A stretch of 64,000 nt of DNA, taken from the NCBI GenBank assembly GCA_964621395.1, contig CAZULS010000001.1, positions 615 to 64,614 of the forward strand, given 5' to 3'. The notes beneath the pieces were generated by a model. The model was given only the letters and a program-made list of their open reading frames with translations. It did no database searches and had not been told where the DNA came from. Both the position numbers and the translations under genes were made by a program. How positions within the stretch are numbered: position 1 is the first letter of the stretch; each line of letters starts with the position of its first letter. Shown piece after piece: positions 1 to 64,000 of the stretch. This DNA comes from an uncultured Candidatus Saccharibacteria bacterium. Lineage in GTDB: Bacteria > Patescibacteriota > Minisyncoccia > Phycocordibacterales > JACNGX01.

Positions 1-1261
1 GCGTATCGAAGTCGATGGTCACACAATACGGTGTGCCCACTTCATCCTGCCTTCTGTAGCGCTTGCCGATATTGCCATTATCATCCCACACGACTGTCGG
101 AATTATTTTCTTCAGCTCTGCATACACGCTGCGCGCTTTTTCTGAAAGCTCCGGCTTATTTTTGAGAAGCGGAAAGACAGCCACTTTTGTCGGCGCCAAA
201 TGATACGGCAACTTCAGCACGGTACGCTCCTCTCCATCAAGTTCATCAACTGTGTAGCTTTCTGAAAGCACCGCCAAAAAGACACGACCAAGTCCCATGG
301 ATGTTTCAAGAATCCACGGAATAAATTTCTCGCCATTATCGTTGTATGCAAGATCCGTACCCGAGAACTTCATGTGCTGCGTGAGATCGTAATCGGTGCG
401 GTCATGAATACCCTCCACTTCATCAAAGCCGTATGTGGGAAAATCATATTCAATATCCCACGCATCGGATGCATAAAAGACCAGATTCTCATGCTGTTTC
501 CATCGCAAATGTTTTTCGGCAATACCAAGTGAGAGATACCATTGCCACCTATCTTTTTTAATCTCCTCATATGCCTCTTTGTTTTCATTTGGACGCACGA
601 AGTATTGCGTATCGGCCTGCTCAAATTCACGCGTGCGAAAAAGAAAATTGCGCGGAGAAATTTCATTACGAAACGCCTTACCGATTTGGGCGATACCAAA
701 TGGCACTTTCGGATGCATGGAGTCAACCACATTCTTGTAATTGAGATAGATGCCTTGGCATGCCTCACCCGGAAGGTACACGGGATTGTCCTCCTGCATC
801 GTGAAGTCACCGAGATTTGATTTCACCAAAAGGTTGAACGCACGCGCGGGAGTGAAATTCTTACTTTCGCATTTCGGACACGCAATTTTTTCTTTATGCT
901 CGGTGAAGAGCGCATTGATCTCTTCTTCGCTCATTTTCTCATCTGCAGACACGCCAATCTTCTCAAGCTCTTTGTCCACGCGAATGCGGGTATTACATTC
1001 CTTACACTCCGCCAAGGGGTCGGAGAATCCATTCACATGCCCTGATGCCTCCCACACTTTTGGATCTTTAAACATCGCCGAATCAAGCCCATAATAATTC
1101 TCTTTATCACGCGCGTTTGCCTGCCACCACGATGCTTTGATGTTGTTCAAGAGCTCCACACCGTTGGGACCAAAGTCGTACAAGCCGGCCACACCTCCAT
1201 AAATTTCAGAACCCTGAAAGACGAACCCTTTGCGCTTGGCAAAACCAATAATGTCGTCCAT
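1..1261 (-). CDS. glyQS: Glycine--tRNA ligase (class II GlyQS type), N-terminal ~420 codons; C-terminus runs off the window start
   Basis: Reverse translation from the ATG at 1261 gives MDDIIGFAKRKGFVFQGSEIYGGVAGLYDFGPNGVELLNN... The frame is still open at nt 1 (...RYRRQDEVGTPYCVTIDFDT). It is absent from the ORF track because it is edge-truncated. Confidence 0.85.
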   Translation of the reverse strand, partial: MDDIIGFAKRKGFVFQGSEIYGGVAGLYDFGPNGVELLNNIKASWWQANARDKENYYGLDSAMFKDPKVWEASGHVNGFSDPLAECKECNTRIRVDKELEKIGVSADEKMSEEEINALFTEHKEKIACPKCESKNFTPARAFNLLVKSNLGDFTMQEDNPVYLPGEACQGIYLNYKNVVDSMHPKVPFGIAQIGKAFRNEISPRNFLFRTREFEQADTQYFVRPNENKEAYEEIKKDRWQWYLSLGIAEKHLRWKQHENLVFYASDAWDIEYDFPTYGFDEVEGIHDRTDYDLTQHMKFSGTDLAYNDNGEKFIPWILETSMGLGRVFLAVLSESYTVDELDGEERTVLKLPYHLAPTKVAVFPLLKNKPELSEKARSVYAELKKIIPTVVWDDNGNIGKRYRRQDEVGTPYCVTIDFDT

Positions 1262-1369
1262 TGTTTTTTGAGTATTCATGTATTGAGAATACCAAAAAAA
1301 CCCTTTTCTCACAATACCAAAATCCACAGAAAAATCCGCCGAAGCGGATTTTTCTGTGGTGCCAACAAC

Positions 1370-3154
1370 TTAGAACTCTGAATAATCAATACTATCGGGA
1401 CCGTCTTCAATATCAACAATTGCCGAAAGATCAAGAGTACACTGCGTCGTCCTCACAAGTCCGTCACCGTTTCCCGTCACCGTTACATTGTAGAGACTTT
1501 GTGTACCGGGATTTCCTGTGATTGTTGCAGTAAGGTCAGCACCGGTTGTGTATTCTCCCGACGTCAGTGTCGTATCGCCATCGAATTCAAGAGTAATGCT
1601 ATCCGGAAGAGACGGATCCACGTCAATTGAGAGACTCACCGGATCAGAAAATCCATCCTGGGAAACGACACTGACGTTGAGCGTGTCTGAAAGATTCTCA
1701 GACCCTCCCACTTCAATTTGCAAACCACTCTTATCTTTAGCAAGAGAGAAATCAGGGATAATCGTTGCCAAAACGGTCACTTCTTCCACATCAGACGACA
1801 TGCCATGATTCCCTTCACCGGTATCGTGTATATCATCACAGCCCGGGTCGTCTAAGTCTGTCCATCCATCATTGTCGTTGTCGATACCGTCAGAACACGT
1901 CGTGCTCGTCGTTACTAGTGTCTGAGCTGTATCATTTCCTCCTGCACCATAGCATGTGAGTGTATAAGTTGTACTCACTTCGGGAGACACACTATAACCT
2001 CCGCTGGCTGTACCAACATTTCCATCATACAGCCCATCTGTTCCACTCAGAGTACATATATTCGCATCATCAGCGTTCCATATGAGATCTGTGGAAGCAC
2101 CTACAGTAATGCCCTCAGGATCAGCGGTGAAGAAAGTGATGTCAGCGGGTTGAGAAGGAATCGTTGCCCCCCCTGACACACTCACACAAGCAAGAGGTCT
2201 TGATTTATTACAAGGCGTATCACCAGAATATGCATTACACTTTAGTTCACCGCCTCCCATATCTTGTGGATTATATTCAGGATCTGTAAGCCCCCTATCA
2301 GTATTACACGTTATCTCCGCAGGAATCTCAGGATGATATCCAGGATCATGAAAATCCCACGTCATACCATATGAATTCCCTGTACTAAAACATTCAGCAT
2401 TTTGATTATTAATCCACACCCATGCCCTGTCAGTTGTTGAATTTGCATACAGAGCATCTTCGGAAGAGGCAAATACATCCCATCCTGACTCTTCATGAAA
2501 TTCAAGCCAGTCCCAATCGGAACCAAATTCACTTTCACAATAACTGTTCCCCACAGCAGTACTGGTTATCGCAGAACCGAGAAAATCTGTATTTGTGATA
2601 GCGTATTCATACAACTGACTCCCTCCAAGTGTCATCTCTACATCTATGCTCTGCTGCACACTTCCCCCGAGCCCTATACATTCAAGGATATATGTCTTTT
2701 CTTCAATAATTGGATCAGTTGTTTCTTGATGAGTTCCGTCGGTAGCGGTTTTTGATCCCGACCAATCACCGGAAGCATTACAGGAGGTAGCGTTGGCAAC
2801 CGTCCATTCAAGCGTCGTTGTGAGACCATTTTCCACGTTCGAAGGATTAGCTATAAAAGTCAATGATGGTGCTGCTTCACATGAATCACCGTCCCAGCCG
2901 TACCCTGTATCACACGCAAACTCACATTTAGTGGCCGTGTCGGGGTCGGCATGTATCCAGGGTAAGTCAGAAGGGAGATCCTCTTCTTCTTCGGCATCGT
3001 GTCGGGAAGCGTTGGTGGGAATTGATCCGGTACAGGAATAGCTTCCTCCTGCTCCAGCTTGCACATGTTGCACGAGGATACCACTTCCTATAAACACAAA
3101 AAGGAATGTGAGAGCGGCAAGTATACGGGATAGTGTAAAACGAAATGTGATCAT
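1370..3154 (-). CDS. Secreted Cys-rich protein with a TSP3/dockerin-like acidic motif (TCSDGIDNDNDGWTDLDDPGC)
   Basis: N-terminal hydrophobic signal/TM (LAALTFLFVFIGSGILV). Many Cys residues. One CxDGxDNDxDG...C motif. Acidic stretches. Confidence 0.6.
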   Translation of the reverse strand: MITFRFTLSRILAALTFLFVFIGSGILVQHVQAGAGGSYSCTGSIPTNASRHDAEEEEDLPSDLPWIHADPDTATKCEFACDTGYGWDGDSCEAAPSLTFIANPSNVENGLTTTLEWTVANATSCNASGDWSGSKTATDGTHQETTDPIIEEKTYILECIGLGGSVQQSIDVEMTLGGSQLYEYAITNTDFLGSAITSTAVGNSYCESEFGSDWDWLEFHEESGWDVFASSEDALYANSTTDRAWVWINNQNAECFSTGNSYGMTWDFHDPGYHPEIPAEITCNTDRGLTDPEYNPQDMGGGELKCNAYSGDTPCNKSRPLACVSVSGGATIPSQPADITFFTADPEGITVGASTDLIWNADDANICTLSGTDGLYDGNVGTASGGYSVSPEVSTTYTLTCYGAGGNDTAQTLVTTSTTCSDGIDNDNDGWTDLDDPGCDDIHDTGEGNHGMSSDVEEVTVLATIIPDFSLAKDKSGLQIEVGGSENLSDTLNVSVVSQDGFSDPVSLSIDVDPSLPDSITLEFDGDTTLTSGEYTTGADLTATITGNPGTQSLYNVTVTGNGDGLVRTTQCTLDLSAIVDIEDGPDSIDYSEF

Positions 3155-3165
3155 ATGATTCCTAT

Positions 3166-3822
3166 TTATACTAAAGTGCTCCTACATGAAGACTTCCTTG
3201 TGACAACCATCGCAACAATACCGATAAGTAAGACAAGGGCAACAACGATGTCCGAAGAGGTGTTCCTTTCTCCTTCGGATAGCCCCGGTTCATATATTGT
3301 CCAAAAACCCAGAGCATATCCGTCGGGTGCATAGATTGTGACACTCACCTCCGGATCGGGGCAGTCGGCGGTAACAGGAAGAGAAAGTATGGGACGTTTA
3401 TCGGTAATAGGAAAAGAAATAACTGTTTTCTCACTACAACGAACAGAGCTCGCTGCGTCGGTGAGATACGCATTGAGAGAAAGCTCGGGAACGGCTTCAG
3501 CATACTGAAGAACGTCCGGTACCATGGGTGAATCCCAAGAAACAGTGAGTTGCGCATTTTGTCCTTGTGTATATGATTCTGTATCAAGAGTTACTCCAAG
3601 TGAGGTGATAGAGATATGAGCATCTGCTTCCTCAAGAGACTTCTGTGCGAGATACAAACGAAGTTCTTCTTTTTGGGATGCGGAGAGGAACGAGATATCT
3701 CCTTTTTCCTCCACTTCATCGAGGAAGAGGGGTCTCTCAAGAGCATATACGGGTACACCAAAGATACTACCCATGAGAAGAGCCAAGAATATGCCTTGTG
3801 TGAGTGCATGTGCTGTGTTCAT
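3166..3822 (-). CDS. Hypothetical exported protein with a C-terminal transmembrane anchor
   Basis: Signal-like N-terminus (FLALLMGSIFGVPVYA) and C-terminal hydrophobic helix (IVVALVLLIGIVAMVV). Same strand, 12 nt from the upstream gene. Confidence 0.5.
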   Translation of the reverse strand: MNTAHALTQGIFLALLMGSIFGVPVYALERPLFLDEVEEKGDISFLSASQKEELRLYLAQKSLEEADAHISITSLGVTLDTESYTQGQNAQLTVSWDSPMVPDVLQYAEAVPELSLNAYLTDAASSVRCSEKTVISFPITDKRPILSLPVTADCPDPEVSVTIYAPDGYALGFWTIYEPGLSEGERNTSSDIVVALVLLIGIVAMVVTRKSSCRSTLV

Positions 3823-3843
3823 AATGTAAGAGATAGAATATTA

Positions 3844-4803
3844 TTATTCGCTTGTATCATATGCGTCACTGCAGCCCCCATCATGCCCGTCGATATTGCC
3901 ATCCCTATCATTATCAACACCATCGGAACACTCAGGTAAGGTACTATTATCCTGGTCCCAACATTCGAGATAGAAAGAATCCGAATGTGTCACCGTCACG
4001 CTCTGTAAACCCGCACCCGGTGTTATCCATCCGCCCCACCCTTCCGTCTCTGACGATGCCCAACAAGAATACGCACCAACCGTATCCCATGAGATATTCA
4101 CGGATTCGTTCACAGCCACCTCTGCACTCGAAGTACCGTTGACATACAGCGAGACTTCAGGTGCTCCTCCCTCAGTGGTGTCAAAGACGCTTTCGCATCT
4201 TCCGTCGTCAAGATCAATATCGTCATCGTCATCGTTATCGATGCCATCGGTACATTCCGAAGTCGCACTCACACCAGATTGTCCGAAATAAATAGCACCA
4301 AATTCATCGGACCATGCATATCCCGAAAGAGTCCCGTCGGGGTTTATCGTAACTCCATAGGGCGAGCTATCTTGTGCGGTGCCGGAAAGATGAATCCACC
4401 CCTCATTGCCCCCGGCATTCACTCCCGCATCGGCTATGCCCACAAAGCGCGCCCATCCTTTAATGGTGTCACCTTCTCGATATGCCGCACATGTTCCTGA
4501 GGGACATCCGGTCAAATATCCGGCCATGTTATCAAAGGCAATGTAACCCATGTTCTCACTATAGGCATATCCCGAAAGATCGCCATCGTCTACGGGAATA
4601 GACACACTGTAGGAAATAGCGCCGCCACCGGTGGTATTGCTCATGCTTATCCACCCAATACCGGTGTTTATCCCGGCACCATCGTCGCTCCCACCCCACA
4701 ACCACCCATAGACGGAGGTATCGGCAGAGAGAAAAGTAGCACCAAAGAAAAGTACGGAAAGCGTGAGAAGTGCTATCAAACGTGTCTGTGAAAAATATTT
4801 CAT
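3844..4803 (-). CDS. Secreted protein with two ECxDGxDNDxDG...C acidic motifs and internal GYAxS..G.IxF repeats
   Basis: Signal peptide MKYFSQTRLIALLTLSVLFFGATFLSA. Motifs ECTDGIDNDDDDDIDLDDGRC and ECSDGVDNDRDGNIDGHDGGC. Confidence 0.6.
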   Translation of the reverse strand: MKYFSQTRLIALLTLSVLFFGATFLSADTSVYGWLWGGSDDGAGINTGIGWISMSNTTGGGAISYSVSIPVDDGDLSGYAYSENMGYIAFDNMAGYLTGCPSGTCAAYREGDTIKGWARFVGIADAGVNAGGNEGWIHLSGTAQDSSPYGVTINPDGTLSGYAWSDEFGAIYFGQSGVSATSECTDGIDNDDDDDIDLDDGRCESVFDTTEGGAPEVSLYVNGTSSAEVAVNESVNISWDTVGAYSCWASSETEGWGGWITPGAGLQSVTVTHSDSFYLECWDQDNSTLPECSDGVDNDRDGNIDGHDGGCSDAYDTSE

Positions 4804-4813
4804 AAAGAATGTA

Positions 4814-5356
4814 TTATTCTTCTACCCTATATCGCAACGTAATACGATCAGCAAGGATATGATCACTATCACTGAGCGTACCGGTAGATACTGAGACCTC
4901 ATACCCCTCTTTGAGATCATTTTTGCTGAGTGTTCGCATTTCAAAAGGCTTCGGAGGAGTTCCTCGGTATTCGGGATCACTCTCTATTGCCTCGGTATAG
5001 CGACTCATTGCTTCAGCATAGCTTTCAGTGCTCGAAACGCGAACATATTCAATGATGGCCGTCTCAGGCGTGATGGTATAGATGAGTGTATCGGGTGGAT
5101 TGTCCACACCGAAACGATCAGCATCCACAGCGAGAGTCAGAGTATCCCCTGAGAGCTCCGTAATGACCCCGGTCACTTCACTGGCAGGTACGCTTTTAAG
5201 GAGCATGGTCATTTCCGCCACATACGCGCGACGTGCGTCACGATGAGCCATGAAAAGAAAGGCACCGCACACGATAAGGACAATAAGAAGTGCTGAGAGA
5301 AAAATATTTTTGTTAGCGGAAAGTGAGGATGACATACTAGAAAGGAGGTTGATCAA
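4814..5356 (-). CDS. Hypothetical membrane-anchored protein (single N-terminal TM)
   Basis: N-terminal TM (FLSALLIVLIVCGAFLFMA). Overlaps the next gene by 20 nt, suggesting an operon. Confidence 0.5.
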   Translation of the reverse strand: MINLLSSMSSSLSANKNIFLSALLIVLIVCGAFLFMAHRDARRAYVAEMTMLLKSVPASEVTGVITELSGDTLTLAVDADRFGVDNPPDTLIYTITPETAIIEYVRVSSTESYAEAMSRYTEAIESDPEYRGTPPKPFEMRTLSKNDLKEGYEVSVSTGTLSDSDHILADRITLRYRVEE

Positions 5357-6080
5357 ATACGCCCCAAGAAGAACCTTTGTTTGCGTAACACTGCGGCAAG
5401 CTAGAGGTCGACAAGGCTTTGCAGCACACAGTGGTGTTCTGAGCTTTGGTACATTCTAATTCGCCCCTCACTATACTACCAGGCCATGAAGAATTCGAAG
5501 GATACGACCACGGCGTAAAGCTTGCACTTTCTACGCTCCAAGACCACGGCGTAAAGCTTGCAGAACGGCAGGACACGCTGCCATTACTAGCCTGTTTACA
5601 GCATTCCAATGAACCATACCCTTCGGAATCACAAGACCATGAATTAAAACCGTCACCACTTCCCCCCAAATCACTCGCCCATTCGCCGGAAGAACGAATA
5701 TATACATCATCGAAATTTGCCGTGCCACCACCGTAGGTATTCCCCCCAATCGACACGCCGTTTACCCAATCATTGAATCCATTGATGTAGAGTATTTCGC
5801 TGTCTTCACTGTATCGTCCGCCGATACTGCGCTTGTCAGCACTTGCTCCGTACCCGGCAAGGTATTGACTGTCTGAGGCATTGATACTGATAGTACCTGT
5901 TTTTGTTTGCGCTTGTGCGCCTGTAGTAAGTGGCGCGCCAACATTGTCCGCCGGAGGAAACGATGACGGCTCCGTCCATGCAGCCACATACTGAAGTCCT
6001 GCAGCAAGAAGCACACCTCCGAGAGCTGCGCCCAGAAGTCGTGTGGTGGATATAAGCTGTGTGGAAAGTGAGGATGGCAT
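5337..6080 (-). CDS. Hypothetical exported/anchored protein with a tandem SASFTPWSW repeat and a CC pair
   Basis: Hydrophobic N-terminus (LLGAALGGVLLAAGL). Repeat SASFTPWSWSVESASFTPWSY. Last (upstream-most) gene of the minus-strand surface-protein cluster. Confidence 0.5.
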   Translation of the reverse strand: MPSSLSTQLISTTRLLGAALGGVLLAAGLQYVAAWTEPSSFPPADNVGAPLTTGAQAQTKTGTISINASDSQYLAGYGASADKRSIGGRYSEDSEILYINGFNDWVNGVSIGGNTYGGGTANFDDVYIRSSGEWASDLGGSGDGFNSWSCDSEGYGSLECCKQASNGSVSCRSASFTPWSWSVESASFTPWSYPSNSSWPGSIVRGELECTKAQNTTVCCKALSTSSLPQCYANKGSSWGVFDQPPF

Positions 6081-6282
6081 ACAAAGAATATCGTCTTATG
6101 AATGGAAAGACGGTTTTAAACTATCGACTAATATATACGTGTATTATATCAATCTGTAATATCAGAGCAATTTGAGTATGTGGATAGTAGAACCAGTCTC
6201 ACTGAAAACGAAAAATATAAGGGGTTCGTATTCAAGAGCTGCGCTCGACGATTTTCAGTGAGCCTAGTTCTAGATTGAGTAA

Positions 6283-8214
6283 CTACTCCTCCACCGCCGC
6301 ATCATCGGCACTCACATTCGGGTCAGAAGAAAGATCAGTGTTGATATCACTATGGGACACAGAAATATTTGTATCGGTAAATGCGTCGTAGGCGCGCATG
6401 ACAATATCGGAGAACAGTACCGGACGAGAACCGACCTGAGTCACACTCGGAGTAAGCCCCACCTGAAACGCCGCTTCGGGGCCCGCCTCTTCCACGCCGG
6501 CACCAGCTTCAAGCGAGCCGATGGTCCAGGACACAGTACGGTTTGCGGCATTGTACGCAATATCGGCATACGACGGATTAACAGTACCTTTCCACTCCAC
6601 ACCTACGGGAAGTTTCCCTGAAACGGTTGTATTACGCAAATCGTTGGATGAGTTTACCGCCGAAAGCGCGATGGTGTATGTCGTTTCCTCTTCCGGTGTC
6701 GGCGGAATCGGTCCGATATTTGAAAACGGTCCTATGGAATGCAGCCCTCGGACGGCAATACGCATATCAGAAAAGACACGCACACTTCGCACAATAGCAT
6801 CCGAGTGTGACTCCATGACATCACCCTCCGCCTCGCGAATACCGCTTACATCAACTGAGAGGACGGTTTCGGGATTGCGAATACTCGTCCCCGAAACATC
6901 CACAAGCGCCTTTGAAGCGAAGTCAAATGAAAACATTCCCGATTCTCCCGGTTCAATTTCTTCAAGTCCCTTATACGTGTCGGTGCTCCAAAGAATCGTC
7001 CCTTTTTTTGAATCATAAAATCCATTTTTGGCATCAACACCATACTTATCAATCACATCACCGGAGAATGTGAGTTCGATCACCACATCGCGCAGCGGCA
7101 CGGTTGTGTTGTTGCGGTACGAAAGCGTCCCTCTCACCGCTTTCTCCGGGGCAATCACATAGCTGTCTTTCACCTCGCCTCCAAGCGCAAGCTGCATGCC
7201 AAGGAAGAGGTCACGCACGGCAATTGTCGTTTGGCTTTGATTATACATGACCGTCAGTTCTTCATGTTCGGCGGAATCAATCATGCCGACGCGCGCGCGA
7301 ATCGTTCGCTCATCATTATGCTCACCGCGAACAATGCCGCGAATGAGAATACTCGCATCACCGCCGGAAGGAATATCTCCCACATACCATACGGTATTTC
7401 CATACGACGGTTCGGGCTCGGCCGCAACCGGCTCAAAGCCAAAAGGGTACTCAAGAATCACCGCCACATCTTCAAGAAGCACATCAGTATTGGACACCAC
7501 CTCGATACCGATGTCAACCTCCTGTCCATTATTCACTTCATCGAGTGTCGAGAGTGTCATGCCGATTGGCGCCGAATCAATACGAATAGCATGCGACACC
7601 TCTTTGATAAACGTGGCACTCGAATTCGGCACACGATATTCCATGGCAATGCCAACACTCTTTTCGTCGTCCTCACTACCGAAGACCACACCTTGAATCA
7701 GCTCTTCTTTTGTCTCGCCCGGGGCAATCGAGCCAAGTGAACGATATTCCCGTGTGAGCTCTTCACCCGTCACATCATCAATGGCATGGAATCCGGGCGG
7801 ATACGTAATCACAATATTGGATCGTTCCAGCGTTTGGGAATTGTTATTGGTAATGGAAACCGTCAAATCCATATCATCGCCGCCGGAAATAGAAACCGGT
7901 CCTTCAAATGCAATATCCACACGATCTGAAGAAATTGTCACTCCCCCTCCGGAGAGAAGAAAAGTCGCAATACCAACGGCCGCGATAAAAAACACCACCG
8001 ACACACCAAAGACGACTTTCACAAGCCCTCCTTTTTTCTTGGAAGTGGGAAGTGCGGATTTTTCTCCCTCTTTCTTCCATTCCCGCGTAATGTCCCTGCC
8101 TCGCGAATAAAAAACGGGGCGAATCTCCCGCTCGCGTGAACGCCATTTCGGATCATACAGATTCTTTTTCACACGCTCAATACGTTCGGGCTTTTTCTGA
8201 GACTTCTTCTTCAT
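6283..8214 (-). CDS. Large membrane-anchored extracellular protein (644 aa), hypothetical
   Basis: Start trimmed to MKKKSQKKPE (ATG at 8214), because the upstream part of the ORF only translates the hairpin repeat (RIKCGMT). Basic N-terminus, then a TM (VVFGVSVVFFIAAVGIATFLL), then a long ectodomain with recurring YPPGF/YPFGFEP motifs. Confidence 0.6.
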   Translation of the reverse strand: MKKKSQKKPERIERVKKNLYDPKWRSREREIRPVFYSRGRDITREWKKEGEKSALPTSKKKGGLVKVVFGVSVVFFIAAVGIATFLLSGGGVTISSDRVDIAFEGPVSISGGDDMDLTVSITNNNSQTLERSNIVITYPPGFHAIDDVTGEELTREYRSLGSIAPGETKEELIQGVVFGSEDDEKSVGIAMEYRVPNSSATFIKEVSHAIRIDSAPIGMTLSTLDEVNNGQEVDIGIEVVSNTDVLLEDVAVILEYPFGFEPVAAEPEPSYGNTVWYVGDIPSGGDASILIRGIVRGEHNDERTIRARVGMIDSAEHEELTVMYNQSQTTIAVRDLFLGMQLALGGEVKDSYVIAPEKAVRGTLSYRNNTTVPLRDVVIELTFSGDVIDKYGVDAKNGFYDSKKGTILWSTDTYKGLEEIEPGESGMFSFDFASKALVDVSGTSIRNPETVLSVDVSGIREAEGDVMESHSDAIVRSVRVFSDMRIAVRGLHSIGPFSNIGPIPPTPEEETTYTIALSAVNSSNDLRNTTVSGKLPVGVEWKGTVNPSYADIAYNAANRTVSWTIGSLEAGAGVEEAGPEAAFQVGLTPSVTQVGSRPVLFSDIVMRAYDAFTDTNISVSHSDINTDLSSDPNVSADDAAVEE

Positions 8215-8304
8215 ACTATAATGATAGCAGACTGGTACGCTGGTTTCTAGTATCTGGTAGCCGGTTGCGCGCGCTATCGCGCGCTTCCACACAAACAAAA
8301 CCTT

Positions 8305-8383
8305 TGTCATCCCGCACTTGATGCGGGATCTAAAACGTAACGAAACCACTGACCCAAGATTCCGCATCAAGTGCGGAATGACA
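8305..8383. repeat. Two copies of the ~26-nt stem-loop element family (tgtcatcccgcaCTTGAtgcgggatc and gattccgcaTCAAGtgcggaatgaca)
   Basis: 8-bp stem with a CTTGA loop, flanked by TGTCAT...GATC. Other copies at 9272-9296, 9330-9355, 17562-17587, 17621-17646, 20575-20601, 20635-20660, 22627-22653, 25302-25327, 26674-26698, 35373-35398, 43440-43466, 51820-51846, 53007-53032, 54417-54442, 54478-54503. Confidence 0.8.
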
Positions 8384-8425
8384 GAAAAAAGTGATTTAAT
8401 CTGGAAACTTCACCGTTGTGTCGCA

Positions 8426-8475
8426 GCTCCTAAGGTTAAACCTTGGTATTTATACCAAGGTTTAACCTTAGGAGC
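8426..8475. repeat. Perfect 24+24-nt palindrome with an aaggtttaacctt core
   Basis: gctcctaaggttaaaccttggtat-tt-ataccaaggtttaaccttaggagc. Related palindromes at 16278-16333, 27398-27434 and 52028-52079. Confidence 0.8.
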
Positions 8476-8574
8476 TTTCGTACATTCGTATATATTCGTA
8501 CCATTTGTAGATTTGTATCTATTCGTATATTCGGAGTACCCGAGCTCTAAGCTAAAAGCTATCAGCTATAAGCT

Positions 8575-9123
8575 CTAAAGATGGCTTTCGGCAAGAGATG
8601 CCTGAACAGCTTCTTCTAAATGTGAAATTTCTTTTCCAGGAAGTACCCCTGTGGCATACTCCACAGCAACGCTTTCTTCTGCATATCCGAGTGCTGAAAG
8701 AATGGCATACTTTCCTGCAAGAAGCACATGCCTCTTTTCTTCCGCGCTTTCCGAATAAGAGATCAAGTCCATACTCATTGTGGCAACGACAAAAAGAAGT
8801 TCATTCCCCTCTTCACCTTTGATGAGCCTGCGGAGAAATGAGGAAAGTTCGGCGCAGTGCGCACAGCTCTCCAGTGCACACGCTTCCTTTCCTTTCGAAA
8901 AAATACCGGTAAGCGTCCATACATTCTTCCCGCGCACAATATCAATTGTCACATGTCGATATTCCGAAAGATGATATTTCATTTTTGAACCAATAAGACG
9001 AGAACCGCGAGCAACAACGCCGATAAGTCCAAAATCGGGTGTGAGTATATGAAGGAAACGATCGGCCTCTCCCGTGCCAACACTTGCGAGAATGATACCT
9101 TCAGTGTGGTAGATGTGATACAT
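8575..9123 (-). CDS. recO: DNA repair protein RecO (short form)
   Basis: N-terminal OB-fold signature TEGIILASVGTGEADRFLHILTPDFGLIGVVARGSRL. Cys cluster CALESCAHC. Confidence 0.6.
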   Translation of the reverse strand: MYHIYHTEGIILASVGTGEADRFLHILTPDFGLIGVVARGSRLIGSKMKYHLSEYRHVTIDIVRGKNVWTLTGIFSKGKEACALESCAHCAELSSFLRRLIKGEEGNELLFVVATMSMDLISYSESAEEKRHVLLAGKYAILSALGYAEESVAVEYATGVLPGKEISHLEEAVQASLAESHL

Positions 9124-9440
9124 GGTTATCGAGCTTATAGCTTTTAGCTGAGAGCTTATAGGAGAGAGGTTGTTTCGATGCTGTGGAACAGGTTGGAGGA
9201 TTTGTTAGTTTTTAGTTGGTAGTTGTTAGTCGGGCGCGGCTCCGCCACGCCCGTACATATCCCAAACCACAGTCATCCTGAACTTGATTCAGGATCTTCG
9301 CCATGTTATTTCTGAAAATTATTCGAGAAGATTCTGAATCAAGTTCAGAATGACACATAATTCACTTTAATCACAAAAGCGATATTCGTATATATTTGTA
9401 CCATTCGTAGTTTTGTACCTATTCGTAATTCGTAATATTC

Positions 9441-12400
9441 TTACCTCAAAGCGAAGCGCACCGTCTCATTCTCACCAAGTACCGCTTCCGTCGCGTCTTC
9501 AATTTCTTTCTCAAACACGATATTTCTGAGCGATGCTGTTTTCTGAATCATATCTTTGTATTCAGCGATGAGCGACTCAGCGATTGAATCAGCGGAAACA
9601 GCGAGTGTTACCACATCATCCGGCGATAGCCCCTTTGCTTTACGTGCATCTTGAATTGCACGCAAGAGTTCACGCACTTCCCCTTCGCGACGCAGATCAT
9701 CCGTGAGTTCTAAATCGAGACCTGTTCCATTCTCCGTCTTCGATTCGTCCACCACAATTTTCTTCACATTCACTTCATCTTTGATAAGTGCGGCATATCG
9801 CTCGTCGGAGACATACTCGCCCTTCTCGGCAACAAAAAGTGTCGAAAGCGGCTGGCGCACCTTCACCCCTTCGCGCTTGCGCACCAGAAGAGCGGAAGAC
9901 ACCACAGCGCGCACCTTTTCCATCGCGACAATCACCTCCTTTTCTTTCTTCCCCTCTTTCATCTCAATCCAGCTCTCCAAATGCACACTCTCTTTCTTTC
10001 CACCTGTGCGTCCGTACACACGCTCAGAAACAAACGGCGTAAAGGGTGCAAGGAGTATTGCCGTGGCACGAAGCACTTCTCCAAGTACTGCACGCGCCTC
10101 GCGTGCGTCGTTCCCCTCACCTTTCATACGCTCTCTGCTTCGACGCACATACCACGTGGAAAGATCATCCAGAAAGCCAACAAACGGTCTCGTCGCACGG
10201 TCGAGTTCATATGCATCCAAAGCTCGCGTCACATCACGCGACACCTCTCCAAGTCGCGCGAGAATCCATTGATCAAGCACGTTCTTGGGCGCGCCGCCTC
10301 CCGTGGCGCGTCCTTCTTGTCCTTCTTGCCCGGCGGTCCCTCGACCGCTTAGGGCCTCTCCCTTTGGGACGACAAGTTCATAGAAGGCCACCACATTCTC
10401 CAGTCGCGCAATAATTTTTTTATACACCTCATCAACACCCTTCTCGGAAAAGCGAAGTTCTTCACCGCGCACCGCCGGCGAATTCAAGAGATAGAAGCGA
10501 ATGGCATCGGCGCCATAGCGATCCGCCAGATTCATTGGATCAGGATAATTTTTCAGCTTCTTACTCATCTTCTTCCCATCTTCCGCCAAAATCAAACCGT
10601 TCACAATCACGTGGCGGTACGGCGACTCATCAAAAAGCCCGACGCCAAGCATAAGTAAGGTATAAAACCAACCGCGTGTTTGATCCAGTCCTTCAGCAAT
10701 AAAGTCTGCCGGAAAATATTTCTTGAATGATTCTTTCCCTTTCGCCGGATATCCAAATTGTGCAAACGGCATCGCACCGGATTCAAACCAGCAGTCAAAC
10801 ACATCGGGGATACGTGTGTAGGCAGTACCGTCTTTTTCAATTTCCACCTCATCAATATACGGACGATGCACATCAAGCTCGTACTCGGCATTGTGCGGCA
10901 AGGGCACAAAATCCAGCTTTCGATATGTGCCGGTAGATATAAAATCACCTTCTTGCTGTGCATATATCTCAACGATTTCATCTACCGTTCTCCCTTCTGC
11001 ACCTTCAAAGAGCATGCGCGTTGCACCATCATGCGTGACAAAAAGAACGTTTTTCCCCTCATATGTTTCCTCGCATCCATACAACACCTCACTGACTCGA
11101 CGCTTCACATCGACATTACTCTCCCCTTTCGGACGCGGCTTTGTCATCCATTCATGAGCGTTTGTAAAATGCTCATCATCAACACTAACCGGCTTCCCTT
11201 CAAAATCACCAAAGTCATGCTCGCGAATTCCTTCCTCAATAACAATTGCGTCTTCCGGAAATCCGAGACCTTCGGCAACAAGCTTAGCAGTCTCACGCGT
11301 ACGCACCAAGGGCGATGCGATAATCACATCCGGCATGAAGCCTTCTTTCTTCATTCTTTCCACCGCCTCTGTAATTTCTTCTTTTCCTTTCTCTGTTACA
11401 TGATGTTCGTTCTCCGGAAGACCGGAATAAATTCCTGCCACATTACTCTCCGCTTCACCATGACGCATCACTACATAGGTATTGCCGGCAGTCTTTGTAT
11501 ACTTTTTCAATGTTGCCACACTATCAACCACCAATCGCTCACCCCTCTCATTCTCCCACACAGGCAAGGGAGCCCCCCAGAAACGCTGACGAGAAAAATT
11601 CCAGTCCGGCGCACCTTCAAGGAGATTTGCAAAACGCGCCGAGCCAATCTTCTCCGGCACCCAGCCAATCTTTTTATTTTTCTTCAGCGCACGGTCCTTG
11701 AGCTTTTGAATATCAATAAACCACGCCTCTGTCGCATAATTCAGAAGTGGTGTATCACAACGCCAACAATGCGGATACGGGTGTTCATACTTTTCTTTCG
11801 CAAAAAAGGCGTTGTGTTCTTGCAGATACTTGATCACTGCAATATCGGTTGCAAGACGCTCTTTCTCATCATCACTTCTTGGCTTCACCGCCATACCGGA
11901 AAGCACCTCCACCGTATCCTTCACGATGCCCGTATCATCCACATGCTGCACAAACGGCAGATTATGTTTCTTCCCAAGTGTAAGATCGTCTTCACCAAAC
12001 GCCGGCGCAATGTGCACAATACCGGTTCCGTCTTCGGTTGTCACAAAATCACCCGCATAGATTTTCCATCCGTTTTCACGGTGTTCAAGATTCTCGTCGT
12101 CAGCGTAGTATGGGAAGAGTGGCTTATATGCTTTACCCACAAGCTCTCCTCCCTTCATCTCTCCCTCGACATCATATTCCTTTATACCTGCCTTCTCGAA
12201 CACATCTCCCACCCTCTCTTTGGCAACGATATATCGCGCACCACTCGCAAGGACAATCACATACTCAATATCCTCTCCCACAGCCAAAGCCACATTGCCC
12301 GGCAGTGTCCACGGCGTGGTAGTCCACGCGAGAACGTAAGTTCTCGTGTGCCCCGCGGAGCCTTGGCGGAGTAGGGCATCTCCATCTTCCCCACCATCAT

Positions 12401-13142
12401 CAACCAATTCAAACTTCGCAATCACCGACAAGTCCTTCACGTCCTTGTACCCTTGCGACACCTCATTATTCGAAAGCGTTGTCTCACATCGCGGGCAGAT
12501 ATGCATAGAACGATATCCTTTCGTGATGAGTCCCTTTTTATCGAGCTCAGAAAACGCCCACCATACCGATTCGGTGTATGAGGTATCCATCGTTTTATAC
12601 GCATGATCCATGTCGATAAATCGTCCCATGCGCGGCACGGTTCGCTTCCATTCCTCGTCGTAGCGCATCACACTTCCGCGCGCGCGTTCATTGAATTTCC
12701 CGATGCCATATTTCTCAACATCTTTTTTGTTTTCCAATTCGAGCTCTTCTTCAATCAACACCTCCACCGGCAATCCATGACAATCCCATCCCCATTGCCT
12801 GCGGACATGATTTCCCTGCATTGTTTTGTATCGCGGAATTGCATCCTTCATCGTCCCGGCCAAGAGATGACCATAGTGCGGTGTACCGGTCGCAAATGGA
12901 GGTCCATCATAAAACACAAACTCCTTGCCGCCCTCTGTCGCCTCAAGCGTGCGCTCAAAAATACGTTGCTGTCTCCAGAGCGCAAGTGTTTCTTCTTCTT
13001 TACGCGCAACGTCGGAGAGGGTGCGGTTCCCCTCCATGGCCTTGGCGACGGAGGGTGTCTCCTTTGTTGTATCTGCGTGAGAGGACATCTCATCTCCTTT
13101 TCCACAACCGGGAGAACATGTTTTTGGCACAGACTGACTCAT
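9441..13142 (-). CDS. ileS: Isoleucine--tRNA ligase carrying an inserted histidine-phosphatase (PGAM-type) domain
   Basis: HYGH (PHYGHLLAG) and KMSKS (KMSKKL) motifs. The C-terminal tRNA-binding region is present. About 190 aa between PDWNFSRQRFWGAPLPVWE and RIPDVFDCWFESG carry RHGEAESN...RTRETA...EHDFGDFEG...VTHDGATR. Confidence 0.9.
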   Translation of the reverse strand: MSQSVPKTCSPGCGKGDEMSSHADTTKETPSVAKAMEGNRTLSDVARKEEETLALWRQQRIFERTLEATEGGKEFVFYDGPPFATGTPHYGHLLAGTMKDAIPRYKTMQGNHVRRQWGWDCHGLPVEVLIEEELELENKKDVEKYGIGKFNERARGSVMRYDEEWKRTVPRMGRFIDMDHAYKTMDTSYTESVWWAFSELDKKGLITKGYRSMHICPRCETTLSNNEVSQGYKDVKDLSVIAKFELVDDGGEDGDALLRQGSAGHTRTYVLAWTTTPWTLPGNVALAVGEDIEYVIVLASGARYIVAKERVGDVFEKAGIKEYDVEGEMKGGELVGKAYKPLFPYYADDENLEHRENGWKIYAGDFVTTEDGTGIVHIAPAFGEDDLTLGKKHNLPFVQHVDDTGIVKDTVEVLSGMAVKPRSDDEKERLATDIAVIKYLQEHNAFFAKEKYEHPYPHCWRCDTPLLNYATEAWFIDIQKLKDRALKKNKKIGWVPEKIGSARFANLLEGAPDWNFSRQRFWGAPLPVWENERGERLVVDSVATLKKYTKTAGNTYVVMRHGEAESNVAGIYSGLPENEHHVTEKGKEEITEAVERMKKEGFMPDVIIASPLVRTRETAKLVAEGLGFPEDAIVIEEGIREHDFGDFEGKPVSVDDEHFTNAHEWMTKPRPKGESNVDVKRRVSEVLYGCEETYEGKNVLFVTHDGATRMLFEGAEGRTVDEIVEIYAQQEGDFISTGTYRKLDFVPLPHNAEYELDVHRPYIDEVEIEKDGTAYTRIPDVFDCWFESGAMPFAQFGYPAKGKESFKKYFPADFIAEGLDQTRGWFYTLLMLGVGLFDESPYRHVIVNGLILAEDGKKMSKKLKNYPDPMNLADRYGADAIRFYLLNSPAVRGEELRFSEKGVDEVYKKIIARLENVVAFYELVVPKGEALSGRGTAGQEGQEGRATGGGAPKNVLDQWILARLGEVSRDVTRALDAYELDRATRPFVGFLDDLSTWYVRRSRERMKGEGNDAREARAVLGEVLRATAILLAPFTPFVSERVYGRTGGKKESVHLESWIEMKEGKKEKEVIVAMEKVRAVVSSALLVRKREGVKVRQPLSTLFVAEKGEYVSDERYAALIKDEVNVKKIVVDESKTENGTGLDLELTDDLRREGEVRELLRAIQDARKAKGLSPDDVVTLAVSADSIAESLIAEYKDMIQKTASLRNIVFEKEIEDATEAVLGENETVRFALR

Positions 13143-13216
13143 ATACGCTGTACTATAGCATATTTTAGGAGATTAGTATGTTAGGAGAATAGGAGATTAA
13201 AGAAAAACAAAACTGT

Positions 13217-13285
13217 TGTCATCCCGCATTCCGTGCCGAGCACTTTTTTCACTTTAGTGAAAATGGTGCTTGGTGATGCGGAATC
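13217..13285. repeat. Compact copy of the composite MITE-like element (tgtcatcccgcat...ttttcactttagtgaaaa...gatgcggaatc)
   Basis: Terminal inverted repeats match the stem-loop family. The internal part is a cactttagtgaaa palindrome shared with the 130-nt copies. Confidence 0.6.
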
Positions 13286-13287
13286 TT

Positions 13288-13341
13288 ACAAAACCAAAGG
13301 TGAGCTTTGGTATGCATACCAAAGCTCACCTTTGGTTTTGT
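13288..13341. repeat. Perfect 25-bp-arm palindrome (acaaaaccaaaggtgagctttggtat-gc-ataccaaagctcacctttggttttgt)
   Basis: Seen directly. Lies in the divergent region between ileS and the plus-strand gene at 13491. A further GC hairpin gcgccccggatgac-ttc-gtcatccggggcgc sits at 13387-13417. Confidence 0.8.
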
Positions 13342-13490
13342 CGTACCCACTCACACCTTCATTCTTAATTCGTAACTCTTTATTCTGCGCCCCGGATGAC
13401 TTCGTCATCCGGGGCGCTTGACTTCCCCTCATCTTTCAGGTAGATATAAAGGCAGTAACACGTTCCCAAAAACCAAAAACAAACACGAAC

Positions 13491-14243
13491 ATGACACAGT
13501 CAAACGCAACAAACACCGTTGAAGAATACAGAGACATGATTCTCCGGCAGGTAGAAAAAGTAGCTGGTGGCTCCAAAGATGATCTCCTTTCCTTTTATTA
13601 TGAAAAATATGATCACCGTACACACGATGAAAAAAATAAATTCCGTGTCGCACTATCGACCGTCATTGAAGATGTATTCAGCTCAGATCCGCCTATCAAC
13701 CCTGTCGTTTGGACAAAAGAACTCATCGACCTTGTTGCTCTGACACTTGCAGACGAAGCGCTAACAAAAGTCCTTGGGCACTCAAAGAGAATGCTTGGTA
13801 AAAAGAAAGGTGGCTACGAAGAAAGACGTCAGAGAACGTTCACCTTGCTTTCCGACACAATCCAAAATATATTTCTCGACCAGAACGATCTGTTCAGACC
13901 GGAGTGGATCACAAAATTTGCAGAAAGCACATTCTTCAATCCCGAAAAAGATGCTATCCATATTCTTCTTATGGTCGCACGGACCATACCTGACGAATTC
14001 GAGACGTTTGTCGTCTCTATGCGCAAGCATGTAAACACCCTTGTTGTCCGTACAGACAGGGATAAGGTACGTGTTTATGCATACGCACAAGAAATCGTCG
14101 ACAAAATCGGAAAGAGACGGGCAGTACTTTCTCTCGGTATTGAAGATTACAGACTGAAAGAAATTCTCTTCCTGGAAGAAGATTCTCCTTTCAGAATAAT
14201 CGCAAAAGAGGACATGCACAAACTCCTCGAACCCCCGAAATGA
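13491..14243 (+). CDS. Hypothetical protein (250 aa)
   Basis: Long ORF with a balanced composition, followed by two rho-independent-type hairpins (14232-14255, 14264-14297). No recognisable family motif. Confidence 0.5.
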   Translation: MTQSNATNTVEEYRDMILRQVEKVAGGSKDDLLSFYYEKYDHRTHDEKNKFRVALSTVIEDVFSSDPPINPVVWTKELIDLVALTLADEALTKVLGHSKRMLGKKKGGYEERRQRTFTLLSDTIQNIFLDQNDLFRPEWITKFAESTFFNPEKDAIHILLMVARTIPDEFETFVVSMRKHVNTLVVRTDRDKVRVYAYAQEIVDKIGKRRAVLSLGIEDYRLKEILFLEEDSPFRIIAKEDMHKLLEPPK

Positions 14244-14263
14244 CACGGGGGTTTTTATATATA

Positions 14264-14297
14264 CACAAGCGCGGCGACCGTAAGGTCGCCGCGCTTG
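14264..14297. terminator. Bidirectional terminator hairpin between convergent genes (acaagcgcggcgacc-gtaa-ggtcgccgcgcttgt followed by T-run)
   Basis: GC-rich perfect stem with T-runs on both strands, between the 13491-14243 (+) gene and argS (-). Confidence 0.6.
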
Positions 14298-14432
14298 TGT
14301 TTTTTTCTCCGGCGCGCGTTAGCGCGCCTTTTCTAATAACTACCAACTAAAAACTAACAACTCCTCCATTTCTTCGCCATCATCCAAACAACCACCCTCT
14401 CGAAACTCGATACTCGCAACTCGAAACTCCTT

Positions 14433-16121
14433 TTACATTCTCTCAGGCACGGAAATCCCGAGAAGCGACAATCCCGATTCAAGCGTTGAGGCGACGGCTT
14501 TCGCGAGCGCCACGCGATACGGCGCTTCCTCCATCTCGGAGACAATCGGCGTGTGCGCGTAGTATGCATTAAATGCCTGCGCAATATCGGTGATTGCCGT
14601 CACAATCCTATGTGGCATACGCGCTCTTGCGCTCTCGCGCACATCTTCCGGGAAGCGCGCAATGAGTCGTTCGAGTTCACCAATATCATCACCCTCTTTC
14701 GTAATATCAGCAACGATACCCACTTCTTTTGCTTTCTCAACCACCGAGCGGGCACGCACCGCCGTATACTGCACATACGGTCCTGAAGCCCCTTCAAAGG
14801 AAAGCCACTTCTCAGCATCGTAGACAATATTCTTCCCTGTCTCTCCGCGCAGCACTCCATATTTGAGTGCGGAAACAGCAACCATATTCGCAATACTCCC
14901 ATCATCGTCCACACCATTTTCTTTGAGCTTCCCGGCGGCGCGCTCGGTCACTTCATTAAGAAGCGATTCGCCCGTCACCACATTCCCCTTGCGCGACGAC
15001 ATCTTCCCTTCCGCAAGCTGCATCATACCGTGTGAGATATGTTCGAAGCGACCGGCCGTCTCAGGCTTCATCTTTGCAAGCGCGGCAAACACCACCTTGA
15101 AATATTCTTTCTGCTCTTCAGCGGTAATCGTGTAAAACGTTTTCGCATTGGGAAATGCCTCGAGTTTCGAAATCGCCAATCCAATATCCTTCGCCTCATA
15201 TGTCGGCAATCCTTTTCCGCCGATAAATACACGAGTATGGAGCCCGCTTTCTTCACCTCTGTACACGACAGCACCTTCCGATTCTTCAAACACATTTCCC
15301 ACATGCTCTAAAACGGCATCACGTCCTTTCTTCCATGTCTCACTTTCAAAAACATACGTATCAAAAGCTGTGCCGAGTTTTTGATAGAGCTCTTCAAAAT
15401 GCTCAAGTGTTGTCTTTCTTCCCGCATCATAGAGAGTGTTGAGCTCCTCATCATCGCGCTCATACACATGTGTGTTGAGTGTGTCAATCGCGTGCTTCGC
15501 TTCTCCCCCTTCTTCATATTTTTCATTCCCATATACATACGCTTTGCCAATGGCGAGAACATCGTCCGGCGACACATCGAGCTCCTTCATGCCATACAAT
15601 GCTTTGGCAACATGCAAACCCACATCCCCTTGATAATTCATGCGCACCACATTATCACCTTCCGCTTCCAGGAGTCGACACAGCGACTCCCCAATCGCAT
15701 TACTCATCAAGTGACCAATATGAAAAAGCTTAAACGGATTCGGATCGGTATATTCCACGACAACCGTCTCCCCCGTCTTTTCATCCGCATACCCATATTT
15801 CTCTTCCGTTGTCTGGACCAAGCGCGAGAGAATCACGCTTTTGGAAAGTGTAATATTAATGAATCCGGGACCGGCCACAGACGCTCCCGAAACCATACCC
15901 TCACTATCGGCCTCAGAAATATGCTTCTCAATGCTTTCGGCAAGCTCACGCGGATTCTTTCCCGTCTCCTTTGCACTCACAAGCGCAATATTGCTCGCAT
16001 AATCCCCGTGCGTCATATCCGCCGGCACCTCCACATGCACATCTTCTGGGCGCACCAAAACACCCGCTTTTTCAGCAGAAAGAGCAATCACTGATTGAAG
16101 ATATTCGGGAATGTAAAACAT
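14433..16121 (-). CDS. argS: Arginine--tRNA ligase
   Basis: HIGH motif (FHIGHLMSNAIGESL), N-terminal Arg_tRNA_synt_N-like region, C-terminal DALR-type anticodon-binding region. 562 aa. Confidence 0.95.
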   Translation of the reverse strand: MFYIPEYLQSVIALSAEKAGVLVRPEDVHVEVPADMTHGDYASNIALVSAKETGKNPRELAESIEKHISEADSEGMVSGASVAGPGFINITLSKSVILSRLVQTTEEKYGYADEKTGETVVVEYTDPNPFKLFHIGHLMSNAIGESLCRLLEAEGDNVVRMNYQGDVGLHVAKALYGMKELDVSPDDVLAIGKAYVYGNEKYEEGGEAKHAIDTLNTHVYERDDEELNTLYDAGRKTTLEHFEELYQKLGTAFDTYVFESETWKKGRDAVLEHVGNVFEESEGAVVYRGEESGLHTRVFIGGKGLPTYEAKDIGLAISKLEAFPNAKTFYTITAEEQKEYFKVVFAALAKMKPETAGRFEHISHGMMQLAEGKMSSRKGNVVTGESLLNEVTERAAGKLKENGVDDDGSIANMVAVSALKYGVLRGETGKNIVYDAEKWLSFEGASGPYVQYTAVRARSVVEKAKEVGIVADITKEGDDIGELERLIARFPEDVRESARARMPHRIVTAITDIAQAFNAYYAHTPIVSEMEEAPYRVALAKAVASTLESGLSLLGISVPERM

Positions 16122-16277
16122 GGTATACGAGTGAAGAGTTGAGAGTTAAGAGAAAGCGGTCGTTTTGATGTTGGGGAACATGTTGGGGAAGTTGTTAGTT
16201 TTTAGTTGGTAGTTATTAGTCCGCGCGCTACTTGTCCCACGAAGCCGCTGCGGAGTGGGAACGCGCACTCAAACACC

Positions 16278-16333
16278 GAACCGACCAAGGTTAAACCTTG
16301 GTATAAATACCAAGGTTTAACCTTGGTCGGTTC
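16278..16333. repeat. Perfect 27-bp-arm palindrome of the aaggtttaacctt family
   Basis: gaaccgaccaaggttaaaccttggtat-aa-ataccaaggtttaaccttggtcggttc. Confidence 0.8.
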
Positions 16334-16860
16334 CCAATCAATACCGGCAGTATAGCATAAAACGAACCCCCTCGAGAGAACTGAATCTCAAGAGAGGGTC
16401 ACGGCTTGGGCGTGTTAAGCCGTTACAGTAGTACCGCCGGTGATGTAGGTCGTAGAAGTGGAAACTACCACCGAAGGCGGATCATGGTAATGCAACATAT
16501 GCACCTCCATAATTGGCCGGAGTCTGTCTCGCTCTTCTGGGAGGACGAATCGGCAAAAATGAAACTATGTCCAGAAAGAACAACAGACCCCCATTGTACA
16601 CATTTCTGCAAAACGGCGCAACTCTTATGAGCATATTCCATAAAAAAGTCGCCCTTGTGAGGATACTGTGTGATGTCTCGACGGCTTCTTCTGGGATGGT
16701 CAGAAGCCGGAGATATGCGGTGTTCGTTCTTCTGTCGGATCATAGCAACCTTCTGTGGGGTCACAACAGTATCCGGACACTTCCGGTGAGCAGGATTCAA
16801 CCGCTCCTACGATGAGAGTTTCCATAACGCACTCCGTCTTGATTCTAAAAAAATCTGAAG

Positions 16861-17496
16861 TCAATTCGCAATCATTCTCTTCACTGCTTCAAGCGCCGCT
16901 TCCCTGGCTTGTATTTCATTAAGAGCAACGGTATCGATAATGACATAGTGATCTTCGGGCATAGACGCGAGCTCTTTGTGATACGCCTCGCGAACGCGAG
17001 TGTGGAATGCAACACTCTCCGTATCAAAGCGAGTTTTGGTGGTACCATGTTCCCCCACGACTCGCGAAAGACCGATTTCCGGTTCTACATCAAGAAAGAT
17101 ATAGTATGGCTCCGCATACGGCGCCACAATACGTCCGTAGAGCTCACGATAGAGCACTTCCAACTCCGGACGTTCCCTTCCCACAATCTGATACGCATAG
17201 GTGGAAAGTGCGAAACGGTCACACATCACATGCTTGCCGGAGGCAAGTGCCGGCTCAATCACTCTTTTCATATGCTCAGCCCGATCAGCGAAAAAGAGAA
17301 GGAGTTCTGTTTCGGGAGTCATTTCTTTTTCCAGAAGAAGCGCACGAATACTGCCTCCGATATCAGTACCGCCCGGTTCACGAGTGTACACAAACCCTTC
17401 ATCACCAAGATTTTTGCGCACATAGTCGAAACACGTCCCTTTCCCGGCTCCATCCCCTCCTTCAAAGACGATGAGTTTTCCGCGATTTGTGTTCAT
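16861..17496 (-). CDS. tmk: Thymidylate kinase
   Basis: P-loop LIVFEGGDGAGKGT and a DRF...STYAYQ lid region. Start trimmed to MNTNRGK (ATG 17496) because the upstream ORF extension runs into repeat elements. Confidence 0.8.
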   Translation of the reverse strand: MNTNRGKLIVFEGGDGAGKGTCFDYVRKNLGDEGFVYTREPGGTDIGGSIRALLLEKEMTPETELLLFFADRAEHMKRVIEPALASGKHVMCDRFALSTYAYQIVGRERPELEVLYRELYGRIVAPYAEPYYIFLDVEPEIGLSRVVGEHGTTKTRFDTESVAFHTRVREAYHKELASMPEDHYVIIDTVALNEIQAREAALEAVKRMIAN

Positions 17497-17667
17497 AGTT
17501 TCTCTATGATACCACATGGGGCGTGGAGCATGAATCACGGAGCACGACAAAACCCCCATACTGTCATTCCCAACTTGATTGGGAATCTTATTAAATAACC
17601 TCTACAGACAACATACCGAAGATTCCCGCTCAGGGGCGGGAATGACAATGCTGGAGTTTTATACACA

Positions 17668-17705
17668 AAAGCGCCACACCCGAAGGGTGCGGCGCTTTTT
17701 TATCG
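17668..17705. terminator. Rho-independent terminator downstream of rplK (gcgccacaccc-gaa-gggtgcggcgc + T-run)
   Basis: GC stem with a T-run on the minus strand immediately after the rplK stop. Also has a T-run on the plus strand. Confidence 0.6.
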
Positions 17706-17728
17706 TTTAACGTTTATAGTTTATCGTT

Positions 17729-18151
17729 CTATTTCACATCAATCCCCATCGAACGCGCTGTTCCTTCGATGATGCGTGTGGCACCTTCGATGTCAGTAGC
17801 GTTTAGGTCGGGCATTTTACGTTCTGCAATTTCAGCAACTTGTGCACGAGTGATGGAACCAGCTTTTTTCACCGGCGTCTTCCCCGATCCTTTCTGCACG
17901 CCCGCAGCTTTCAGGATGAGCGATGAAGCCGGAGGAGTTTTCAAAATGAAATCAAATGAACGATCTTCGTATACACTGATTTCCACCGGAATAATGTCAT
18001 TGCCCATCTCACGTGTCTGCTCGTTGAATTGATTCACAAATTCACCGATAGCAACACCTGCTTGTCCGAGCGCCGGACCAAGCGTGCCGGCAGGAGTCGC
18101 CTTTCCGGCAGGTACCTGCACCTTTAGCTTTTTCATGACTTGTTTTGCCAT
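17729..18151 (-). CDS. rplK: 50S ribosomal protein L11
   Basis: [46 protein letters not shown]..., a canonical L11 sequence. Confidence 0.95.
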
Positions 18152-18369
18152 ATGTTAGGAAATTAAAGATTAGGAGATTAAATATTAAAGGCGATTTCAC
18201 GAAAAGGGGCGTAACTTCCTTCGCTGTGCGAAGACCCTTTTCTCACCTTCTTTCTTAGAAGCTCTGATACCATACCGCATTTTTCGCCTTGATGCAAGCC
18301 ACTAAAAGTGAAATAAGAAAAATGAAATACGAAATATGTATGCGATGACAATGCTTACATACGCATCAC

Positions 18370-18408
18370 AAAAAAAGCGGCGGCACCTTCGGTGCCGCCG
18401 CTTTTTTG
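18370..18408. terminator. Terminator hairpin after nusG (gcggcggcacc-ttc-ggtgccgccgc flanked by A/T runs)
   Basis: Perfect 11-bp GC stem with T-runs on both sides. Lies between nusG and rplK. Confidence 0.65.
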
Positions 18409-18473
18409 CCTTATCTTAGGTGCGGCGTAGCCGCGCATTTCTCTTAACTCTCAACTCTTTTCTCTTCACTCTT

Positions 18474-19019
18474 CTACGCCTTCTTCACCTGAAGAAAGTC
18501 AAGCTCCACCGGTGTCTCACGTCCAAACATTGAAACTAGCACCTTCACCTTGCCACGCTCTGTGTCCACTTCACTCACCTTCCCTTCAAATTCCTTAAAC
18601 GGACCGTCCATGACAATCACCGGATCATCCACTGAGAGATCAATGTCATGCTTCACATCCTTCTTCTCCATGCGTGAGAAGAGCATATCAATTTCCGATT
18701 TTTCAACCGGCACCGGCTGTGTTCCCGCACCGATAAATCCGGTCACGCGCGGAGTGTTGCGCACCACATACCACGATTCATCGTCCACGATCATATCCAC
18801 GAGCACATATCCGGGATAGATATTTTCTTCCACTTCCACGCGCTTTCCGCCCTTCACCTTCACTGTCTTTTCCACCGGTACCACAACATCAAAAATCTTC
18901 TCCTCCATGCCGAGGGATTCGATGCGCTGTTTGAGATTACGCTCCACCGCCTTTTCATAGCCCACATAGGTGTGGACGGCGTACCAATTACGCCCGCGTT
19001 GTGTGTCTTGTTTTGCCAT
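18474..19019 (-). CDS. nusG: Transcription termination/antitermination factor NusG
   Basis: NGN domain (WYAVHTYVGYEKAV) and KOW motif (GPFKEFEGKVSEVD). Gene order is secE-nusG-rplK. Confidence 0.95.
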   Translation of the reverse strand: MAKQDTQRGRNWYAVHTYVGYEKAVERNLKQRIESLGMEEKIFDVVVPVEKTVKVKGGKRVEVEENIYPGYVLVDMIVDDESWYVVRNTPRVTGFIGAGTQPVPVEKSEIDMLFSRMEKKDVKHDIDLSVDDPVIVMDGPFKEFEGKVSEVDTERGKVKVLVSMFGRETPVELDFLQVKKA

Positions 19020-19077
19020 ACTAGAAACGAAAAACTATAAACGATTAACGATAAAAACTCGCGCTACGCGCTCGGGG

Positions 19078-19251
19078 CTAAAGGATATAATTCTCGAATA
19101 CCCAGGAAAAGAGTGCATCAAATGCACCGAGATAATACGCGGCAACAAACGACACCACAATCACAATAATGGTGAACAAAGTGATCTGGCGACGATTCGG
19201 CCAATTCACGTGTCGCATTTCTGCTTGTACTTCTTTGAGATAATTGCTCAT
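19078..19251 (-). CDS. secE: Preprotein translocase subunit SecE (57 aa; below the ORF-track length cutoff)
   Basis: Minus-strand translation reads MSNYLKEVQAEMRHVNWPNRRQITLFTIIVIVVSFVAAYYLGAFDALFSWVFENYIL. Single TM. Located immediately upstream of nusG as in the conserved operon. Confidence 0.8.
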   Translation of the reverse strand: MSNYLKEVQAEMRHVNWPNRRQITLFTIIVIVVSFVAAYYLGAFDALFSWVFENYIL

Positions 19252-19374
19252 ATATATTGTATGAAAAATCCATTTTTAAAAGGCCTTTCGGCCCCTGTTT
19301 CCTCTACTATACTCCCCTCACGGAGAAAGTCAAGTATTCGTCAGAGTTATGCGAAAATATGCTACACTTGTTTT

Positions 19375-20037
19375 ATGAGTGTCCGAATATCGATAGACTC
19401 ATCATCAAGTTTTCTTTCTTCACGCAAGAAAAGTATTTCTGCTTTTATTAATCAGGTGGTTAGTTCAGTGGAAAGAGATATTGATTTTGGTGATGTGGAA
19501 ATAGAAATAGTGGAAACAAAAAATTCCGCTGTTCTGAAGAATATTAATGGTATTGGAGCATATACCCCTTCAGAAGATTTTATTCGACTGACCATTGATG
19601 TTGTCCACCCTGGCATGGACGAGCAGCTCAATACATATCTTCATATTCCACTTATTCATGAACTCCATCATTGTGCTCGAAGAAGAGCAGGTGTTGCCAT
19701 CGATGGAACAACATTCGGAGAGTGTATATTCAGTGAGGGTCTGGCTGACTATTTTGCATATACCAAAACGGGAACATTACCGCCGTGGATAATAGACATT
19801 CACAAACAAGACAAAGAGTTGCTACGCAAAAAAATAAAAGGATTGTATGAAAAGGAATTTACACTTGATGACTATACTGCTTGGTTTATAAAAGGATCAG
19901 AGGAAAAAAATATACCTGCATTTGCAGGCTATACTCTTGGATTTGATATGGTAAAAAATCTTATTGAGAAAAATCCTCAACACACAATACTATCGCTCAC
20001 CCACACACCTTTCTCTATGTCTTTTGTAAAAAATTGA
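19375..20037 (+). CDS. Putative Zn-dependent peptidase-like protein with an HELHH (HExxH) motif
   Basis: Start trimmed to MSVRISIDSS (ATG 19375) because the 5' part of the ORF is antisense to secE. HELHHCARR motif. Family assignment is tentative (DUF2268-like). Confidence 0.45.
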   Translation: MSVRISIDSSSSFLSSRKKSISAFINQVVSSVERDIDFGDVEIEIVETKNSAVLKNINGIGAYTPSEDFIRLTIDVVHPGMDEQLNTYLHIPLIHELHHCARRRAGVAIDGTTFGECIFSEGLADYFAYTKTGTLPPWIIDIHKQDKELLRKKIKGLYEKEFTLDDYTAWFIKGSEEKNIPAFAGYTLGFDMVKNLIEKNPQHTILSLTHTPFSMSFVKN

Positions 20038-20051
20038 GTTCCCGGTTTCCC

Positions 20052-20570
20052 TTAGACACACACTGCCCACGCCCTCTGGCGCAAACGAATGAGCATCGCC
20101 CAGAGGAATGCGGAAATAAATATGAGCGACGAGGAAAAGCACGTGCCGTCGGAAGCATAGAGCGTTTCAAGCGTACACCCTAAAGGTGCAGCAAGAGAAA
20201 TATCTCCCGCCTTTACCATCCCTGAAAATACCAGCGAGGCAATGCTCCCGATACCAAGATACCACGTGAGGAGTTTCTGACGAAAACGACGAGATCGCCC
20301 ACACGGGTCCCCGCGATACACAAAGAGTGACCATACAAATCCGATGGAAAGCGCCACGGCGGTGAAAAAACATACCGACACAAGCGACCACCCCTCAATG
20401 CATGTCATCGGAATATCATTTGTTGTTTCAAAAAAATGCAGAACCTTCGTATACACACCCGACCACACCGACAATGCCCCGGCAATAAGGAGCGTCGATT
20501 GAAAAAGGAAAAGGAGAGAACGTAGAGAAAGAGACCGTGCCATGGGTATAATTGTACCACTCACATCCAT
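20052..20570 (-). CDS. Hypothetical integral membrane protein (about 4 TM segments)
   Basis: Several hydrophobic helices. An alternative start at MARSLSL (20543) is possible. Confidence 0.5.
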   Translation of the reverse strand: MDVSGTIIPMARSLSLRSLLFLFQSTLLIAGALSVWSGVYTKVLHFFETTNDIPMTCIEGWSLVSVCFFTAVALSIGFVWSLFVYRGDPCGRSRRFRQKLLTWYLGIGSIASLVFSGMVKAGDISLAAPLGCTLETLYASDGTCFSSSLIFISAFLWAMLIRLRQRAWAVCV

Positions 20571-20833
20571 ATACTGTCATTCCCGCCTCCGAGCGGGAAT
20601 CTTCTCTGTCTTGTTTCCGAGAGCTATTAGGGAAGATCCCGCATCAAGTGCGGGATGACAAAGAGTGTATATGCCATCTGAAAAGCGGTGACCGAAGGTC
20701 GCCGCTTCTTTCTAATTTCTAATTCCGAATTTCTAACTTCTAATCATCGTCATCATCCTTGTCTTTCTTATGTGAATCGCTTTTTTTCGAAGAACCTGCC
20801 TCATCGTAGGTGGCTTGTTCTCGTGAGTGAAGA

Positions 20834-20942
20834 TTCGTGCGAACCGCAGTCGCGGAGACCGTGCCGCACCATTCGTGCGGTGCGGTTGAGCGACAAGGTG
20901 CAGCCGAATATTCAACACGAGAACTGCCAAGCACACACTCAA
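20834..20942. repeat. Copy A of a ~100-nt structured repeat (..cggagaccgtgccgcac-cattc-gtgcggtgcggttgagcgacaag..gagaactgccaagc)
   Basis: The same element in reverse orientation sits at 29077-29180 and 52168-52270. The central hairpin has G.U pairs in one orientation only. Confidence 0.7.
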
Positions 20943-20971
20943 AGCATACAGCGAATTATCTACGCGGCGTA

Positions 20972-21193
20972 CTATGAGGCAGGTTCGACAACTTTCGGTC
21001 CGCGATGAGGTGGAATGATGAAAATGGCTAAAATGTAAGCAACAAGTCCGGGCATGATGCCGGTAAAAATGGTCACCACAACCCACAACACGCGCAAAAT
21101 CACCGGGTCAACATCAACATATTCACCAATACCGCCACACACGCCTGCAAACACCCTGTTTTCACTGCTTCGATAAAGCTTTTTCATATGCAA
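20972..21193 (-). CDS. PspC-domain membrane protein
   Basis: LYRSSENRVFAGVCGGIGEYVDVDPVILRVLWVV followed by a TM segment. Typical PspC N-terminal domain. Confidence 0.8.
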   Translation of the reverse strand: MHMKKLYRSSENRVFAGVCGGIGEYVDVDPVILRVLWVVVTIFTGIMPGLVAYILAIFIIPPHRGPKVVEPAS

Positions 21194-21246
21194 TACGAGA
21201 TAAGAATAATGTCTGTATCATAACAGCTTTTTACCGTGTGTAAATA

Positions 21247-21987
21247 TCATAGTTTATACAAAAAACCATTTCTACTCCAAAACCAGAGAGGGGGATGCAT
21301 GTCGATTGGAGTAATTCCACTTCCCTCAAGAGCAAGTCTCCATTTCTCCGCAATTTCATCTTTTGACATCGACGACGCCTCTCTTTCGGTAATAAGACCA
21401 AGTACGACGGAACACTGAGTAATGTGTGTGTCCGGAGCAATTGAAATGTACTCTCGGTTTTCCATATCCACCTTACCAAAATCTTCCAAAATGAATGCCC
21501 AATAATTAAATATCTTCGGACCGGAAAGATACGGGAATCCTTTTTTATACTTGTTCTGAACAGTATTCTGAAGTAATAAAAAATCTTTTCCCACTTCATT
21601 AATAAAATTACTAAAGGAGCCCCACTCGTTAAAGACTGTCTTTGCAATAGTTTTCCATGTCGTAGTATGTTTATTCGGCTGAAGAGCAAGCTTATGCTCT
21701 TGAAGTCTTTCTCTCAACACTTCATCGGACATACGAGAAACAGTGGAGATATCAAAAACTTCTTTTGTGTCTTTGTCATTCCATGTTTTTAAAGCACTTT
21801 TCCATAATACATAACTGTCGCGTTGATAATTCAATGCCATGGGAAGTGTAAAGTAAACCAGTCGCTCTTCTCTCTGATCTTGAGTGAATCCTGGATTACT
21901 ATCCTCAGGCATAACAGTCTGTCCAAGTAGCCCATCGTCGTATGCCCTTAACAACATCCTACATTTATATACTAATTCTTTATTCAT
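21247..21987 (-). CDS. Putative HhH-GPD-superfamily DNA glycosylase-like protein
   Basis: Hairpin-like FPYLSGPKIFNYWAFIL followed by ISIAPDTHITQCSVVLGLI, which resembles the LxGxGxKTA...VDTHV signature. Overlaps the upstream gene by 4 nt (ATGA). Confidence 0.4.
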   Translation of the reverse strand: MNKELVYKCRMLLRAYDDGLLGQTVMPEDSNPGFTQDQREERLVYFTLPMALNYQRDSYVLWKSALKTWNDKDTKEVFDISTVSRMSDEVLRERLQEHKLALQPNKHTTTWKTIAKTVFNEWGSFSNFINEVGKDFLLLQNTVQNKYKKGFPYLSGPKIFNYWAFILEDFGKVDMENREYISIAPDTHITQCSVVLGLITEREASSMSKDEIAEKWRLALEGSGITPIDMHPPLWFWSRNGFLYKL

Positions 21988-22499
21988 ATCTTTCGACTAT
22001 CATACGCCCAGTGGAGTAATGCCTGGCGCTGGCGAGGGCGGCAGGCAGCATCTTTCTTGGTGCAATTCTTTCTCACAGCTCCCGCGTGGCGACGAAACGC
22101 TTTCCAGCGTTTGATTTGTCGCTCATCGTCAGAGTGCCGTCGCCCCATATAATACCGACAGTACCACTGAAACCACCCCCTTGGGTCGTCTTCGTGAATC
22201 CACCCCTTCGTCTTCCAATATGAGAGTGGTTTACTTGCATTTACACCAAAATAATTCAGTGTCGCATCGCGTTTTTCATGACACAGCTTCGCATCCGTAA
22301 ACCAATTCGACGGAAACTCCGCTCTGCAGTCGGTCATGTACTTCCCACCAAAGACACCAAGAGCAAGCATTTCCTTCGGCGAAAGTTCCGGATTAAAATC
22401 AGGATGAAAATTCTTCCCCTCCGGCTCACTAAGCTCATAGGAATATCCCTTTTGCATCAAGTCATTCACCACAATTGTTTTTTTATGTTTCCGCGGCAT
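21984..22499 (-). CDS. Conserved hypothetical Cys/Trp-rich protein (KGWIHEDDPRGWFQWYCRYYMGRRH), co-transcribed with the glycosylase-like gene
   Basis: 171-aa ORF with a 4-nt overlap onto the downstream gene. I could not place it in a family. Confidence 0.45.
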   Translation of the reverse strand: MPRKHKKTIVVNDLMQKGYSYELSEPEGKNFHPDFNPELSPKEMLALGVFGGKYMTDCRAEFPSNWFTDAKLCHEKRDATLNYFGVNASKPLSYWKTKGWIHEDDPRGWFQWYCRYYMGRRHSDDERQIKRWKAFRRHAGAVRKNCTKKDAACRPRQRQALLHWAYDSRKI

Positions 22500-22750
22500 A
22501 GCACAAATGTTTCAAAACTTCCTCAAGCGGAACACCACCTTCGCGCACGTTAGTGAAGTCCGCAATCGTCTCCCACTCTTCATCTTTTTCGTCTTCTTTG
22601 TTCATAGGCACTCTATACACCATTCCCGTCATTCCCGCCCCCGAGCGGGAATCTTCATTATATTTTTTCCAAAAGTTATTCAGGAAGATTCCGCATTATA
22701 TCCGACTGCTCGCAGTGTAGGATCAAGTGCAGAATGACAGGAAAAATATA

Positions 22751-24400
22751 TTATTCCTTCTTCTCCCACTGAGGGTCCGGTTCAATAAGGCCGTGGCCTT
22801 CCAAGCGGGCGCGGATACTGCCCGGCTGGCGACCGAAGATTGGCGGCAATTCCTCAAGCGACTTTCCTTCCTTGAAGAGTGCAACGAGCTTTTCATCATC
22901 CTCTTCTTTCCACGGACGATAGGCATTCGGATATGTTTCGCGCAATTTCTCAATACGCTTTTGCCATGCTGAGGGTTCTTTAGATTTTTCTTTTTGGGTC
23001 TTGCCCGATCCGGTCGCACTTTTGCGCTTGCGCGAAAGTGCGACCGGATGTAGGGTCCCTCCGCATGCCTTGATAAAATTCTCATGCATGCTCTTCAATT
23101 CTTCCGCGCTCTTGCCCGCAAAAATATCTCTCGCTTTGCCACTTGCTTCGCGGAATGTCTCATCTCTCGCACGCACATCACTATCGACAGCAAACGCTCG
23201 TTCGTTGTAGCCGAGCAGATGCACTCCTTCGAGCCTTCGCACACGCGAAAGCGCCACATATCCCTGCCCGTATTCAAACACGCCGGAAAGATCCATTGCC
23301 GCCATGTCCATACTCATACCCTGGCTCTTATGCACGGTAATCGCCCAAGCCAACCGCAAGGGTATCTGAGAAATCCGCGCGCGCACTTTGCCGTCTTCTT
23401 CCACCACCCATTCCATCATTTCCGTGTCCACCGTCGTACCATCACCGATTTTCACTTTCGGATTGCCGGAAAAATCATCAAAGCCAACCACCTCACCAAG
23501 CGTCCCGTTTACAAATTCTTTCTTCGGGTCGTTCTTCGTAAACATAACCTTCGCGCCGATTTTGAGCTTGAGCTCTTCAGGCGAGAGACACCCTTTCTTC
23601 AGCGCAGCAACGAGCGATTCTTTCCCTGTGCCCGTCATGTGAAATGTGTGCATATCACCGGGAATGCGCCCGAGTGCCACATCGTTGACCTTGTCGACAT
23701 TAGCATTGTGCGAAAAGAGCTTCGGCATGTCCCCTTCCACCACCGTCACAATCCGCTCTTCCAAACACGCCTTATGCGTGCCATCAAATGTACCACACCG
23801 AATAGCGGAAAGTACTTCAAGATACCGCGGATCGTCCTGACGATATTGCTCGGAAAGATAGCACGTGAGAAATCCCGCCTCCTTCCACACAGGTGAATCA
23901 TATGCAAAGCGCGGCGGTTTTTCGTTCTGAAAAAGCCGGGCATCGGCGCCCGCCCGCGGCTTCGCAATCGGCGGCAATTGAAAAAAATCTCCCACCAACA
24001 CAACCTGCAATCCGCCAAATGCTTCCGGCTTCCCGCGCACTTCCCGACACACAGCGTCCACCATGGAAAGGACATTCGGTCCGAGCATGGATACCTCATC
24101 AATAATAAGTACGGTTGCCTTGCGAATGCGCTTTGCCAGATATTCACGCATGGCAATCGTCTCCACGTCGTAGACTGAAAAGTAGTCACGCACGCCAATA
24201 CCGCTCCATGCGTGAATCGTCATACCGCCCAAATGCGTGGCGGCAATACCTGTTGAGGCGGTAATTGCCGGCTCAATGCCATGCTCACGCAAATACGCCA
24301 CATACGTATTCACCGTATGTGTCTTACCGCTCCCCGGCTCTCCCGTGAGAAACACATTCGCCCCCGTTTTCAAAATTGAAAGCGCTTCAGATTGAGTCAT
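22751..24400 (-). CDS. Pif1/RecD-like ATP-dependent DNA helicase with a C-terminal extension
   Basis: Walker A LTGEPGSGKTHT, Walker B LIIDEVSM, UvrD_C_2-like QGMSMD...ALSRVR. About 120 aa of Lys/Glu-rich C-terminal tail. Confidence 0.8.
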   Translation of the reverse strand: MTQSEALSILKTGANVFLTGEPGSGKTHTVNTYVAYLREHGIEPAITASTGIAATHLGGMTIHAWSGIGVRDYFSVYDVETIAMREYLAKRIRKATVLIIDEVSMLGPNVLSMVDAVCREVRGKPEAFGGLQVVLVGDFFQLPPIAKPRAGADARLFQNEKPPRFAYDSPVWKEAGFLTCYLSEQYRQDDPRYLEVLSAIRCGTFDGTHKACLEERIVTVVEGDMPKLFSHNANVDKVNDVALGRIPGDMHTFHMTGTGKESLVAALKKGCLSPEELKLKIGAKVMFTKNDPKKEFVNGTLGEVVGFDDFSGNPKVKIGDGTTVDTEMMEWVVEEDGKVRARISQIPLRLAWAITVHKSQGMSMDMAAMDLSGVFEYGQGYVALSRVRRLEGVHLLGYNERAFAVDSDVRARDETFREASGKARDIFAGKSAEELKSMHENFIKACGGTLHPVALSRKRKSATGSGKTQKEKSKEPSAWQKRIEKLRETYPNAYRPWKEEDDEKLVALFKEGKSLEELPPIFGRQPGSIRARLEGHGLIEPDPQWEKKE

Positions 24401-24544
24401 GAGAACAGTATATCACGGACATATGAAACTGACCTCATTTGTAAACTTACGCTTCTCAATTGTAAACTCATTGTAAACAAACCCCCTCTCCTGGCTCAGG
24501 CAACTACCCTTGTATCACAAAAAGGAGATACTACACACTAATTA

Positions 24545-24820
24545 TCAGTTATATATGTCATGATCCCCGATAGCAAGAAGAAGAATGTGTTTCTCTTTCG
24601 TGTATGAGAAAACAATTCGTATCTTGTAGTTTACCGAAAATGCATAACGTCCGGAGAGTTTTCCTTTCAGTTTGTGCACTTTCAAGCGCCTGTGATTTGT
24701 AGCGGTGCGCACATCGTCAATTGCATCAAGAGCTTCTTCTTGGAGCTCAAACGGAAGTGATTCGAGCTGGCGCATGAATGACGGAGTATAGAGAATATCC
24801 ATACGATTATTTTTTCTCAC
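24545..24820 (-). CDS. Type II toxin, RelE/YafQ family
   Basis: LKVHKLKGKLSGRYAFSVNYKIRIVF...ILLLAIGDHDIY. Overlaps the upstream small gene by 14 nt. Confidence 0.65.
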   Translation of the reverse strand: MRKNNRMDILYTPSFMRQLESLPFELQEEALDAIDDVRTATNHRRLKVHKLKGKLSGRYAFSVNYKIRIVFSYTKEKHILLLAIGDHDIYN

Positions 24821-25028
24821 GAAGAATCTTTCGCAAGTCTCCTTTTAATATTTTTCCCTCGCGTACTTCTTGTTCAGACATAAGCACGGCTCGTATCGCT
24901 TCTTCTTCCGCCAAACGCATAAGCGCCTTGCGTACAACAGCCGCCTTATTCGGCGACTCACCCGACTTGATTTGCGACTCAATAAACGCCTCGAGCTCAC
25001 CAGAAATGGGAACAGATAATGTGGTCAT
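24807..25028 (-). CDS. Putative antitoxin (ribbon-helix-helix/DinJ-like) paired with the RelE/YafQ toxin
   Basis: 73-aa acidic helical protein immediately upstream of the toxin gene and overlapping it. Confidence 0.55.
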   Translation of the reverse strand: MTTLSVPISGELEAFIESQIKSGESPNKAAVVRKALMRLAEEEAIRAVLMSEQEVREGKILKGDLRKILREKK

Positions 25029-25134
25029 AATAAAGTATGATAATATAATATGATACTATCATATACCTCTCGTGTGCGGGTGTCAATACAAAAACAACCC
25101 GCGTTTCCTTTCAGGAAACGCGGGTTGTTTTTTG

Positions 25135-25209
25135 TGGGGTGCCTACAGGGAATTGAACCCTGATAGCCGCCTCCACAGGGCGGAGCTTTACCATTAAGCT
25201 ATAGGCACC
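25135..25209 (-). tRNA. tRNA-His (anticodon GUG), with genomically encoded G-1 and CCA
   Basis: Minus-strand GGUGCCUAUAGCUUAAUGGUAAAGCUCCGCC-CUGUGGA-GGCGG...AGGGUUCAAUUCCCUGUAGGCACCCCA. G-1:C73 gives an 8-bp acceptor stem. Terminator hairpin at 25086-25134. Confidence 0.85.
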
Positions 25210-25335
25210 ATGTTGTCAGAGCAGCGCGGAAGCTTCGCTTCCGCGCTGCCTGAGTCGCCCTTTTATAGCACACTTTATTGGGTTTCGTCCAGTTTTCTCT
25301 GGATTCCGTGTCAAGCACGGAATGACAGTTGGTTT

Positions 25336-26133
25336 TTATCCGACAAACCCGGCAGCGATGAGGAGCGCGGCACATCCAAGAAGTAGCCAGCCGAATTGGA
25401 TGCGGCGAGCCGCGGCGAGAAGGAGATGAATCGTTGCCAAACCAAAGGCACATGAGGCAAGAAGCGTGACGACATTCTCAAGAGACAATGCAAAAAGTTC
25501 TGTATTTAATATGATGTTTCCGGCAACGATGAGCGGAATACCGGCAATAAAAGAGAGCTTCAGCGAGGCATCATCTCCATATCCGCGCAAAAGAAGTGCG
25601 GCAACCGTCGTCCCTGATCGGGAGATGCCGGGGATAACCGCGAGTGCTTGTCCAAGACCAACGAGCACGCCATCAATAAAGCGCACATCCCCCTCCCGCT
25701 TTTCTCCGCCCTTCCCTTTTGAAAGCTGCAACACACCGGTCACAGCAAGTGCCGCGCCAAGAAGCATGTTCACCCACATACCGCTCGTTGCGAGTATACT
25801 TTCTGCAGAATCAAGAAGGGAGAGTATGCCGATGCCGACAATGCCGCCAATGAGCGTTGCCACAATATAAAAAACGAGAGGATTCTTTTTTTCTTGCGGT
25901 AAGCCACGATACTGAAAGAGGTCTTTAATGAGTGCGACGATATCGGAGCGGAAATACACAATCGCTGCAAGCACCGTCCCGAGATGCAGAAAGAGCGCAA
26001 AGCGAATTGTATCACCAAGCGAGCCGCCGCCAAAAAAGAAGTGTTGCACGAGCACCACCATTCCTTCAGAACTCACCGGCAGCCATTCGGTGATCCCCTG
26101 CACTATTCCCAATGTAAGCGCTTCGCTTATCAT
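25336..26133 (-). CDS. uppP: Undecaprenyl-diphosphatase (BacA/UppP)
   Basis: LGIVQGITEWLPVSSEGMVVL N-terminal signature and multiple TM helices. Its start overlaps the toxin gene stop (ATGA). Confidence 0.9.
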   Translation of the reverse strand: MISEALTLGIVQGITEWLPVSSEGMVVLVQHFFFGGGSLGDTIRFALFLHLGTVLAAIVYFRSDIVALIKDLFQYRGLPQEKKNPLVFYIVATLIGGIVGIGILSLLDSAESILATSGMWVNMLLGAALAVTGVLQLSKGKGGEKREGDVRFIDGVLVGLGQALAVIPGISRSGTTVAALLLRGYGDDASLKLSFIAGIPLIVAGNIILNTELFALSLENVVTLLASCAFGLATIHLLLAAARRIQFGWLLLGCAALLIAAGFVG

Positions 26134-26411
26134 ATCCGCTTTTTTACTTGTCCATATATGGACGAACGATGTCCTATCATAACAACAACAATAACTTCTT
26201 GTTTGATTTCAAAAATGACTCTATAATCACCGACTCGAAGTTTTCTATATCCTCGCAACGACTGCTCTAGAGGAGCACCAAAAACCTCCGGCGATGTCGT
26301 TAATTTCTCTTCAATTGCTTTCTGTACACGCATCTGCACACTCTTCCCAAGAGCAGGGAGGTCTTTCTTTGAGATATCTTCATGGTAGATAACGGTATAT
26401 CTCATTTCCAT
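26130..26411 (-). CDS. Type II toxin, RelE/ParE family
   Basis: LRGYRKLRVGDYRVIFEIKQEVIVVVMIGHRSSIY. Confidence 0.75.
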   Translation of the reverse strand: MEMRYTVIYHEDISKKDLPALGKSVQMRVQKAIEEKLTTSPEVFGAPLEQSLRGYRKLRVGDYRVIFEIKQEVIVVVMIGHRSSIYGQVKKRI

Positions 26412-26623
26412 ACTTCATCATGAGAAAGATATACATTGCTTCTTTTTTGCCGTTCGGAAGCAAGACGATCAAACATAATATCTTCCTCAATCTCAAGCGC
26501 AAGGCGCAGCAATTCGGCCGCCTTTGTCGCTTGCGGAACATCATCGCGAAGAGCGAGTTTCTTCACCGCCCGCTCCACGTCTTTCGAGACACTGATATTG
26601 ATTCGTTTTTTTGTTGTAGGCAT
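26402..26623 (-). CDS. Putative RHH-type antitoxin paired with the RelE/ParE toxin
   Basis: 73-aa protein (MPTTKKRINISVSKDVERAVKKLAL...) upstream of the toxin and overlapping it by 10 nt. Confidence 0.6.
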   Translation of the reverse strand: MPTTKKRINISVSKDVERAVKKLALRDDVPQATKAAELLRLALEIEEDIMFDRLASERQKRSNVYLSHDEVWK

Positions 26624-26674
26624 ATGATGAAGTGTATCAAAAGTGTATCACCTATGTCAAGTAACGAATTCGTG

Positions 26675-27247
26675 TCATTCTGAATGTGATTCAGAATCTT
26701 CGTCATATGTTGGTGAATGTTCGGTAATACCTGCCTCCTCATTCACATATCGTGCGAAGACAAAAAAGAATGAAGACAGCCGATTCAAATACTGCAATGT
26801 TTCAGGCTGTACTTTTACTATTCCCTCTTCCGAAACAGCAACAACTCTTCTTTCAGCTCTTCGCGAAACCGTGCGCGCCACATCTCCGCGAGCGGAAATT
26901 TCATTTCCTCCCGGCACAATAAATGAATGGATGGAAGGAATCTTCTCTGCCATATTCTCTTCCATCTCCTCAAGTGTCGTTACCGACGCGGGAGTGATAT
27001 GCTTATCCGCCCCGGCGACTTCAGCCTGAATCGTAAAAAGATGCGATTGAATGTCGGTGAGAAACTCTTTCGCTAAAACACCTCCCGGCAATTGCATGTT
27101 ACCGACAAGTGCAACAGAAAGCCCGATTATGCTCGTTGCCTCATCGAGCGCGCCAAGCGCCTCAGCAATTGCTGAGCTCTTTGATATGCGCTGATCACAT
27201 CCATACAGCGTCGTCGTTCCATCATCACCTTTGCCTGTAAAATACAT
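26675..27247 (-). CDS. ATP:cob(I)alamin adenosyltransferase, PduO type
   Basis: MYFTGKGDDGTTTLYG N-terminal motif typical of the PduO/MMAB family. The 3' end of the ORF runs through a stem-loop repeat (26674-26698). Confidence 0.8.
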   Translation of the reverse strand: MYFTGKGDDGTTTLYGCDQRISKSSAIAEALGALDEATSIIGLSVALVGNMQLPGGVLAKEFLTDIQSHLFTIQAEVAGADKHITPASVTTLEEMEENMAEKIPSIHSFIVPGGNEISARGDVARTVSRRAERRVVAVSEEGIVKVQPETLQYLNRLSSFFFVFARYVNEEAGITEHSPTYDEDSESHSE

Positions 27248-27361
27248 GGTCAGTAGGTTAGTAAATCAGTAAATGAGGAGGTGAGTACAAAAGAAACCAC
27301 ACAAGCGAACATGCTCTCACCTATATACAGTATACCAGAGTTGATAAAGACGAAACAAAAG

Positions 27362-27380
27362 GCGGCGCTTCGCGCCGCCT
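27362..27380. terminator. GC hairpin terminator after cfa (gcggcgcttcgcgccgcc + T-run)
   Basis: Perfect stem followed by a T-run on the minus strand. The next feature is the aaggtttaacctt-type near-palindrome at 27398-27434. Confidence 0.55.
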
Positions 27381-27439
27381 TTTGTTTCATTTGGTAATTA
27401 CCTTTGATTAAGGTTTAACCTTAATCAAAGGTAACGTTT

Positions 27440-28570
27440 CTATGACACTCTCGTATATCCCCCCTCCACGCCTTTGGGTGAAAGGACGATTTGCCAAAGG
27501 TGAACATAACGCGAAGCAAAGGCGCCCGAAAACGATAGAAGATAGTACTTCCACATGCGATAGAAATAGTCGTCGTATTCCGGACTTTCCTTGAGGGCGC
27601 TCCATGCCGCATCAAAGTTCTTGAACCACTCTTTCAAGGTAAGTGAATAATCATGTCCGAAATTATGCCAATCCTCCATCACAAAATATAGCTGTACTGC
27701 CGAGGCCATATACTCAAGAGAGGGGAGTACTCCTCCTGGAAAAATATACTTATCTAACCAGGCATCTCCTACTTTCGTAGTCATGTGACTGCCGACAGTG
27801 TGGAGTAAAAATAAACCATCTGGTTTAAGAAGTTCTCGTACCTTTTTCATGTACGTTTCGTAATACTTCACACCAACAGCTTCAAACATTCCTATTGAGA
27901 CCACTCTGTCAAATTCACCCTCCAATTTGCGATAATCGACCAACTTAATCTCAATCGGTAGACCTTCACAGAGCTCTCGCGCAAGCTTTGCCTGCTCCTC
28001 AGAAACGGTAATACCGACCCCACTCACGCCGTATTTCTCCACAGCGTATTTTAGAAAGCTCCCCCATCCGCAGCCGATATCAAGTACTGTCATTCCCGGC
28101 TCAAGACCGATCTTCCTGCAGATCAAGTCGAGTTTTGCCTCCTGTGCTTCGTCGAGCGTTTTCGCCCCTCCTTGAAAATACCCGCAGGTGTAGACCAAGC
28201 GCTTGTCGAGCATCTTTTCGTACAAGTCGTTGCCAATGTCGTAGTGGTGCTCACCAATATAGTGTGAACGCTTCACATGACCGAGGTCCTGGAAAAGCAT
28301 GCCAAGATACACGGGAATCATATGCATAAGCATGCCTGGGTTCCTTATCTCTTTATCAAGATTCGCGGAAAGCACTTTCTTGAAAAACACATTGAGCGGC
28401 TCAGCATCCCACCAGCCTTCCGAATATGCCTCGCCCAAACCAAGCGTACCGCGCTTCATCACACGGTCGTACAGCTTTTCATTATGCACAACAATATCTC
28501 CCAGATTATTACCGCCGGGTGTAATATCCGCCTTTGCGAGAAGCCCTTCAATGAAAGATTGTTTGTTCAT
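27440..28570 (-). CDS. cfa: Cyclopropane-fatty-acyl-phospholipid synthase
   Basis: SAM-binding VLDIGCGWGS, plus ...DYRK..., FEAVG and YFPGG motifs of the Cfa/mycolic-acid methyltransferase family. Start trimmed to MNKQSF. Confidence 0.85.
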   Translation of the reverse strand: MNKQSFIEGLLAKADITPGGNNLGDIVVHNEKLYDRVMKRGTLGLGEAYSEGWWDAEPLNVFFKKVLSANLDKEIRNPGMLMHMIPVYLGMLFQDLGHVKRSHYIGEHHYDIGNDLYEKMLDKRLVYTCGYFQGGAKTLDEAQEAKLDLICRKIGLEPGMTVLDIGCGWGSFLKYAVEKYGVSGVGITVSEEQAKLARELCEGLPIEIKLVDYRKLEGEFDRVVSIGMFEAVGVKYYETYMKKVRELLKPDGLFLLHTVGSHMTTKVGDAWLDKYIFPGGVLPSLEYMASAVQLYFVMEDWHNFGHDYSLTLKEWFKNFDAAWSALKESPEYDDYFYRMWKYYLLSFSGAFASRYVHLWQIVLSPKGVEGGYTRVS

Positions 28571-28748
28571 ATGAAAGTACAATAACAGAAGGATGCTCAT
28601 TTTTCCAGTAGTAAGCAGAAAAGAAAACGGGCGCCTGACACCACTTTCGATTCTGAAGACAGCATATATTATGATTCAAAAAACACCGTCTCGTAACGGT
28701 GTTTTTTGTAGGAAAATGTAAAAGTGGTGTCAGGCGCGCTCTTTGCTC

Positions 28749-28988
28749 TTACCCCTCCGTATACGATTCCTCAACGATACGAATGAGATTCTTCACAACA
28801 TCAATATGCCGTTTCTCATCTTCGGCAATGCGAGCGATGATTTCTTTATCTTCTTTTTCTTCGGAAGAAAGCTCCTTCCCTTCCAGGAGGCTGAGATATT
28901 CTTCATAGAGTTTCAGCGAACGCTCCTCATATCCCAATCCCTGTGAGAGATTAAAAAGAATATCTTTTTGTGACAGTGGACATTCCAT
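28749..28988 (-). CDS. Small helical protein with E...ExxH-like signatures (possible half-ferritin-like two-helix protein)
   Basis: LYEEYLSLLEG...IAEDEKRHIDVV. Weak family resemblance only. Confidence 0.35.
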   Translation of the reverse strand: MECPLSQKDILFNLSQGLGYEERSLKLYEEYLSLLEGKELSSEEKEDKEIIARIAEDEKRHIDVVKNLIRIVEESYTEG

Positions 28989-29076
28989 ACAAATATACTA
29001 ATCGTTACAAATGTACATATACCTAGAACCCATCTCATATTAAACCGCTCAAAATAACATTTTACACTTCGTGTAA

Positions 29077-29180
29077 GAGCTTGGCAATTCTCGCACTCTC
29101 TATCCGGCTCCGTCTTGTCGCTCAACCGCACCGCACGAATAGTGCGGCACGGTCTCCGCGACATCGTCTCGCTCGAATAG
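29077..29180. repeat. Copy B (reverse orientation) of the ~100-nt structured repeat
   Basis: Reverse complement aligns with 20834-20942 (gagaccgtgccgcactattcgtgcggtgcggttgagcgacaag...gagaattgccaagc). Confidence 0.7.
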
Positions 29181-29307
29181 AAAGCGCGAGAATAAGCCAT
29201 TTAATATGAGATGGGTTCTACAAATAATACAAATGATTTGTGTTTGGTGAATATATTCGCGTATTCGTACCATTCGTATATATTTGTATGTATTCATACA
29301 TTCGGAA

Positions 29308-29535
29308 TTATTGATACTTCTTGATCATTTGACTAATGGCCTCACGATGAAATTCAGAATCGCGCTTGAGTGTTTGTACACCGGAAATAAACTCAGGGCG
29401 CTTTTCTTCGGCAATACAATTCCCCACGTCCACGCGCAACAGCGCGTCGTACAACGCGACCATTGTCTGCTCAATCGTCTCATCTTGCAAAAGATTTTGC
29501 AGAACCTGCTTCATGTCTGTGTGTTCCATAGACAT
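29308..29535 (-). CDS. Small helical protein paralogous in style to 28749-28988 (..EFHREA..)
   Basis: 75-aa ORF (LLQDETIEQTMVALYDALL...DSEFHREAISQMIKKY) on the other side of repeat copy B. Confidence 0.35.
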   Translation of the reverse strand: MSMEHTDMKQVLQNLLQDETIEQTMVALYDALLRVDVGNCIAEEKRPEFISGVQTLKRDSEFHREAISQMIKKYQ

Positions 29536-29640
29536 AGTATAGCAAAAAATATGTGAGAGCGGATGTGGATTATTTCATATTCGCCCCCTTGTTTAGTACC
29601 GTAGTAGCAACAAGGCTTCAAAAATGTTAGCATACAAAAT

Positions 29641-30366
29641 ATGAAAACTGCTGTAGTCACAGGAGCAAGTAAAGGTATCGGTGGAGCCATCGCAATTGCG
29701 TTAGCAAAAGACGGTTATTCGGTAGCAATAAACTTTAAGTCGGATACTAAAGCGGCTAAAAAAATTATTGAAGAATGTAATACATATTCTAAAAACAACC
29801 TGCTTGTACAGAGTGATGTTTCAAAAGAAGATGAAGTTGCAAAAATGTTTGAAATAATAAAATCAAAGTTTGAAAATATTGAAGTGGTTGTCAACAATGT
29901 GGGAGTGTTCGACGAGAAAGACAGCCCTACCAATATCCAAGCGTTTGAACATATCTACCACAATAATTTTTTAAGTTGCGTTCTCACAACAAAGCATGCG
30001 TTACCGCTGATGCAAATAGGAAAAATAGTTAATATCACCTCAATACATGGTAGACTCGGCCATGGTCGACCAGAAGCAACCGCGTATTCAGCATTTAAGG
30101 CAGCTCTTGAGAGTTACACAAAAAATCTCGCGAAGGAGTTGGCGCCGAACATTCTGGTAAATGCGATTGCTCCAGGACGAGTCAATACTCCGATGTGGAG
30201 TGCCAATAAGAAAGAGCGGAAAGAGCTTGGGGAAGTGCACTTAATACAACGCATGATTGAACCGGAAGAAATCGCAGACGGCGTACTCTTTCTCGTAAAA
30301 AACAATGCTGTATGCGGCGAAGTACTAACTATTGACGGTGGCATGGGGTTGGTAACTTTGGGGTGA
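29641..30366 (+). CDS. Short-chain dehydrogenase/reductase (FabG-like 3-oxoacyl-ACP reductase family)
   Basis: TGASKGIGGAIA Rossmann motif, NNVG, and YSAFK catalytic Tyr/Lys. Confidence 0.9.
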   Translation: MKTAVVTGASKGIGGAIAIALAKDGYSVAINFKSDTKAAKKIIEECNTYSKNNLLVQSDVSKEDEVAKMFEIIKSKFENIEVVVNNVGVFDEKDSPTNIQAFEHIYHNNFLSCVLTTKHALPLMQIGKIVNITSIHGRLGHGRPEATAYSAFKAALESYTKNLAKELAPNILVNAIAPGRVNTPMWSANKKERKELGEVHLIQRMIEPEEIADGVLFLVKNNAVCGEVLTIDGGMGLVTLG

Positions 30367-30447
30367 TTGTATGGAAGATCAACTTATTTTGTGTCTGTTT
30401 ACAAACAAAACAAAACCGTGTAGGATAACGAGACTGGTTCTAACACT

Positions 30448-30531
30448 GCGCGAGTGGCGAAACAGTAGACGCGCTAGCTTGAGGGGCTAGTGTCCATTGC
30501 GGACGTGGAGGTGCGAATCCTCTCTCGCGCA
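30448..30531 (+). tRNA. tRNA-Leu (anticodon GAG), long variable arm
   Basis: Acceptor GCGCGAG/CUCGCGC. Anticodon stem-loop CUAGC-UUGAGGG-GCUAG. Long variable arm. T-arm GGAGG-UGCGAAU-CCUCU. Followed by hairpin 30541-30579. Confidence 0.8.
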
Positions 30532-30634
30532 CCGTAAATAAGGAAGCGGGCGGCAACCAACGGTTGCCACCCGCTTCCTTGCTTCTTCCGCCGTAATTCT
30601 TTATTCTTAACTCGTTATTCGTTATTCAATTATT

Positions 30635-30716
30635 GCCCGGGTGGTGAAATTGGTAGACACGTACGCTTCAGGTGCGTATGCCGAAAGGTGTGGAGGTTCG
30701 AGTCCTCTCCCGGGCA
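30635..30716 (+). tRNA. tRNA-Leu (anticodon CAG), long variable arm
   Basis: Acceptor GCCCGGG/CCCGGGC. Anticodon stem-loop UACGC-UUCAGGU-GCGUA. Variable arm UGCCGAAAGGUGU. T-arm GGAGG-UUCGAGU-CCUCU. Confidence 0.85.
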
Positions 30717-30763
30717 CAACCTAATAAAAAGCCCGTAATAACCACATGATTACGGGCTGTTTC

Positions 30764-31177
30764 TTATTTTGTTGCGACAAATACAAGTTGATGCTTCGCA
30801 AGAACTTTCCCTTCATTCTCAAATACGACATCTGTAAGGCCTTTCATGCGAAGACTATCTTCACGTAAAATTATTACCTCGACAAACAAATCAACTTCGT
30901 GGTTCATGGGGATTTCCTTGAAATAACACCCAGAATTGGAAACAACTCTCATATTTGAAAAAAGAAGTCCTCTTTTCGCTGCTGTGTGTGCCATGTTCCA
31001 AATAGCAAACTCTTGATGGGTCATGTTTACATGATCACGATCCACAAGAGACTGGTCAACTTCTGGATTAAAAAGCACTTTACCTCTAAACGTAAAGCCA
31101 CTTAATGATGTCTTTTTAAACTCGCCCGACTGTAAATAGTGTGGACGCGGCGTTCCATGTAAAATTATTTTCTTCAT
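30764..31177 (-). CDS. Hotdog-fold acyl-CoA thioesterase-like protein (tentative)
   Basis: DRDHVNMTHQEFAIW resembles the 4HBT D-x-x-HVNN..Y motif. 137 aa. Confidence 0.45.
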   Translation of the reverse strand: MKKIILHGTPRPHYLQSGEFKKTSLSGFTFRGKVLFNPEVDQSLVDRDHVNMTHQEFAIWNMAHTAAKRGLLFSNMRVVSNSGCYFKEIPMNHEVDLFVEVIILREDSLRMKGLTDVVFENEGKVLAKHQLVFVATK

Positions 31178-31330
31178 TTTACTTCCCCTTTTTGTTAATC
31201 AAAGTATCACGATCCAATACCATCGTAAAAAACAAAAGTGAGTGTATAAACTGTCTTGGATAAAAATTCTCCTTCAAAACGTCATTTCATTGACAACAAT
31301 ACATATTTAAGTATAAAATGACGACATTAT

Positions 31331-32119
31331 ATGTCGTCGAAAAAATCTCTACAAGAAGAGCTTGGGGAAATCGGATTGACCAAACAAGAATCAATCATAT
31401 ATTTATCTTGCCTGCATAATCCCAAAACAACGCCTTCTAAGCTCTCAAAAGAAACTGGTATTGCACGGACCAGCATATATCCGATTATTCAAAAATTGTT
31501 GGATAAACACTTTCTTTACCAAAAAACTTTTTCTAAAAAGAAATATCTGTTTCCTTACCCCCCTTCAAAAGCCCTCGACACAGCTACACACGCCGCACAG
31601 GTACAGGCAGATTGCATCGCGCGTGTCGCTGAAAGACTATCTGAAAGACTCAAAGAAAGTGAGAAACAGCTACCTCTCAGTGCAGATACAGGTGCCTCAT
31701 TCTTATATGGGAAACAGGGTGTGAGGGATTTGGTTCAAAGAGTACTCGAAGAGAAAGAAGATATTTATTGGCTGGGTCCTTCAAATATTTTTCTTGATCT
31801 CAATAAAGAACAGCAAAGAGAGTTGTTCCAGCGTTTATCCGTAAAACGTATGGACGAAAACACCACAGCATTTGCAATAACAGACAATAATTTTATGACA
31901 AGCTCTTATTTCCATGGAGGATCAGAGACCTTCAGGCAGCTTCGTATTGTAACAATCCCTCAAGAAATCACCTCCATGGTATTTGCCACGGGAGATTTGT
32001 GCGGTTTAGTGAAATCGCTTGGCAATAAATCGGAAGTGCTTATTCTTAGAAATAGGGAATATGCCCATATCATGCGATTTGCATTACACACTTTGTGGCA
32101 ACATCTGAAAGAAGTATAA
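31331..32119 (+). CDS. TrmB-family helix-turn-helix transcriptional regulator
   Basis: N-terminal LGLTKQESIIYLSCLHNPKTTPSKLSKETGIARTSIYPIIQKLLDKHFL, a TrmB-type HTH. Terminator hairpin at 32120-32149. Confidence 0.65.
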   Translation: MSSKKSLQEELGEIGLTKQESIIYLSCLHNPKTTPSKLSKETGIARTSIYPIIQKLLDKHFLYQKTFSKKKYLFPYPPSKALDTATHAAQVQADCIARVAERLSERLKESEKQLPLSADTGASFLYGKQGVRDLVQRVLEEKEDIYWLGPSNIFLDLNKEQQRELFQRLSVKRMDENTTAFAITDNNFMTSSYFHGGSETFRQLRIVTIPQEITSMVFATGDLCGLVKSLGNKSEVLILRNREYAHIMRFALHTLWQHLKEV

Positions 32120-32258
32120 AAAAACACCGCGCGCGAGCGCGGTGTTTTTGGTTGCGTATTATTTAGTCCTTTTTCTCTTCTTCTTCAGAAGCTTCTTCCA
32201 TATTTTCACTTCTCCGTTCTTGCATAGAAGGGAGGAAGAGGTATAATGAAAAATAAGC

Positions 32259-32534
32259 ATGAATCCGGACGAATCACCAAACATAACATTCGAGAGCGAA
32301 GATCATCAACAGCCGGTCCACTCAACCCAACCGCAGACACCCAAAATTGTGCGGCGGGTTATTAAATATTCTGGCGGATATGTGAAGAACGAGAAGCAGG
32401 CGACGTATATCCTTATTGGGTTTGTGGTGGTAGCAATTATTGTTACTTTTCTTTTTGTAAATGCAAGCAGAGATACTAGTTACACTGTGCGCCAACAAGA
32501 ACAAGCACCGACAGGATGGTCTTCGCAACAATGA
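32259..32534 (+). CDS. Small membrane protein upstream of the pilin gene
   Basis: Single TM (ATYILIGFVVVAIIVTFLFV). Ends immediately before the prepilin gene. Confidence 0.5.
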   Translation: MNPDESPNITFESEDHQQPVHSTQPQTPKIVRRVIKYSGGYVKNEKQATYILIGFVVVAIIVTFLFVNASRDTSYTVRQQEQAPTGWSSQQ

Positions 32535-32536
32535 TT

Positions 32537-33028
32537 ATGAGTAATAAGTTTTCAACAAGCGGAGGATTCACTCTGATAGAACTTTTGGTTGTTATCGCGA
32601 TCATCGGTGTTCTATCATCAGCTGTACTTGCTAGTCTAAACTCTGCCAGGCTAAAGGCAAACGATGCTCGGCGCATTTCTGATTTGCACCAGATTCAAAC
32701 GGCGCTTGAGCTATATTACGACTCGAGCAACAGTTATCCGAGCGGAAGTTTTGATTCACGTGTCGGTGGTGAGTGGACGACTTTTTCCGGTTATCTTTCG
32801 CCTGCATATATGCCGACGGTACCAGTTGACCCGAGAAACGGATCTGGCGAAGGAGCCATGTGCGGAAACTGCGGCGAATATTATTACAGTTCTACAGATG
32901 GGCAGAAATACGTAATTTCTACATATTTAGCTATTGATGGCTCTCTTACCACAAACTCAAATCAATACGGTCCATATCATTCAGTAACTTCTGGGTGTAC
33001 CCCATCGACATTTTGGGCTTGCGATTAA
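32537..33028 (+). CDS. Type IV pilin (prepilin with N-terminal methylation motif)
   Basis: MSNKFSTSGG|FTLIELLVVIAIIGVLSS leader and cleavage/methylation motif. The ORF track starts upstream at 32516 (MVFATMIM), so 32531/32537 are the likely true starts. Confidence 0.8.
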   Translation: MSNKFSTSGGFTLIELLVVIAIIGVLSSAVLASLNSARLKANDARRISDLHQIQTALELYYDSSNSYPSGSFDSRVGGEWTTFSGYLSPAYMPTVPVDPRNGSGEGAMCGNCGEYYYSSTDGQKYVISTYLAIDGSLTTNSNQYGPYHSVTSGCTPSTFWACD

Positions 33029-33105
33029 AATATCTTTGAAAAAGAAATAGGTCAGCGCTGCAGTAAAAAACACCGCGCGTGAGCGCGATGTTTTCTATGT
33101 ATGTA

Positions 33106-33834
33106 TTATTTTTCTTTTTTATCTTCTTCCTTGACCGACGCATCTTCAGATGCGTTTAGGTCGGCAGGAGTTCCTTCAACCTTCTCTTCCGTTTCGGTAG
33201 AAGCCTCTTCTGCTTTTTCTTCAACAGCTTCTTCAGCTTGAGACGTTTCTTCCTTTGGCTCTTCCGAAGCCGGAGCAGCTTCCGTATTTTCTACCACTTC
33301 GTTTGTTTCCGTTGCTTCAGTTGCAACCTCTTCATTTTCTACTTTCGGTTCTTCCGTGACCGACACATCTTCTGATGTGTTTAGGTCAATCACCTCTTCA
33401 ACCTCTTCCTCTTTGGCCGACTCCGCTTCAGCGGAGTTTAGGTTCTTTGTGAGGTCAGGCAATGCAATACCGAAGAGATTCTTGACCTTGCGGCGAATCT
33501 CCTTCGCGGTCTTCTCGCGGATGAAGTAGAGCTTTGCGCGACGCGCCTTCGAACGGCGCACAAGTTCGATTTTGTCGATATTCGGCGAATACAGCGGAAA
33601 TGTTCGCTCTACACCCACACCGCTTGCAATCTTGCGCACGGTGAATGTCGCACCCGGCTCGGATCCGTGCTTGCGGGAAATCACCAATCCTTCAAATGCC
33701 TGAAGACGGGTCTTCCCCTTTTCCTCCACCTTGGAATATACACGCACTGTGTCTCCGGGGCGAATATCCATACCCTTGCGATGCGATACATCAGCCGGGG
33801 AAAGCGCAATCGTTGTCTTGTCGATCATGTTCAT
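33106..33834 (-). CDS. rplS: 50S ribosomal protein L19 with a ~120-aa acidic C-terminal tail
   Basis: Core [36 protein letters not shown]...LYFIR. The tail is Glu-rich, with repeats [13 protein letters not shown] and [13 protein letters not shown]. Confidence 0.9.
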
Positions 33835-33856
33835 ATTAGTTATAGTGGCTCAGATG

Positions 33857-34639
33857 TTAGCACAATTCGTCAAAGCGAGCAAGCGCCTGCACAAAATCCT
33901 CGGGAAATGCCGCCTCATATGATGCCTCCTCCCCTCCCGGCAAGCGCAAGTGAATACGGTACGCATGCAACGCGCTCCGAGAAAAGCCAAGCACCGGATC
34001 ACTCTCGCCCGTAATCCTATCGGTTGCGTATGTCATATCTTGGACGATTGGATGCCGAATGCCTCCGAGATGCACACGGATTTGATGCGTTCGTCCTGTA
34101 TGCGGGAAAAGCGCAAGGTACGAATACCCGTTTTTTTCTCCCAACACGGTATAATCGGTACGCGCCTCGCGAAGCTCCCCGCGAGCTTCAGCCCCGGCAG
34201 CACGCTTTGTCATACTTCCGCCGCTTCTGCCAATCGGCGCATCAAGAACACCGCGCTTTTTGGCAAAACTTCCATAGGCAAACGCACGGTATTCCTTCCG
34301 AATCTTTTTATCTTGAAACTGGCGCTTCAAATACAAATACATCGGTTGCGTTTTAGCGATAAGAATCACACCGGACGTGTCGCGATCAAGGCGATGCACA
34401 ATGCCCGGACGCGGCAACACCTCTCCTTCGGGTGTGCGCATTTCCTCACCCACGTCCGCACACGCCGGACACTTCTCAAGAATCCAGTCGGCAAGGGTTG
34501 GTTCGCCATTCCTTCCATCAGCATGCGTTAACAGCCTGGACGGTTTATCCACCACCAGAAGTTCGTCGGATTCAAAAAGGATACCGGGATTACTTCCCTC
34601 TGTTTTGTTGCCGCTTTCCATATGCGTGGAGAATATCAT
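33857..34639 (-). CDS. RluA-family pseudouridine synthase
   Basis: HRLDRDTSGVILIAKT catalytic motif. Start trimmed to avoid overlap with uppS (MIFSTHMESGN). Confidence 0.8.
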   Translation of the reverse strand: MIFSTHMESGNKTEGSNPGILFESDELLVVDKPSRLLTHADGRNGEPTLADWILEKCPACADVGEEMRTPEGEVLPRPGIVHRLDRDTSGVILIAKTQPMYLYLKRQFQDKKIRKEYRAFAYGSFAKKRGVLDAPIGRSGGSMTKRAAGAEARGELREARTDYTVLGEKNGYSYLALFPHTGRTHQIRVHLGGIRHPIVQDMTYATDRITGESDPVLGFSRSALHAYRIHLRLPGGEEASYEAAFPEDFVQALARFDELC

Positions 34640-35273
34640 CAAACTCTTCTTTGGTAAACGCAGGCCAATACGTATCAATAAAAAAGAGCTCACTATACGC
34701 ACTTTGCCACAGAAGAAAATTTGAAAGACGCTTTTGTCCGCCAGTGCGGATGATTAAGTCGGGATCAGGAATACCTGCCGTCCAGAGCTTTTCTCCAAAC
34801 GTCTCCTCGGTGAGTGCCCCTCTTTCTTCCTCCGACATATTCTTTACCGCTTCCACAATTTCCGCCCGCCCGCCATACGAAGCAGCGACCACAAGCGTTA
34901 GCTCCGCTTCATCGGTGTCAGTCTCGCGTTCCATGTATGCAAACTTTTCACGAAGTGTATCCGAGAGACGATTTCGCTGTCCAATCACTTGCACACGCAC
35001 TTTCTCTTTCTTTGCCACGTGTGTATACACTCGAGTAAATTCGAGTGCGACTTCCTTGAGATCCGACACCTCTTCTTCCGAACGTCTCCAGTTTTCCGTC
35101 GAAAACGCATAGACAATGAGATATTGCACGCCGGCGTCTTTTGCCCATGCTACGCAATCAAGGAGTTTTTTCATCCCCTCTCGGTGTCCCTCATGAACAG
35201 ACATATTCCGTTCTCTCGCCCACCGACGATTCCCATCCATCATAATGCCGATTGTTTTAGGGGTAGTATCCAT
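34590..35273 (-). CDS. uppS: Undecaprenyl-diphosphate synthase (isoprenyl transferase)
   Basis: IGIMMDGNRRWA...AFSTENWRR...LLWQSAYSELFF motifs. Confidence 0.9.
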   Translation of the reverse strand: MDTTPKTIGIMMDGNRRWARERNMSVHEGHREGMKKLLDCVAWAKDAGVQYLIVYAFSTENWRRSEEEVSDLKEVALEFTRVYTHVAKKEKVRVQVIGQRNRLSDTLREKFAYMERETDTDEAELTLVVAASYGGRAEIVEAVKNMSEEERGALTEETFGEKLWTAGIPDPDLIIRTGGQKRLSNFLLWQSAYSELFFIDTYWPAFTKEEFDDILHAYGKRQQNRGK

Positions 35274-35287
35274 AAAAATTCACTTGC

Positions 35288-35340
35288 TGTCATCCCGCAC
35301 TCGACCCTACACCGCAAGCGGTCGGACACAATGCGGGATC
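35288..35340. repeat. Stem-loop family element with a 27-nt internal insertion (tgtcatcccgca-ctcgaccctacaccgcaagcggtcggacacaa-tgcgggatc)
   Basis: Same termini as the 26-nt elements but with an expanded loop. A degenerate copy lies at 35373-35398. Confidence 0.6.
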
Positions 35341-35404
35341 TATAGGTTAATACAACCATTCGCTTCTGCTTGGATTCCGGGTCAAGCCCGGAATAACAAA
35401 ATTA

Positions 35405-35719
35405 TTACACCACACTTTTTCCGTTCTCAAGAGGACGGTCCTTTCGGAGCATAATTCGAAAATCGCCCAGGGCACCCTCCGCATCATGTTCCATATACGA
35501 CACATCTTCCACATTCGCCCATGGCGGACCTTTTTGCATATCCTTAAGAAGGATGGCGAACTTGTTCTTCTCCCCTTCTGCAATAAAGCCGACTGTGCCG
35601 TCGGCATTGTTCCACACACGCCCGACAATACCATATTTGGAAGCTTTTCGTCGGACAAAATCTCGAAACATCACGCCCTGTACCTTCCCCAACACAATTC
35701 CTTCATATCGCTTTCGCAT
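35405..35719 (-). CDS. acyP: Acylphosphatase
   Basis: VQGVMFRDFV motif. 104 aa. Confidence 0.85.
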   Translation of the reverse strand: MRKRYEGIVLGKVQGVMFRDFVRRKASKYGIVGRVWNNADGTVGFIAEGEKNKFAILLKDMQKGPPWANVEDVSYMEHDAEGALGDFRIMLRKDRPLENGKSVV

Positions 35720-35823
35720 TGCACAATCATAGCATAGTTAGCTTATAGCTTATAGCTTTTGGCTTATAGGAAATTCAAAATTATTGCAAAAAAGAAGGAT
35801 ATGCTGTATAGTATTTCTCACGC

Positions 35824-35897
35824 GGGCGATTAGCTCAGTTGGCTAGAGCAATCCGTTTACACCGGAAAGGTCGGGGGTTCAAGTCCCTCATCGCCCA
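35824..35897 (+). tRNA. tRNA-Val (anticodon UAC)
   Basis: GGGCGAUUAGCUCAGUUGGCUAGAGC-A-AUCCG-UUUACAC-CGGAA..GGGGGUUCAAGUCCCUCAUCGCCCA. Terminator hairpin at 35900-35943. Confidence 0.85.
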
Positions 35898-35943
35898 CAA
35901 ATACACGAGCGCGGAGCATGACTCCGCGCTCGTTTTGTATTTG

Positions 35944-36152
35944 TGTGGCGATGAGGGACTTGAAGAGAGCTGTGCGCGAAGCCCGACAAGATTTATCTTG
36001 TCGGAGCACGGCGACGGGGTCGCGAGTTCTTAGTAAATTGCGAATACTTGGAGCAATATACTTAGAACTGGTGACCAAGTCCCTCATCAAAAAAATCCCG
36101 AAGCATGCCTTCGGGACCTTTGATTTTGTAGGACGATGAGGGACTTGAAAGC
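35944..36152. repeat. Inverted and direct partial copies of the tRNA-Val 3' end (tgtggcgatgagggacttgaa; caagtccctcatc; gacgatgagggacttgaaagc)
   Basis: Fragments at 35944-35964 (inverted), 36070-36088 (direct) and 36132-36152 (inverted), all downstream of the tRNA-Val gene. Confidence 0.7.
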
Positions 36153-36230
36153 CGCAGGCCGCGAAGCCGATTCCGACTTTCGGAGGAATCGAGGCCGAGG
36201 CGGGGTGAGAAAGCGAATGCCTGGAACTTT

Positions 36231-36306
36231 CGCAAGGTCTTTTGAGATATATTGAAAGGCTTTGCTTGAACAATATATCCAAAAGGTGTACTGCTCCTGT
36301 AAGGAG
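36231..36306. repeat. Copy A of a conserved ~75-nt module (..ttgagatatattg-aaaggctttgcttgaa-caatatatcc..ggtgtactgctcctgtaaggagg)
   Basis: Homologous copies at 48315-48393 and 48155-48228. The stem sequence differs between copies but the base pairing is retained. Confidence 0.7.
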
Positions 36307-36431
36307 GCAACACTTTGCGGATTATGAGCTTTAGCGAAATAATACGCTTAGTGATTCGTGATCGAGTCCATTACACTTACCTTCAATTTCCCCATGTATG
36401 GTATCTGAAAAATTTTTGATATAATTGTGGT

Positions 36432-37271
36432 ATGAGTGGGACAAACGTAAAAAAAGCAAACAACCCTCACAACTTGCCACTGGATAGTGTTTTGTTAGGT
36501 GACAATGTCGAAGTACTTAAAACGCTTCCTGATAATTCTATTGATCTCGTGGTTACAAGTCCGCCATATGATTCTGTACGTGATTACAAAGGGAAGCCAG
36601 AATTTGATCTGCACGCAACAGGTGAACAAATAGCCCGTGTGCTCAAGGAAGGAGGTGTTGCAGTGATGGTGATTCAAGATCAAACTAAGGACTTTGCAAA
36701 AAGTTTGACCTCATTTCGTACTATTGTTGACTGGGTGGACAATATCGGCTTACGGCTGTTTGAAACAGTAATCTATAGAAAACATGGCACTGAAGGCGCG
36801 TGGTGGAAGTATAGATTTCGCGTTGACCATGAATACATGCCAATTTTCCTCAAAGGAGCACGTCCACAATATTTCGACAAGGAACCACTAAAGATTCCAT
36901 CGAAACATGGTGGGAAGGTAATGACAGGGAGTGGAAACCGAAAAACTGATGGTTCAACAACAAAAACAGTCACGCGTCCTATCAATCCAATGAAGTGCAG
37001 GGGCACAGTATGGGATTATCTAATGGCAGGCGACAAAGACCCGCTCAAACGAAAACATCCAGCCGTTTTCCCAGACCAGATTCCCTTTGACATGATCCAA
37101 TGCTTCTGCCCCCCAGACGGCGTGGTACTAGATCCATTTGGAGGTTGCGGATCTACAGCAGTCGCCGCAAAACAGCTCGGCAGGAACTACATCGTAATAG
37201 ATGTAGCAGAAGAATATTGCAAACTGGCAGAACAAAGAATTTCCACTGTCCCAATACCTTTGTTTAGTTAA
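36432..37271 (+). CDS. DNA methyltransferase (beta-class amino-MTase, N4-cytosine/N6-adenine; DPPY motif)
   Basis: DLVVTSPPYDSVRDYKG catalytic motif and C-terminal FxGxG SAM motif (VLDPFGGCGSTAVAA). Convergent with, and overlapping by 8 nt, the candidate endonuclease gene. Confidence 0.85.
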   Translation: MSGTNVKKANNPHNLPLDSVLLGDNVEVLKTLPDNSIDLVVTSPPYDSVRDYKGKPEFDLHATGEQIARVLKEGGVAVMVIQDQTKDFAKSLTSFRTIVDWVDNIGLRLFETVIYRKHGTEGAWWKYRFRVDHEYMPIFLKGARPQYFDKEPLKIPSKHGGKVMTGSGNRKTDGSTTKTVTRPINPMKCRGTVWDYLMAGDKDPLKRKHPAVFPDQIPFDMIQCFCPPDGVVLDPFGGCGSTAVAAKQLGRNYIVIDVAEEYCKLAEQRISTVPIPLFS

Positions 37272-38316
37272 ATCTGCCTGGCTCCTCAATCGTATACTCA
37301 ATGTTGGTGCCGCTTGTCATTGCCATAGATAGCGGCTCCCTGTCCATCAGAGCAGTATAGGTGCCGTTGTTAAGTGTCGTTGCCGAAAAGTCGCCCTTGG
37401 AGAAGGTCTCGAGTCGGAACCCATCCCATGTCCAATTCTCTCGAACGTAGGGTATTCCAACATGTGTACTCATACTTGAAATGAACCCTTCAATACGCTC
37501 ACGCTCATTTTCATGTAAGTCGTACGTGTGACCACGCTGTACAAGATTGATCGGCAAACCACGCGGGTTAGATAACTTGAGCTGATGTCCAGACCTTTTG
37601 TTACGTCCGCCAGATTGATACTCGGCGCCATTGTAATAACCCTTTGCATTATATGTATCACGTAGTCGTAAAAAGGTATCCAGTCCTTCCATGATTTCAT
37701 AAAAACTGTGCTCGCTGGTACAAAAATGCTGATTCAAAATGTGTGCCGGATTGTCTATTTGCAGGTACTTGATCCAGTCCAAACAATTCTCTGTATAACC
37801 AAACAAATTGTTCCATACGCCATCCGCAAAAAGAAGCGGCCAGATTGCCTGTGGTGACAAGTTTGTGACAATGCCAGCGTGATGGAGAATACCCAGATAT
37901 AGATGAATTGCCCCAAATGGATATTTCCTCTGAAAATCTTTTTTACCATCAAAGCCGCGGAAGATGTTTGGCTGGATGCAATTATCGTAATGATAGTGTT
38001 GGTGAGTGATGCGGTTATTGTAGGTAACTAAGTGATTACCTAAACTTGGCACATTTGCCCTGTTTATTTCGACATCCAAAAATATACAGTCGTTTACCGA
38101 TAAACCATCTTTAATCACCAATACCTTGCCGTCGTAGTATCCCGCAACTTTTGCTCCCAAACAATGAGTGGCGAACAATCCACACAAAAAACCATCACTA
38201 TCAGGACCAAGCACTATATTCCTATCTCGTTCTATGATCCAAGGAAAAATATCAATCACTTTCTGATAGTCAAGAATTTCTCGTCCATCTTGTGTTTGTG
38301 TGTTTACATCAAACAT
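37264..38316 (-). CDS. Putative type II restriction endonuclease (cognate to the MTase; no family assignment)
   Basis: Position between the C-protein gene and the convergent MTase matches the classical PvuII/BamHI-like C-R/M layout. Start taken at MFDVNTQ (38316); the ORF track extends to 38370, overlapping the C gene. Confidence 0.5.
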   Translation of the reverse strand: MFDVNTQTQDGREILDYQKVIDIFPWIIERDRNIVLGPDSDGFLCGLFATHCLGAKVAGYYDGKVLVIKDGLSVNDCIFLDVEINRANVPSLGNHLVTYNNRITHQHYHYDNCIQPNIFRGFDGKKDFQRKYPFGAIHLYLGILHHAGIVTNLSPQAIWPLLFADGVWNNLFGYTENCLDWIKYLQIDNPAHILNQHFCTSEHSFYEIMEGLDTFLRLRDTYNAKGYYNGAEYQSGGRNKRSGHQLKLSNPRGLPINLVQRGHTYDLHENERERIEGFISSMSTHVGIPYVRENWTWDGFRLETFSKGDFSATTLNNGTYTALMDREPLSMAMTSGTNIEYTIEEPGRFN

Positions 38317-38317
38317 A

Positions 38318-38539
38318 CTACCGTGTGAAAAATGAAAGTTCTTTATTATATATCTTTGCAATCTCTTCAAGCTCTACAACATCAACTCTCCGTTCACCTC
38401 GTTCGATCTTTGATATGTAGGATTGAGGTCGTTTGAGTTTCTCTGACACCCCAACCTGAGTAAGTCCAGCTTCAAGACGAGCAGCTTTCAACTGCTCTAC
38501 AACCTTTTTATACTTATTAGAATACAGAGACCTGCTCAT
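38318..38539 (-). CDS. Controller (C) protein, XRE-family HTH, of the R-M system
   Basis: QLKAARLEAGLTQVGVSEKLKRPQSYISKIERGERRVDVVELEEIAKIY, typical of C.PvuII/C.BamHI-type regulators. Located immediately upstream of the endonuclease gene. Confidence 0.75.
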   Translation of the reverse strand: MSRSLYSNKYKKVVEQLKAARLEAGLTQVGVSEKLKRPQSYISKIERGERRVDVVELEEIAKIYNKELSFFTR

Positions 38540-38552
38540 ATAACGAGTTAAT

Positions 38553-38593
38553 GTTATAACCTATTGTGGAATAACCCAAAACAGGTTATGACA
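38553..38593. promoter_or_regulatory. Candidate C-box operator (tgttataacct-N19-aggttatgaca) upstream of the C gene
   Basis: Imperfect inverted repeat 14-55 nt upstream of the C-protein start. C proteins autoregulate via such palindromes. Confidence 0.4.
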
Positions 38594-38602
38594 TTAATCT
38601 CA

Positions 38603-38645
38603 CCACCACACAAAGACGTGCATTGAGCACGTCTTTGTGTGGTGG
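38603..38645. terminator. Perfect 19-bp hairpin (ccaccacacaaagacgtgc-attga-gcacgtctttgtgtggtgg) insulating the R-M islet
   Basis: Seen directly. Lies between the hypothetical gene at 39014 and the C-box region. Confidence 0.5.
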
Positions 38646-38935
38646 ATTATTACTGTTCTCACAATTTGTTCCTAGTTCCTAGGATACTAGGAACATTCCA
38701 TTTTGGGAAGTGCCAAAATGAAACCGAGCAAAGTCTTATCTTTCCCAATCCTCAATCACCAATGTCTTCCCTTTCTTTTTCACGACCACCTTTTGCTTTT
38801 CACGCCAGCCGAGCTCACGGACAAATTCAATCGGGAGTGTGACGGAGATTGTCCTTCCACGCCCTGTACGGAAGAGTTTACGGATATTGCGTTTACTGAG
38901 TATGCGCCGTGCCATATGTTTTAGTATACCACAGC

Positions 38936-38975
38936 CCTGCTCTAGAGCTAACTCTAGAGTTAGCTCTAGAGCAGG
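38936..38975. repeat. 40-nt perfect palindrome cctgctctagagctaa-ctctagag-ttagctctagagcagg
   Basis: Seen directly. It is also its own reverse complement. Lies just upstream of the 39014 gene. Confidence 0.8.
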
Positions 38976-39013
38976 TTCGTTTTTCCCAAAATCTCTGGTA
39001 CAATACCAATGCT

Positions 39014-39655
39014 ATGGCATCCGAACAATATTTGGCGAAATCTTTTGAGGAAGATTTTATACTCAAAACACTCAATGGGAAAGAAAAAGAACATTCCCAA
39101 ACAATTCAAAACATTCTGGAAACTCGCACGATACAGCCCAATACGTACAGCTTCGGACAAGAAAAAAGACTGGCATGCACATTCCTTCACGACAATTATC
39201 TGAAAACCTACCGTGCGCAAGGATTGATTTTTCAGACTCAACAAAAACCTGATTTCATTTATCCATTTGATATTGTCCTTCTTTCCGAAGCTGAAAAAAT
39301 AGTCGTGCAGTATTATAGAATTCAGCACCAACTGCATCTTCACTATAATCACGAATTGATTCCCGGTTTTGAACGATTTATTTTTGATGACATCCCCACT
39401 CTTTTGAAGAAATACCCAACGCAAGAAACACTCCTGGAAGACATTAATCGTTTTCGCATTGAGCATGGATACGGCGTTGTCCCCAAGCAAAAACGTAAGC
39501 TCATAGAGTACAACGAGGTCATCTTTCATGATCCCGTCGAAATCACTCCTATTGCTATCTTTGGATATCGATCAGCCGCACGAAAAATCGCCCGAGAATA
39601 CGGACTCCCTCATTTCACTTCTGCAAAGAAGTTTTATGAGTCTTTGGAGGGGTAG
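39014..39655 (+). CDS. Hypothetical protein (213 aa) in the R-M islet
   Basis: Start trimmed to MASEQYLAKS (ATG 39014), because the ORF-track start at 38909 would read through the 40-nt palindrome. No family motif recognised. Confidence 0.5.
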   Translation: MASEQYLAKSFEEDFILKTLNGKEKEHSQTIQNILETRTIQPNTYSFGQEKRLACTFLHDNYLKTYRAQGLIFQTQQKPDFIYPFDIVLLSEAEKIVVQYYRIQHQLHLHYNHELIPGFERFIFDDIPTLLKKYPTQETLLEDINRFRIEHGYGVVPKQKRKLIEYNEVIFHDPVEITPIAIFGYRSAARKIAREYGLPHFTSAKKFYESLEG

Positions 39656-39659
39656 GGGT

Positions 39660-39917
39660 TCGATTCCTGGCAGGGGCACTGATTCACAAAACACCACTCC
39701 CTTAAGGGAGCGGTGTTTTGCATCACGGCGCAAGCGCCGTAGAATCAGTGCCCCTGCCAGGAATGTCCCACAGTCACTAAGTAAAATACTTCGCCAAGGC
39801 TCGTATTTTACAAAGTGCTGCTGGACGCGGCTCGCGGTCTTCGCAGCAAGCTGCTCAGACATACTCCGCCGTTCGATTCCTGACGCGAGCCAAGCAGTTG
39901 GCTCGCTGCAGGGGCAC
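39660..39917. repeat. Array of partial tRNA-Arg(UCU) 3'-end copies and nested hairpins
   Basis: ggttcgattcctggcaggggcac (39662-39684). gtgcccctgccaggaat (39749-39765). gttcgattcctg-[acgcgagccaagcagttggctcgctg]-caggggcac (39871-39917). Followed by a 21-bp hairpin that closes onto the tRNA gene. Confidence 0.7.
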
Positions 39918-39950
39918 AAATGAAAAAGCCCTTCCGGACTTTTTCATTTG

Positions 39951-40022
39951 TGCCCCTGCCAGGAATCGAACCTGGAATGGGAGATTAGAAGTCTCCAGTT
40001 ATATCCGTTTAACTACAGGGGC
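39951..40022 (-). tRNA. tRNA-Arg (anticodon UCU)
   Basis: Minus-strand GCCCCUGUAGUUAAACGGAUAUAACUGGAGA-CUUCUAA-UCUCC..CAGGUUCGAUUCCUGGCAGGGGCA. Confidence 0.85.
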
Positions 40023-40031
40023 ATATCAAAC

Positions 40032-40352
40032 TTACCATGCCGGGTCTTTCACCTCAAGCCCTTCGGAGAGCAGCTGGGCATACGCTTCTTCTTTCTCCGC
40101 ATATAAACGAATAACATCGTTCATGGATTCAATGTCGAGTGTATATGATTCATACATTGACGCGGTGCGTACTCCCGTCTCCTGCTCCTGAAACACGATC
40201 ATCCGTGCACCTATATTGAAAAGCAATGCGCACACGGAAATACCCACGACGAGCACATACCAATCACGCGCCGGTTTATATGGTCGCTTCAATGTATCGC
40301 GGTGGATAAGCCGCATATACGTCTTTTGCATGTGAGTAAGTGAAAATTTCAT
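40032..40352 (-). CDS. Small single-TM protein, last gene of the pilM-pilN operon region
   Basis: TM WYVLVVGISVCALLFNIGARMIVF. 106 aa. Confidence 0.45.
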   Translation of the reverse strand: MKFSLTHMQKTYMRLIHRDTLKRPYKPARDWYVLVVGISVCALLFNIGARMIVFQEQETGVRTASMYESYTLDIESMNDVIRLYAEKEEAYAQLLSEGLEVKDPAW

Positions 40353-40394
40353 ATTAGAACTAGAAACAGTCTCACTGAAAATGGCTTGTTCTCA

Positions 40395-40934
40395 TTACAG
40401 AGTAACGTTCAAAAGCCGAAACGTATGCGAACCTCTCCATATGTCCTCCTCCCCGTTATACTGAAGGTCAATCTCGTCCACAGTAATATTCCATGGATAC
40501 GTTTCAAGAAGAGCAACGTAGAGGATCGACTGCTCCCATGTACCAACAGTTGTCACGCTAATATCAAGAGAGGAGATCTCTGTGCCGTCTGTTGGCTTCT
40601 CTCGTGTATCAATATCGTGCAGTGTGAGCACAACACCGGCAGACTCCCCCATGTCTTCTATACTATCAATCAATTGCAACATGCCGTCGTCTCCCTCAAC
40701 GATCCGCGAGCGAAGCACATCTCGAATGTCACGAGTCTGCTCAAAGGTATGCTCCACTTTTTTCGCCGCATCATTGTGTTGGGAAAGAGTGTACGACTCT
40801 TCTTCAAGAACCTGAATCTTCGTGAGAGTGTCGTATGTCATGTACGAAAGTGCCCCATACACACCCCACGCACCAAAAGCGGCGAAGAGTGCAATAACTA
40901 TGGTAATGGCAGTATGTGTATTCATACAGAACAA
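40395..40934 (-). CDS. PilO-like pilus assembly protein (tentative)
   Basis: N-terminal TM, then a coiled-coil-like region. Lies immediately downstream of pilN, and the gene order is as in the pilMNO operon. Confidence 0.4.
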   Translation of the reverse strand: MFCMNTHTAITIVIALFAAFGAWGVYGALSYMTYDTLTKIQVLEEESYTLSQHNDAAKKVEHTFEQTRDIRDVLRSRIVEGDDGMLQLIDSIEDMGESAGVVLTLHDIDTREKPTDGTEISSLDISVTTVGTWEQSILYVALLETYPWNITVDEIDLQYNGEEDIWRGSHTFRLLNVTL

Positions 40935-41486
40935 TTACTCCTGAAACGTCAATGAAAAATCAATATCATACTCACTGATAAAACTTCCCACGGGAATATT
41001 AATGCCGGAAAATCCTTCTGCTTCAAGTGCGCGAGCAAATCCGACCAAATCTTCTCTGGTATCGGCAATACCGTGTACATGGATAACTCCTCCTTCTTTT
41101 TCAGCATCATAGGCAATACCGCGCACAGAAACTCCCGTACGGGCATCCGCAATGCGAAGAAAAATACGTTCGTATACCAATGTGTGCGGTTCATAGACAT
41201 GAGAAAGCAACGCTACGGTTGCATTCATCTCATCGAGCTCTTCTTTAATTTCCTCAACATACGCTGCTTCCTCGCCTTCTCTTGCAAGGGTCATCCACTC
41301 CCGAACGATGTCATGTTCCATTGTATACCCCCAATACACAATTCCCGCAACGGCGGCGGAAAAAGCACCAAGGAGTGCGGCAAACACACCGGCGGTTGTC
41401 GTGAGATTCATGCGGTACGACGTACGCAATTCCTTTTTCTTTTGCACGGGTAAAAGATTGATCATACTTATGCCAGCCCCAATCAA
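40935..41486 (-). CDS. pilN: Type IV pilus assembly protein PilN
   Basis: MINLLPVQKKKELRTSY N-terminal PilN signature, followed by a TM. Confidence 0.7.
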   Translation of the reverse strand: MIGAGISMINLLPVQKKKELRTSYRMNLTTTAGVFAALLGAFSAAVAGIVYWGYTMEHDIVREWMTLAREGEEAAYVEEIKEELDEMNATVALLSHVYEPHTLVYERIFLRIADARTGVSVRGIAYDAEKEGGVIHVHGIADTREDLVGFARALEAEGFSGINIPVGSFISEYDIDFSLTFQE

Positions 41487-41626
41487 CCTCCGTACGGTAA
41501 CACATTACGGAATTTCGAGCGAAAAACGAGATGGAGCGCGCGCCATAACGAGTTATGGTAAGCGCGAAGCGAAGTTTTGTAGCCGAAATTCTGTGATGTG
41601 TGTACGGTTGTTGGTTGGGGATGGTA

Positions 41627-42709
41627 TTAACATGTCATGTGTGGCAATGCCAAGCCGATAACTGTGGCGTATCCAAGCGACTTATTGTGCGGAATAGGTG
41701 GAATATACATATCAAGCGAACAGCAGTTGGTCCACGGATTTCCCACACTGATAGGCACCTTGAGTCTGTGGGAAAGGAAAGGAGCCAGTCCGTTCATATT
41801 GGCACCGCCGCCGGAGAGCAAAATATCACTTATGCGCTGCTCGTCTTTGTGCTTTGCGTGATAGGTATGCCAATAGATATACAGCTTGTGTAATTCGTCT
41901 TCCAGGTGCTCAAGCGATGGGAGAAGAGCTTCGTAAAAATCCTTTTGTGCCGGATGGAGCGGTAGCGCATTTTTCATTTCCAGCACTTCTTCAGACGACA
42001 CCGACAATGCGGCTTTCAGAGCACGAGTAAATGTCTCACTCCCCATGTCGATGGTTGAGGTAAAACGCACAAGATTATTGTGAATGATTGACACGCCGGT
42101 ACGCAAACGACCGATATCGACAATCATCACGGCTGCTGAGCGTTTCTCCTCAGGAATAATCGCCCGAGCGATTGCCTGGCTTTCGATTTCAAACGACAAT
42201 GGGACAATACCCACTTCTTCAAGAACGGTTGCGTATCCTTCCACATCTTCGCGAGGCATTGCCGCCACCAACACCCGTATCGTGGATTCCGATGACAGAT
42301 CATCGAGAACGGTGTAATCAAAAATAACGTTCTCGGGCTTGAGCGGCACATATTCCTCAATCTGAAATGTAATACTTTCCCTGATTTCATTTTCCTCAAC
42401 GCGCGGAATATCCATGTGCACAATGTATGCACGCTCTTCCGGAAGCGATACATGTGCATAGGTGCAATGATAGGTACGTTTTACTCCCTGCATAATGGCC
42501 GAGAATTCCAGGGGTCGCTTGATGTGCCCGCTCACAATCACGCCCGGAGGAATGGTCATTTCTCCGTGTCGTTTGACTCTCAATGCGTCTTTTTCGCCAG
42601 ACAATTCAAGCACGCGCACTCTTCTATCGGTAATGTCGAGTCCGACCGATGGAAACGTCAATGCGCGCGGAACAGGCAATGTCTGTGCCAAAGAATCACA
42701 GATACTCAT
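41627..42709 (-). CDS. pilM: Type IV pilus assembly ATPase-like protein PilM
   Basis: Actin-like fold signatures VGLDITDRRVRVLEL...VDIGRLRTGVSII. Start trimmed to MSICDSL. Confidence 0.8.
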   Translation of the reverse strand: MSICDSLAQTLPVPRALTFPSVGLDITDRRVRVLELSGEKDALRVKRHGEMTIPPGVIVSGHIKRPLEFSAIMQGVKRTYHCTYAHVSLPEERAYIVHMDIPRVEENEIRESITFQIEEYVPLKPENVIFDYTVLDDLSSESTIRVLVAAMPREDVEGYATVLEEVGIVPLSFEIESQAIARAIIPEEKRSAAVMIVDIGRLRTGVSIIHNNLVRFTSTIDMGSETFTRALKAALSVSSEEVLEMKNALPLHPAQKDFYEALLPSLEHLEDELHKLYIYWHTYHAKHKDEQRISDILLSGGGANMNGLAPFLSHRLKVPISVGNPWTNCCSLDMYIPPIPHNKSLGYATVIGLALPHMTC

Positions 42710-42759
42710 AATACATGTATTATACCCGAAACACCCGAGCACGAACACGTCTCTGTGCA

Positions 42760-43404
42760 CTACATTGCAATAAGCCAAATCATGAGGCCCACAAAAGCAA
42801 TGCCGAGTGTGATCCATGCAATCATGCGCGGAAGAGACATGCCGGGCAACGCGCCGAGCCTGTCGGTCACATACGCAGCCAAACCAAAACGTACGATGCG
42901 AGAAATAATCGAAGCAATAACAAATATGGGAAATGAAACGGCAAACACACCGGCACCAAGAGTAAACAGCTTATACGGAATCGGGGTAAAGCCCGCCATA
43001 AAGACGGCAATGAATGCATTGTTTTGAAACGCTTCGGCAACAGCCTTAAACGCTTCATGAGCATGATACGTATCAAGAATCCATGTGCCCCAGGTATCAA
43101 AAAAGAATGCGCCGATGATAAATCCAATCATACCGCCAAATACCGAACCGGCTCCTGCAACGACAGCCGGTACCGCCCAATCGAGGAAACGGCGCAATCG
43201 CGAAGTCGCTCGCTCTTGTGCCATTTTCTTCAGTGAGACAATCGGAATGAGAAGCGCTTCCGGCGGTACGGGGAAAAAGACCGCCTCGGCGGCACCAAGG
43301 AGGAAAAGAAAAACGAGAGCGCCGCGCCCTTGGGCGCGGCGCGCAACCCGCTCCTTCAAAGAAAACTTCTTTCCCTCTTGTGTTATTGGTGTTTCAGGTG
43401 TCAT
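42760..43404 (-). CDS. DedA/YqaA-family membrane protein
   Basis: AVFFPVPPEALLIPIV core motif and multiple TMs. Confidence 0.7.
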   Translation of the reverse strand: MTPETPITQEGKKFSLKERVARRAQGRGALVFLFLLGAAEAVFFPVPPEALLIPIVSLKKMAQERATSRLRRFLDWAVPAVVAGAGSVFGGMIGFIIGAFFFDTWGTWILDTYHAHEAFKAVAEAFQNNAFIAVFMAGFTPIPYKLFTLGAGVFAVSFPIFVIASIISRIVRFGLAAYVTDRLGALPGMSLPRMIAWITLGIAFVGLMIWLIAM

Positions 43405-43497
43405 GTCAGAGTATACATAAAGTCTTTATTTGTTCTCTAGATCCCGCATCAAGTGCGGGATGACAAGTGTCTGATTTAGAATGACAATTAACTCTTT

Positions 43498-43630
43498 TGT
43501 CATTCCGGACTCCTGCCGAGCTCGACTTTCACTGATTACATTAAAAAATTGTAAACGATAGAAGAAAGAACAAAAAAATGTTTTGCTGTAAACGACATTA
43601 GTGAAAGTGGGGCTCTGGTGATCCGGAATC
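43498..43630. mobile_element. MITE-like ~130-nt composite element (tgtcattccggactcctgccgagctcgactttcactga...agtgaaagtggggctctggtgatccggaatc)
   Basis: ~30-nt terminal inverted repeats built on the stem-loop family, with a ~70-nt AT-rich core. Full-length paralogues at 51880-52011 and 62147-62277 in the opposite orientation. Overlaps the 3' end of ruvX. Confidence 0.65.
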
Positions 43631-44023
43631 TTCGCTATGTCTTTTCTGCTTATCCAAATACCGCTGCAGAATAAGTGCCGCCGCCGATGCATCGTTTGTC
43701 TCCGTCTTTCCTTGCATCTTTCGCGCCTCCTGCGACGTATCATATTCCCACTCAAAATGCACACTGAGGCCGGTTGCTTCTTCAAGCGCTCGAGCATACG
43801 CTTGAGATTCTTCCCAAATCGGATTCTCTTCTCCCGAACGCATGCGTGACTCTCCCATGACAATCACACTCACGCTATGCTCACGAACAATCTCTTTGAT
43901 TCGCTCCACACTCTCCTCCCTCGCAGAAACAACTTCAAGCGGAAATGCCAATGTACCACTCTCATCTGAAAGCGCGACGCCAAGGCGTTTGGTTCCATAA
44001 TCAATGCCAAGATATGTGCTCAT
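43598..44023 (-). CDS. ruvX: Holliday-junction resolvase-like RuvX/YqgF
   Basis: LGIDYGTKRLGVALSDESGTLAFPL and SV...DASAAALILQ motifs. Start trimmed to MSTYLGIDYG. Confidence 0.85.
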   Translation of the reverse strand: MSTYLGIDYGTKRLGVALSDESGTLAFPLEVVSAREESVERIKEIVREHSVSVIVMGESRMRSGEENPIWEESQAYARALEEATGLSVHFEWEYDTSQEARKMQGKTETNDASAAALILQRYLDKQKRHSEDSGSPEPHFH

Positions 44024-44027
44024 ATTT

Positions 44028-45323
44028 TTATACCGACTTCCTATACTGAGTAATCGCATCAGCAATGCTCTTCAGCGTTGTCTCAAACACCGCTTCATCC
44101 GGCTCAAGGAGTGTCATACGAAAACCAAGAATATCGGTGTTAAATCCCGAAAGAGGCACCACGCAAATTCCGGTGGAAGCAAGAAGATAATACACAAAAC
44201 GCTTATCGACAGGCACGTCCTTCACCGCTTTTTCGGTGAGCTCTCGCACGGCATCGTTCTCAATCGGGAGTGTCCCGCCCTCCGGCATATCATCAAAGAC
44301 GACTGAATAATAAAAAGAGCTTTCCGCGCGCGGCGCAATCACACCATGGGTGTTTCCCAGAGCCTTATATGCTTGGTCTGCACGATTCGCATATGTCTTC
44401 ACCCGCGCGCGGACGTGGGCTTCGTATCGCTCATCGGAGAAAAGTTTCGGCAACACCCGTTGCGGCAGTGTCGTTGAACACACCTCAAGCATTTTGGCAT
44501 CATGTAGTGTCTTTACATACCTACAAAACGACTCATCGACATCCGCATTATACACCTCAATCCATCCGGCACGCGCACCCGGCCACGGCACCTCTTTTGA
44601 AAGTCCGCGCATGACAATGGCAGGCACGTCGCTACCGACAAGCTCCGCAAGCGCAACAAATTCGCCGTTATATGCCAAGCGGGCATAGGTCTCATCGGCA
44701 ATAAGAAAAAGGTTATGCCGACGAGCAATAGCCACAATTTCTTCAAGGACCCGGCGCGGATATACCATGCCGGTGGGATTATCAGGATTGATAATGAGAA
44801 TACCGGCAACGGCAGGATTGTAGAGTACTTTGTTTTTAATATCCTCCACATCCGGCAGCCAATTACGATGTGGGTCCAGCGTGTAGGTAATATGCGGGGA
44901 TCCTGCATGCGCCGCCTCAGCCGATGAATGCGTCGGATACGCCGGCGACGGACCAATAATACGCGCTCCCCGGTGGAGATACGTATACACAATAGAAATC
45001 GCATCTCCCAAGCCATTGAAGAAAAGAATATCATCAGGAGACAGATCCACGCCCGACTCTCGTTTTCTCTCCTCGGCAATACACTCACGCGCTTCCTTCA
45101 CCCCCTTGGTCGGTGAATAGCCGAAAGAATCATTTTCCTGCACCTCAGACGCAATAATATCCCGAATCCACTCAGGCACCTTCTCGCCCTTGGCAATCGG
45201 ATCACCAATATTTTCCCAGATAATATCCACGCCCAGTTTTTCAATCTTCTCAGCAAAATCAACAATCCCCCGTATTTCATACGAGAGCTCATCAGCACCT
45301 TCATGAACAATTCGCGTTCGCAT
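44028..45323 (-). CDS. PLP-dependent aminotransferase, class I/II (alanine aminotransferase-like)
   Basis: NIGDP...SKEVPWPGARAGW..., the fold-type I aminotransferase pattern. Start uncertain (45323 or 45401). Confidence 0.8.
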   Translation of the reverse strand: MRTRIVHEGADELSYEIRGIVDFAEKIEKLGVDIIWENIGDPIAKGEKVPEWIRDIIASEVQENDSFGYSPTKGVKEARECIAEERKRESGVDLSPDDILFFNGLGDAISIVYTYLHRGARIIGPSPAYPTHSSAEAAHAGSPHITYTLDPHRNWLPDVEDIKNKVLYNPAVAGILIINPDNPTGMVYPRRVLEEIVAIARRHNLFLIADETYARLAYNGEFVALAELVGSDVPAIVMRGLSKEVPWPGARAGWIEVYNADVDESFCRYVKTLHDAKMLEVCSTTLPQRVLPKLFSDERYEAHVRARVKTYANRADQAYKALGNTHGVIAPRAESSFYYSVVFDDMPEGGTLPIENDAVRELTEKAVKDVPVDKRFVYYLLASTGICVVPLSGFNTDILGFRMTLLEPDEAVFETTLKSIADAITQYRKSV

Positions 45324-45501
45324 GGGAGTCAGTATACCAATGCCACACCTCTTCCGCCAGCCCGCGACCAAAGCCCGACGCGCCATCAAACACTCTCTCA
45401 CTTCTCACATCATATTGCGTATGAGGTGTGGCATTGCAGTAAGATAGGAGATTAGTAGGTTAGTAAAAAGGCACGCTATCGCGCGCCTTCATTCATAATT
45501 C

Positions 45502-45780
45502 TTGCTTCTTTATTCTCTTTGTTGGTATACTATGCACATGGACATCATAGAAATCGTCAACAATCCAATTGCCATGCTTTTGCTTATTGCATGGGTACTG
45601 CCGTGGAAAGGGTACGCGCTGTGGCTTGCATCACGACGCAATCAAACCTGGTGGTTTATCGCATTGCTTGTCTTGAATACCGTAGCAATTCTCCCCATCA
45701 TCTACATCTTTCTCGTCGCCCCACGCTACAGTGAAATCGGCGAGGAAGAAAAAGGTATATCTTCAGACGACAAAAGATAG
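45502..45780 (+). CDS. Small two-TM membrane protein (DUF5652-like: PWKGYALWLASRRNQTWWFIALLVLNT)
   Basis: Signature resembles a family common in Patescibacteria. An alternative start at MHMDIIEIV is possible. Confidence 0.55.
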   Translation: MLLYSLCWYTMHMDIIEIVNNPIAMLLLIAWVLPWKGYALWLASRRNQTWWFIALLVLNTVAILPIIYIFLVAPRYSEIGEEEKGISSDDKR

Positions 45781-45864
45781 ACGTACCGTAAAACCCTTGT
45801 ATGATATGAGGGTTTTAAAACAGTGGCATAAATCTATGCAAATTTGTTTTCCGGCGACACGAAC

Positions 45865-45951
45865 TTGACAAAAGATTCAATGTGATATAGTATGCAGTCA
45901 GTCAAATAAATAAGCCATTTCCTAAAAAAATACCTAAAGGAGGTAACCATG
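45865..45951 (+). promoter_or_regulatory. Near-consensus sigma70-type promoter (TTGACA-17-TAGTAT) plus strong SD (AAAGGAGGT) for the 45949 gene
   Basis: TTGACA at 45865-45870, 17-nt spacer, TAGTAT at 45888-45893. AAAGGAGGTAACCATG at the gene start. Confidence 0.5.
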
Positions 45952-46488
45952 TTAGCTCTTTCCGTTCTCAAGGATGTTAAAACGCTTGAAAAACAAATCC
46001 AGGAATACGCCAAAGAGGTCTATGCCCGCATCACCGGATTTCCTTCAGAAGTCCGAAACGACACCAAAAAACGCACGGGAATCTGGGTCCTGGTCGGAGA
46101 ACCGGATTCCAGAAACTTCGTGAAATTCAAGGTTAGCAGACCTTCAGATGCGGCAAATCATTTCTGCTCTGAAAAAGCAGTTCGTTCCAGCGGTCGGGGA
46201 GAAGCTTCCTCAACAAATAGCCGTGATCCTCACAGGTCTCGTTTCAGCGGAAGCATTACCGTGGAAGTTCTCATTTGCCAGAGCGAAAATGAATATATGG
46301 ACTTGCAGTGTTCTATCTCTGGGCTCATGGAGCCAGAAGACACAGCAGGCGCAATTATGATTCTTGCAGAATTGCTCTGCGTCTCTTGTCAAGAAATCTG
46401 CGAAAATGTCCATGACCAAGGAGGAGAACTTCCTGAAGAAATTACTCAAAACGGCCACTATCTTAACGATCTTTTGTTCGCCGTTTAA
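45949..46488 (+). CDS. Hypothetical Cys-containing protein (179 aa) with a strong promoter/SD
   Basis: ORF with CxxxC/CxSCxxxC clusters near the C-terminus. No family recognised. Confidence 0.5.
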   Translation: MLALSVLKDVKTLEKQIQEYAKEVYARITGFPSEVRNDTKKRTGIWVLVGEPDSRNFVKFKVSRPSDAANHFCSEKAVRSSGRGEASSTNSRDPHRSRFSGSITVEVLICQSENEYMDLQCSISGLMEPEDTAGAIMILAELLCVSCQEICENVHDQGGELPEEITQNGHYLNDLLFAV

Positions 46489-46556
46489 GAGATTCCTGGA
46501 CAAAAACAAACCGCACACGTCAGTACACAGAGACGTTATGCGGTTTTTATATTTCT

Positions 46557-47285
46557 TTATTTCCTCAGCCACACCTTTCGTTCTTTTTCAGGAAACTTTT
46601 CGATTGCGTAGCGAAGCGTGGTGCGTGGCATGTGATGAATATGTTTCTTAAGAAATTGCCTCAACACTTTCTCGTCCTGCTTGCCAATTTCACGAAGCAT
46701 CCAGCCAACGGCTTTGTGGAGTAAATCTTCTCTGTCTCCAAGGAGTATTTCGGCAATGGAGAGAGCGTCGGTAAATTTCCCCGCACGAATAAAAGGAAAC
46801 ATGGCGAGCATGGCAATGCGGCGTTCCCACATGTTTTTTGAACGTGCAAAATCATACAAAAAAGCACGTTCCTTTTTCGGACGAGACAACAGATGCGTGC
46901 CCACAATGTGCGGTGTTGTCACATCCACCAAATCCCAATTATTGATTGCCGCGCGATTATCCAGATAAAAATCAAAGATGTCTTGTTTCTTCTGCGCATC
47001 GTTCGTCTTCTGATATTGGCTCACCAATATAAGAAGACCAGCCATGCGCTCCTCATGCCACGTGCTTTTGAGCAGTGTGTGTATATGCGCAAAAGAAAGA
47101 TCAGGGAAATGTTTCGCAGCACCGCGAATCTCCGGCATGGAAAGCCCAAGAAATTGATCCCCTTCCCCATACTGTCCGGGACCGGTTTTGAAAAACCAAG
47201 CGTAGTCCTTTGCTCGCTCCTTACTCCCTAGAGCCCGAATCTCTTTTTGCACCGCTCGTGCTGACATAATGTGCGTATTACTCAC
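46557..47285 (-). CDS. DNA alkylation repair protein (AlkD-like HEAT-repeat glycosylase family)
   Basis: ...DYAWFFKTGPGQYGEGDQFLGLSMP...NNWDLVD..., typical of the DNA_alkylation family. Confidence 0.7.
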   Translation of the reverse strand: MSNTHIMSARAVQKEIRALGSKERAKDYAWFFKTGPGQYGEGDQFLGLSMPEIRGAAKHFPDLSFAHIHTLLKSTWHEERMAGLLILVSQYQKTNDAQKKQDIFDFYLDNRAAINNWDLVDVTTPHIVGTHLLSRPKKERAFLYDFARSKNMWERRIAMLAMFPFIRAGKFTDALSIAEILLGDREDLLHKAVGWMLREIGKQDEKVLRQFLKKHIHHMPRTTLRYAIEKFPEKERKVWLRK

Positions 47286-47877
47286 TGAACAAAACTACAC
47301 AATGCCCCTCTTCTAATGCGTGAATAGGTAAAGAACTATCGCCATATTTTTCAAGATCGCTATATGCTTTATCCCAATCAATAGTACCTCGCGGATCTTC
47401 TGCTCCATAATCTGACTCAAAATGCGCAATAAATTTAATCGGCAGCACACCTAATCCGTCCATACATGTTCGCCAATCACATGTCCAAAAGTGCCTCACA
47501 AGAGCATTTGAACCCGCAGAGCTGGCACCAACAGTTTTCCCTTCAAAAATTGTAGGAATATTAAATTCCTTTAACCAATACTGAAGCAAGTGATCGTCAC
47601 CGCCATGAATGTAAATTGCATCCGCGTCTTTGACTTGCTCCTCAAAATTCTCCGGCATTGTCATCTCAAAAACCGGCTCCACTCCATCCGGAACAAGAGA
47701 CGGTATGCTTTCAATATCTTTTTGATATTTTTCTTCCCAACGTTCTCTTGGTAGGGCAAAGAAACAAAGTAATAACTTCGGACTCTCACCAAACCCCTCG
47801 AGCATCTCAGTAAAAAAACTGTCGGAAAGTTCGGGCTTATTGCGCAAGCCGCCTGAATTGAGCACATATTTCGTCAT
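47278..47877 (-). CDS. Peptidase S51 (dipeptidase E)-like / class I glutamine amidotransferase-like protein
   Basis: IYIHGGDDHLL and GASSAGSNAL (GxSAG nucleophile elbow) motifs. Overlaps the downstream gene by 8 nt. Confidence 0.65.
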   Translation of the reverse strand: MTKYVLNSGGLRNKPELSDSFFTEMLEGFGESPKLLLCFFALPRERWEEKYQKDIESIPSLVPDGVEPVFEMTMPENFEEQVKDADAIYIHGGDDHLLQYWLKEFNIPTIFEGKTVGASSAGSNALVRHFWTCDWRTCMDGLGVLPIKFIAHFESDYGAEDPRGTIDWDKAYSDLEKYGDSSLPIHALEEGHCVVLFSE

Positions 47878-47976
47878 GACCCGATTCTATCATGTTAGAG
47901 AGCTCATCGCATTGTCTTCCTGGAAAACAGTTGCCCCGATACGTATTTCGTTCTATAGTAGTGCATACATAATTAG

Positions 47977-48063
47977 GGAGAGGTGGCAGAGTGGTCGATT
48001 GCACCGGTCTTGAAAACCGGAGTGCGGGAAACCGTACCGAGGGTTCGAATCCCTCCCTCTCCG
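47977..48063 (+). tRNA. tRNA-Ser (anticodon UGA), long variable arm
   Basis: GGAGAGGUGGCAGAGUGGUCGAUUGC-ACCGG-UCUUGAAA-ACCGG-variable arm-GAGGGUUCGAAUCCCUCCCUCUCCG. Confidence 0.85.
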
Positions 48064-48540
48064 CATTTGAAAATCCCGCCCATTTAGGCGGTGATTTTCT
48101 TATGCGGAGAGGAGGAAGCCAACTGCTTGGCTTTCGTGAGGGATTCGAAAAGGTTCTCCCATATTTTTGAGGAGCTTTGCTCCGAAAAAATGGGAAACCT
48201 GCACTGCTCCTGTAAGGAGAGAATCCCTCCCTCTCCGCAGTGAACGAAGTGAATAAGGCGGTGGAGGGATTCGAACCCGTAGGGGGTCGGGGTGAGGAGC
48301 GAATACGTGGAGCTCCGCAAGACCTTTTGAGATATATTGGAGAGCTTTGCTCGAACAATATATCCATAAAGGTGTACTGTTCCTGTAAGGAAGGCGGAAC
48401 GCCCCCGTGGAGGAGGCAACGCGGAACCGTGGGTTCCGCGAGCGCAGTCCAGCCCTACTTTTTCAAAAGTAGGGCTGGACGAGCAGTGAGCATTCCCTCC
48501 CTCTCCGCATAAATAATGAGTCAGGTGCGTGTCCACATCC
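48064..48540. repeat. Array of tRNA-Ser 3'-end fragments (direct and inverted) interleaved with two copies of the conserved ~75-nt module
   Basis: Inverted acceptor + agccaactgcttggct hairpin + inverted T-arm at 48103-48149. Modules at 48155-48228 and 48315-48393. ccctccctctccgca repeats at 48235-48249 and 48499-48513. Confidence 0.7.
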
Positions 48541-48571
48541 CTATTGGTATTTGATATAGTATACTAAACAT

Positions 48572-49057
48572 ATGGAAGAAAACGCTCTCAACGAACCATT
48601 CCAATGGACAGCGCCGGAATATCAGCAAAGAGCTCACACGCCTGATTGGTATTGGGGAGTCGGACTTACCGGTGCCGTGCTTGTTGCTGTCGGCATCATC
48701 ACAAACAATCCCTTCTTCTCAATCTTCATCGTCATTGCTGTTGCTTCCATTTTCTTTTTCCACGTCCGCACGCCGCACATTGTTGATTTCGGCGTCTCAC
48801 GCAAAGGAGTCCGTGTCGACAAGACACTCTACCCCTTCGCTACACTTGAGTCATTTTGGATTAGGGAGAATATTCTTGAAGAGAAAGAGCCGAAGCTCAT
48901 TTTGAAATCAAAAAAGATGGTTATGCCACTCGTCATTATCCCGCTTCCGGAAGGCGTTGATTTCGATGAACTGCAAGACTTCCTCGAACAATTCCTCTCC
49001 GAAGAAGAACACCCCGAGCAGCTCTCCGAGCAGATTATGGATCGGTTGGGATTCTAG
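48572..49057 (+). CDS. Hypothetical two-TM membrane protein
   Basis: TM segments (VGLTGAVLVAVGIITN, FSIFIVIAVASIFFF). Acidic C-terminus. Confidence 0.5.
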   Translation: MEENALNEPFQWTAPEYQQRAHTPDWYWGVGLTGAVLVAVGIITNNPFFSIFIVIAVASIFFFHVRTPHIVDFGVSRKGVRVDKTLYPFATLESFWIRENILEEKEPKLILKSKKMVMPLVIIPLPEGVDFDELQDFLEQFLSEEEHPEQLSEQIMDRLGF

Positions 49058-49145
49058 ATTTAGAAATAAGAAAAACCTAAAGCCCGACAAGCCGGGCTCG
49101 GTCACGGTAGAAATTAGAAAATAGAAAACACCCTTGCGGGCGTTT

Positions 49146-49721
49146 TTACGTTTTCAAAGAAAATCTTTTGTATTCTCGCCATTCTCCTTTTTCGTTTTGA
49201 ATAGCGAGGCAGACATTATCGATTTTAATCTCTCTTTCAAATGTCTTCCCCGAAAGATATTCTTTGGCTTTTTCATATCCATCTTCCGTCAAATCTTTAT
49301 ACGCAACAGTAATGTGAGGACTATAGGGTAGCGGCTGCTGGTACCACACCGCATACGAACTCGCGATGTTTTCTTCAAAAAATGTTGTTATTTCCCCGAG
49401 CCCTCCCAAATTGTATGGCTTGATGTACACAACAAAGGGACTCAATCCGAGCTTCGCACCTTGTGTCCAATCAGACATAAAAGAAAATGTTTGAGTCTCT
49501 ATGTGAAAAACAGGAACATTTTCTAGAAAGGCTTCTATTTCTTCATACAACTTTTCTAATTGTTCACCAGTAACTTCAACGCCCGAACCCACCGTAATAT
49601 GTGGTTCCCATACTTCCCACGCACCTTTTGAGTCGGTGATATCTGTTAATTCTTTCTGAATTTCCACAATTTCTTTGGCAATCTCTTTGGGGAAATACGA
49701 GACAATTGAGAATGTATACAT
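49146..49721 (-). CDS. 2H phosphoesterase superfamily protein (LigT/2'-5' RNA ligase-like)
   Basis: Two H-x-T-x motifs (HITVGSG and HITVAYK). Start trimmed to MYTFSIV, because the upstream ORF extension covers tRNA-derived repeats. Confidence 0.7.
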   Translation of the reverse strand: MYTFSIVSYFPKEIAKEIVEIQKELTDITDSKGAWEVWEPHITVGSGVEVTGEQLEKLYEEIEAFLENVPVFHIETQTFSFMSDWTQGAKLGLSPFVVYIKPYNLGGLGEITTFFEENIASSYAVWYQQPLPYSPHITVAYKDLTEDGYEKAKEYLSGKTFEREIKIDNVCLAIQNEKGEWREYKRFSLKT

Positions 49722-49790
49722 GGACCTATGGTAGCACATGTGTTGATTGGGAGGAATTGCCTCGGAACCACCTAAAGTAAGTCGCTGGAT

Positions 49791-49838
49791 GTCGATTCCT
49801 GACGCAAGGCAAGCAGTTGCCTTGCTCCGAGGGGACAC
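49791..49838. repeat. Inverted tRNA-Arg(GCG) 3'-end duplicate with inserted hairpin (gtcgattcctg-[acgcaaggcaagcagttgccttgct]-ccgaggggacac)
   Basis: Same architecture as 39871-39917 and 48103-48149. The insert is homologous (aaGCAGTTg core). Confidence 0.7.
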
Positions 49839-49878
49839 AGCAAAAAGGGCACCCACAGGTGCTCCTTTCTGCAATGTG

Positions 49879-49950
49879 TCCCCTCGGCAGGAATCGAACC
49901 TACATTACGAGCTCCGCAAGCTCGCGTCCTATCCGTTGAACGACGAGGGG
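49879..49950 (-). tRNA. tRNA-Arg (anticodon GCG)
   Basis: Minus-strand CCCCUCG-UC-GUUC-AACGGAUA-GGAC-G-CGAGC-UUGCGGA-GCUCG-UAAU-GUAGG-UUCGAUU-CCUGC-CGAGGGG-A. The anticodon loop places GCG at positions 34-36. Confidence 0.7.
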
Positions 49951-49989
49951 AAGGTTTGAGAGCGAGCTTTCGCTCGCTCTCAGGGATTA

Positions 49990-50253
49990 TTATTTCGACG
50001 CTTTTGCGAGAGCGGCGGCAAGGCGTGATTTCTTGCGCGCTGCGGTGTTTTTCTTAATCACCCCGCGCTTTGCAGCCTTATCAATCGCCTTGTATGCATC
50101 AGAAAGCTTCGCCTGTGCATCTCTCGAACTGTCTTTCATTGCACTGCGAACGCTCTTCACCGCCTCACGCATGGTGCGACGACGACGATCGTTAAACGTC
50201 TTCTTTGCGGCGGAAACTTTCACCGCCTTCTTTGCTGAACGTGTTATCGGCAT
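49990..50253 (-). CDS. rpsT: 30S ribosomal protein S20
   Basis: MPITRSAKKAVKVSAAKKTFNDRRRRTMREAVKSVR..., Ala/Lys-rich, 87 aa. Confidence 0.9.
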   Translation of the reverse strand: MPITRSAKKAVKVSAAKKTFNDRRRRTMREAVKSVRSAMKDSSRDAQAKLSDAYKAIDKAAKRGVIKKNTAARKKSRLAAALAKASK

Positions 50254-50331
50254 AGTTACGAAACTATATCAGGTTTTACCTCAAAAGGCAAGTGTTTTGT
50301 CCTGCACTGATGGGTGTGATAAAATGCTCGT

Positions 50332-51123
50332 ATGGAAAAAATAATCCTTCAAAATAGAAAAGGTCAAAACATTGTGGGCATTCTTGAAAAGCCAGAGAAT
50401 GGGACAATTATCGGAACTGCCGTTATTGAGCACGGGTACGGTGGTTTCAAAGAACAAAAACATATTCTCGCAATGAGAGATGCTTTCTTGGAAAACGGAT
50501 TTGTCACATTCAATTTTGATGCCACAAATACGTTCGGAGAAAGTGACGGTGATTTCGAGAAGGCAACACTCGGTCTTCACACCGAAGATTTTGAAGATGT
50601 GACCGAGTGGATACAGGAACAAAACTGGTTCACCGGTCCGCTTGCAATAACGGGGCACTCAATGGGGGGGTATGCATGCGCACGGTACGCGGAAACATTT
50701 CCGGAGAAAGTTTCCTTTTGTCTCCCCATCGCTCCGGTAGTATCGGGACAATTATCATGGGATGCTCTTCGAGAATTCAAACCCGAAGAATTCAACGAGT
50801 GGAGAGAGAAAGGAATGCTAGAGGATGAAAGTAGATCAAAACCAGGTGCCATCAAAAGGAAGCCGTGGAGTCACATGGAGGAACGACTTGGTCATGACCT
50901 GCTCCCTGATGCGCACAAACTCACAATGCCTCTTTTCCTTTTTGTGGGGACAGAAGACACGGCAATACCCCCTAAACATGTCCGGCTCTTATTTGACACC
51001 ATCCCTGAAGGAAACAAAACTCTTGTTGTTGCAGACGGAGCGCCCCATACATACAAAACAGAAAAAGATATCAGCTTTCTAAGAAATGAAATAGATAAGT
51101 GGTTGAAAAAACACGTTGACTGA
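50332..51123 (+). CDS. Alpha/beta-hydrolase fold protein
   Basis: GHSMGG nucleophile elbow, plus downstream Asp/His candidates. Confidence 0.8.
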   Translation: MEKIILQNRKGQNIVGILEKPENGTIIGTAVIEHGYGGFKEQKHILAMRDAFLENGFVTFNFDATNTFGESDGDFEKATLGLHTEDFEDVTEWIQEQNWFTGPLAITGHSMGGYACARYAETFPEKVSFCLPIAPVVSGQLSWDALREFKPEEFNEWREKGMLEDESRSKPGAIKRKPWSHMEERLGHDLLPDAHKLTMPLFLFVGTEDTAIPPKHVRLLFDTIPEGNKTLVVADGAPHTYKTEKDISFLRNEIDKWLKKHVD

Positions 51124-51204
51124 AAAGCATGCGGCAGCGGAGCTGCCGCATGCTTTTTTCTTCTATTTCATATTCCATATTTCGTATTTCATCACTTTCG
51201 CGGT

Positions 51205-51756
51205 ATGATTAGACCAATGATCGAGCCGTTTATTGCCGCACATCCCATTCTCGGACCCGTGAGCTTTATTATTCTCCGTGCACTGATTGTGCTTGTCCCC
51301 TTCTTCCCCGGAGTCCTCGCTGACATTCCGGCACTGAAATATTTTGGCTGGATTGCCGGATTTTTCTACACCGAAATCGGTGTCCTTCTTGGCGCGTCGC
51401 TGGCATTTTTCCTCGCTCGCTACGGCAAGAAAATACTCATTCGCGTATTCCCCATATGCGCGCATGCACACAAGCACTCGAAGTGGACCGAACGTGACCG
51501 TTTTCTTGCAATTCTCATTGCTCGCCTTTCCACTCTTCCTCTCTTTGATTACATTGCCGGCTTCTCCCGCATGTCCTATACCACATTTATTACCGCTTCC
51601 GTTATTGGGAGTATTCCGCCAACATTTCTCTTCTACTATTTCGGTGATAAAGCATTTGATTTCGGACTCTGGTACGGCGTGACATTTATCTCCATTATCA
51701 GTGTTGTGGCTCTTGTGGGAGTTGTTAGAACCGTCCTCACTGAAAACGTGAAATGA
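51205..51756 (+). CDS. TVP38/TMEM64 (VTT-domain, DedA-related) membrane protein
   Basis: VPFFPGVLADIPALKYFGW...FLARYGKK core. 183 aa. Confidence 0.65.
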   Translation: MIRPMIEPFIAAHPILGPVSFIILRALIVLVPFFPGVLADIPALKYFGWIAGFFYTEIGVLLGASLAFFLARYGKKILIRVFPICAHAHKHSKWTERDRFLAILIARLSTLPLFDYIAGFSRMSYTTFITASVIGSIPPTFLFYYFGDKAFDFGLWYGVTFISIISVVALVGVVRTVLTENVK

Positions 51757-51879
51757 GGGAATCATATTCGTCTTTCTCCCAATCGTTCTGCCGCACAGGC
51801 AAAGACAGGGAAATAATTCTGTCATTCCGGCCTCCGAGCCGGAATCTTCGCTGTATTATTTCTTGAGAGCGTTGGGGAA

Positions 51880-52011
51880 GATCCCGCATCACCAGAGCCC
51901 CACTTTCACTAATCTCATTTTTACTCACATACTTTTTGTTCATTCTTCTATCGCCTTTGGTTTTCTTATGTAATCAGTGAAAGTGAAGCTCGGCAGGAGT
52001 GCGGGATGACA
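51880..52011. mobile_element. MITE-like ~130-nt composite element, second full-length copy
   Basis: gatcccgcatcaccagagccccactttcac...cagtgaaagtgaagctcggcaggagtgcgggatgaca. A solo stem-loop lies adjacent at 51820-51846. Confidence 0.65.
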
Positions 52012-52027
52012 AAGAATGGAGTGTGCA

Positions 52028-52079
52028 CCCTGCCAAGGTTAAACCTTTGGATTAATCCAAAGGTTTAACCTTGGCAGGG
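52028..52079. repeat. Perfect 26-bp-arm palindrome of the aaggtttaacctt family
   Basis: ccctgccaaggttaaacctttggatt|aatccaaaggtttaaccttggcaggg. Confidence 0.8.
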
Positions 52080-52167
52080 TTTCAGCTCGTCAAAAGACAA
52101 AAATGATATATAATACAAGAACCAGTCTCACTGAAAACACAGCGCTATAAGTATTATTAAAAAGCTG

Positions 52168-52270
52168 CGTATGGGCTGTTCTCGCACCAAAAATCCGACT
52201 GCGCCTTGACTCTCAACCGCATCGCACGAGAGTGCGCCGCGGTCTCCGAGACATCGGCTCGCTCGAATTT
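52168..52270. repeat. Copy C (reverse orientation) of the ~100-nt structured repeat
   Basis: Reverse complement aligns with copies A/B (cggagaccgcggcgcac-tctc-gtgcgatgcggttgagagtcaag). Confidence 0.65.
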
Positions 52271-52312
52271 TTTGTCCGAGTCCAAGCCGTTTTCAATGAG
52301 ACTGATTCTCAT

Positions 52313-52888
52313 ATGATTGGACATCTCTCAGGCACGGTCATACTAGTCTCACATCAATTTCTTATTCTTGATGTGTCGGGAGTGGGCTACAAGGTATACG
52401 CTTCGCCCGACACGCTCCTCCCCCTCTCAGAAGACAATAGCGCGTCTCTTTTCATTCACACGGCTGTCAGGGAAAACGCGCTTGATTTGTACGGCTTCCC
52501 CACCCACGCCGAGCTCATCTTCTTCGAACTCCTTATCACCATCTCCGGCATTGGACCAAAATCAGCGCTCGGTATTCTTTCGGTCGCTCCCGTGGACACG
52601 CTTAAAAAGGCAATCTCCGCAGGCGATCCTTCATACCTCACGCAAGTCTCCGGCATCGGCAAAAAGAGTGCTGAGAAAATCGTCATTGAGCTTCGCGATA
52701 AACTCTCCGGCGGATTGGTGGAGGAGGGCGTACCCGGCATGATGAAAGAAGAAACAGACGCACTCGAAGCGCTCCAAGCACTTGGCTACACCACAACTGA
52801 AGCTCGCGATGCTCTGAAAGAGGTGCCCGACGACATCACCGGTACCGATATGCGTATCAAAGAAGCTCTTCGCCGCCTCGGCTCATAA
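52313..52888 (+). CDS. ruvA: Holliday junction DNA helicase RuvA
   Basis: MIGHLSGTV... N-terminal OB domain. HhH motifs (ISGIGPKSALGIL, VSGIGKKSAEKIV). C-terminal domain III. Start trimmed to MIGHLSG (52313), because the upstream ORF extension lies over repeat copy C. Confidence 0.85.
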   Translation: MIGHLSGTVILVSHQFLILDVSGVGYKVYASPDTLLPLSEDNSASLFIHTAVRENALDLYGFPTHAELIFFELLITISGIGPKSALGILSVAPVDTLKKAISAGDPSYLTQVSGIGKKSAEKIVIELRDKLSGGLVEEGVPGMMKEETDALEALQALGYTTTEARDALKEVPDDITGTDMRIKEALRRLGS

Positions 52889-53114
52889 TACATTACGAAT
52901 TACGAATATAATACGAATCTACGAATGGGTTATATATCTGCTTCGGGCTTACGATTTTCCCATATCACAATATATTTTCAAGTAGTATCTCTTTGAGACA
53001 TATTCTGAGAGAAACAAAACAACGAAGATTCCGGATCAAGTCCGGAATGACAAAATATTTGCGTATTCGTATATTCGCGGTATTCGTAATTCGTAATTGT
53101 GGTAAGATAGCATC

Positions 53115-54383
53115 ATGAATCTCGAAAACATTCTCCGCATTATAAAGAAATTTATTCCCCACCGTGTCTTTGCGTTTTTCCAGCCGGCGTATCATTATGT
53201 GCTTGCACTTCTCGGCGGGCTTCTCTATCGCTTCCCCGGACACGGTTTGCATATCACTGCTGTGACCGGCACCAAAGGAAAAACAACTGTCACCGAACTT
53301 CTCGGCGCCATCTTTAGAGAAGCCGGCTACACAGTCGCCACGTCCTCCACGCTCCACTTCACGATTGGTGATATCGAGGAACGCAATATGTATAAAATGA
53401 GTCTGCCGGGGCGCTTCTTTCTCCAGAAATTTCTCCATCGCGCAAAGGGAGCTGGATGCACGCATGTGATTGTGGAAGTCACCTCAGAGGCGGCAAAACA
53501 ATATCGTCATCTCTTTGTTCCTTTCGACGGTCTTGTTTTTACCAACATCACACCCGAGCACATCGAATCACACGGTTCGTTTGAAAAATATCTCGACGCC
53601 AAACTCTCTATTGGCCGTGCCGTGGCACGAAGCCGCAAACGACACACGGTCATCGTTGCAAATAGCGACGATGCACATGGAAAAGACTTTCTCGCTCTCA
53701 CAACAACTCGCTCATTCCCCTTTTCATTTGATGACGCACCGGAAGCTCGTGTGGAAAGTGACTCTATCACCCTTCGCGTGGGCGAGAGAGATGTTGTCGT
53801 GGGTCTTTCGGGGCGTTTTAATCTTGCAAATATCTTAGCGGCTATCACCTATGCACGAGCATGGGGCATTACCGATGAAACAATCGCTCATGCCCTTGAG
53901 GGATTCAGTGGCATTCGCGGACGCATGGAAAAAGTAGATGAGGGACAAGATTTTGAAGTGCTTGTCGACTATGCCCACACACCCGAATCACTTGAAGCGG
54001 CATATTCTGCACGCAATACGCGGAAGATTTGTGTCTTGGGAGGGACAGGCGGCGGGCGCGACAGAGAAAAGCGCTCTGCCATGGGCGCTATTGCCGATAA
54101 TCATTGCGCGCATATCATTCTCACCAATGAAGACCCCTACGATGAAGACCCGGAGCAAATCGTGCATGATGTAAAAAACGGTATCTCCTCTACGCCGGTA
54201 GACATCATAATGGATCGTCGCGAAGCTATTGCCCATGCTTGCGACATTGCACAAAAAGGCGATACCGTCTACATCACCGGCAAAGGGACCGATCCGTATA
54301 TCGTTGGCCCCGATGGACACAAAACCCCATGGGATGATGCATCGGTCGTCCGCGACGTATTACAGGAACGGTCTTCGCATTAA
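53115..54383 (+). CDS. murE: Mur ligase (MurE-like UDP-N-acetylmuramoyl-tripeptide synthetase)
   Basis: ITAVTGTKGKTTVTELL P-loop. Mur ligase middle and C-terminal domains (DYAHTPESL). Confidence 0.8.
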   Translation: MNLENILRIIKKFIPHRVFAFFQPAYHYVLALLGGLLYRFPGHGLHITAVTGTKGKTTVTELLGAIFREAGYTVATSSTLHFTIGDIEERNMYKMSLPGRFFLQKFLHRAKGAGCTHVIVEVTSEAAKQYRHLFVPFDGLVFTNITPEHIESHGSFEKYLDAKLSIGRAVARSRKRHTVIVANSDDAHGKDFLALTTTRSFPFSFDDAPEARVESDSITLRVGERDVVVGLSGRFNLANILAAITYARAWGITDETIAHALEGFSGIRGRMEKVDEGQDFEVLVDYAHTPESLEAAYSARNTRKICVLGGTGGGRDREKRSAMGAIADNHCAHIILTNEDPYDEDPEQIVHDVKNGISSTPVDIIMDRREAIAHACDIAQKGDTVYITGKGTDPYIVGPDGHKTPWDDASVVRDVLQERSSH

Positions 54384-54566
54384 ACATAAAAAGTTATTCC
54401 AGACCACGCCGTTTAAGATTCCGGATCAGGTCCGGAATGACAGGAAGAGAGCAAGTGGTCACTCTACACTAAAGACATGTCATTCTGAACTTGATTCAGA
54501 ATCTTCCCAAACAACCCTCGCAGACAACAGCGCCACTTTTCTCTACTCATAACTCTCAACTCGTCC

Positions 54567-55397
54567 ATGTCATCTATTTCAGAATTTCTTATCGTTATCG
54601 CCCTCATTGTGCTTCTGTGGTTTGCCTGGTTTGCCACCGGCGGCCCTGAGCGTTTTCGGGATTCGCAAGGACTCTTTCTTTCAGACACCCCCCTTGATAG
54701 CGACTCTTCCAATCTTCCCTGGAATGCGGAGCAACATCCCTTTGCGCAATATATTGATATCGAGACACATGGTGTAGAGAGTAACACCCCTTCTTCGGAA
54801 TACATTTTAATTTCATCGGCATGGAATACGCCGGAAAACATCAATCTCACCGGGTGGTCCTTGCGCAACAAAAAAGGAGAAGAAGTGGTTATTGACTTTG
54901 GTACGGAAACCCCGCGCCAAGGATCCCAAAACAGCTCCGAAGACATCTTTCTTTCTCAGGGAAACGTGGCGATTATCACAACCGGCCGCTCCCCCATCGG
55001 TATATCATTTGGAGTAAATATCTGCTCGGGATATATCGGAGAATTGCAAACATTCACCCCCCATCTTTCCACCTCGTGTCCCTCGGCACTCGACATGGCG
55101 CAAGCGCGCGGTGTAAACACGGATGATGCTCAGTGCAAAACAGCGCTTCGCCGTATCCAGCCCTGCAGCACATACACGGGAAGAGTTCCCGGTGATGTAT
55201 CAGGATCATGTGAAGATTTTCTCCGCGAGGACATCAACTACAATACCTGTGTTCGTACATATGATGATGTCTACAATTTCGATGAAAAAGAATGGCGTGT
55301 CTTCCTGGGACGCAATACGGAATTTTGGAATGATGAAGGCGACACGATTTCTCTCTACGATGAAAAGGGGGAGTTTGTGACGAGTGTGAGTTATTAG
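54567..55397 (+). CDS. Membrane-anchored protein with a lamin-tail-domain (LTD)-like region
   Basis: N-terminal TM (FLIVIALIVLLWFAWFA). INLTGWSLRNKKGEEVV...GDTISLYDEKGEFV resembles the LTD signature. Terminator at 55429-55456. Confidence 0.5.
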   Translation: MSSISEFLIVIALIVLLWFAWFATGGPERFRDSQGLFLSDTPLDSDSSNLPWNAEQHPFAQYIDIETHGVESNTPSSEYILISSAWNTPENINLTGWSLRNKKGEEVVIDFGTETPRQGSQNSSEDIFLSQGNVAIITTGRSPIGISFGVNICSGYIGELQTFTPHLSTSCPSALDMAQARGVNTDDAQCKTALRRIQPCSTYTGRVPGDVSGSCEDFLREDINYNTCVRTYDDVYNFDEKEWRVFLGRNTEFWNDEGDTISLYDEKGEFVTSVSY

Positions 55398-55508
55398 AAT
55401 AAAGAATTAGGAGTTAAGAATTAAGTATAAAGGGCGGCGCTACGCGCCGCCCTTTTCAATATCTCACGCTCTTCTTTCTGTCACTGCCGGCTCCGACCGG
55501 AATCTCCT

Positions 55509-55556
55509 GCGCCAAAGTTACGCTTTGGCAGAATTGCCAAAGCGTAACTTTGGCGC
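55509..55556. repeat. Perfect 22-bp-arm palindrome gcgccaaagttacgctttggca-gaat-tgccaaagcgtaactttggcgc
   Basis: Seen directly. A long-stem structured region follows at 55660-55790 (gcactgttataccg...cggtataacagtgc). Confidence 0.8.
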
Positions 55557-55798
55557 ATACATATTTCATATTTCGTTTTTCACTCGACCGAGCACGATTT
55601 ATCGTGCTTTAGGTATATTCCTAGCCCTTTAGAGCCTGTTTATGGTTCTCTGTCGTGCGTAATGCACTGTTATACCGAGCGAAAATCGTGAAAAGTGTCG
55701 ATGGAGTACTGTCGTACTTCGAGACGCTTTGAGCGATTTGCAGCCGGTATAACAGTGCATTAAGCCGGCAAGTATTTATTCTTATTTTTACGTTGAGA

Positions 55799-56272
55799 TT
55801 ATGAACAGGCTCTTAGCGCATACAAAGCAATTCCCGTTGCAACCGACACATTCAGCGATTCCTTCTCCCCTCTCATCGGTATCTCAATGAGGACATCGCA
55901 CTTCTTTCGAAGCTGCGGGGAAATCCCGCGCACTTCATTACCCACAAGAAGTGCCGCCTTCTCCTTTTTTGGCGCACTGCGATAATCAACCGACCGCTCA
56001 TCCTGCTCCAAACCGACAATCTCATATCCTTCTTTTTTCAAACGTGCAATAAGTGACGATACATTCTTCGCAGTACTCCACGGTACCGAAAGCTCCGCGC
56101 CCAGTGCGGTCTTGGCAATATCTTTTCGCGGTCGATTAAACTGATCCGTCGGAAGCGGGGTGTATCCAGAGAGATACACATGCGACACACCAGCCCCATC
56201 AGCCGTACGAAATATCGCACCCACATTATGCGCACTCCGAATGTTGTGAAGTATGAGAACAACGTCATTCAT
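55799..56272 (-). CDS. SpoU/TrmH-family RNA 2'-O-methyltransferase
   Basis: LILHNIRSAHNVGAIFRTADGAG...LLVGNEVRGIS...IEIPMRGEKESLNVSVA, the SPOUT knot motifs. Confidence 0.85.
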   Translation of the reverse strand: MNDVVLILHNIRSAHNVGAIFRTADGAGVSHVYLSGYTPLPTDQFNRPRKDIAKTALGAELSVPWSTAKNVSSLIARLKKEGYEIVGLEQDERSVDYRSAPKKEKAALLVGNEVRGISPQLRKKCDVLIEIPMRGEKESLNVSVATGIALYALRACS

Positions 56273-56346
56273 CAAAAAAGCATAGCATAAACTCTTGATT
56301 CTGTGAAAAAATGTGTTATATTAAAGCGCGTCGTCAAGAGACACAT

Positions 56347-56419
56347 CCGCCCGTAGCTCAGCTGGTAGAGCAGTTGCCTTTTAAGCAAACGGTCGAAGGT
56401 TCAAGTCCTTCCGGGCGGA
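56347..56419 (+). tRNA. tRNA-Lys (anticodon UUU)
   Basis: CCGCCCG-UA-GCUC-AGCUGGUAGA-GAGC..UUGCC-UUUUAAG-CAAAC..GAAGG-UUCAAGU-CCUUC-CGGGCGG-A. First acceptor pair is C1:G72 (unusual but consistent). Confidence 0.75.
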
Positions 56420-56495
56420 CTAAAATAAGACATGGGGGGGATTGTCTTACGAAAGATTCTTTGCGTGTGAGTCGTAATAGTTTTAAAGTTGATTT

Positions 56496-57023
56496 ATGAC
56501 AAATTGGACATATAAACAGAAATCCGACAATGACTTCATGAATTCATTCTCACCTGAAACCAAAAAGTATCTTGAATTTGATGACGGCTTCCCTTCACAC
56601 AATCAAGCAAGGTGGTTTCTTGACGCCCACCAATTAATGAAAGAAAACTACACCCATTCGTATGGAGACTATTCATTCATGGTCGTTCCAGCATCTAAGG
56701 CTTTGGAAAGTTGGGTATTTAAAGTCGGCAATAGTTTGGGAGTCGACATTAAAACTAAAAACGCAAATAAAGCTAGGGAAATAATCGCTGATGGTTTAGA
56801 TGATATTCTTAAAGAAGTTGATAAAAAAGTGAGCGACATACTTAAAGACGAATTTACTCAATTGAGGGTTTTCATACAAGATTACAGAAACGACATTGTT
56901 CACAGTAACAGGATCATTGACAATCCAACACGCGCAGAAAATAAGATAAAAGCCATCATTGAAAAAATAGACACTTTAACAACAAAACTTGCGCAAGCTG
57001 GATTAATTTCCACCGAAAAATAA
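56496..57023 (+). CDS. AT-rich hypothetical protein with an R-x4-H (HEPN-like) motif, inserted after tRNA-Lys
   Basis: RVFIQDYRNDIVHSNR. Markedly lower GC than its neighbours. Followed by a strong terminator (57064-57092). Confidence 0.45.
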   Translation: MTNWTYKQKSDNDFMNSFSPETKKYLEFDDGFPSHNQARWFLDAHQLMKENYTHSYGDYSFMVVPASKALESWVFKVGNSLGVDIKTKNANKAREIIADGLDDILKEVDKKVSDILKDEFTQLRVFIQDYRNDIVHSNRIIDNPTRAENKIKAIIEKIDTLTTKLAQAGLISTEK

Positions 57024-57142
57024 TCGGTTTCGATTAAATCTCGTATTGCAAGTATGAGTATAAGAAAAAACACCCTCAAAGGGGTGTTTTTTCTTATACT
57101 CATCCAAAGCAAGATGGCTAATTAGTCCGTGTAATATATAAT

Positions 57143-57829
57143 TTATCGAAACAACTCCTCTGCTTTCTCGCACAGAGGACATGAAAATACGTTTCGTGAT
57201 TCGATAACTGTTGCTTGCTGTGCTTCGGAAATCTCCCTGGAAAGAAATGTATACGGCAATCCCCATTCAGACACTGCTGTTGCAAGCTTCTCAACCGATA
57301 CCTCCATTGTACTCAATATCTCGTCCGTATTCACCTGACTACGCAGCGTACCCCATCCGTATGCCACGCCGGCAAAGATAAGAAGAAACATGACACCGCG
57401 CCGCACGCTTCTGAGAGCCCCTGCACTTCCGTTTGCTGCACGCACACCCAAGCGCGACCCCGTCGGACTCTTTGCAAATTGCACTCCTTGTCGTGTCCCG
57501 ACAGCACTTTCGCTTCGCGATACTCGAGCACCCCCATCACGCGATTTCACTCTTCCTGTCATATCACGTTCTTGCGCTCGCAGTGCGCGCAAAGAATGAT
57601 CACGATCAACGTTCCCCGAAAATATGCTTGTATGACTTCCTCCGTGTTCACGCATATGGCCGGAAAAAGAGTCGAAATCAACATATGATGTGCCGCCCAT
57701 GTGCTTCCCGCCTACAAAACCATCGCGAGAGAGCTTGCTCACATATTCCGGCGTATAGCCCGCCAAATCAGCAGCCTTCGCGGCTGATACATACTTCTTT
57801 CCATTGATGATAAGAGTATCTGTTGGCAT
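57143..57829 (-). CDS. Hypothetical protein with an N-terminal HTH-like segment and one TM
   Basis: KYVSAAKAADLAGYTPEYVSKLSRDG. TM VMFLLIFAGVAYGWG. C-terminal CPLC. Confidence 0.45.
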   Translation of the reverse strand: MPTDTLIINGKKYVSAAKAADLAGYTPEYVSKLSRDGFVGGKHMGGTSYVDFDSFSGHMREHGGSHTSIFSGNVDRDHSLRALRAQERDMTGRVKSRDGGARVSRSESAVGTRQGVQFAKSPTGSRLGVRAANGSAGALRSVRRGVMFLLIFAGVAYGWGTLRSQVNTDEILSTMEVSVEKLATAVSEWGLPYTFLSREISEAQQATVIESRNVFSCPLCEKAEELFR

Positions 57830-57841
57830 GCGCTTATTATA

Positions 57842-58591
57842 TTATACACGGGAAAGAATCCACTGCTCCAACCCTTCTTTGAGTGGCATTTCCCCTCCAT
57901 GCCCTTCATGATACACGGAGACAAGCGATGATGAAAGTGCGGTGAGATCCGTATCGGAAAATTTCTCTACCGCGCGCTTTGCCTTCCCGTACACAAATGG
58001 CTTGAGCCCCGCCTCTTCAGCGCTTTTCACACGAGAGGCTGCAAGAATCGCACGCACCTGCCAGGCGACAATACCGTGAATCTCCTCCATGGGAAGCTCA
58101 CACAGCGACGCCTGCTCCAGAAGTGTCCATGCGCGCTTTTTATCTCGGGCAGCCACGGCATCGGCAAGATGAAACGGATTATACGCCGCGCACATTGCTC
58201 CATACTCATCATGTGTTTCAGCAGCAACATCTTTCTTCTTTTCATACACAAACACATCTTGCGCGTGCTTCTCGAGCTTTTTCTTCGTTTTCGCATCAAT
58301 CTTTTCCGCATACAGCACAAAGACATGTGCTGTTTCTGCAATCGCCTCTGCATGCTTGGTGAGAAAATCTGCCGCTTCCGGATGTGCGAGCACTCTGTCG
58401 AGAATAACGATATACTTCTCATCAAAAAGCCCTTGGCCTCCGATGAGCTCAGCCATACGAGACACATCAAAACTTTCATCGTCCGTCACAAACACTGCCG
58501 CATCAGGGCGCTTTTTTTCAAGGGTGGCACGCAGTGCCGTAAGCTTTGCCCGCCCTTTATCGATATCGTTTCCTGTGATGATGTATAACAT
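57842..58591 (-). CDS. holA: DNA polymerase III delta subunit-like (HolA), tentative
   Basis: Length, the MLYIITGND start, and the position upstream of polA/tsaE fit. Helical C-terminal region. Weak motif support. Confidence 0.45.
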   Translation of the reverse strand: MLYIITGNDIDKGRAKLTALRATLEKKRPDAAVFVTDDESFDVSRMAELIGGQGLFDEKYIVILDRVLAHPEAADFLTKHAEAIAETAHVFVLYAEKIDAKTKKKLEKHAQDVFVYEKKKDVAAETHDEYGAMCAAYNPFHLADAVAARDKKRAWTLLEQASLCELPMEEIHGIVAWQVRAILAASRVKSAEEAGLKPFVYGKAKRAVEKFSDTDLTALSSSLVSVYHEGHGGEMPLKEGLEQWILSRV

Positions 58592-58657
58592 ACAAAAGTT
58601 GAGAGCGAAGAGTTAAGAGAAAAGAGAATACAGCTCCGTCTCTCAACTCTCAACTCT

Positions 58658-61036
58658 TTACTCTTTTACTTTTTCTAAGCTTCCCCATCGCGTACCTGAA
58701 GACACCGTTACAAGAAGTGGTACGGAGATATCCACCGCGTTCTCCATCACTTCTTTCATACGCTTACCCGCCTCTTCAGCCGCATCTTTTTTCGCCTCCA
58801 CAATCAATTCATCGTGCACTTGAAGAAGGAGCCTTGCTTTGCCGGCAAATTCTTTCTCCAGCATATCGTCCACCTGCTTCATCGCAATCTTAATAATATC
58901 AGCAGCCGTTCCTTGAATTGGCGCGTTCATCGCGGCACGCTCAGCGGCCGCCTTGATATACGGCACGTGTGAACGAATATCGGCAAAATGACGCCTTCGC
59001 CCAAAATACGTTTCCGTATAACCCTTTTTCGCCGCGTCCTTTTTTACCGTATCAAAATACGTGGCAATGGAAGGAAATTGCTCAAAATACTGATCATAAA
59101 ACGCCCGCGCTTCGGATTGCGTCCCGCCAATATTTTCTTTCAACGCATTCACCCCCATGCCATACACAATACCGAAATTAATCACCTTCGCTTTTCGGCG
59201 CATGTCTTTCGTTACGTCGTTCTCACTCACGCCAAAAACACGCGACGCCACCGAAGCGTGCACGTCTCTGCCATCACGAAATGTCTTCTGCAACACTTCA
59301 TCTTCCGAAAGTAATGCCAAAACACGCATTTCGATTTGGGAGTAATCAGCAGACACCAAGACACTCCCTTTTGGCGCAACAAATGCATCGCGCACTCGGT
59401 CGCCGTCTCCGCGCGTGGGAATATTCTGCAGATTCGGATTCATGGAAGAGAAGCGTCCGGTCGTTGTGCCCGTCTGACACAGTGTGGTGTGAATACGATT
59501 GTCTGCATCGGCAAGACCGGGCAATACGTCAATGTATGTGGAGACAAGTTTCTGCACTTCCCGATATTCCAAAAGAGCTTCAATGATATCGTGTTCGCCT
59601 TTAAGCTTCAGGAGTTCTGATTCGCGCGTACTGCGAGCACCGCCCGCCGTTTTTTTCAAGCCCTTCACAGAGAGCCCCATTTCGTCAAAAAGCACTTCGC
59701 CGAGCTGCTTGGGAGAATTGATATTAAATTCCCTGCCTGCATGCTTCCAAATCTCTCCTTCAAGCTTTGCAACGTGCGCGTGATATTCGTCGGCGAGCTT
59801 CTTTGTATAGCCACCATCGAGAAGCACCCCTCGCTTCTCCGCTTTTTCAATACAGTCAATGAGCGGCTCTTCAATGTCGGCATACACCTTCTCTAAGCCC
59901 GCGTCTTTCATATCGGCAAAAATCTTCTCCTTTGCTGAGGAGAACGATTTCGTACCCGCATACGAAAGCACATCATCAATGCTCGGATTGGTGATGTCTG
60001 AGCGAAGAAGCCACAATGCAATAGCGGTTTCTTTGAGCTCCCGCTCAGTGTAATCCTTCTCCGCTTTCTCTTCTCCTTTTTTTTCTTCGCCTCCTTCACC
60101 AATGAGCTCACGAAAACGATTTGTCAGTGAGCGAAATTCAAGCTCGGCAAAGAGAGTCTCCACTAAGGAAGGATCAAGTGCATCTTTCCACTTCTCTTTG
60201 GGAAGCATAAAGTCAATCGGTGCATCTTTGCGAATCGTCGCCAAGGTCTTAGAGAAGAGCGCATCATCTTCGCCCTCGAGGATAAGTGAGCGTGCCTTTG
60301 GCTTAAGTCCGGCATCCTCAAGCGCCTTCTCGCCCTTCTTCTTAATCGCTTTATACATCTCTTCAATGCTTCCGAAGTGTGTGATGCATGTTGTTGCCGT
60401 CTTGGCGCCAATGCCGACAATACCGGGAATATTATCCGACGGGTCCCCTGAAAGCCCTTTGAAATCCGGCAAGTGCTCCGGCCCGAATTCAAATCGCTCT
60501 TTCACGGCGCCCTCATCATACAGCACCGTATCGTTCATACCTTTGCGCAATGTATACACCTGCACCCTCTTTTTCTCCACAAGCTGCAAGGTGTCCATGT
60601 CGCCTGAAGCAATCACGACATCCACCGGCTCGTTCCTTAGCTTCTCGGCAATGGTGCCGAGAATGTCATCAGCCTCAAATCCTTCCGCTTCATAGATAGG
60701 AATATTGAATGCGGCAAAGATATCCCGCGAGCGCACAATCTGAGACACGAGCGCATCATCGGCTTCCTTACGCCCCGCCTTATACTCATCATATGCTTCG
60801 TGGCGGAATGTCGGTTTGGGAAGATCATAGCAGGCCGCCAAGTAATCGGGCTTGAGCTCTTTCACAATATTCATGAGCATGGTGGAGACACCAAAGAGCC
60901 CGCCCGTCGGCTCACCCGAAGAAGTGGAGAAATCGGGCAACGCATGATAGGCCCGATGAATAATCGCATGAGCGTCGAGAAGCACCAAGCGAGGCCGCTC
61001 TTGCACATTCTTCTTTTGTGAAGACGTTTTAGACAT
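58658..61036 (-). CDS. polA: DNA polymerase I (5'-3' exonuclease + polymerase; short form)
   Basis: N-terminal 5'-nuclease (LVLLDAHAIIHRAYHAL). Polymerase motifs A/B/C (VSADYSQIEMRVLA, RRKAKVINFGIVYGMG, QVHDELIVE). Confidence 0.95.
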   Translation of the reverse strand: MSKTSSQKKNVQERPRLVLLDAHAIIHRAYHALPDFSTSSGEPTGGLFGVSTMLMNIVKELKPDYLAACYDLPKPTFRHEAYDEYKAGRKEADDALVSQIVRSRDIFAAFNIPIYEAEGFEADDILGTIAEKLRNEPVDVVIASGDMDTLQLVEKKRVQVYTLRKGMNDTVLYDEGAVKERFEFGPEHLPDFKGLSGDPSDNIPGIVGIGAKTATTCITHFGSIEEMYKAIKKKGEKALEDAGLKPKARSLILEGEDDALFSKTLATIRKDAPIDFMLPKEKWKDALDPSLVETLFAELEFRSLTNRFRELIGEGGEEKKGEEKAEKDYTERELKETAIALWLLRSDITNPSIDDVLSYAGTKSFSSAKEKIFADMKDAGLEKVYADIEEPLIDCIEKAEKRGVLLDGGYTKKLADEYHAHVAKLEGEIWKHAGREFNINSPKQLGEVLFDEMGLSVKGLKKTAGGARSTRESELLKLKGEHDIIEALLEYREVQKLVSTYIDVLPGLADADNRIHTTLCQTGTTTGRFSSMNPNLQNIPTRGDGDRVRDAFVAPKGSVLVSADYSQIEMRVLALLSEDEVLQKTFRDGRDVHASVASRVFGVSENDVTKDMRRKAKVINFGIVYGMGVNALKENIGGTQSEARAFYDQYFEQFPSIATYFDTVKKDAAKKGYTETYFGRRRHFADIRSHVPYIKAAAERAAMNAPIQGTAADIIKIAMKQVDDMLEKEFAGKARLLLQVHDELIVEAKKDAAEEAGKRMKEVMENAVDISVPLLVTVSSGTRWGSLEKVKE

Positions 61037-61118
61037 ACATCATAAGCACATGCCGACAAATCACAAAAAACAAGTACCAAATATCAAATAATATCAAAAT
61101 CTCAATATCGAAACGGCT

Positions 61119-61493
61119 TTATGTTGATTTCTCAACAATTCTCGAGAAAATCTTTTTCAATTCCACCGCCTCCTCAGTCAACCACCTCCTCTTCTTTTCA
61201 ATTTCTTCAGAATGAGCGTTCAGAAGTCGTAACCACAGCACACTTTCTTTTGCTTCCTTGCGACATATTTTCATTCGCATGACAAAATCTTTTTTACTGA
61301 GAGATTCATTCGCTTCAATATAATTTGCGGCAACAGACCCTGAAGATCGTATGAGCTGTTTACCATCTTCAATGTGTGCACTTGTCTTCTGTAGACTTGC
61401 AACAAATACTCTTACTTCTTTCGCGAAAAGAAAAGTTCGTTCTTCCAAATCATATGGTTTTTCGTCATTATTCACTTCTCTAGTGTACCACAT
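61119..61493 (-). CDS. Four-helix-bundle protein (23S rRNA IVS-type family)
   Basis: Pattern YDLEERTFLFAKEVRVFV...SSGSVAANYIEANESLSKKDFVMRMKICRKEAKESVLWLRL. Confidence 0.7.
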   Translation of the reverse strand: MWYTREVNNDEKPYDLEERTFLFAKEVRVFVASLQKTSAHIEDGKQLIRSSGSVAANYIEANESLSKKDFVMRMKICRKEAKESVLWLRLLNAHSEEIEKKRRWLTEEAVELKKIFSRIVEKST

Positions 61494-61527
61494 TTAAATG
61501 GGAGTATTGGAATTTCGTTATTGTGAT

Positions 61528-61983
61528 TTATTTGTGATTTGGTGCTTGTGATTTGAGGTTTATTTTCCTTGTGGTCTCGTTAATGTGCTCAAGCGTGAGC
61601 TGTATCGTATTTTTAGGGATGATAGATTCAATCCGTTCAGGCCATTCGATGACTATGAAATTTTTGGGATCGGTTATGAGATTCTCCCAGCCAAGTGTTT
61701 CCATATCTTTACTCCCTTCAAGGCGATAGGCATCAATATGAATGAGTGTGGTGAATGTTTCATCCGCGGTATCATACGAACGCATGATACCGAATGTCGG
61801 ACTTGTTACCCTCCCTTTCACACCCAGCTCTTCGGCGAGCGCTTGGGTGAATGTGGTTTTCCCCGCACCGAGGTCTCCTGAGAGAGTGAGGATCGACGCT
61901 TCACGTGCGTCGGAGGGCAGCGCGGCAAGGGTTTCGCGCACGACATTCTTCATTTCTTTGGTGTTTTGAATCGTGTATTCCAT
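61528..61983 (-). CDS. tsaE: tRNA threonylcarbamoyladenosine biosynthesis protein TsaE
   Basis: Walker A LSGDLGAGKTTFTQALAEELGV. HIDAYRLE motif. Confidence 0.8.
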   Translation of the reverse strand: MEYTIQNTKEMKNVVRETLAALPSDAREASILTLSGDLGAGKTTFTQALAEELGVKGRVTSPTFGIMRSYDTADETFTTLIHIDAYRLEGSKDMETLGWENLITDPKNFIVIEWPERIESIIPKNTIQLTLEHINETTRKINLKSQAPNHK

Positions 61984-62146
61984 ATGAGTAAGAATAAAGA
62001 ATTACGAATAATGAATCAAGGCACGGAAGTGGTGCGGGACCGGCCATGGAATAAAGAATTATGAATTATGAATCAAGGCACAGCAAAAAACGGCGTCATG
62101 CGCCGCATCACTTCCACGCAAGACAAAAGCGGCACATGAATCTCGA

Positions 62147-62277
62147 GATCCCGCATCACCAGAGCCTCACTTTCACCAATATCATTTGCAGTAAAACATC
62201 TTTTACCCCCCCTCCTACCGTCTACAGTTTCTCAGGTGTTCAGTGAAAGTGAAGCTCGGCAAGAGTGCGGGATGACA
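62147..62277. mobile_element. MITE-like ~130-nt composite element, third full-length copy
   Basis: gatcccgcatcaccagagcctcactttcaccaata...cagtgaaagtgaagctcggcaagagtgcgggatgaca. Followed by terminator hairpin 62307-62335. Confidence 0.65.
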
Positions 62278-62427
62278 GTGGTAGTTTGAGAATATTAAAT
62301 AACAGCAAAAGGCGCGCCCTTCGGGCGCGCCTTTTGCTTGTGAGTCGCGAAGCGACTCTTTTAACCGTTTAACATTTACCGTTCATCGTTTGTGAATCAT
62401 TTGTTTTGGAGCATGAGGGATGTACGT

Positions 62428-64000
62428 TTACGCACTTCCCGGCCCCGCCGCAGCTGCTTTCTTCGCCTTGTGTTCATCGTAGTATCCGACAATCGTACGG
62501 ACCAAAATCACGAGAATAAGAAGAAGAATCGCGAGGAAGAGCCATCCGACAAATGTTGTCGGGAAAAATCCTCCGCTTCCGAGGAAAAGTCCTGCGGCTG
62601 CGCGATCATAACGGCTATCCGAAAGGACATCATCCGTTACTCGAATGTAGACGCTATTGGAACTTTCAGCATGCTCCTCGCTCTCAACACGAGCGATATT
62701 TTCAATCGTCATGCCGGTGCGGGCATCATCCGTTACAATCATGTCAAGCGTTACCCTTTCCGTCTCTCCCGGGCGAAGATCGCCGATAAACCAAACCACT
62801 TCACGCTGCGGATCATCATGAGCAAGCTGGTCTTCAGCATTGGCGAATTCAAGATAGAACGGTACAAGATCGCTAATCTCCGTTTCCGAGAGCGTGTAAT
62901 CACCGGTGTTCTCCACATCAATTGTGTAGCGAACAGTGTGTCCTCGCTCACCCAAGATATCAGTGTCCGTACCATTTTCAGCATCAAGGTTCTCCACGGT
63001 CTTTATGATGCGCACATCGTATTCCTTCGGCTCAGGTTTCGGCTCGGGAGTCGGTCCTAGAGGCGCACCAAGCGTGGTAAACGATACGATATTACCGCGA
63101 TCAATGCCGTACGTATTCTGCACAACAAGTCGGTAGTAGTAGGTTGTATTGTATGCAAGAGAGAACTGTGAATGCTCTACAAGCGCTGAAGGACCGCTTC
63201 CAATCGACTGACTTGCCGAAGTACGTCCGAGCGACGGACTCGTTCCCCATTCAAACCATGCAACACTGCGTGCCGCAGACGGCATACTTGCCGTTCCCAC
63301 AAAACGCGCCGAGGTGCGTCCGATATTGAATGCCGCATTGGTAATGGCGTCAGGCGCACGACCGTCGGTGTATCCACCGTTGCCCGTGTCAAAGTTTTTC
63401 ATTGAGCCATACGTGGTACCGTCATCATTTTCAGCAACACAACGGTAGTAGTAAATGGTACGCGAATCAAGATTGGTAATAATCTTGTCGATATTCTCAC
63501 TGCGGTCATCGCCGTCAACGAATCGATGATACGTGTCCTCACGCATGGATGTCGTCTCACCGTATTCAAACCACACCTCCGTATCGGTACCATTGGGCTC
63601 CACCTCACAGCGGAGGCGCGCCGAATCGCTCGTTATGTCGGTTGCGGTAAGCGTCGTCACATCGGGACGATCGCCGTCATTGTCGTCATCGGTGTAAAAG
63701 GTTTTCGTATCACCATAGGTGCGACCTTCATCGTTCTCGGCAACACAACGGAAGTAATACTTCTCGTCTTCGTCGAGTCCGTAAATGGTGCGGCTGACAC
63801 GTTCTTCATCATCACCGTCACCGACAGAACGCTTGGATGTGTCTTCATCCATGCCGGAATCCTCACCGTATTCGAACCACACATCAGTGTCGTCATTGTT
63901 GGGATTCACATCACAACGAAGCGTTGCGGAGTCTTCATCGATATTGATTGCCGAGAGCGTGTCTACGTCGGGACGATCAGCGTTGTCATCACATCCGCCG
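62428..64000 (-). CDS. Large cell-surface protein with tandem ~90-aa WFEYGE...YYFRCVAENDxGTTYG repeats and a C-terminal TM anchor; N-terminus beyond the window
   Basis: Frame stays open to nt 64000 (..GGCDDNADRPDVDTLSAINIDEDSATLRCDV...). At least four repeat units. C-terminal TM FVGWLFLAILLLILVILV plus a basic tail. Confidence 0.7.
   Translation of the reverse strand, partial: GGCDDNADRPDVDTLSAINIDEDSATLRCDVNPNNDDTDVWFEYGEDSGMDEDTSKRSVGDGDDEERVSRTIYGLDEDEKYYFRCVAENDEGRTYGDTKTFYTDDDNDGDRPDVTTLTATDITSDSARLRCEVEPNGTDTEVWFEYGETTSMREDTYHRFVDGDDRSENIDKIITNLDSRTIYYYRCVAENDDGTTYGSMKNFDTGNGGYTDGRAPDAITNAAFNIGRTSARFVGTASMPSAARSVAWFEWGTSPSLGRTSASQSIGSGPSALVEHSQFSLAYNTTYYYRLVVQNTYGIDRGNIVSFTTLGAPLGPTPEPKPEPKEYDVRIIKTVENLDAENGTDTDILGERGHTVRYTIDVENTGDYTLSETEISDLVPFYLEFANAEDQLAHDDPQREVVWFIGDLRPGETERVTLDMIVTDDARTGMTIENIARVESEEHAESSNSVYIRVTDDVLSDSRYDRAAAGLFLGSGGFFPTTFVGWLFLAILLLILVILVRTIVGYYDEHKAKKAAAAGPGSA

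Follow-up and report, generated by a model that had tools for sequence, protein, structure and literature searches.

The interval between the convergent genes for tRNA-Val(TAC) (35824-35898, plus strand; ARAGORN; Rfam 65.9 bits) and tRNA-Arg(TCT) (39950-40022, minus strand; ARAGORN; Rfam 64.9 bits) is probably a mosaic of three layers: tRNA tails, resident genes, and an inserted restriction-modification (R-M) cassette. It lies in a window of 64,000 nt, the whole stretch of DNA that was analysed, from an uncultured Candidatus Saccharibacteria bacterium (GTDB lineage Bacteria; Patescibacteriota; Minisyncoccia; Phycocordibacterales; JACNGX01; assembly GCA_964621395.1, contig CAZULS010000001.1, positions 615 to 64,614, forward strand). 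An earlier note had described an R-M islet between the two tRNAs. The tRNAs, methyltransferase (M), candidate endonuclease (R), controller (C), hypothetical gene, palindromes, and tRNA copies are all present, and the evidence supports a type II R-M system under C control, but the islet does not extend over the whole 4.2-kb interval, because an AbrB-like and the hypothetical gene are resident and occur with the same tails in a related contig (L148). The GC content is 42.6% in the core (36412-38645) and 42.2% in 36372-39656, as compared with 46.8% window-wide; the latter segment belongs to the lowest 3% of 3.3-kb windows. No integrase was found in the interval or in the 64-kb window.

Each tail is an array of the 3' segment of its own tRNA (T-loop to discriminator), inverted and direct in turn, with terminator hairpins and structured spacers of one conserved family between the copies. 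Taken segment by segment, the Val tail (35899-36371, plus strand) includes a terminator hairpin (35905-35933), an inverted 3'-end copy (35947-35964, 18/18 match), spacer B1 between copies (35965-36075), a direct copy matching the tRNA 3' end (36076-36088), a hairpin (36096-36116), an inverted copy (36131-36149), spacer B2 (36150-36358), and a degenerate direct copy (36359-36371). A 38-bp hairpin (-73 kcal/mol, z -11) has as its left arm the last ~20 nt of tRNA-Val (T-loop to discriminator; 35878-35896, plus strand). The Arg tail (39657-39949, minus strand), read from the tRNA outward, has a terminator hairpin (39918-39949), an inverted copy interrupted by a 25-nt hairpin (39871-39882 / 39883-39907 / 39908-39917), spacer B (39765-39870), a direct copy (39748-39764), hairpins (39687-39741), and an inverted copy (39657-39679, 23/23 match). 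The partial 3'-end copies previously noticed at both edges are real and not due to chance (0 expected in shuffles), but they alternate in orientation, about half being inverted, and are not scars of this integration.

The tails are a lineage-wide feature of these Patescibacteria. Equivalent tails are found at tRNA-Ser and tRNA-Arg(GCG) in the window and at Leu, His, and Arg tRNAs in relatives; upstream copies of tRNA ends were found at none of 24 tRNAs. The Val tail at 35898-36152 is ~98% identical in a relative that has no R-M system (L005), with compensatory changes in hairpin 1, and the tails therefore predate the cassette. The hairpin of the Val tail is kept in seven genomes, in which the trailers share only 52-72% identity. 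Breaks in homology from genome to genome lie repeatedly at the edges of tail copies, in three independent cases at window positions 36152, 36369, and 39680, and the tRNA-derived copies may act as recombination sites.

Alternatively, the tails could be transcript-level devices and not recombination sites. They would be signals for processing, or else long terminator or fail-safe hairpins in which the trailer pairs with the 3' half of the tRNA and so traps read-through, and they would coincide with breakpoints only secondarily. This is possible but somewhat doubtful. It agrees with the inner stem followed by a T-run, as in a canonical intrinsic terminator, with the 36-40 bp hairpin upheld by compensatory change in the seven genomes, with the first inverted copy always placed 46-51 nt after the tRNA end, and with the covarying closing helix of the spacers. 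It agrees less well with the three independent breakpoints at copy edges, with the direct copies, which have no obvious RNA role, and with the turnover of tail units, which are tandemly duplicated in one relative (L011) and gained or lost between others; at tRNA-Leu(CAG), for example, L005 carries three units and the window none. As recombination sites, these palindromic tails, a system older than the cassette, would mark the places of DNA exchange in the lineage.

Tandem accretion at tRNA 3' ends is known from integrative elements of the ICE/CIME type, and the E. coli tyrT 3' repeats are 178-bp units, each with the last 19 nt of tRNA-Tyr. The tyrT units are, like the tails, tandem units behind a tRNA gene that repeat its 3' end, but they are direct only and restricted to one locus, having neither inverted copies nor a shared spacer family. 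Prochlorococcus tycheposons, tRNA-seeded genomic islands with scattered partial tRNAs (10.1101/2020.12.28.424599), share with ICE/CIME and with the tails the variable DNA beside tRNAs, the serial partial 3'-end copies, and a content that differs between relatives. The tails differ from both in their alternating orientation, 36-40 bp hairpins, fixed 46-51 nt spacing, and non-coding units of ~100-200 nt, as well as in having no integrase nearby and arrays with high conservation from one species to another. Integron attC arrays (imperfect palindromes with one-arm bulges, alternating with variable segments) and REP/BIME arrays (inverted repeats alternating with two linker classes) show a resemblance only; neither an IntI nor a RAYT gene was found, there is no R''/R' consensus, and the tail repeat is specific to each tRNA and not genome-wide.

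Between the tails, two divergent genes are resident. The AbrB/MazE-like small DNA-binding protein of 59 aa (38736-38915, minus strand; PF04014 E 2.6e-6, 27.7 bits, above the curated cut-off), missing from the earlier gene list, lies outside the R-M cassette; its counterpart in L148 (81% identity, with a different N-terminus) is also beside the hypothetical gene. The latter (39014-39655, plus strand), already listed before, is a real conserved gene for a 213-aa protein of unknown function with 216 homologues (52-94% identity). This family has no Pfam match, is confined to Patescibacteria and DPANN archaea, and its genes are stand-alone in housekeeping contexts; the AF2 model (pLDDT 89.5) gave only weak ADP-ribosyltransferase-fold matches. 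A perfect 40-bp palindrome with 20-bp arms between the two genes (palindrome 2, 38936-38975, z -8) is built from the palindromic octamer CTCTAGAG, which occurs three times with a spacing of 12 bp, and is a probable operator. At this position L148 also has three octamers with that spacing, of the type TTCATGAA with variation in the outermost bases.

The M protein of the cassette (36432-37271, plus strand; PF01555 E 3e-31; PADLOC MTase_II E 1e-39) is a beta-class N4/N6 DNA methyltransferase. Its motif IV, first taken for DPPY, reads S43-P-P-Y46 (36558-36569), an m4C-like SPPY, and its motif I (DPFGGCGST) is close to the C-terminus. Relatives in PDB include N4-cytosine MTases (M.PvuII, 1boo, E 3e-13), and the specificity of M is probably m4C. 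M and R are convergent, and their 3' ends overlap by 8 nt, as they do in all relatives.

The C protein, proposed earlier and supported by HTH_3 (E 2.6e-12) and PADLOC Control_protein (E 2.5e-6), is a 73-aa Xre-type HTH protein (38318-38539, minus strand) with weak similarity to the characterised C.Esp1396I (3clc, E 2e-4) and C.BclI (E 1e-3). It is directly upstream of R; the two had been described as overlapping, but if R starts at ATG they are separated by 1 nt (TAG stop, 1 nt, ATG). The gap is also 1 nt in L001, and there is a 4-nt overlap in L007. The suspected C-box is located at 38556-38589 (minus strand; ATAACC-N7-GGTTAT-N9-GGTTAT) and ends 16 nt before the start codon of C. It has no second match in the window and none in 100 shuffles, and is conserved in L001 and L149. 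L007 and L008 have the same architecture with other half-sites (ATATTCC-N5-GGAATAT-N8-GGAATAT). Palindrome 1 (38603-38645, 19-bp arms, -37 kcal/mol, z -9.4), the other of the two long perfect hairpins seen before, is upstream of the C promoter and probably serves as a bidirectional insulator/terminator on the edge of the cassette. In L007, too, a terminator hairpin lies just upstream of the C-box; the L001 contig stops just short of palindrome 1.

In PvuII, to which the layout had been likened, C-R and M are divergent, and the C and R genes overlap. The cassette shares with PvuII the C dependence and a beta-class N4-cytosine MTase with an SPP(F/Y) motif, but has a convergent M and the 1-nt C-R gap; its layout is Esp1396I/AhdI-like. 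In these systems, as described in two papers (PMC2691842, PMC2275141), M faces the C-R operon in convergent orientation, R is directly preceded by a small Xre-type C gene, and a palindromic operator of several half-sites lies upstream of C, all of which holds here too. The differences are the half-sites (ATAACC/GGTTAT in the cassette), no C-box-like site seen at the M promoter, an R unrelated to any characterised enzyme, and a C that is only distantly similar. By analogy, the cassette would work like Esp1396I/AhdI: M would be made from its own promoter, the C protein would bind the C-box in front of the C gene and set the level of the C-R transcript, R would appear only after C has built up, and palindrome 1 would shield the C promoter from read-through.

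R (37264-38316, minus strand; 350 aa from ATG) is a candidate restriction endonuclease with C-R-M synteny and a confident AF2 model (pLDDT 96.4). The predicted reading frame is present, but R has no match in Pfam, NCBIfam, PADLOC, or PDB sequences, and no recognisable nuclease family. A profile search gave about 650 clusters of unannotated homologues, with D39, D41, D62, K64, D81, H95, D165, and E176 as invariant residues. Foldseek top matches were all DHH/DHHA1 phosphoesterases (RecJ, NrnA, DhhP, Cdc45), and weak (best E 8e-4, TM ~0.3); these enzymes have, like R, invariant residues after successive beta-strands in the order DxD, D, (G/N)H, D. R differs from them in its C-terminal half and shows no sequence-level relation to them (Pfam DHH is touched by only 1/62 R-family members, E 0.21), and members of the group are not known to be sequence-specific endonucleases. 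R might be a DHH-type phosphoesterase on nucleotides or short RNA (NrnA- or DhhP-like) that belongs, with an orphan methyltransferase and an Xre regulator, to another defence or toxin-like module. It is in keeping with this that the structural matches are to this group alone, most of it exonucleases or nucleotide phosphodiesterases, that no known restriction-enzyme fold or family was detected for R, and that no DHH-fold restriction enzyme was found in the literature searched. However, this identity is unlikely. The compact C-X-M order with a C-box is a hallmark of a gene lethal when expressed early, the C-R-M synteny is kept across phyla, the R-family N-domain is naturally fused to an MTase in P0442, and distant family members keep the N-terminal domain and vary in the C-terminal half, as expected of a catalytic and a specificity domain.

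Together, C, R, and M make up a conserved mobile cassette of 2.2-2.4 kb, integrase-less, and no recombinase for its movement was found. At least six further contexts, ranging from Patescibacteria to Ignavibacteriaceae, contain the cassette, with synteny in L001-L003, L007-L009, and L149; amino acid identity of R is 93% in L001, 79% in L149, 75% in L002, 58% in L003, and 42% in L007-L009 (Ignavibacteriaceae). The core 36412-38597 has 90.6% nucleotide identity to L001, where the context differs and includes a LexA-like gene alongside. In L149, C-R-M lies 125 nt downstream of tRNA-Arg(TCT) and is followed by a degenerate Arg-type tail unit, and other relatives have the cassette at non-tRNA sites.

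Comparison with L148, a 1.45-kb contig without a tRNA gene whose collinearity is judged from its tail sequences, supports the cassette as an insertion, with the Val tail on one side and the AbrB-like gene on the other. L148 has the Val-type tail, AbrB-like gene, operator, hypothetical gene, and Arg copy without the R-M cassette, and therefore only 36370-38733 (~2.4 kb, with M, R, C, C-box, and palindrome 1) is the insert; L148 homology stops at 36369 and resumes at 38734, with 178 nt in place of the insert. That the whole Val-Arg interval is one island, integrated site-specifically into a tRNA gene with the partial tRNA copies as its attL/attR footprint, as the earlier note had it, is very improbable and largely refuted by L148 and L005, since the 3'-end copies as a classic att signature, the left junction within a Val copy, the cassette adjoining tRNA-Arg(TCT) in L149, and the other content of this interval in L014 (NUDIX, MFS, MscS) are outweighed by the missing integrase, the two resident genes that persist with tails in L148, the 98% conserved Val tail of L005, tails at tRNAs without an island, cassettes at non-tRNA sites, and inverted copies, which simple integration does not yield. 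The right junction of the insert (38734) is not at a tRNA copy; the left (36369) is inside a tRNA-Val 3'-end copy, and at the far side L148 homology stops precisely on the outer edge of the copy at 39657-39679.

The interval between the convergent genes of tRNA-Val(TAC) (35824-35898, plus strand) and tRNA-Arg(TCT) (39950-40022, minus strand), both confirmed by ARAGORN and Rfam, contains the genes of a beta-class N6/N4 DNA methyltransferase (M; 36432-37271, plus strand; PF01555, E 3e-31), a candidate nuclease of 350 aa (R; 37264-38316, minus strand, starting at its ATG), a 73-aa Xre-type HTH protein (C; 38318-38539, minus strand), a 59-aa AbrB/MazE-like protein (38736-38915, minus strand) and a 213-aa protein (39014-39655, plus strand). 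The AbrB/MazE-like ORF, which scores above the curated cut-off of PF04014, was left out of the earlier gene list. The two long hairpins reported there are real, with fold z-scores of -9.4 for palindrome 1 (38603-38645) and -8 for the second palindrome (38936-38975). A similarity between palindrome 1 and the trailer of tRNA-Val is at chance level by estimate.

Comparison with contigs of relatives (L-numbers) indicates that the restriction-modification (R-M) cassette of M, R and C is a genuine, recent insertion into a variable inter-tRNA interval of this Patescibacteria genome. L148, a metagenome contig of 1.45 kb that encodes the 213-aa protein with 94% identity, shares with the window, in collinear order, a Val-type array of tRNA 3'-end copies, the AbrB-like gene, the intergenic palindrome, the 213-aa gene and an Arg 3'-end copy, and it lacks M, R and C. 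Its homology ends at window position 36369, within a degenerate Val copy, and restarts at 38734, the stop codon of the AbrB-like gene; 178 unrelated bases in L148 correspond to 2364 in the window. The right junction (38734) has no tRNA 3'-end copy, and a match to 'TGTTCTCA' found there is not significant, being equalled or exceeded in 50% of shuffles. The earlier note had taken the whole interval for a tRNA-integrated islet. The insertion polymorphism and the position of one junction in a tRNA copy agree with integration, but the insert is smaller and the repeats do not have the meaning given to them; L148 is an empty site with respect to M, R and C, but the rest of the interval is present in it. 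GC content of 36372-39656 is 42.2%, vs 46.8% for the window, and falls in the lowest 3% of 3.3-kb windows. Pfam identified no integrase in eight submitted ORFs of the interval, and among the ORFs of the window none has box II of tyrosine recombinases and none has box II together with LGH..Y.

The cassette core (36412-38597) is 90.6% identical in nucleotide sequence to L001. A LexA-like (Peptidase_S24) gene directly follows the cassette methyltransferase in L001 (2195-2872), L002 (2116-2736) and L003 (2032-2661); L002 has, in addition, a large serine recombinase 2 kb beyond this gene. In L149 the cassette starts 125 nt after tRNA-Arg(TCT) and is oriented to this tRNA as it is in the window; distal to it lies a degenerate Arg-type hairpin unit. 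In the more distant L014 (5048-8589), convergent tRNA-Val and tRNA-Arg(TCT) bracket a NUDIX hydrolase, an MFS transporter and an MscS channel; the pairing of the two tRNAs is old and the content between them variable. A scan of GTDB genomes for flanking proteins, using UppS, found no relatives. The independent assemblies of L001 (at the equivalent of window 38597) and L004 (38965) end at or just before the two perfect palindromes; assemblers evidently fail at such sequences, so that short contigs are of limited use for judging the flanks.

The copies of tRNA 3' ends at both edges of the interval are far beyond chance. They had been read as the footprint of integration; the copies are real, but this insertion did not leave them. 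They form tails behind the tRNA genes, in which copies of the tRNA's own 3' end, alternately inverted and direct, are combined with hairpins and spacers. A tail hairpin consists of the last ~20 nt of the tRNA, a short trailer, a terminator stem-loop with T-run, the complement of the trailer and an inverted copy of the 3' end; in tRNA-Val its length is 36-40 bp and its folding energy -60 to -71 kcal/mol. It is followed by a spacer of 60-210 nt and a direct copy starting within the T-loop, after which the pattern is repeated. The first inverted copy is always found 46-51 nt past the tRNA end. Val trailers from seven genomes are 52-72% identical, each still being self-complementary, and in these genomes the bulges of the Val hairpin are always on the 3' arm. 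The spacers belong to a family common to different tRNAs and genomes, and their parts include a 25-nt hairpin (GCGAGCCAACTGCTTGGCTCGC) that interrupts inverted copies where acceptor and T-stem meet, a GGTGAGAAAGCGAAT...GTACTGCTCCTGTAAGGAG module, a hairpin rich in AT with GKGAC after it, immediately before the direct copy, and a covarying closing helix.

Of the 24 tRNAs examined, most have exact copies of at least 11 nt on their downstream side; none has them upstream. In the window, tails of the kind seen at Val and Arg(TCT) follow tRNA-Ser(TGA) (48065-48570) and tRNA-Arg(GCG) (49786-49877). Both the direct and the inverted copies in them derive from the 3' ends of these tRNAs, the conserved 25-nt hairpin recurs, and a 68-nt module matches 36239-36305 of the Val tail with 91% identity; no island adjoins them. 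In relatives, tails are present behind Leu, His and Arg tRNAs, and L011 carries a perfect tandem duplication of one tail unit. In L005, a contig with UppS 80% identical to that of the window, the Val tail (window 35898-36152) is about 98% identical and has two compensatory pairs in its terminator, and conservation is clearly lower in the intergenic DNA upstream. The homology stops exactly after the second inverted Val copy, and the genes beyond it are unrelated. Behind tRNA-Leu(CAG) there are three tail units in L005 (5150-5718) and only a plain terminator in the window (30717-30780), so tails are gained or lost on short evolutionary timescales; the genes downstream of this tRNA differ as well.

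A role of the tails as recombination sites is favoured because three independent homology breakpoints fall at copy edges, at 36152 in comparison with L005, and at 36369 and 39680 in comparison with L148. In a more far-reaching and improbable reading, the tRNA 3' end, the terminator and the inverted copy of that end would constitute an attC-like hairpin site, at which a recombinase encoded elsewhere may capture, shuffle or exchange spacer modules and cargo genes, the cargo being the R-M cassette here and other genes elsewhere. A purely transcript-level role of the tails, in fail-safe termination or in transcript processing, is less probable but still viable. Integron attC arrays differ from the tails in needing IntI and the R''/R' consensus (RYYYAAC / GTTRRRY), whereas the window has no recombinase motif and the arms are tRNA-specific. 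Inverted copies acting as retroelement primer-binding sites can be dismissed, as the complement of CCA is missing and their match is to the tRNA gene, not to mature tRNA, and as tRNA-like genes the copies are recognized by neither ARAGORN nor Rfam. Spacer motifs had no matches in GTDB genomes or viral contigs, a 14-mer from the conserved hairpin had chance matches only, and scans of viral sequences with a tRNA-Val 18-mer and a tRNA-Arg 22-mer returned real tRNA genes or a chance in-ORF match and no attP-bearing element. Nothing relevant to tRNA-tail palindromes was found by literature search. The ultra-small Patescibacteria genomes have conserved, structured tRNA-3'-end arrays exactly where the gene content of relatives differs, and the tails thus offer a concrete, testable handle on DNA exchange in integrase-poor genomes.

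The insert itself is predicted to be a true type II R-M cassette under the control of C, with an ordinary logic and with cleavage by R, and such a cassette is by itself routine. All the components expected from the earlier reading, i.e., M with PF01555, an adjacent R candidate, a C gene and a C-box, are present. The methyltransferase has the beta-class motif order, with SPPY at residues 43-46 (motif IV) and DPFGGCGST (SAM motif I) near the C-terminus; motif IV had been given as DPPY. In beta-class enzymes SPPY is associated with N4-cytosine rather than N6-adenine methylation, so the motif points to M being an N4-cytosine methyltransferase. M is convergent with R, their 3' ends overlapping by 8 nt, and the TAG stop codon of C is separated from the ATG of R by 1 base. 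The overlap of R with C claimed previously is thus a 1-nt gap if R starts at its ATG, and the proposed likeness to PvuII, where M is divergent from C-R and the C and R frames overlap, does not hold. A convergent CR/M layout like that of the window is described for Esp1396I and AhdI (PMC2691842, PMC2275141). Over the whole window GGCC is strongly depleted (observed/expected 0.37, z -7.5), as is GATC (0.63, z -5.8), which suggests restriction pressure on those sites, though not one assignable to this cassette.

The candidate C-box is a three-half-site operator upstream of C (38556-38589, minus strand), consisting of ATAACC-N7-GGTTAT and, 9 nt further on, another GGTTAT as third half-site; it occurs nowhere else in the window and in none of 100 shuffles. 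Close variants exist in L001 and L149. The cassette of Ignavibacteriaceae (L007/8) keeps the three-half-site layout with different half-sites, ATATTCC-N5-GGAATAT-N8-GGAATAT, so the predicted operator has changed together with its protein. Matches of C to characterised controllers are weak (C.Esp1396I, E 2e-4; C.BclI, E 1e-3), generic XRE proteins scoring better, and PADLOC Control_protein is matched with E 2.5e-6.

R has no match in Pfam, NCBIfam, PADLOC or PDB sequences (the last by single sequence and profile), and none in plasmids and phages by tblastn. Its close homologues, about 200 in number, none annotated and all about 340-350 aa long, occur in Patescibacteria, Woesearchaeota and Ignavibacteriaceae, and amino acid identity to R is 93% in L001, 79% in L149, 75% in L002, 58% in L003 and 42% in L007 and L008. 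A small HTH_3 gene precedes R on the same strand wherever the contig reaches (L001, L002, L007, L008, L149); in L003 and L009 the contig ends, or no gene is called, upstream of R. The 3' end of R overlaps a convergent N6_N4 methyltransferase in all relatives, including L003 and L009. This adjacency is seen in seven further contigs (L001-L003, L007-L009, L149), which represent at least five distinct contexts, L007-L009 encoding one protein (P0118). An exhaustive profile search extended the family to about 650 clusters at 50% identity, the distant ones retaining only the N-terminal ~190 residues. In P0442, a 623-aa protein of the representative library, an N6_N4 methyltransferase (20-255) is fused to the N-terminal domain of the R family (310-496). 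A restriction endonuclease family would be expected to show these features: synteny across phyla, a naturally occurring fusion, and a catalytic half that is conserved while the half attached to it varies.

The very confident AlphaFold model of R (pLDDT 96.4) has only DHH/DHHA1 phosphoesterases (DhhP, RecJ, NrnA, Cdc45) as PDB neighbours in Foldseek, all of them weak (E 8e-4 at best; for DhhP 9r99 a probability of 0.93 with TM 0.30). Pfam DHH (PF01368) matched one of 62 family members (E 0.21), and the R profile matched no PDB sequence, leaving DHH/DHHA1 without sequence-level support. DHH motifs I-IV consist of DxD, D, DHH and D, and the invariant D39/D41 (SPDSDG), D81, H95 and D165 of R follow successive strands in this order. 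R is tentatively called DHH-like because the fold matches are weak, sequence-level support is absent and the invariant residues are in the order of the DHH motifs. The literature searched contained no restriction enzyme with the DHH fold. A combined reading, in which the tails are an undescribed recombination platform and R stands for a new class of type II endonucleases with a DHH-like fold, is improbable. The family is large and wholly unannotated, spans Patescibacteria, DPANN archaea and Ignavibacteriaceae, and always has a beta-class methyltransferase as partner, once fused; if confirmed, R would extend the few catalytic folds that restriction enzymes use by one more, and hundreds of 'hypothetical' genes could be named.

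The resident 213-aa protein belongs to a well-conserved family of 216 proteins (52-94% identity) that is confined to Patescibacteria and DPANN archaea and has no Pfam domain. Members elsewhere are stand-alone genes beside housekeeping genes. The confident model of the protein (pLDDT 89.5) gave only weak matches to ADP-ribosyltransferase folds (CteC, DarT). Between this gene and the divergent AbrB-like gene, the perfect 40-bp palindrome at 38936-38975 consists of three copies of the octamer CTCTAGAG, itself palindromic, with 12-bp spacing. At the equivalent position of L148 (~648-690) there are three TTCATGAA-type octamers, in which the outermost bases vary and the spacing is identical, and the AbrB-like proteins of the window and L148 differ mainly in the N-terminal 20 residues. 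Since octamers and N-terminus vary in parallel, the palindrome is probably a co-evolving operator rather than a terminator. Beyond the interval, pilM, pilN and pilO-like genes (40395-42817) adjoin tRNA-Arg; the R-M cassette of L003 also lies within 3 kb of a pilMNO cluster, but on its other side.

Follow-up and report, generated by a model that had tools for sequence, protein, structure and literature searches.

The ~75-nucleotide module that the original prediction described at three places in the 64 kb stretch of DNA analysed here (the window) forms the conserved core, two hairpins in all, of a family of small, non-coding cassettes that had not been described before. The family is widespread in the Patescibacteria (CPR) and has many copies there, usually a short distance 3' of tRNA genes and held between antisense and sense copies of the 3' end of that tRNA. 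Other cargos use the same arms, which are derived from the 3' ends of neighbouring tRNA genes. We favour, with a little less than even confidence, a reading in which these are non-autonomous mobile cassettes with arms made from the local tRNA gene.

All three copies were found at the predicted positions on the + strand, both by sequence and with a covariance model (Table 1). The exact motif ACTGYTCCTGTAAGGA starts at 36290, 48203 and 48376 and nowhere else in the window, each time on the + strand. The covariance model, seeded with 19 foreign copies and copy C of the window and run with the filters off, gave three significant matches in the 64 kb (the fourth best had an E value of 0.09) and no full-length match on the - strand. 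Copy C (48145-48223) scored 102 bits (E = 3.5e-20), as a seed member matching by construction, copy B (48316-48396) 50 bits (E = 7e-9) and copy A (36231-36310) 45 bits (E = 9.5e-8). Copies A and B are 83% identical to each other, and copy C is 90% identical to a copy in a Yonathbacteria genome (locus L010). The conserved unit is larger than the 75 nucleotides first proposed: copies A and B also have an upstream GGTGAG-hairpin-CGCAAG part, and copy C sits inside a closed structure of 137 nucleotides (48103-48239). The upstream hairpin H0 of copy A corresponds to hairpin H1 of the tRNA-clamped form.

Table 1. Positions of the module copies, their tRNA anchors and the associated cassette units in the window.
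Feature	Position	Strand	Parts and basis
tRNA-Val(tac), anchor of the array of copy A	35824-35898	+	ARAGORN and Rfam
tRNA-Val(tac) terminator	35905-35933	+	
First tRNA-Val unit	35944-36088	+	Antisense arm GGCGATGAGGGACTTGAA 35947-35964; different cargo 'X' 35965-36075; partial sense arm CAAGTCCCTCATC 36076-36088
Terminator-like hairpin 3' of the first tRNA-Val unit	36096-36116	+	
Second tRNA-Val unit, start	36131-36203	+	Antisense arm GGACGATGAGGGACTTGAA 36131-36149; additional domain GCAGGCCGCGAAGCC-hairpin-GAGGCCGAGGC running into copy A
Upstream part of copy A	36204-36232	+	GGTGAG 36204-36209; H0 36210-36232 (stem GCGAA/TTCGC, 11-nt loop); common to copy B and at least 12 type-2 copies in other genomes
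Module copy A, type 2	36231-36310	+	Linker CGCAAG 36231-36236; H2 ~36237-36287, tip GGCTTTGCT; linker GTACTG 36288-36293; H3 CTCC-TGTAA-GGAG 36294-36306; covariance model, sequence, fold
Cargo 'Y' unit, same architecture with a third cargo	39749-39917	-	Antisense acceptor arm 39917-39908; H1 39907-39884 (CTGC loop); antisense T arm 39883-39872; cargo Y; sense arm 39764-39749
tRNA-Arg(tct), upstream of the cargo Y unit	39950-40022	-	
tRNA-Ser(tga) promoter-like site	47931-47959	+	Promoter/terminator scan
tRNA-Ser(tga), array anchor	47977-48064	+	ARAGORN and Rfam
tRNA-Ser(tga) intrinsic terminator	48076-48091	+	Promoter/terminator scan
Complete closed unit around copy C	48103-48239	+	Antisense acceptor arm TGCGGAGAGG 48103-48112; H1 48115-48135 (CTGC loop); antisense T-stem and T-loop arm GAGGGATTCGAA 48138-48149; core; sense arm GAATCCCTCCCTCTCCGCA 48221-48239; inverted and direct repeats, MFE fold
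Module copy C, type 1	48145-48223	+	T-loop-antisense tail TCGAA; H2 48151-48200; linker GCACTG 48201-48206; H3 48207-48219; covariance model
Distal unit of the tRNA-Ser array	48252-48509	+	Uninterrupted antisense tRNA-3'-end-like arm 48252-48278; copy B; additional hairpins 48420-48440 and 48447-48480; third sense copy of the tRNA-Ser 3' end 48491-48509; repeats, fold
Upstream part of copy B	48291-48315	+	GGTGAG 48291-48296; H0 48297-48315
Module copy B, type 2	48316-48396	+	CGCAAG 48316-48321; H2 48322-48373; GTACTG 48374-48379; H3 TTCC-TGTAA-GGAA 48380-48392; covariance model
Arms and H1 only	49792-49837	-	Antisense acceptor 49837-49827; H1 49826-49803; antisense T 49802-49792
tRNA-Arg(gcg), upstream of the arms	49878-49950	-	

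Of the two hairpins of the core, the long one (H2) is interrupted by an internal GA/GA loop and capped by a GC-UUU-GC tip; a GUACUG linker joins it to the short one (H3), whose loop is UGUAA. GCTTTGC, first described as a loop sequence, is the tip of H2, a 2 bp GC/GC stem with a UUU loop above the internal GA loop. The difference in stem sequence between copies from which covariation had been suspected (gagatatattg/caatatatc against cccatattttt/aaaaaatggg) is real and belongs to covariation across the whole family, so that the prediction of a conserved structured single-stranded element with compensatory changes is borne out. The covarying stem is retained on proper alignment: in the model-fitted alignment 24 of 25 pairs are double-changed, with a covariation score of 0.458, whereas shuffled alignments reached 0.130 and slid controls no more than 0.117, and in a MAFFT alignment 90% of the cells pair and 22 of 34 pairs carry double changes. 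RNAalifold recovered H3 alone from a plain MAFFT alignment of the mixed types because H2 is misaligned there. The unpaired motifs UACUG, UGUAA and GCUUUGC are invariant. Protein-coding sequence was rejected, since substitutions keep the base pairs and not the codons; the open reading frames overlapping the arrays gave no Pfam match.

H2 folded in all 49 copies analysed and was more stable on the + strand than on the other strand (-18.8 versus -15.6 kcal/mol, p = 1e-8). The fold is therefore predicted to be strand-specific, in the same sense as the tRNA. The counts of G-U and A-C pairs in the model-fitted alignment are nearly equal (58 and 59), so this strand signal rests on the per-sequence folds and the GA motif. 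The tRNA-clamped unit around copy C gives a closed five-helix fold, P1-H1-P_T-H2-H3, with a single-sequence minimum free energy of -72.1 kcal/mol.

The original prediction had listed a ribozyme or ribo-regulatory fragment among the possible roles. Three features would suit a ribozyme of the self-cleaving kind, a riboswitch or a leader acting in translation: the conserved strands (GAAAAG, GUACUG and CGA) that join a three-way junction, a tandem G-A motif and the AGGAGG of copy A. We give these options very little credence: Rfam contains no ribozyme or riboswitch that matches at E values up to 10, and the copies lie 3' of genes and tRNAs and not in 5' leaders. The Shine-Dalgarno-like aggagg is one version of a covarying H3 stem strand that elsewhere reads GGTT, GGGT, GGAC, GGAT or GGCG, and no Shine-Dalgarno sequence is conserved. 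Two specific candidates were rejected. In the tRNA-Val arms, the hammerhead-like CGAUGAG...GAA merely reads as the antisense of the tRNA-Val 3' end, and other tRNAs do not have it. The module also departs from the catalytic cores of the hammerhead and other small self-cleaving ribozymes (for example CUGAUGA...GAAA...UH around a three-way junction), since its joining strands are GAAAAG, GUACUG and (C)GA and Rfam gives no match.

The wider Rfam searches were similarly empty. At gathering thresholds Rfam 15 returned eight tRNAs and nothing else from the whole window; at E values up to 10 over 35700-36450 and 47900-48600 it returned nothing on the module, and a match to Whalefall-1 (18 bits, threshold 37) lies on an arm hairpin outside the module. 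Neither the Rfam tRNA model at E values up to 10 nor ARAGORN, which calls only the eight genuine tRNAs, recognizes the units, and a tRNA or tRNA-like structure was rejected on these grounds.

The arms of the family are present at half of the eight tRNA genes that ARAGORN and Rfam find in the window. Cargo X of the first tRNA-Val unit recurs in L010, where it adjoins tRNA-Ser(gct); the additional domain preceding copy A is common to L061, and no sense arm was found 3' of copy A. Cargo Y, downstream of tRNA-Arg(tct), gives a weak partial match of the covariance model to its GA-flanked tip (39837-39862). Downstream of tRNA-Arg(gcg) there is neither a core module nor a sense arm, and a LigT-like gene comes next; LigT as a bounded cargo was rejected, as a distal sense copy was sought and not found. 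A scan of the tRNA-Ser and tRNA-Val arrays predicted no promoter-like site inside either.

Public scans with the covariance model gave 65 matches from 54 sources, and the ten named source genomes are all Patescibacteria. The antisense copy of the T loop of a neighbouring tRNA lies directly 5' of H2 in 42 of the 65 copies, and 33 lie at most 450 nt downstream of a co-oriented tRNA, with 22 isoacceptors covered. The proposed restriction to the vicinity of tRNA-derived repeats holds within the window and fails for the family, in which 19 of the 65 copies have no such arms; some of these follow r-protein genes or adjoin 5S rRNA, and the arms of the copy in L027 derive from the end of the rplK coding sequence and not from a tRNA. 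At loci with a readable tRNA and flanks, the antisense arm is split by the variable hairpin H1 exactly at the acceptor/T-stem junction, and about half of the units end in a recognizable sense tRNA 3' end. All nine pairs of H1 are double-changed, its sequence being free and the hairpin kept.

The core is ~90% identical beside different tRNAs in different source contigs, which span Saccharibacteria and the Parcubacteria group. Two to three copies per locus occur at several of the loci examined; copies at the same locus are nearest relatives in only three of 23 cases, and homogenization of copies within a genome was not seen. Tandem arrays occur among the loci, as do decayed and truncated copies. 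tRNA-Tyr(gta) is followed by different cargos in two Saccharibacteria genomes, and two different tRNA-Pro genes have a downstream element, trailer and terminator in common that are one base apart. At some loci a conserved purine-rich spacer takes the place of the terminator, so that the cassette would be co-transcribed with the tRNA. Short-read assemblies break inside the element, and the exact protein matches of a gene neighbouring it in the window come only from contigs broken in this way.

Inspection by eye of the tRNA-Ser unit of the window and of L006, L011 and L015 places H1 opposite the acceptor/T-stem junction, between tRNA positions 65 and 66, with linkers AG and CG(U). The trailer and terminator, which are specific to each locus, also fall within the palindrome. 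The antisense arm shows Watson-Crick complementarity to the tRNA 3' strand, reading GAGGG where the 5' strand of the tRNA itself reads GGGGG at a G-U pair (in tRNA-Val and in Arg-tcg of L106), and it continues into the antisense of the T loop; it is therefore not a duplicated 5' half of the tRNA. The arms are probably local copies and not inherited guides. When the arms were compared with the tRNA for decay, the sense arm was often degenerate. Targeting of the tRNA is one conceivable role of the antisense arms, but copying at the DNA level would produce them as a by-product equally well.

The tRNA 3' end appears in the order forward-inverted-forward with junctions at two natural palindromes, and in L023 a direct repeat of 73 nt runs from the sense arm across the trailer and terminator into the first part of the antisense arm. 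Both would be expected if the arrays were passive products of palindrome-driven rearrangement, that is, tandem-inversion duplications through template switching at the terminator hairpin and T arm, with hairpins gathering at the junctions and with neither mobility nor function. We consider this improbable. It leaves unexplained why the same core with its invariant motifs recurs at 22 isoacceptors (65 copies, 54 sources), why covariation has kept H1, H2 and H3 intact, and why arm-less copies occur in other intergenic regions; core conservation already largely refutes it.

The direct repeats of the tRNA 3' end begin within the T loop, the classical crossover region, and in a relative a large serine recombinase gene adjoins tRNA-Ser(tga). 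These observations are consistent with leftover attL/attR sites of integrase-type islands or prophages in tRNA 3' ends, the module being an arm-type protein-binding region. Several features nevertheless make this very improbable. Whole units are only 140-180 nt long with no gene inside and no integrase nearby, neither an integrase nor other gene content separates the direct repeats (units of 140-270 nt), the antisense arm and H1 are foreign to att sites, and the inverted arm is left unexplained. The covarying stems point to a single-stranded fold and not to double-stranded protein-binding sites, and arms borne by an element could not be retargeted to 22 tRNAs with a core that stays ~90% identical. 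Searches of phage, plasmid and viral collections gave no match, and no full-length integrase-encoding element ending in the module was found among 139 loci.

Nor is any enzyme linked to the copies. An all-against-all BLAST of 418 open reading frames around them revealed no recurrent neighbouring protein family, and Pfam searches of the ~40 open reading frames of the window gave no transposase, integrase, reverse transcriptase, tyrosine recombinase or RAYT/IS200-type Y1 domain. A site polymorphism was observed in a relative whose neighbouring protein is 88% identical: its tRNA-Arg(gcg) lacks the arms, H1 and the LigT gene, and the corresponding 8.5 kb region has no covariance-model match. This comparison covers a single pair of relatives, and loss by deletion in the one without the arms may be the source of the difference.

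In the reading that we favour, a non-autonomous mobile cassette with locally made arms, these would be Patescibacteria-specific, repeat-type cassettes of ~100-180 nt, non-coding, built from hairpins and present many times per genome, of a kind comparable to REP/BIME, BOX and MITE-like structured repeats. The core sequence would move from site to site, presumably through a hairpin-recognizing enzyme acting in trans, and the arms would be made or re-made from the local tRNA gene when DNA is copied across the terminator hairpin and the T arm, both of them natural palindromes. As a result, the tRNA 3' end would be followed by the terminator, then by the antisense 3' end (with H1), the core and finally the sense 3' end. 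This topology would be that of a T-loop insertion that brings a replacement 3' end, so that the tRNA gene stays intact. Read-through from the tRNA promoter could then yield a transcript able to fold the cassette into the closed five-helix structure. Against mobility, no transposition event, circular intermediate or enzyme was seen, and the precise placement of H1 at 65|66 is not predicted by a blind copying mechanism. Purifying selection on a functional RNA fits the ~90% identity of the core across distant source contigs and the invariant unpaired motifs at least as well as horizontal spread does.

Literature searches returned no description of such an element. The cassettes share with REP/BIME (mobilized by RAYT, a Y1 HUH transposase), BOX, Correia and ERIC elements a short, non-coding, multicopy, mosaic and modular nature, imperfect hairpins with conserved unpaired bases on one strand, positions after genes near terminators, and dependence of any enzyme on a gene elsewhere in the genome. 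They have the hairpins, multiple copies and extragenic position of REP sequences but no GTAG-type head: a REP is a ~35-nt imperfect palindrome with a 5' GTAG head, whereas the cassette motifs are UACUG, UGUAA and GCUUUGC. REP/BIME systems have a RAYT or IS200-type Y1 transposase gene in the same genome; no such domain occurs among the ~40 open reading frames of the window, and no protein family recurs next to the copies. None of these repeat families has arms copied both ways from an adjacent gene or is tied to tRNA 3' ends. A MITE, with element-specific terminal inverted repeats and a short target-site duplication, was rejected, since the inverted arms differ at each locus, equal the adjacent tRNA 3' end and are not element-specific, and type-2 copies occur without arms.

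The arrays also resemble integron attC cassettes and the CTX-phi attP(+) hairpin in that small promoter-less cassettes lie between imperfect palindromes of 60-110 nt, structure rather than sequence is conserved, the hairpin stem reproduces the target-site duplex, and one arm is asymmetric (through H1 here and through extrahelical bases in attC). However, the palindromes here are copies of the anchor tRNA and not cassette-borne sites, the attC R'/R'' consensus GTTRRRY is missing, and neither an IntI nor a Xer gene is linked. As cargos the cassettes carry structured RNAs of ~75-110 nt and not open reading frames as in integrons, the LigT gene at tRNA-Arg(gcg) being a possible exception. Integron attC was rejected, as the palindrome ends GAATCC.../...GGATTCGAA are derived from the T loop, and GTTCGAA and GTTCAAG do not fit GTTRRRY. 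As with islands and prophages integrated in tRNA genes, the displaced 3' end stays downstream as a direct repeat starting in the T loop, and the tRNA is intact because a replacement 3' end is supplied. The cassettes differ from these in being ~100 times smaller, in having no integrase, in carrying an additional inverted copy with H1 and in presenting the same core at 22 tRNA isoacceptors.

The main rival reading is a functional structured RNA, in which H1, H2, GUACUG and H3 would form a protein-binding scaffold and two variable arms would base-pair with one particular tRNA over its 3' half, between the T loop and the acceptor end. This is possible, although we hold it to be doubtful. Such an RNA might be guide-like and bring a factor to the tRNA, its precursor or its gene, or it might be a cargo RNA held in a miniature tRNA mimic of acceptor helix, H1 in place of the D/anticodon domain, and T helix, which tRNA-processing enzymes would trim and stabilize. 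In its favour, the scaffold is kept while the arms vary with the neighbouring tRNA, H1 is retained as a hairpin, and the unpaired motifs do not change. At every locus checked by eye H1 lies at 65|66 with linkers of 2-3 nt, mimicking the real tRNA strand path; the predicted fold has the sense of the tRNA, some loci have the purine-rich spacer consistent with co-transcription, and the whole unit folds by itself. On the other hand, many copies are decayed, truncated or arm-less, the sense arm is often degenerate, and the complementarity reaches into the non-conserved trailer and terminator, which would be superfluous for a tRNA guide. The protein-coding origin of the L027 arms, the lack of a linked partner gene and the relative without arms or H1 at tRNA-Arg(gcg) and without a cassette in the corresponding 8.5 kb also argue against it; moreover, the Rfam tRNA model is silent on the units, and the T loop, which tRNA-processing enzymes read, is replaced.

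The nearest parallels to a mimic are the tRNA-like domain of tmRNA, MALAT1 mascRNA, gammaherpesvirus tRNA-miRNA units and engineered tRNA scaffolds, in which, as in the cassettes, a helix of acceptor and T stem closes a foreign structured RNA and a side hairpin replaces the D/anticodon domain. Unlike in these scaffolds, the T loop of the cassettes is missing, being paired and replaced by the cargo, and the helix runs over the discriminator base into the trailer.

For a guide, the parallels are the IS110 bridge RNA/seekRNA, the EBS of group II introns and the omega-RNA of TnpB, which likewise combine a conserved scaffold with variable flank-complementary segments and have a guide divided in two by a hairpin. 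The IS110 bridge RNA lies beside a DEDD/Tnp20 recombinase gene, and its two internal loops guide to the target and donor ends. The cassettes lack an adjacent recombinase, reverse transcriptase or nuclease gene, the two halves of their guide pair with a single target strand, the complementarity (~20 nt and trailer) is far longer, and the target is also present in cis as a sense copy. An IS110 bridge RNA/seekRNA was rejected because no recombinase gene adjoins any locus and there is a single bipartite arm, the halves of which pair with one strand. More speculatively still, and in our view unlikely, the cassettes may encode programmable RNAs with a scaffold (H1, H2, GUACUG and H3) bound by a putative Patescibacteria protein and a bipartite arm that pairs with the T-loop-to-acceptor part of one tRNA or its gene in a tRNA-shaped three-way junction. 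They would be tRNA-specific guides that serve the processing, modification, decay or repair of their tRNA, or would act as guide for a mobile element that is directed by RNA and targets tRNA genes. To our knowledge, neither kind of guide is known in bacteria.

The Patescibacteria make up a large share of bacterial diversity, and their non-coding RNAs and small mobile elements are almost unknown. The family is absent from Rfam, and annotation pipelines therefore miss the cassettes, which also break short-read assemblies at tRNA genes. As far as could be found, the design, with a structured core between antisense and sense tRNA 3' ends and a hairpin at the acceptor/T-stem junction, is without precedent. 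If the cassette is selfish, it would represent a new route by which tRNA genes are colonized with no integrase carried by the element itself. Functional arms would make it a natural RNA that recognizes individual tRNAs and can be re-targeted.

All three copies of the ~75-nt module named in the original prediction are present in the window at the positions it gave, where the 16-mer ACTGYTCCTGTAAGGA occurs exactly three times, on the + strand each time. A covariance model of the module (R1), seeded with 19 type-1 (tRNA-clamped) cores, 18 from other genomes together with window copy C, gave three significant matches in the window with filters off, a fourth-best E of 0.09 and no full-length match on the - strand. 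The module comprises a ~50-nt hairpin (H2) with a G-A internal loop (GA/GA for type 1 and GA/GAA for type 2, to which copies A and B belong) and a GC-UUU-GC tip, an unpaired (G)UACUG linker and a hairpin (H3) of 4-5 bp with a UGUAA loop. The reported stem difference between copies is real; the shared string gctttgct is also there, its placement being corrected from a loop to the tip of H2. Copies A and B have an upstream segment, GGTGAG-hairpin (H0)-CGCAAG, in common.

Module copies, cargos and the closed unit around copy C
Feature	Position in window	Strand	Description
Module copy C	48145-48223	+	R1 102 bits, E 3.5e-20; seed copy, so a match by construction
Module copy B	48316-48396	+	R1 50 bits, E 7e-9
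Module copy A	36231-36310	+	R1 45 bits, E 9.5e-8
Cargo X	35965-36075	+	Also in L010
Cargo Y	39765-39871	-	At tRNA-Arg(tct)
X-like cargo			At tRNA-Tyr in L008
Arms and H1, no cargo			tRNA-Arg(gcg) in the window; tRNA-Ser in L138
Unit, element 1	within 48103-48239		Antisense of tRNA-Ser acceptor 3' strand, TGCGGAGAGG
Unit, element 2	within 48103-48239		AG, hairpin H1 (CTGC loop), CGU
Unit, element 3	within 48103-48239		Antisense of T stem 3' strand and T loop, GAGGGATTCGAA
Unit, element 4	within 48103-48239		H2, linker, H3
Unit, element 5	within 48103-48239		Perfect sense copy of tRNA 3' end, beginning within T loop, GAATCCCTCCCTCTCCGCA

The stem covariation originally claimed holds in two alignments, above shuffled and slid controls. 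In a MAFFT alignment of 21 full units (H2, H3 and H1, a variable hairpin splitting the antisense arm), 90% of cells are paired and 22 of the 34 pairs, including all nine of H1, have compensatory changes, with a covariation score of 0.487 (0.171 ± 0.014 shuffled, ≤0.166 slid). For the model-fitted alignment of 65 copies the values are 88.8%, 24 of 25 pairs and 0.458 (0.130 shuffled, ≤0.117 slid). At the outer two H3 pairs, which were unconstrained by the search patterns used to collect the copies, C-G, A-U, U-A and G-C all occur, with one break in 96 cells. H2 is predicted to fold in 49 of 49 copies, more stably on the + strand (-18.8 versus -15.6 kcal/mol on the other strand; p = 1e-8) and there with 926 pairs including 40 G-U, versus 881 including 23 G-U. 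Because the G-U count equals the A-C count in the model-fitted alignment, the strand call rests on the per-sequence folds and the conserved G-A motif; by these predicted folds the element would act as a single strand (RNA or single-stranded DNA) in the tRNA sense.

Scanning one genome per species with a two-part pattern gave 11 loci, ten in metagenome-assembled genomes (Saccharibacteria, Paceibacterota, Azam- and Yonathbacteria, Parcubacteria group) and the eleventh probably a chance match, and a metagenome scan returned at least 120, with ~45 true copies among the matches listed. The covariance search that had been proposed did find further copies: R1 recovered at least 65 from 54 sources in the fetched loci, several of which hold two or three. 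The module is absent from the viral, phage and plasmid collections. Comparison with Rfam, also proposed, left it without a known family even at E up to 10, and no description of such an element was found in the literature; a ribozyme, riboswitch or leader is the least probable of the explanations considered. The cassette is conserved, covarying, strand-specific and multi-copy, and is restricted to Patescibacteria.

The core is constant, and the arms that enclose it are local copies of the end of the adjacent gene. Copy C sits inside a larger unit which, folded alone, is predicted to form five helices (P1, H1, P_T, H2 and H3; -72 kcal/mol). A co-oriented tRNA gene lies ≤450 nt upstream of 33 of the 65 copies (≤135 nt in 27), with 22 isoacceptors represented, and the T-loop antisense (TYGAA) directly precedes the module in 42; the GCAAG form, without tRNA arms, accounts for 19. 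Such arms occur at four of the eight tRNA genes of the window. Complementarity usually extends via a locus-specific trailer into the terminator stem, forming perfect palindromes with arms of up to ~25 nt, and in the L027 copy the arms derive from the rplK coding sequence, namely its final 11-15 nt. An origin of the antisense arm as a copy of the tRNA 5' half was rejected: at a G-U pair the arm has GAGGG against GGGGG in the tRNA, and T-loop antisense follows. Some arm-less copies, among those read in detail, follow r-protein genes or adjoin 5S rRNA. In the metagenome contig L048, a type-2 copy adjoins a 5S rRNA gene of the opposite strand; ahead of it, 21 nt of a 5S segment (TGTTCGGAATGA.AACAGGTG) are directly duplicated and overlap the GGTGAG head. 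Here too, local sequence has been copied at the border of the cassette.

The tRNA-Ser and tRNA-Val arrays lie between the tRNA terminator and the promoter of the next gene, and the promoter scan of these two arrays predicted no promoter-like site within them. A short tandem repeat, TAGCTTATAGCTTA, in two copies (35739-35766, +), immediately precedes the promoter-like site of tRNA-Val. At several loci (window 48240-48258, +; L054, L084, L123) the antisense arm is separated from the preceding tRNA 3' end (or sense arm) by a purine-rich spacer (GTGAACGAAGTGAA...) in place of a terminator, which would imply co-transcription of the cassette with the tRNA. Folding predictions for a read-through transcript place the 5' half of the tRNA in a helix with the distal sense arm, and the antisense arm in one with the proximal 3' end. 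In its topology, the stretch of tRNA 3' end, terminator, antisense arm and cargo is a T-loop insertion carrying its own replacement 3' end.

Other cargos occupy the same position. X and Y, found in the window, L010, L008 and L061, are conserved families between antisense and sense tRNA arms, sharing ...GCGCGAAGCC-hairpin-GAG..., a GCGAAUAC.UGGAGC hairpin and a 3' ...ACUG..G.GAC; Rfam gave no match to X at E up to 10, nor to the Y region in the whole-window scan at gathering threshold. For the 3' end of tRNA-Arg(tct) there is also a second antisense copy, without interruption (TGCCCCTGCCAGGAATCGAACCCC; 39600-39678, -), which runs into the apparent antisense of a degenerate tRNA body, with no ARAGORN call. 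A LigT/2'-5' RNA ligase-like (2H phosphoesterase) gene (49146-49874, -) lies directly behind the antisense arm and H1 of tRNA-Arg(gcg) (49878-49950, -) and may have entered at the same point, as a protein-coding cargo.

The nearest relative of a copy lies in the same locus in just three of 23 cases, and ~90%-identical cores adjoin different tRNAs in different source contigs. The tRNA-Pro genes cgg and tgg have the T-arm 3' part, trailer, terminator and cassette in common with one base different, and the cargo of tRNA-Tyr(gta) differs between two Saccharibacteria genomes. H1-H2-H3 of L023 is flanked on both sides by a direct repeat of 73 nt that takes in the sense arm, trailer, terminator and antisense arm start. 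One relative, with 88% identity in the neighbouring protein, has the terminator immediately behind tRNA-Arg(gcg) and lacks the LigT-like gene, arms and H1; R1 found no match in the 8.5 kb of this relative. The window is longer by ~790 bases at this point (a new terminator, the H1-bearing antisense arm and the LigT-like gene) and retains the original terminator at ~49125-49150. The relative's tRNA-Ser(tga), inverted with respect to the window, is abutted by a 536-aa large serine recombinase (Resolvase, Recombinase and Zn_ribbon_recom; L134 2233-3843), a different mobile element at the same tRNA. Short-read contigs of the window strain and the relative (L132, L133, L136, L137) end within the cassette or the tRNA-Ser T loop; the repeats of the cassette thus interrupt assembly at tRNA genes.

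No transposase, integrase or reverse transcriptase was found in ~40 window ORFs, no Pfam domain in ORFs overlapping the arrays and no recurrent protein family near module copies; integrase att remnants are a very improbable source, only marginally ahead of a ribozyme or leader. The tRNA-Val array is followed directly by a gene for an N6/N4 DNA methylase (36432-37271, +), which may form a restriction-modification pair with the convergent 368-aa ORF beside it, one without a Pfam match (37264-38370, -). In a class I aminoacyl-tRNA synthetase of 1233 aa (tRNA-synt_1, Anticodon_1) encoded elsewhere in the window (9441-13142, -), a histidine-phosphatase domain (His_Phos_1) interrupts the middle of the catalytic domain.

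We tentatively prefer to read the element as a non-autonomous mobile cassette, a reading that accommodates the number of sites, the arrays and decayed copies, the swapping of cargos, the empty sites and the extension of complementarity into trailers. DNA-level copying of the target across two palindromes, the terminator and the T arm, would produce the arms or re-homogenise them, and a hairpin-recognising enzyme acting on single-stranded DNA would be supplied in trans. This leaves unexplained the very high core conservation across distant source contigs and the exact placement of H1, which at the loci checked by eye lies opposite tRNA position 65|66 with AG and CG(U) linkers. Both are better accounted for by the main rival, a functional RNA scaffold whose tRNA-pairing arms make it a guide or a miniature tRNA mimic for processing, which we consider rather unlikely overall. 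A passive by-product of rearrangement is less likely than either.

The element behaves most like structured repeats of the REP/BIME type and recombination sites that fold as single strands (attC, CTX-phi attP); it resembles guide RNAs of mobile elements in logic (a scaffold with target-complementary segments) and tRNA-integrating islands in outcome (tRNA intact, 3' end displaced), but appears to depart from each in the defining features testable here. That it represents a new kind of tRNA-directed guide system seems improbable, and we file it among the structured non-coding repeat cassettes, as a distinct variant.

Follow-up and report, generated by a model that had tools for sequence, protein, structure and literature searches.

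Behind four tRNA genes in the 64,000-nucleotide stretch of DNA analysed here (the window) we found non-coding units that, read on the tRNA-sense strand, each comprise an apex, a split 5′ arm, a covarying core of ~90 nt and the 3′ end of the tRNA as a direct repeat. The observations below establish how these units are built, that their structure covaries, that they are linked exclusively to tRNA and tmRNA genes, that they show a strand bias and form tandem arrays, and that no gene is linked to them. They share the architecture of the RtT RNA of Escherichia coli (RF00391) with no detectable homology to it and belong to a large family of structured ~150-nt modules that occurs in many bacterial phyla and is absent from Rfam. 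We lean, if only slightly, towards reading them as RtT-like, tRNA-shaped trailer RNAs that also duplicate and spread.

Units behind four tRNA genes in the window

The initial annotation had described inverted copies of the T-loop and acceptor 3′ strand behind tRNA-Arg(TCT), tRNA-Arg(GCG) and tRNA-Ser and, in simpler form, tRNA-Val, and our analysis confirmed these copies in both coordinates and sequence. The tRNA-Arg(TCT) gene (39950..40022, minus strand; ARAGORN, Rfam tRNA 64.9 bits) is the source of the 3′ end copied in the unit next to it. The apex (39918..39949), a near-perfect palindrome and weak terminator-like hairpin, separates the inverted copy from the end of the tRNA and corresponds to inverted repeat I3 (arms of 24 nt, 96% complementarity, gap of 4 nt). 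The 5′ arm (39871..39917, minus strand in the tRNA-sense reading), which is the feature originally noted, gives the exact tRNA 3′ sequence once 25 nt are removed; on the minus strand its parts run in the order B′ (39908-39917), hairpin X′ (39883-39907) and A′ (39871-39882), the segments A (39871-39882), X (39883-39907) and B (39908-39917) being GTTCGATTCCTG, ACGCGAGCCAAGCAGTTGGCTCGCT and GCAGGGGCAC, respectively. Next come the structured core (39765..39870, minus strand), with P3 and the P1/P2 hairpins as identified by our covariance model (CM) R1, the fold and consensus helices, and the 3′ arm DR1 (39748..39764, minus strand), a 17-nt direct repeat of the tRNA-Arg(TCT) 3′ end (repeat D2, 100% identical). 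CM R1 matched this unit at 39749-39916 (−) with 90.5 bits, the sequence having been in its training set, and the predicted fold of the unit has an energy of −93 kcal/mol. Beyond DR1 lies an older layer (39657..39747; inverted repeats I1, I2 and I4, terminator scan), in which a perfect 23-nt inverted copy of the tRNA 3′ end without the hairpin (39657-39679) comes first and a spacer, with a terminator-like hairpin in it (39687-39720), comes after.

The unit of tRNA-Arg(GCG) (tRNA at 49878..49950, minus strand; ARAGORN, Rfam) spans 49742..49877 on the minus strand and consists of an apex (49839-49877) that is a terminator by score on that strand, B′ (49827-49838), X′ (49802-49826), A′ (49792-49801) and a short core (49742-49791); it was outside the training set of CM R1, which matched it at 49742-49835 (−) with 47.3 bits. 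Two units follow tRNA-Ser(TGA) (47977..48064, plus strand; ARAGORN, Rfam). Ser unit 1 (48066..48239, +) has an apex (48066-48102), B′ (48103-48112), X′ (48113-48137), A′ (48138-48149), a core (48150-48220) and a direct repeat (48221-48239), and CM R1 matched it at 48104-48237 (+) with 57 bits, again outside the training set; its fold was also computed. Ser unit 2 (48240..48509, +) has an apex of the GAACGAAGTG type, an arm (48257-48278) copied from another tRNA and not from tRNA-Ser, a core (48288-48391) and a terminal direct repeat (48494-48509) of the tRNA-Ser 3′ end. Behind tRNA-Val(TAC) (35824..35898, plus strand; ARAGORN, Rfam) there are likewise two units. Val unit 1 (35899..36090, +) lacks hairpin X and comprises a terminator-like apex (35899-35942), a contiguous inverted copy (35943-35964), a core (35965-36075) and a direct repeat (36076-36090), with a CM R1 match at 35954-36084 (+) of 15.4 bits (E ~9e-4, model positions 35-140). 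Val unit 2 (36091..36369, +; CM R1 match at 36141-36369, 12.3 bits, E ~0.009) has an apex (36091-36133), an inverted copy (36134-36149) and a longer core related to that of Ser unit 2, the two cores being 86% identical within this one genome.

Scanned with CM R1, the window gave five matches, all behind tRNAs and at four of its eight tRNAs. The module is found at Arg-TCT, Arg-GCG, Ser and Val, but no similar one was found at tRNA-His, at either tRNA-Leu or at tRNA-Lys, and ordinary terminators suffice for four of the eight. Pieces that go beyond the initial annotation are the direct repeats at 39748-39764, 48221-48239, 48494-48509 and 36076-36090, the inverted copies at 39657-39679, 48257-48278 and 36134-36149, and the structured core between. 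A 12-nt match between hairpin X and tRNA-Lys was also seen and is probably due to chance.

The hairpin is one stem of a covarying structure

At Arg-TCT, Arg-GCG and Ser the removal of exactly 25 nt leaves a reverse-complement copy that matches the adjacent tRNA perfectly and at all three loci runs from the T-loop to 1-3 nt beyond the discriminator; the ~25-nt hairpin does split the three copies and is common to them, and the flanks are tRNA-specific, as had been proposed. The three 25-nt inserts align without gaps and form a stem of 9 bp with a loop of 4 nt. Stem positions 4:23, 5:22 and 8:19 differ among the three copies, with 5:22 and 8:19 fully compensated, and AAGCAGTTG occurs three times in the window, each time at a hairpin site, against 0.46 occurrences expected. 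The motif aaGCAGTTg, earlier taken as the conserved core, is present in the window but proved to be one allele only, the geometry (9 bp plus tetraloop) being conserved rather than the sequence. Nor is the hairpin an insert into a duplicated tRNA end, as first thought; instead it is one stem of a structured unit of ~150 nt that also includes the core and the direct repeat. It has no U tract and sits past the apex.

Covariation was examined in two alignments. In alignment A1 the 38 pairs were 89.8% paired, against 66.9% after shuffling and ~40% with partners slid, and there were 310 doubly changed cells against 104; helix 2 of this alignment is the closing helix, formed by the inverted tRNA copy and the direct repeat. 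The independent alignment A2 (97 matches) was 90.0% paired against 65.7%, and here all nine pairs of the hairpin covary (98.5% paired).

The RNA folding energy was lower on the tRNA-sense strand (−39.3 vs −34.1 kcal/mol; this held for 89 of 113 cases, p = 2e-12), with z-scores of −2.9 vs −1.6, and the ratio of G·U to A·C (53:22, p = 4e-4; 12:3 for the independently sampled hairpins) favours the same strand. A GA->TC variant of the T-loop copy recurs (22 of 117) and gives a tandem G·A/A·G pair solely on the tRNA-sense strand. The informative strand is probably the tRNA-sense one, opposite to that first read; an asymmetry between G·U and A·C can also arise if mutation is strand-biased or if single-stranded DNA folds.

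Distribution and linkage to tRNA and tmRNA genes

GTDB species genomes were scanned with a hairpin pattern of 19 specified bases, and the pattern recurs well beyond the loci of the window, in at least 119 species genomes against ~4 expected by chance (596 Gb x 2 / 4^19). A tRNA lies within 400 nt of 93 of the 128 pattern matches (36 anticodon types) and the relative orientation is always the same, the pattern as scanned reading on the strand opposite its tRNA or tmRNA gene. Several matches with no tRNA nearby adjoin tmRNA genes, as confirmed at three loci. An independent sample of 73 elements, gathered by the core motif instead of the hairpin, had the tRNA upstream on the same strand in 57 of 57 cases, and its hairpin between B′ and A′ measured modally 24-25 nt. 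The scaffold is present in Patescibacteria, Elusimicrobia, Chlamydiae, Verrucomicrobia, Gammaproteobacteria and Bdellovibrionales, on contigs some of which reach 0.5 Mb.

Tandem arrays occur at six of the scanned loci (L035, L114, L023, L106, L045 and L005) as well as at Ser, Val and Arg-TCT of the window, and cores that are at least 75% identical adjoin different tRNAs in all eight assignable pairs. At one locus (L072) 1.7 kb including an ORF separates the arm from the tRNA. In the independent set the direct repeat is identical to the tRNA at 16 or more of 18 positions in 65% of elements, and B′ at 8 or more of 9 in only 28%; changes in the direct repeat do not compensate the drift of B′, so pairing of the acceptor stem is not under tight selection.

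Searches for linked genes and known RNAs

Rfam searches, at gathering scores and at permissive E-values, matched only tRNA, rRNA and a group I intron. The RtT covariance model had no match at its gathering score (45 bits) in the window or at 18 loci, and none on two stretches with elements when E-values of up to 10 were allowed, E. coli control sequences scoring 133-137 bits; similarly, nhmmer found no homology between the units and E. coli RtT, and CM R1 had no match to E. coli RtT. A pattern scan of IMG/VR gave zero matches and a BLAST search of plasmids and phages with the canonical unit gave none. Clustering of the ORFs neighbouring 119 loci yielded housekeeping families only (for example SmpB and FtsH), with no recurrent integrase, transposase, HUH enzyme or reverse transcriptase, and Pfam assigned 30 ORFs of the window to aminoacyl-tRNA synthetases, PolA, PilM and similar proteins, with no recombinase or reverse transcriptase. 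Literature searches with the hairpin sequence and keyword combinations returned only primers or unrelated papers. We also looked for a pair of filled and empty sites among strain variants and recovered none, same-strain contigs breaking at the repeats.

Several known classes of sequence were considered and rejected. The core motifs of hammerhead and other self-cleaving ribozymes are absent; H/ACA-type or external-guide (EGS) guides do not fit a contiguous target in a bacterial context; and a T-box was likewise dropped. Readings as a split or permuted tRNA and as a direct pseudogene of a tRNA were set aside as the T-loop part is a reverse complement of the tRNA (AATCGAAC vs GTTCGATT at Arg-TCT), a tRNA-primed retroelement as the copies follow the gene trailer and not CCA and there is no reverse transcriptase, and a MITE or REP-type repeat as CM matches in the window lie only behind tRNAs and the ends are tRNA copies rather than terminal inverted repeats of the unit's own.

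Interpretation of the units

On the reading that we favour, the feature first noted is a 5′ arm seen antisense, and the non-coding unit to which this arm belongs lies directly behind its tRNA or tmRNA gene on the same strand. The apex of such a unit is either a palindrome resembling a terminator or a short GAACGAAGTG loop; B′ is complementary to the acceptor 3′ strand and A′ to the T-stem 3′ strand plus the T-loop; the ~90-nt core forms two hairpin arms on a three-way junction, and the unit ends in a direct repeat of the final 17-21 nt of the tRNA. By pairing with this terminal repeat, the 5′ arm rebuilds the acceptor/T-stem helix of the unit's own tRNA, the 25-nt hairpin taking the place of the D and anticodon arms and the core that of the T-loop. 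The unit may act as an RNA, transcribed with the tRNA or just behind it, whose tRNA-like ends could be recognised by RNase P, by RNase Z or exonucleases and by the CCA-adding enzyme, so that a stable tRNA-shaped RNA would be released; we infer that the unit is transcribed and processed, and inference also covers any role in the cell and the way in which the arms come to be rewritten. The E. coli RtT RNA is reportedly just such a stable RNA, released from the tyrT transcript. Read in the tRNA sense, the apices at Val, Ser and Arg-GCG have the scores of intrinsic terminators, so that simple co-transcription would depend on read-through, or else the unit would require its own promoter; a promoter scan gave matches at chance level. 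At the DNA level, the units have multiplied in tandem and spread among tRNA loci and phyla, and to that extent their behaviour is at least partly that of selfish repeats.

An RNA role alone does not explain how the arms acquire their match to each new tRNA. A gene-less miniature mobile DNA element, mobilised in trans and inserting at the T-loop or 3′ end of tRNA and tmRNA genes, does not conflict with the RNA reading and might complement it; as an explanation in its own right we regard it as somewhat unlikely. The inverted copy and the tRNA end might fold in single-stranded DNA into a hairpin and so mimic the double-stranded target, as in the attP of CTX phage, or, in a variant, the arms around the hairpin might be split guides; the direct repeat would represent the target, displaced or duplicated. 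The suggestion in the initial annotation of an element at tRNA 3′ ends does fit the tandem arrays, the related cores beside different tRNAs (including those of Ser unit 2, which bears the arms of another tRNA, and Val unit 2) and the spread of one scaffold through all the groups named above. In addition, the direct repeat is an exact tRNA copy and the inverted copy has drifted, and the direct repeats span T-loop position 56-58 to the tRNA end, which is the classic sublocation of integrase crossover, tRNA and tmRNA genes being classic targets. However, no recurrent mobility enzyme emerged from the 119 loci and none from the window ORFs scanned, there were no matches in IMG/VR or in phage and plasmid collections, no filled and empty site pair was recovered, and the arms have the same sense, unlike the guide loops of IS110 bridge RNA; moreover, conservative site-specific recombination could not rewrite three tRNA-specific segments together. 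We consider quite unlikely a programmable form of gene-less element, whose two arms would serve as split guides, either in RNA or in single-stranded DNA that has folded. An enzyme of the host or of an element, not linked to the unit, would place it behind the tRNA or tmRNA gene that its arms match, and every move would re-template the arms on the new target.

The other suggestion in the initial annotation, a terminator or 3′-processing structure in which the inverted copy extends a terminator stem or sequesters the 3′ half of the pre-tRNA, is in our view very doubtful. The terminator-like apices at Val, Ser and Arg-GCG and the 23 nt of pre-tRNA that could pair with the inverted copy speak for it, but such pairing would compete against folding of the tRNA, and the 90-nt covarying core, the fixed-geometry hairpin and the terminal direct repeat are neither needed by it nor explained. 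A plain terminator or processing signal accounts neither for the conserved core nor for the half of the window tRNAs that carry no module and use ordinary terminators. We give almost no credence to the idea that ordinary integrase-bearing islands or prophages repeatedly integrated at tRNA genes and excised again, leaving att scars that then decayed. Such hot spots do typically accumulate direct repeats of tRNA 3′ ends in stacks, and the ORF-containing 1.7-kb separation at L072 also speaks for this idea, but scars would have no covarying 150-nt structure in common from phylum to phylum, nor inverted copies at a fixed distance, and no integrase remnants and no phage or plasmid matches were found. 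The units are not att remnants of a known integrative element, the outcome that the initial annotation had named as refuting it.

If the trailer-RNA reading is correct, tRNA and tmRNA genes of diverse bacteria, particularly the small-genome Patescibacteria, bear structured modules in which the identity helix of the adjoining tRNA is copied. The units covary strongly, number in the hundreds and are a candidate RNA family for Rfam, and they would explain many puzzling 'tRNA fragments' and assembly breaks beside tRNA genes in MAGs. The problem that they pose is how three tRNA-specific segments are rewritten around a conserved scaffold for at least 36 tRNA types with no linked enzyme. A tRNA-specific RNA that regulates or serves as a decoy could be the answer, as could a new mechanism of guided mobility, and if the programmable-element reading were true, the units would be a new kind of guided insertion system that targets the genes most conserved in the cell.

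Comparison with known systems

Islands that carry an integrase and sit at tRNA or tmRNA genes, and the cis-mobilisable elements (CIMEs) derived from them by loss of genes, resemble the units in having direct repeats of the tRNA 3′ end from the T-loop, tRNA and tmRNA targets and tandem accretion, and like tyrosine-integrase elements the units are flanked by direct repeats of a tRNA 3′ segment. They are, however, only 150-250 bp long and non-coding, with an RNA-like structure and an extra inverted copy of the target, and no integrase gene was found in or next to them, the 119 loci having no recurrent neighbour family. The folded attP of CTX phage and IMEX shares the inverted target copy beside a reconstituted target, the bulged duplex and the tandem arrays, but these are gene-bearing phage genomes directed at dif/XerCD, whereas the units match individual tRNAs and have no replicon; with a tRNA target, no phage genes and no matches in IMG/VR or among phages, this type was rejected despite the inverted copy. 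IS110/IS1111 bridge (seek) RNAs also place a scaffold hairpin between two short segments that covary with the target. A bridge-RNA guide loop has one same-sense and one antisense segment, whereas in the units A and B run in the same sense and adjoin each other in the target, of which the unit also holds a complete direct copy; there is no adjacent DEDD (Tnp_20) recombinase ORF, and this candidate was rejected too. Structures processed by tRNA enzymes (the tRNA-like domain of tmRNA, mascRNA and viral TLS) and functional spacers of tRNA operons (3′ETS-leuZ) are similar in mimicking the acceptor and T-stem, in having the other arms replaced and in originating from tRNA operons; all of these have one fixed identity, whereas the units copy whichever tRNA adjoins them.

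The closest counterpart is RtT, the 178-bp repeats of E. coli tyrT/tyrV (gene rttR, RF00391), a described equivalent in architecture, where the initial annotation was aware of none. Known since 1978-1991 and with its function still unexplained, RtT is, to our knowledge, restricted to Enterobacterales and Pasteurellaceae. Like RtT, the units lie directly behind the tRNA gene, on the same strand and in tandem, with unit lengths of ~130-180 nt, and E. coli genomes have 1-10 RtT copies. Members of the RtT family adjoin Asn and Lys tRNA genes in Pasteurellaceae and have been detected as RNAs (PMC4986893). In the tyrT/tyrV repeats of E. coli the T-stem and acceptor of tRNA-Tyr are present as the inverted copy GGGGAAGGATGAGAA, with the same GA->TC variant as here; a core follows and then the direct repeat AATCCTTCCCCCACCACCA, each unit ending in a direct copy of the last 19 nt of the tRNA. 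The closing stem of RtT in Rfam is that same pairing of inverted copy and direct repeat on the tRNA-sense strand, and a closing helix of this type was found in the window units and in alignment A1. RtT lacks a hairpin between the acceptor and T-stem parts, as does Val unit 1, and the topology of its internal core differs from that of the units. Unlike RtT, the units are present in Patescibacteria, Elusimicrobia, Chlamydiae, Verrucomicrobia and others, and, if our reading is correct, the E. coli RtT would be one local case of a much wider phenomenon.

Inverted copies of tRNA 3' ends and the units that contain them

The window carries eight tRNA genes, and the hairpin-split inverted copies reported by the initial annotation behind tRNA-Arg(TCT), tRNA-Arg(GCG) and tRNA-Ser(TGA) are all present. 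Behind the minus-strand tRNA-Arg(TCT) gene (39950-40022) the plus strand reads GTTCGATTCCTG (39871-39882), the 25-nt ACGCGAGCCAAGCAGTTGGCTCGCT (39883-39907) and GCAGGGGCAC (39908-39917); the Arg-GCG copy also consists of three pieces (49792-49801, 49802-49826 and 49827-49838), and that of tRNA-Ser(TGA), a plus-strand gene, is the mirror image (48103-48112, 48113-48137 and 48138-48149). At each of the three loci, deletion of exactly 25 nt restores a perfect tRNA reverse complement, from the T-loop to 1-3 nt past the discriminator. The three 25-mers align without gaps and fold into a stem of 9 bp plus a 4-nt loop; they differ in three places in the stem, and at two of these the change is fully compensated. 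The sequence AAGCAGTTG occurs three times in the 64 kb, only at these sites (0.46 expected). The simpler copy described behind tRNA-Val was confirmed as an unbroken sequence without hairpin (35943-35964); tRNA-His, tRNA-Lys and two tRNA-Leu are followed by ordinary terminators or by nothing. A 12-mer, AGCAGTTGCCTT, is common to the Arg-GCG hairpin (49812-49823) and the D-stem/anticodon-stem junction of tRNA-Lys(TTT) (56369-56380), probably by chance. Directly downstream of the Arg-GCG unit, on the same strand, lies a LigT / 2'-5' RNA ligase-family gene (49146-49723, minus), a single case of an RNA-end-healing enzyme beside a tRNA-like module.

The inverted copy is one part of a longer unit, ordered on the tRNA-sense strand as tRNA, apex, acceptor complement (B'), hairpin, T-stem/T-loop complement (A'), core and direct repeat. 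The direct repeat copies the last 17-21 nt of the tRNA from T-loop position 56-58; its distance from the hairpin, which it precedes when the strand opposite to the tRNA is read, is about 105-113 nt (shorter unit classes: 65-79 or 91-95 nt). In the window such repeats were found for Arg-TCT (39748-39764), Ser (48221-48239 and 48494-48509) and Val (36076-36090), together with additional inverted copies (39657-39679, 48257-48278 and 36134-36149, respectively); between the repeats lie ~90-110 nt of foldable sequence common to the loci, with 86% identity over 106 nt between the core of Ser unit 2 and that of Val unit 2. Units stand in tandem at these three tRNAs and at many loci of other genomes (L035, L114, L023, L106, L045, L005 and L038). 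The T-arm/acceptor copy of Ser unit 2 (GGGTTCGAATCCCTCCACCGCC, tRNA sense) derives from a tRNA absent from the window, not from tRNA-Ser(TGA). A short apex motif, TCACTTCGTTC (GAACGAAGTGA in tRNA sense), stands in for the terminator-like palindrome between tRNA end and unit, and recurs in many elements of different phyla (e.g., L048, L059, L070, L075, L111, L113, L005, and 48240-48256 of the window).

Distribution and tRNA linkage

The tRNA-linked hairpin turned up again and again outside the window: pattern ACGNNAGNCAAGCAGTTGNCTNNCT matched at least 119 stretches in GTDB species genomes, with ~4 computed to occur by chance. Hosts among the matches listed were Saccharibacteria, Paceibacteria and other Patescibacteria, and further Elusimicrobia, Parachlamydiales, Simkaniaceae, Verrucomicrobia, Gammaproteobacteria and Bdellovibrionales, some on 0.5 Mb contigs. 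Nearly all listed matches had a T-loop/T-stem copy on one side and an acceptor-strand copy on the other, followed by a palindromic spacer and a tRNA gene. Among these matches a tRNA lay within 400 nt of 93 of 128 hairpins, every time on the opposite strand and covering 36 anticodon types, and in 54/86 cases the two hairpin flanks directly adjoin each other in the tRNA; several remaining hairpins lie next to tmRNA genes, which ARAGORN confirmed at L003, L011 and L022. The reported feature is real, non-random and widespread. Two loci have unusual neighbours: a Moraniibacteriota contig with a group I intron (L077, 6357-6554; Rfam, 56 bits) ~120 nt from the element, and a Simkaniaceae contig (L072, 5853-7676) with 1.7 kb between an arm-hairpin piece and its tRNA-Ser, including a 344-aa ORF that resembles an alpha/beta-hydrolase; this may be a version of the module that carries cargo or was invaded secondarily.

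Metagenome contigs were scanned independently with a 19-nt motif from the core, outside the hairpin; at least 120 loci matched, with 73 distinct elements among the matches listed. An assignable tRNA lay upstream on the same strand in 57/57 elements, at 68-131 nt in most. The B'-A' segment was modally 24-25 nt and folded as 9 bp plus a tetraloop from many different sequences (sense-strand loops CUGC in 26/60, UUGA in 9, CUUC in 5 and UUUA in 5), with 9/9 hairpin pairs covarying and 98.5% paired. The hairpin is conserved beyond chance, but in geometry and not in sequence: aaGCAGTTg, the core named in the initial annotation, is a frequent allele of it, and the module occurs both with and without this allele.

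By gene content the window is ordinary chromosome (IleRS, ArgRS, PolA, PilM, Mur ligase and ribosomal protein S20); in its IleRS-like ORF (9441-13142, minus, 1233 aa) a His_Phos_1 (histidine-phosphatase) domain, residues 557-723, is inserted into the class I catalytic domain.

Conserved structure and probable functional strand

In tRNA sense the window units fold (-93, -72 and -75 kcal/mol) into an acceptor-like stem, the 25-nt hairpin and a T-stem-like helix around two hairpin arms. An alignment of 34 units (A1) gave a consensus of 38 pairs, 30 with compensatory changes; 89.8% of cells were paired, versus 66.9% when shuffled and 33-44% with partners slid, and 310 cells versus 104 were doubly changed. 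The covariance model built from it (R1) picked out five units in the window, each in tRNA sense behind a tRNA gene. Among them are two outside the training set (Ser unit 1, 57 bits; Arg-GCG, 47 bits) and both Val units, which lack the hairpin (15 and 12 bits); elsewhere in the window nothing beat E ~0.01, except for a weak antisense match on the Arg-TCT unit itself (39875-39942). On the core-motif loci R1 found 97 units (pairing 90.0% versus 65.7% shuffled). The module is absent from Rfam 15.

Other repeats occur in the window. Two dispersed families of ~130-150 nt and 72-81% identity (51877-52013, 43496-43633 and 62146-62277; 29079-29227, 20783-20932 and 52174-52309), the first with inverted ends (GATCCCGCATCACC... 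/ ...GGAGTGCGGGATG) and MITE-like in appearance, had no member near a tRNA or matched by R1. Unusually long intergenic palindromes of 40-56 nt, perfect or nearly so (13288-13341, 52027-52080, 16278-16333, 8425-8476 and 38936-38975), in part share sequence (16287-16324 matches 8432-8469 on the opposite strand) and possibly form one family, of bidirectional terminators or of REP-like elements.

Core RNA folding was more stable in tRNA sense (-39.3 versus -34.1 kcal/mol; lower in 89/113, p = 2e-12), with dinucleotide-shuffle z-scores of -2.9 versus -1.6 for the other strand. G·U exceeded A·C in the consensus helices (53 to 22, p = 4e-4), in core helices alone (44 to 17) and in the hairpin of the core-motif sample (12 to 3), and a T-loop-copy variant in 22/117 units (TTCTCGT/TTCTCAT for TTCGAGT/TTCGAAT) produces tandem G·A/A·G pairing in tRNA sense and pyrimidine mismatches on the opposite strand. 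These signals favour the tRNA-sense strand as the one that functions single-stranded and fit RNA or folded single-stranded DNA alike; mutation biased by strand could confound them. At Val, Ser and Arg-GCG the apex, read in tRNA sense, scores as an intrinsic terminator, which counts against simple co-transcription of tRNA and unit.

Movement between tRNA loci

Cores at least 75% identical between genomes had different tRNAs alongside in 8/8 assignable pairs (e.g., Gly-GCC and Lys-TTT, 87% core identity), and in related-core units arms and direct repeat fit the local tRNA, except in Ser unit 2 of the window, which has another tRNA's arms. It follows that the scaffold passes from one tRNA locus to another and has its three tRNA-specific segments rewritten. 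The direct repeat, in clean cases, equals the tRNA and the inverted copy has drifted, the acceptor part most, with no pattern of within-unit compensation between arm and direct-repeat changes; the direct repeat is accordingly target-derived, gene-converted or constrained, and acceptor pairing is kept only loosely. Rewriting is possible by gene conversion inside the palindrome formed with the tRNA gene, by target-duplicating insertion or by a guided mechanism. No enzyme or autonomous version was found: proteins adjoining the hairpin at 119 loci form no recurrent family, the 30 window ORFs scanned include no recombinase or reverse transcriptase, and IMG/VR (0 matches), plasmid and phage records gave nothing. 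No empty site was recovered among same-strain contigs, which break at the repeats; two same-strain Logan short-read contigs (L120/L121; SRR8146441, SRR8146440) end 165 nt before the gene at 48572-49057, within the Ser repeat region. The units seem to break assemblies.

Comparison with E. coli RtT

The initial annotation knew of no described equivalent, but one exists in architecture: the classic 178-bp repeats of the E. coli tyrT-tyrV locus (rttR/RtT; Rfam RF00391), present at 1 to 10 places per genome. Homology was not demonstrable, as the Rfam RtT model had no match on loci carrying the new units, nhmmer found no similarity between units and E. coli RtT, and R1 did not match the latter. In Actinobacillus, RtT family members adjoin tRNA genes for Asn and Lys and were detected as RNAs; the same paper (PMC4986893) describes RtT as set free from the transcripts of tRNA operons, with a link to the stringent response. 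A mobilome study saw exonuclease-resistant DNA coverage of tyrT-tyrV rise under stress, for reasons unknown there (bioRxiv 10.1101/2024.07.17.603846). On the best reading, the reported feature shows in antisense a structured module, RtT-like and shaped like a tRNA, in tRNA/tmRNA gene trailers. We infer that the module probably acts as RNA, and its spread is best read as propagation of a repeat. RtT lacks the hairpin, as does the window Val unit. The RtT repeat contains GGGGAAGGATGAGAA, an inverted tRNA-Tyr acceptor/T-stem copy with the same GA to TC change as the new units, and ends in AATCCTTCCCCCACCACCA, the last 19 nt of tRNA-Tyr; the two pair as the closing stem of RF00391 on the tRNA-sense strand, a layout that gives the architecture of the new units a precedent.
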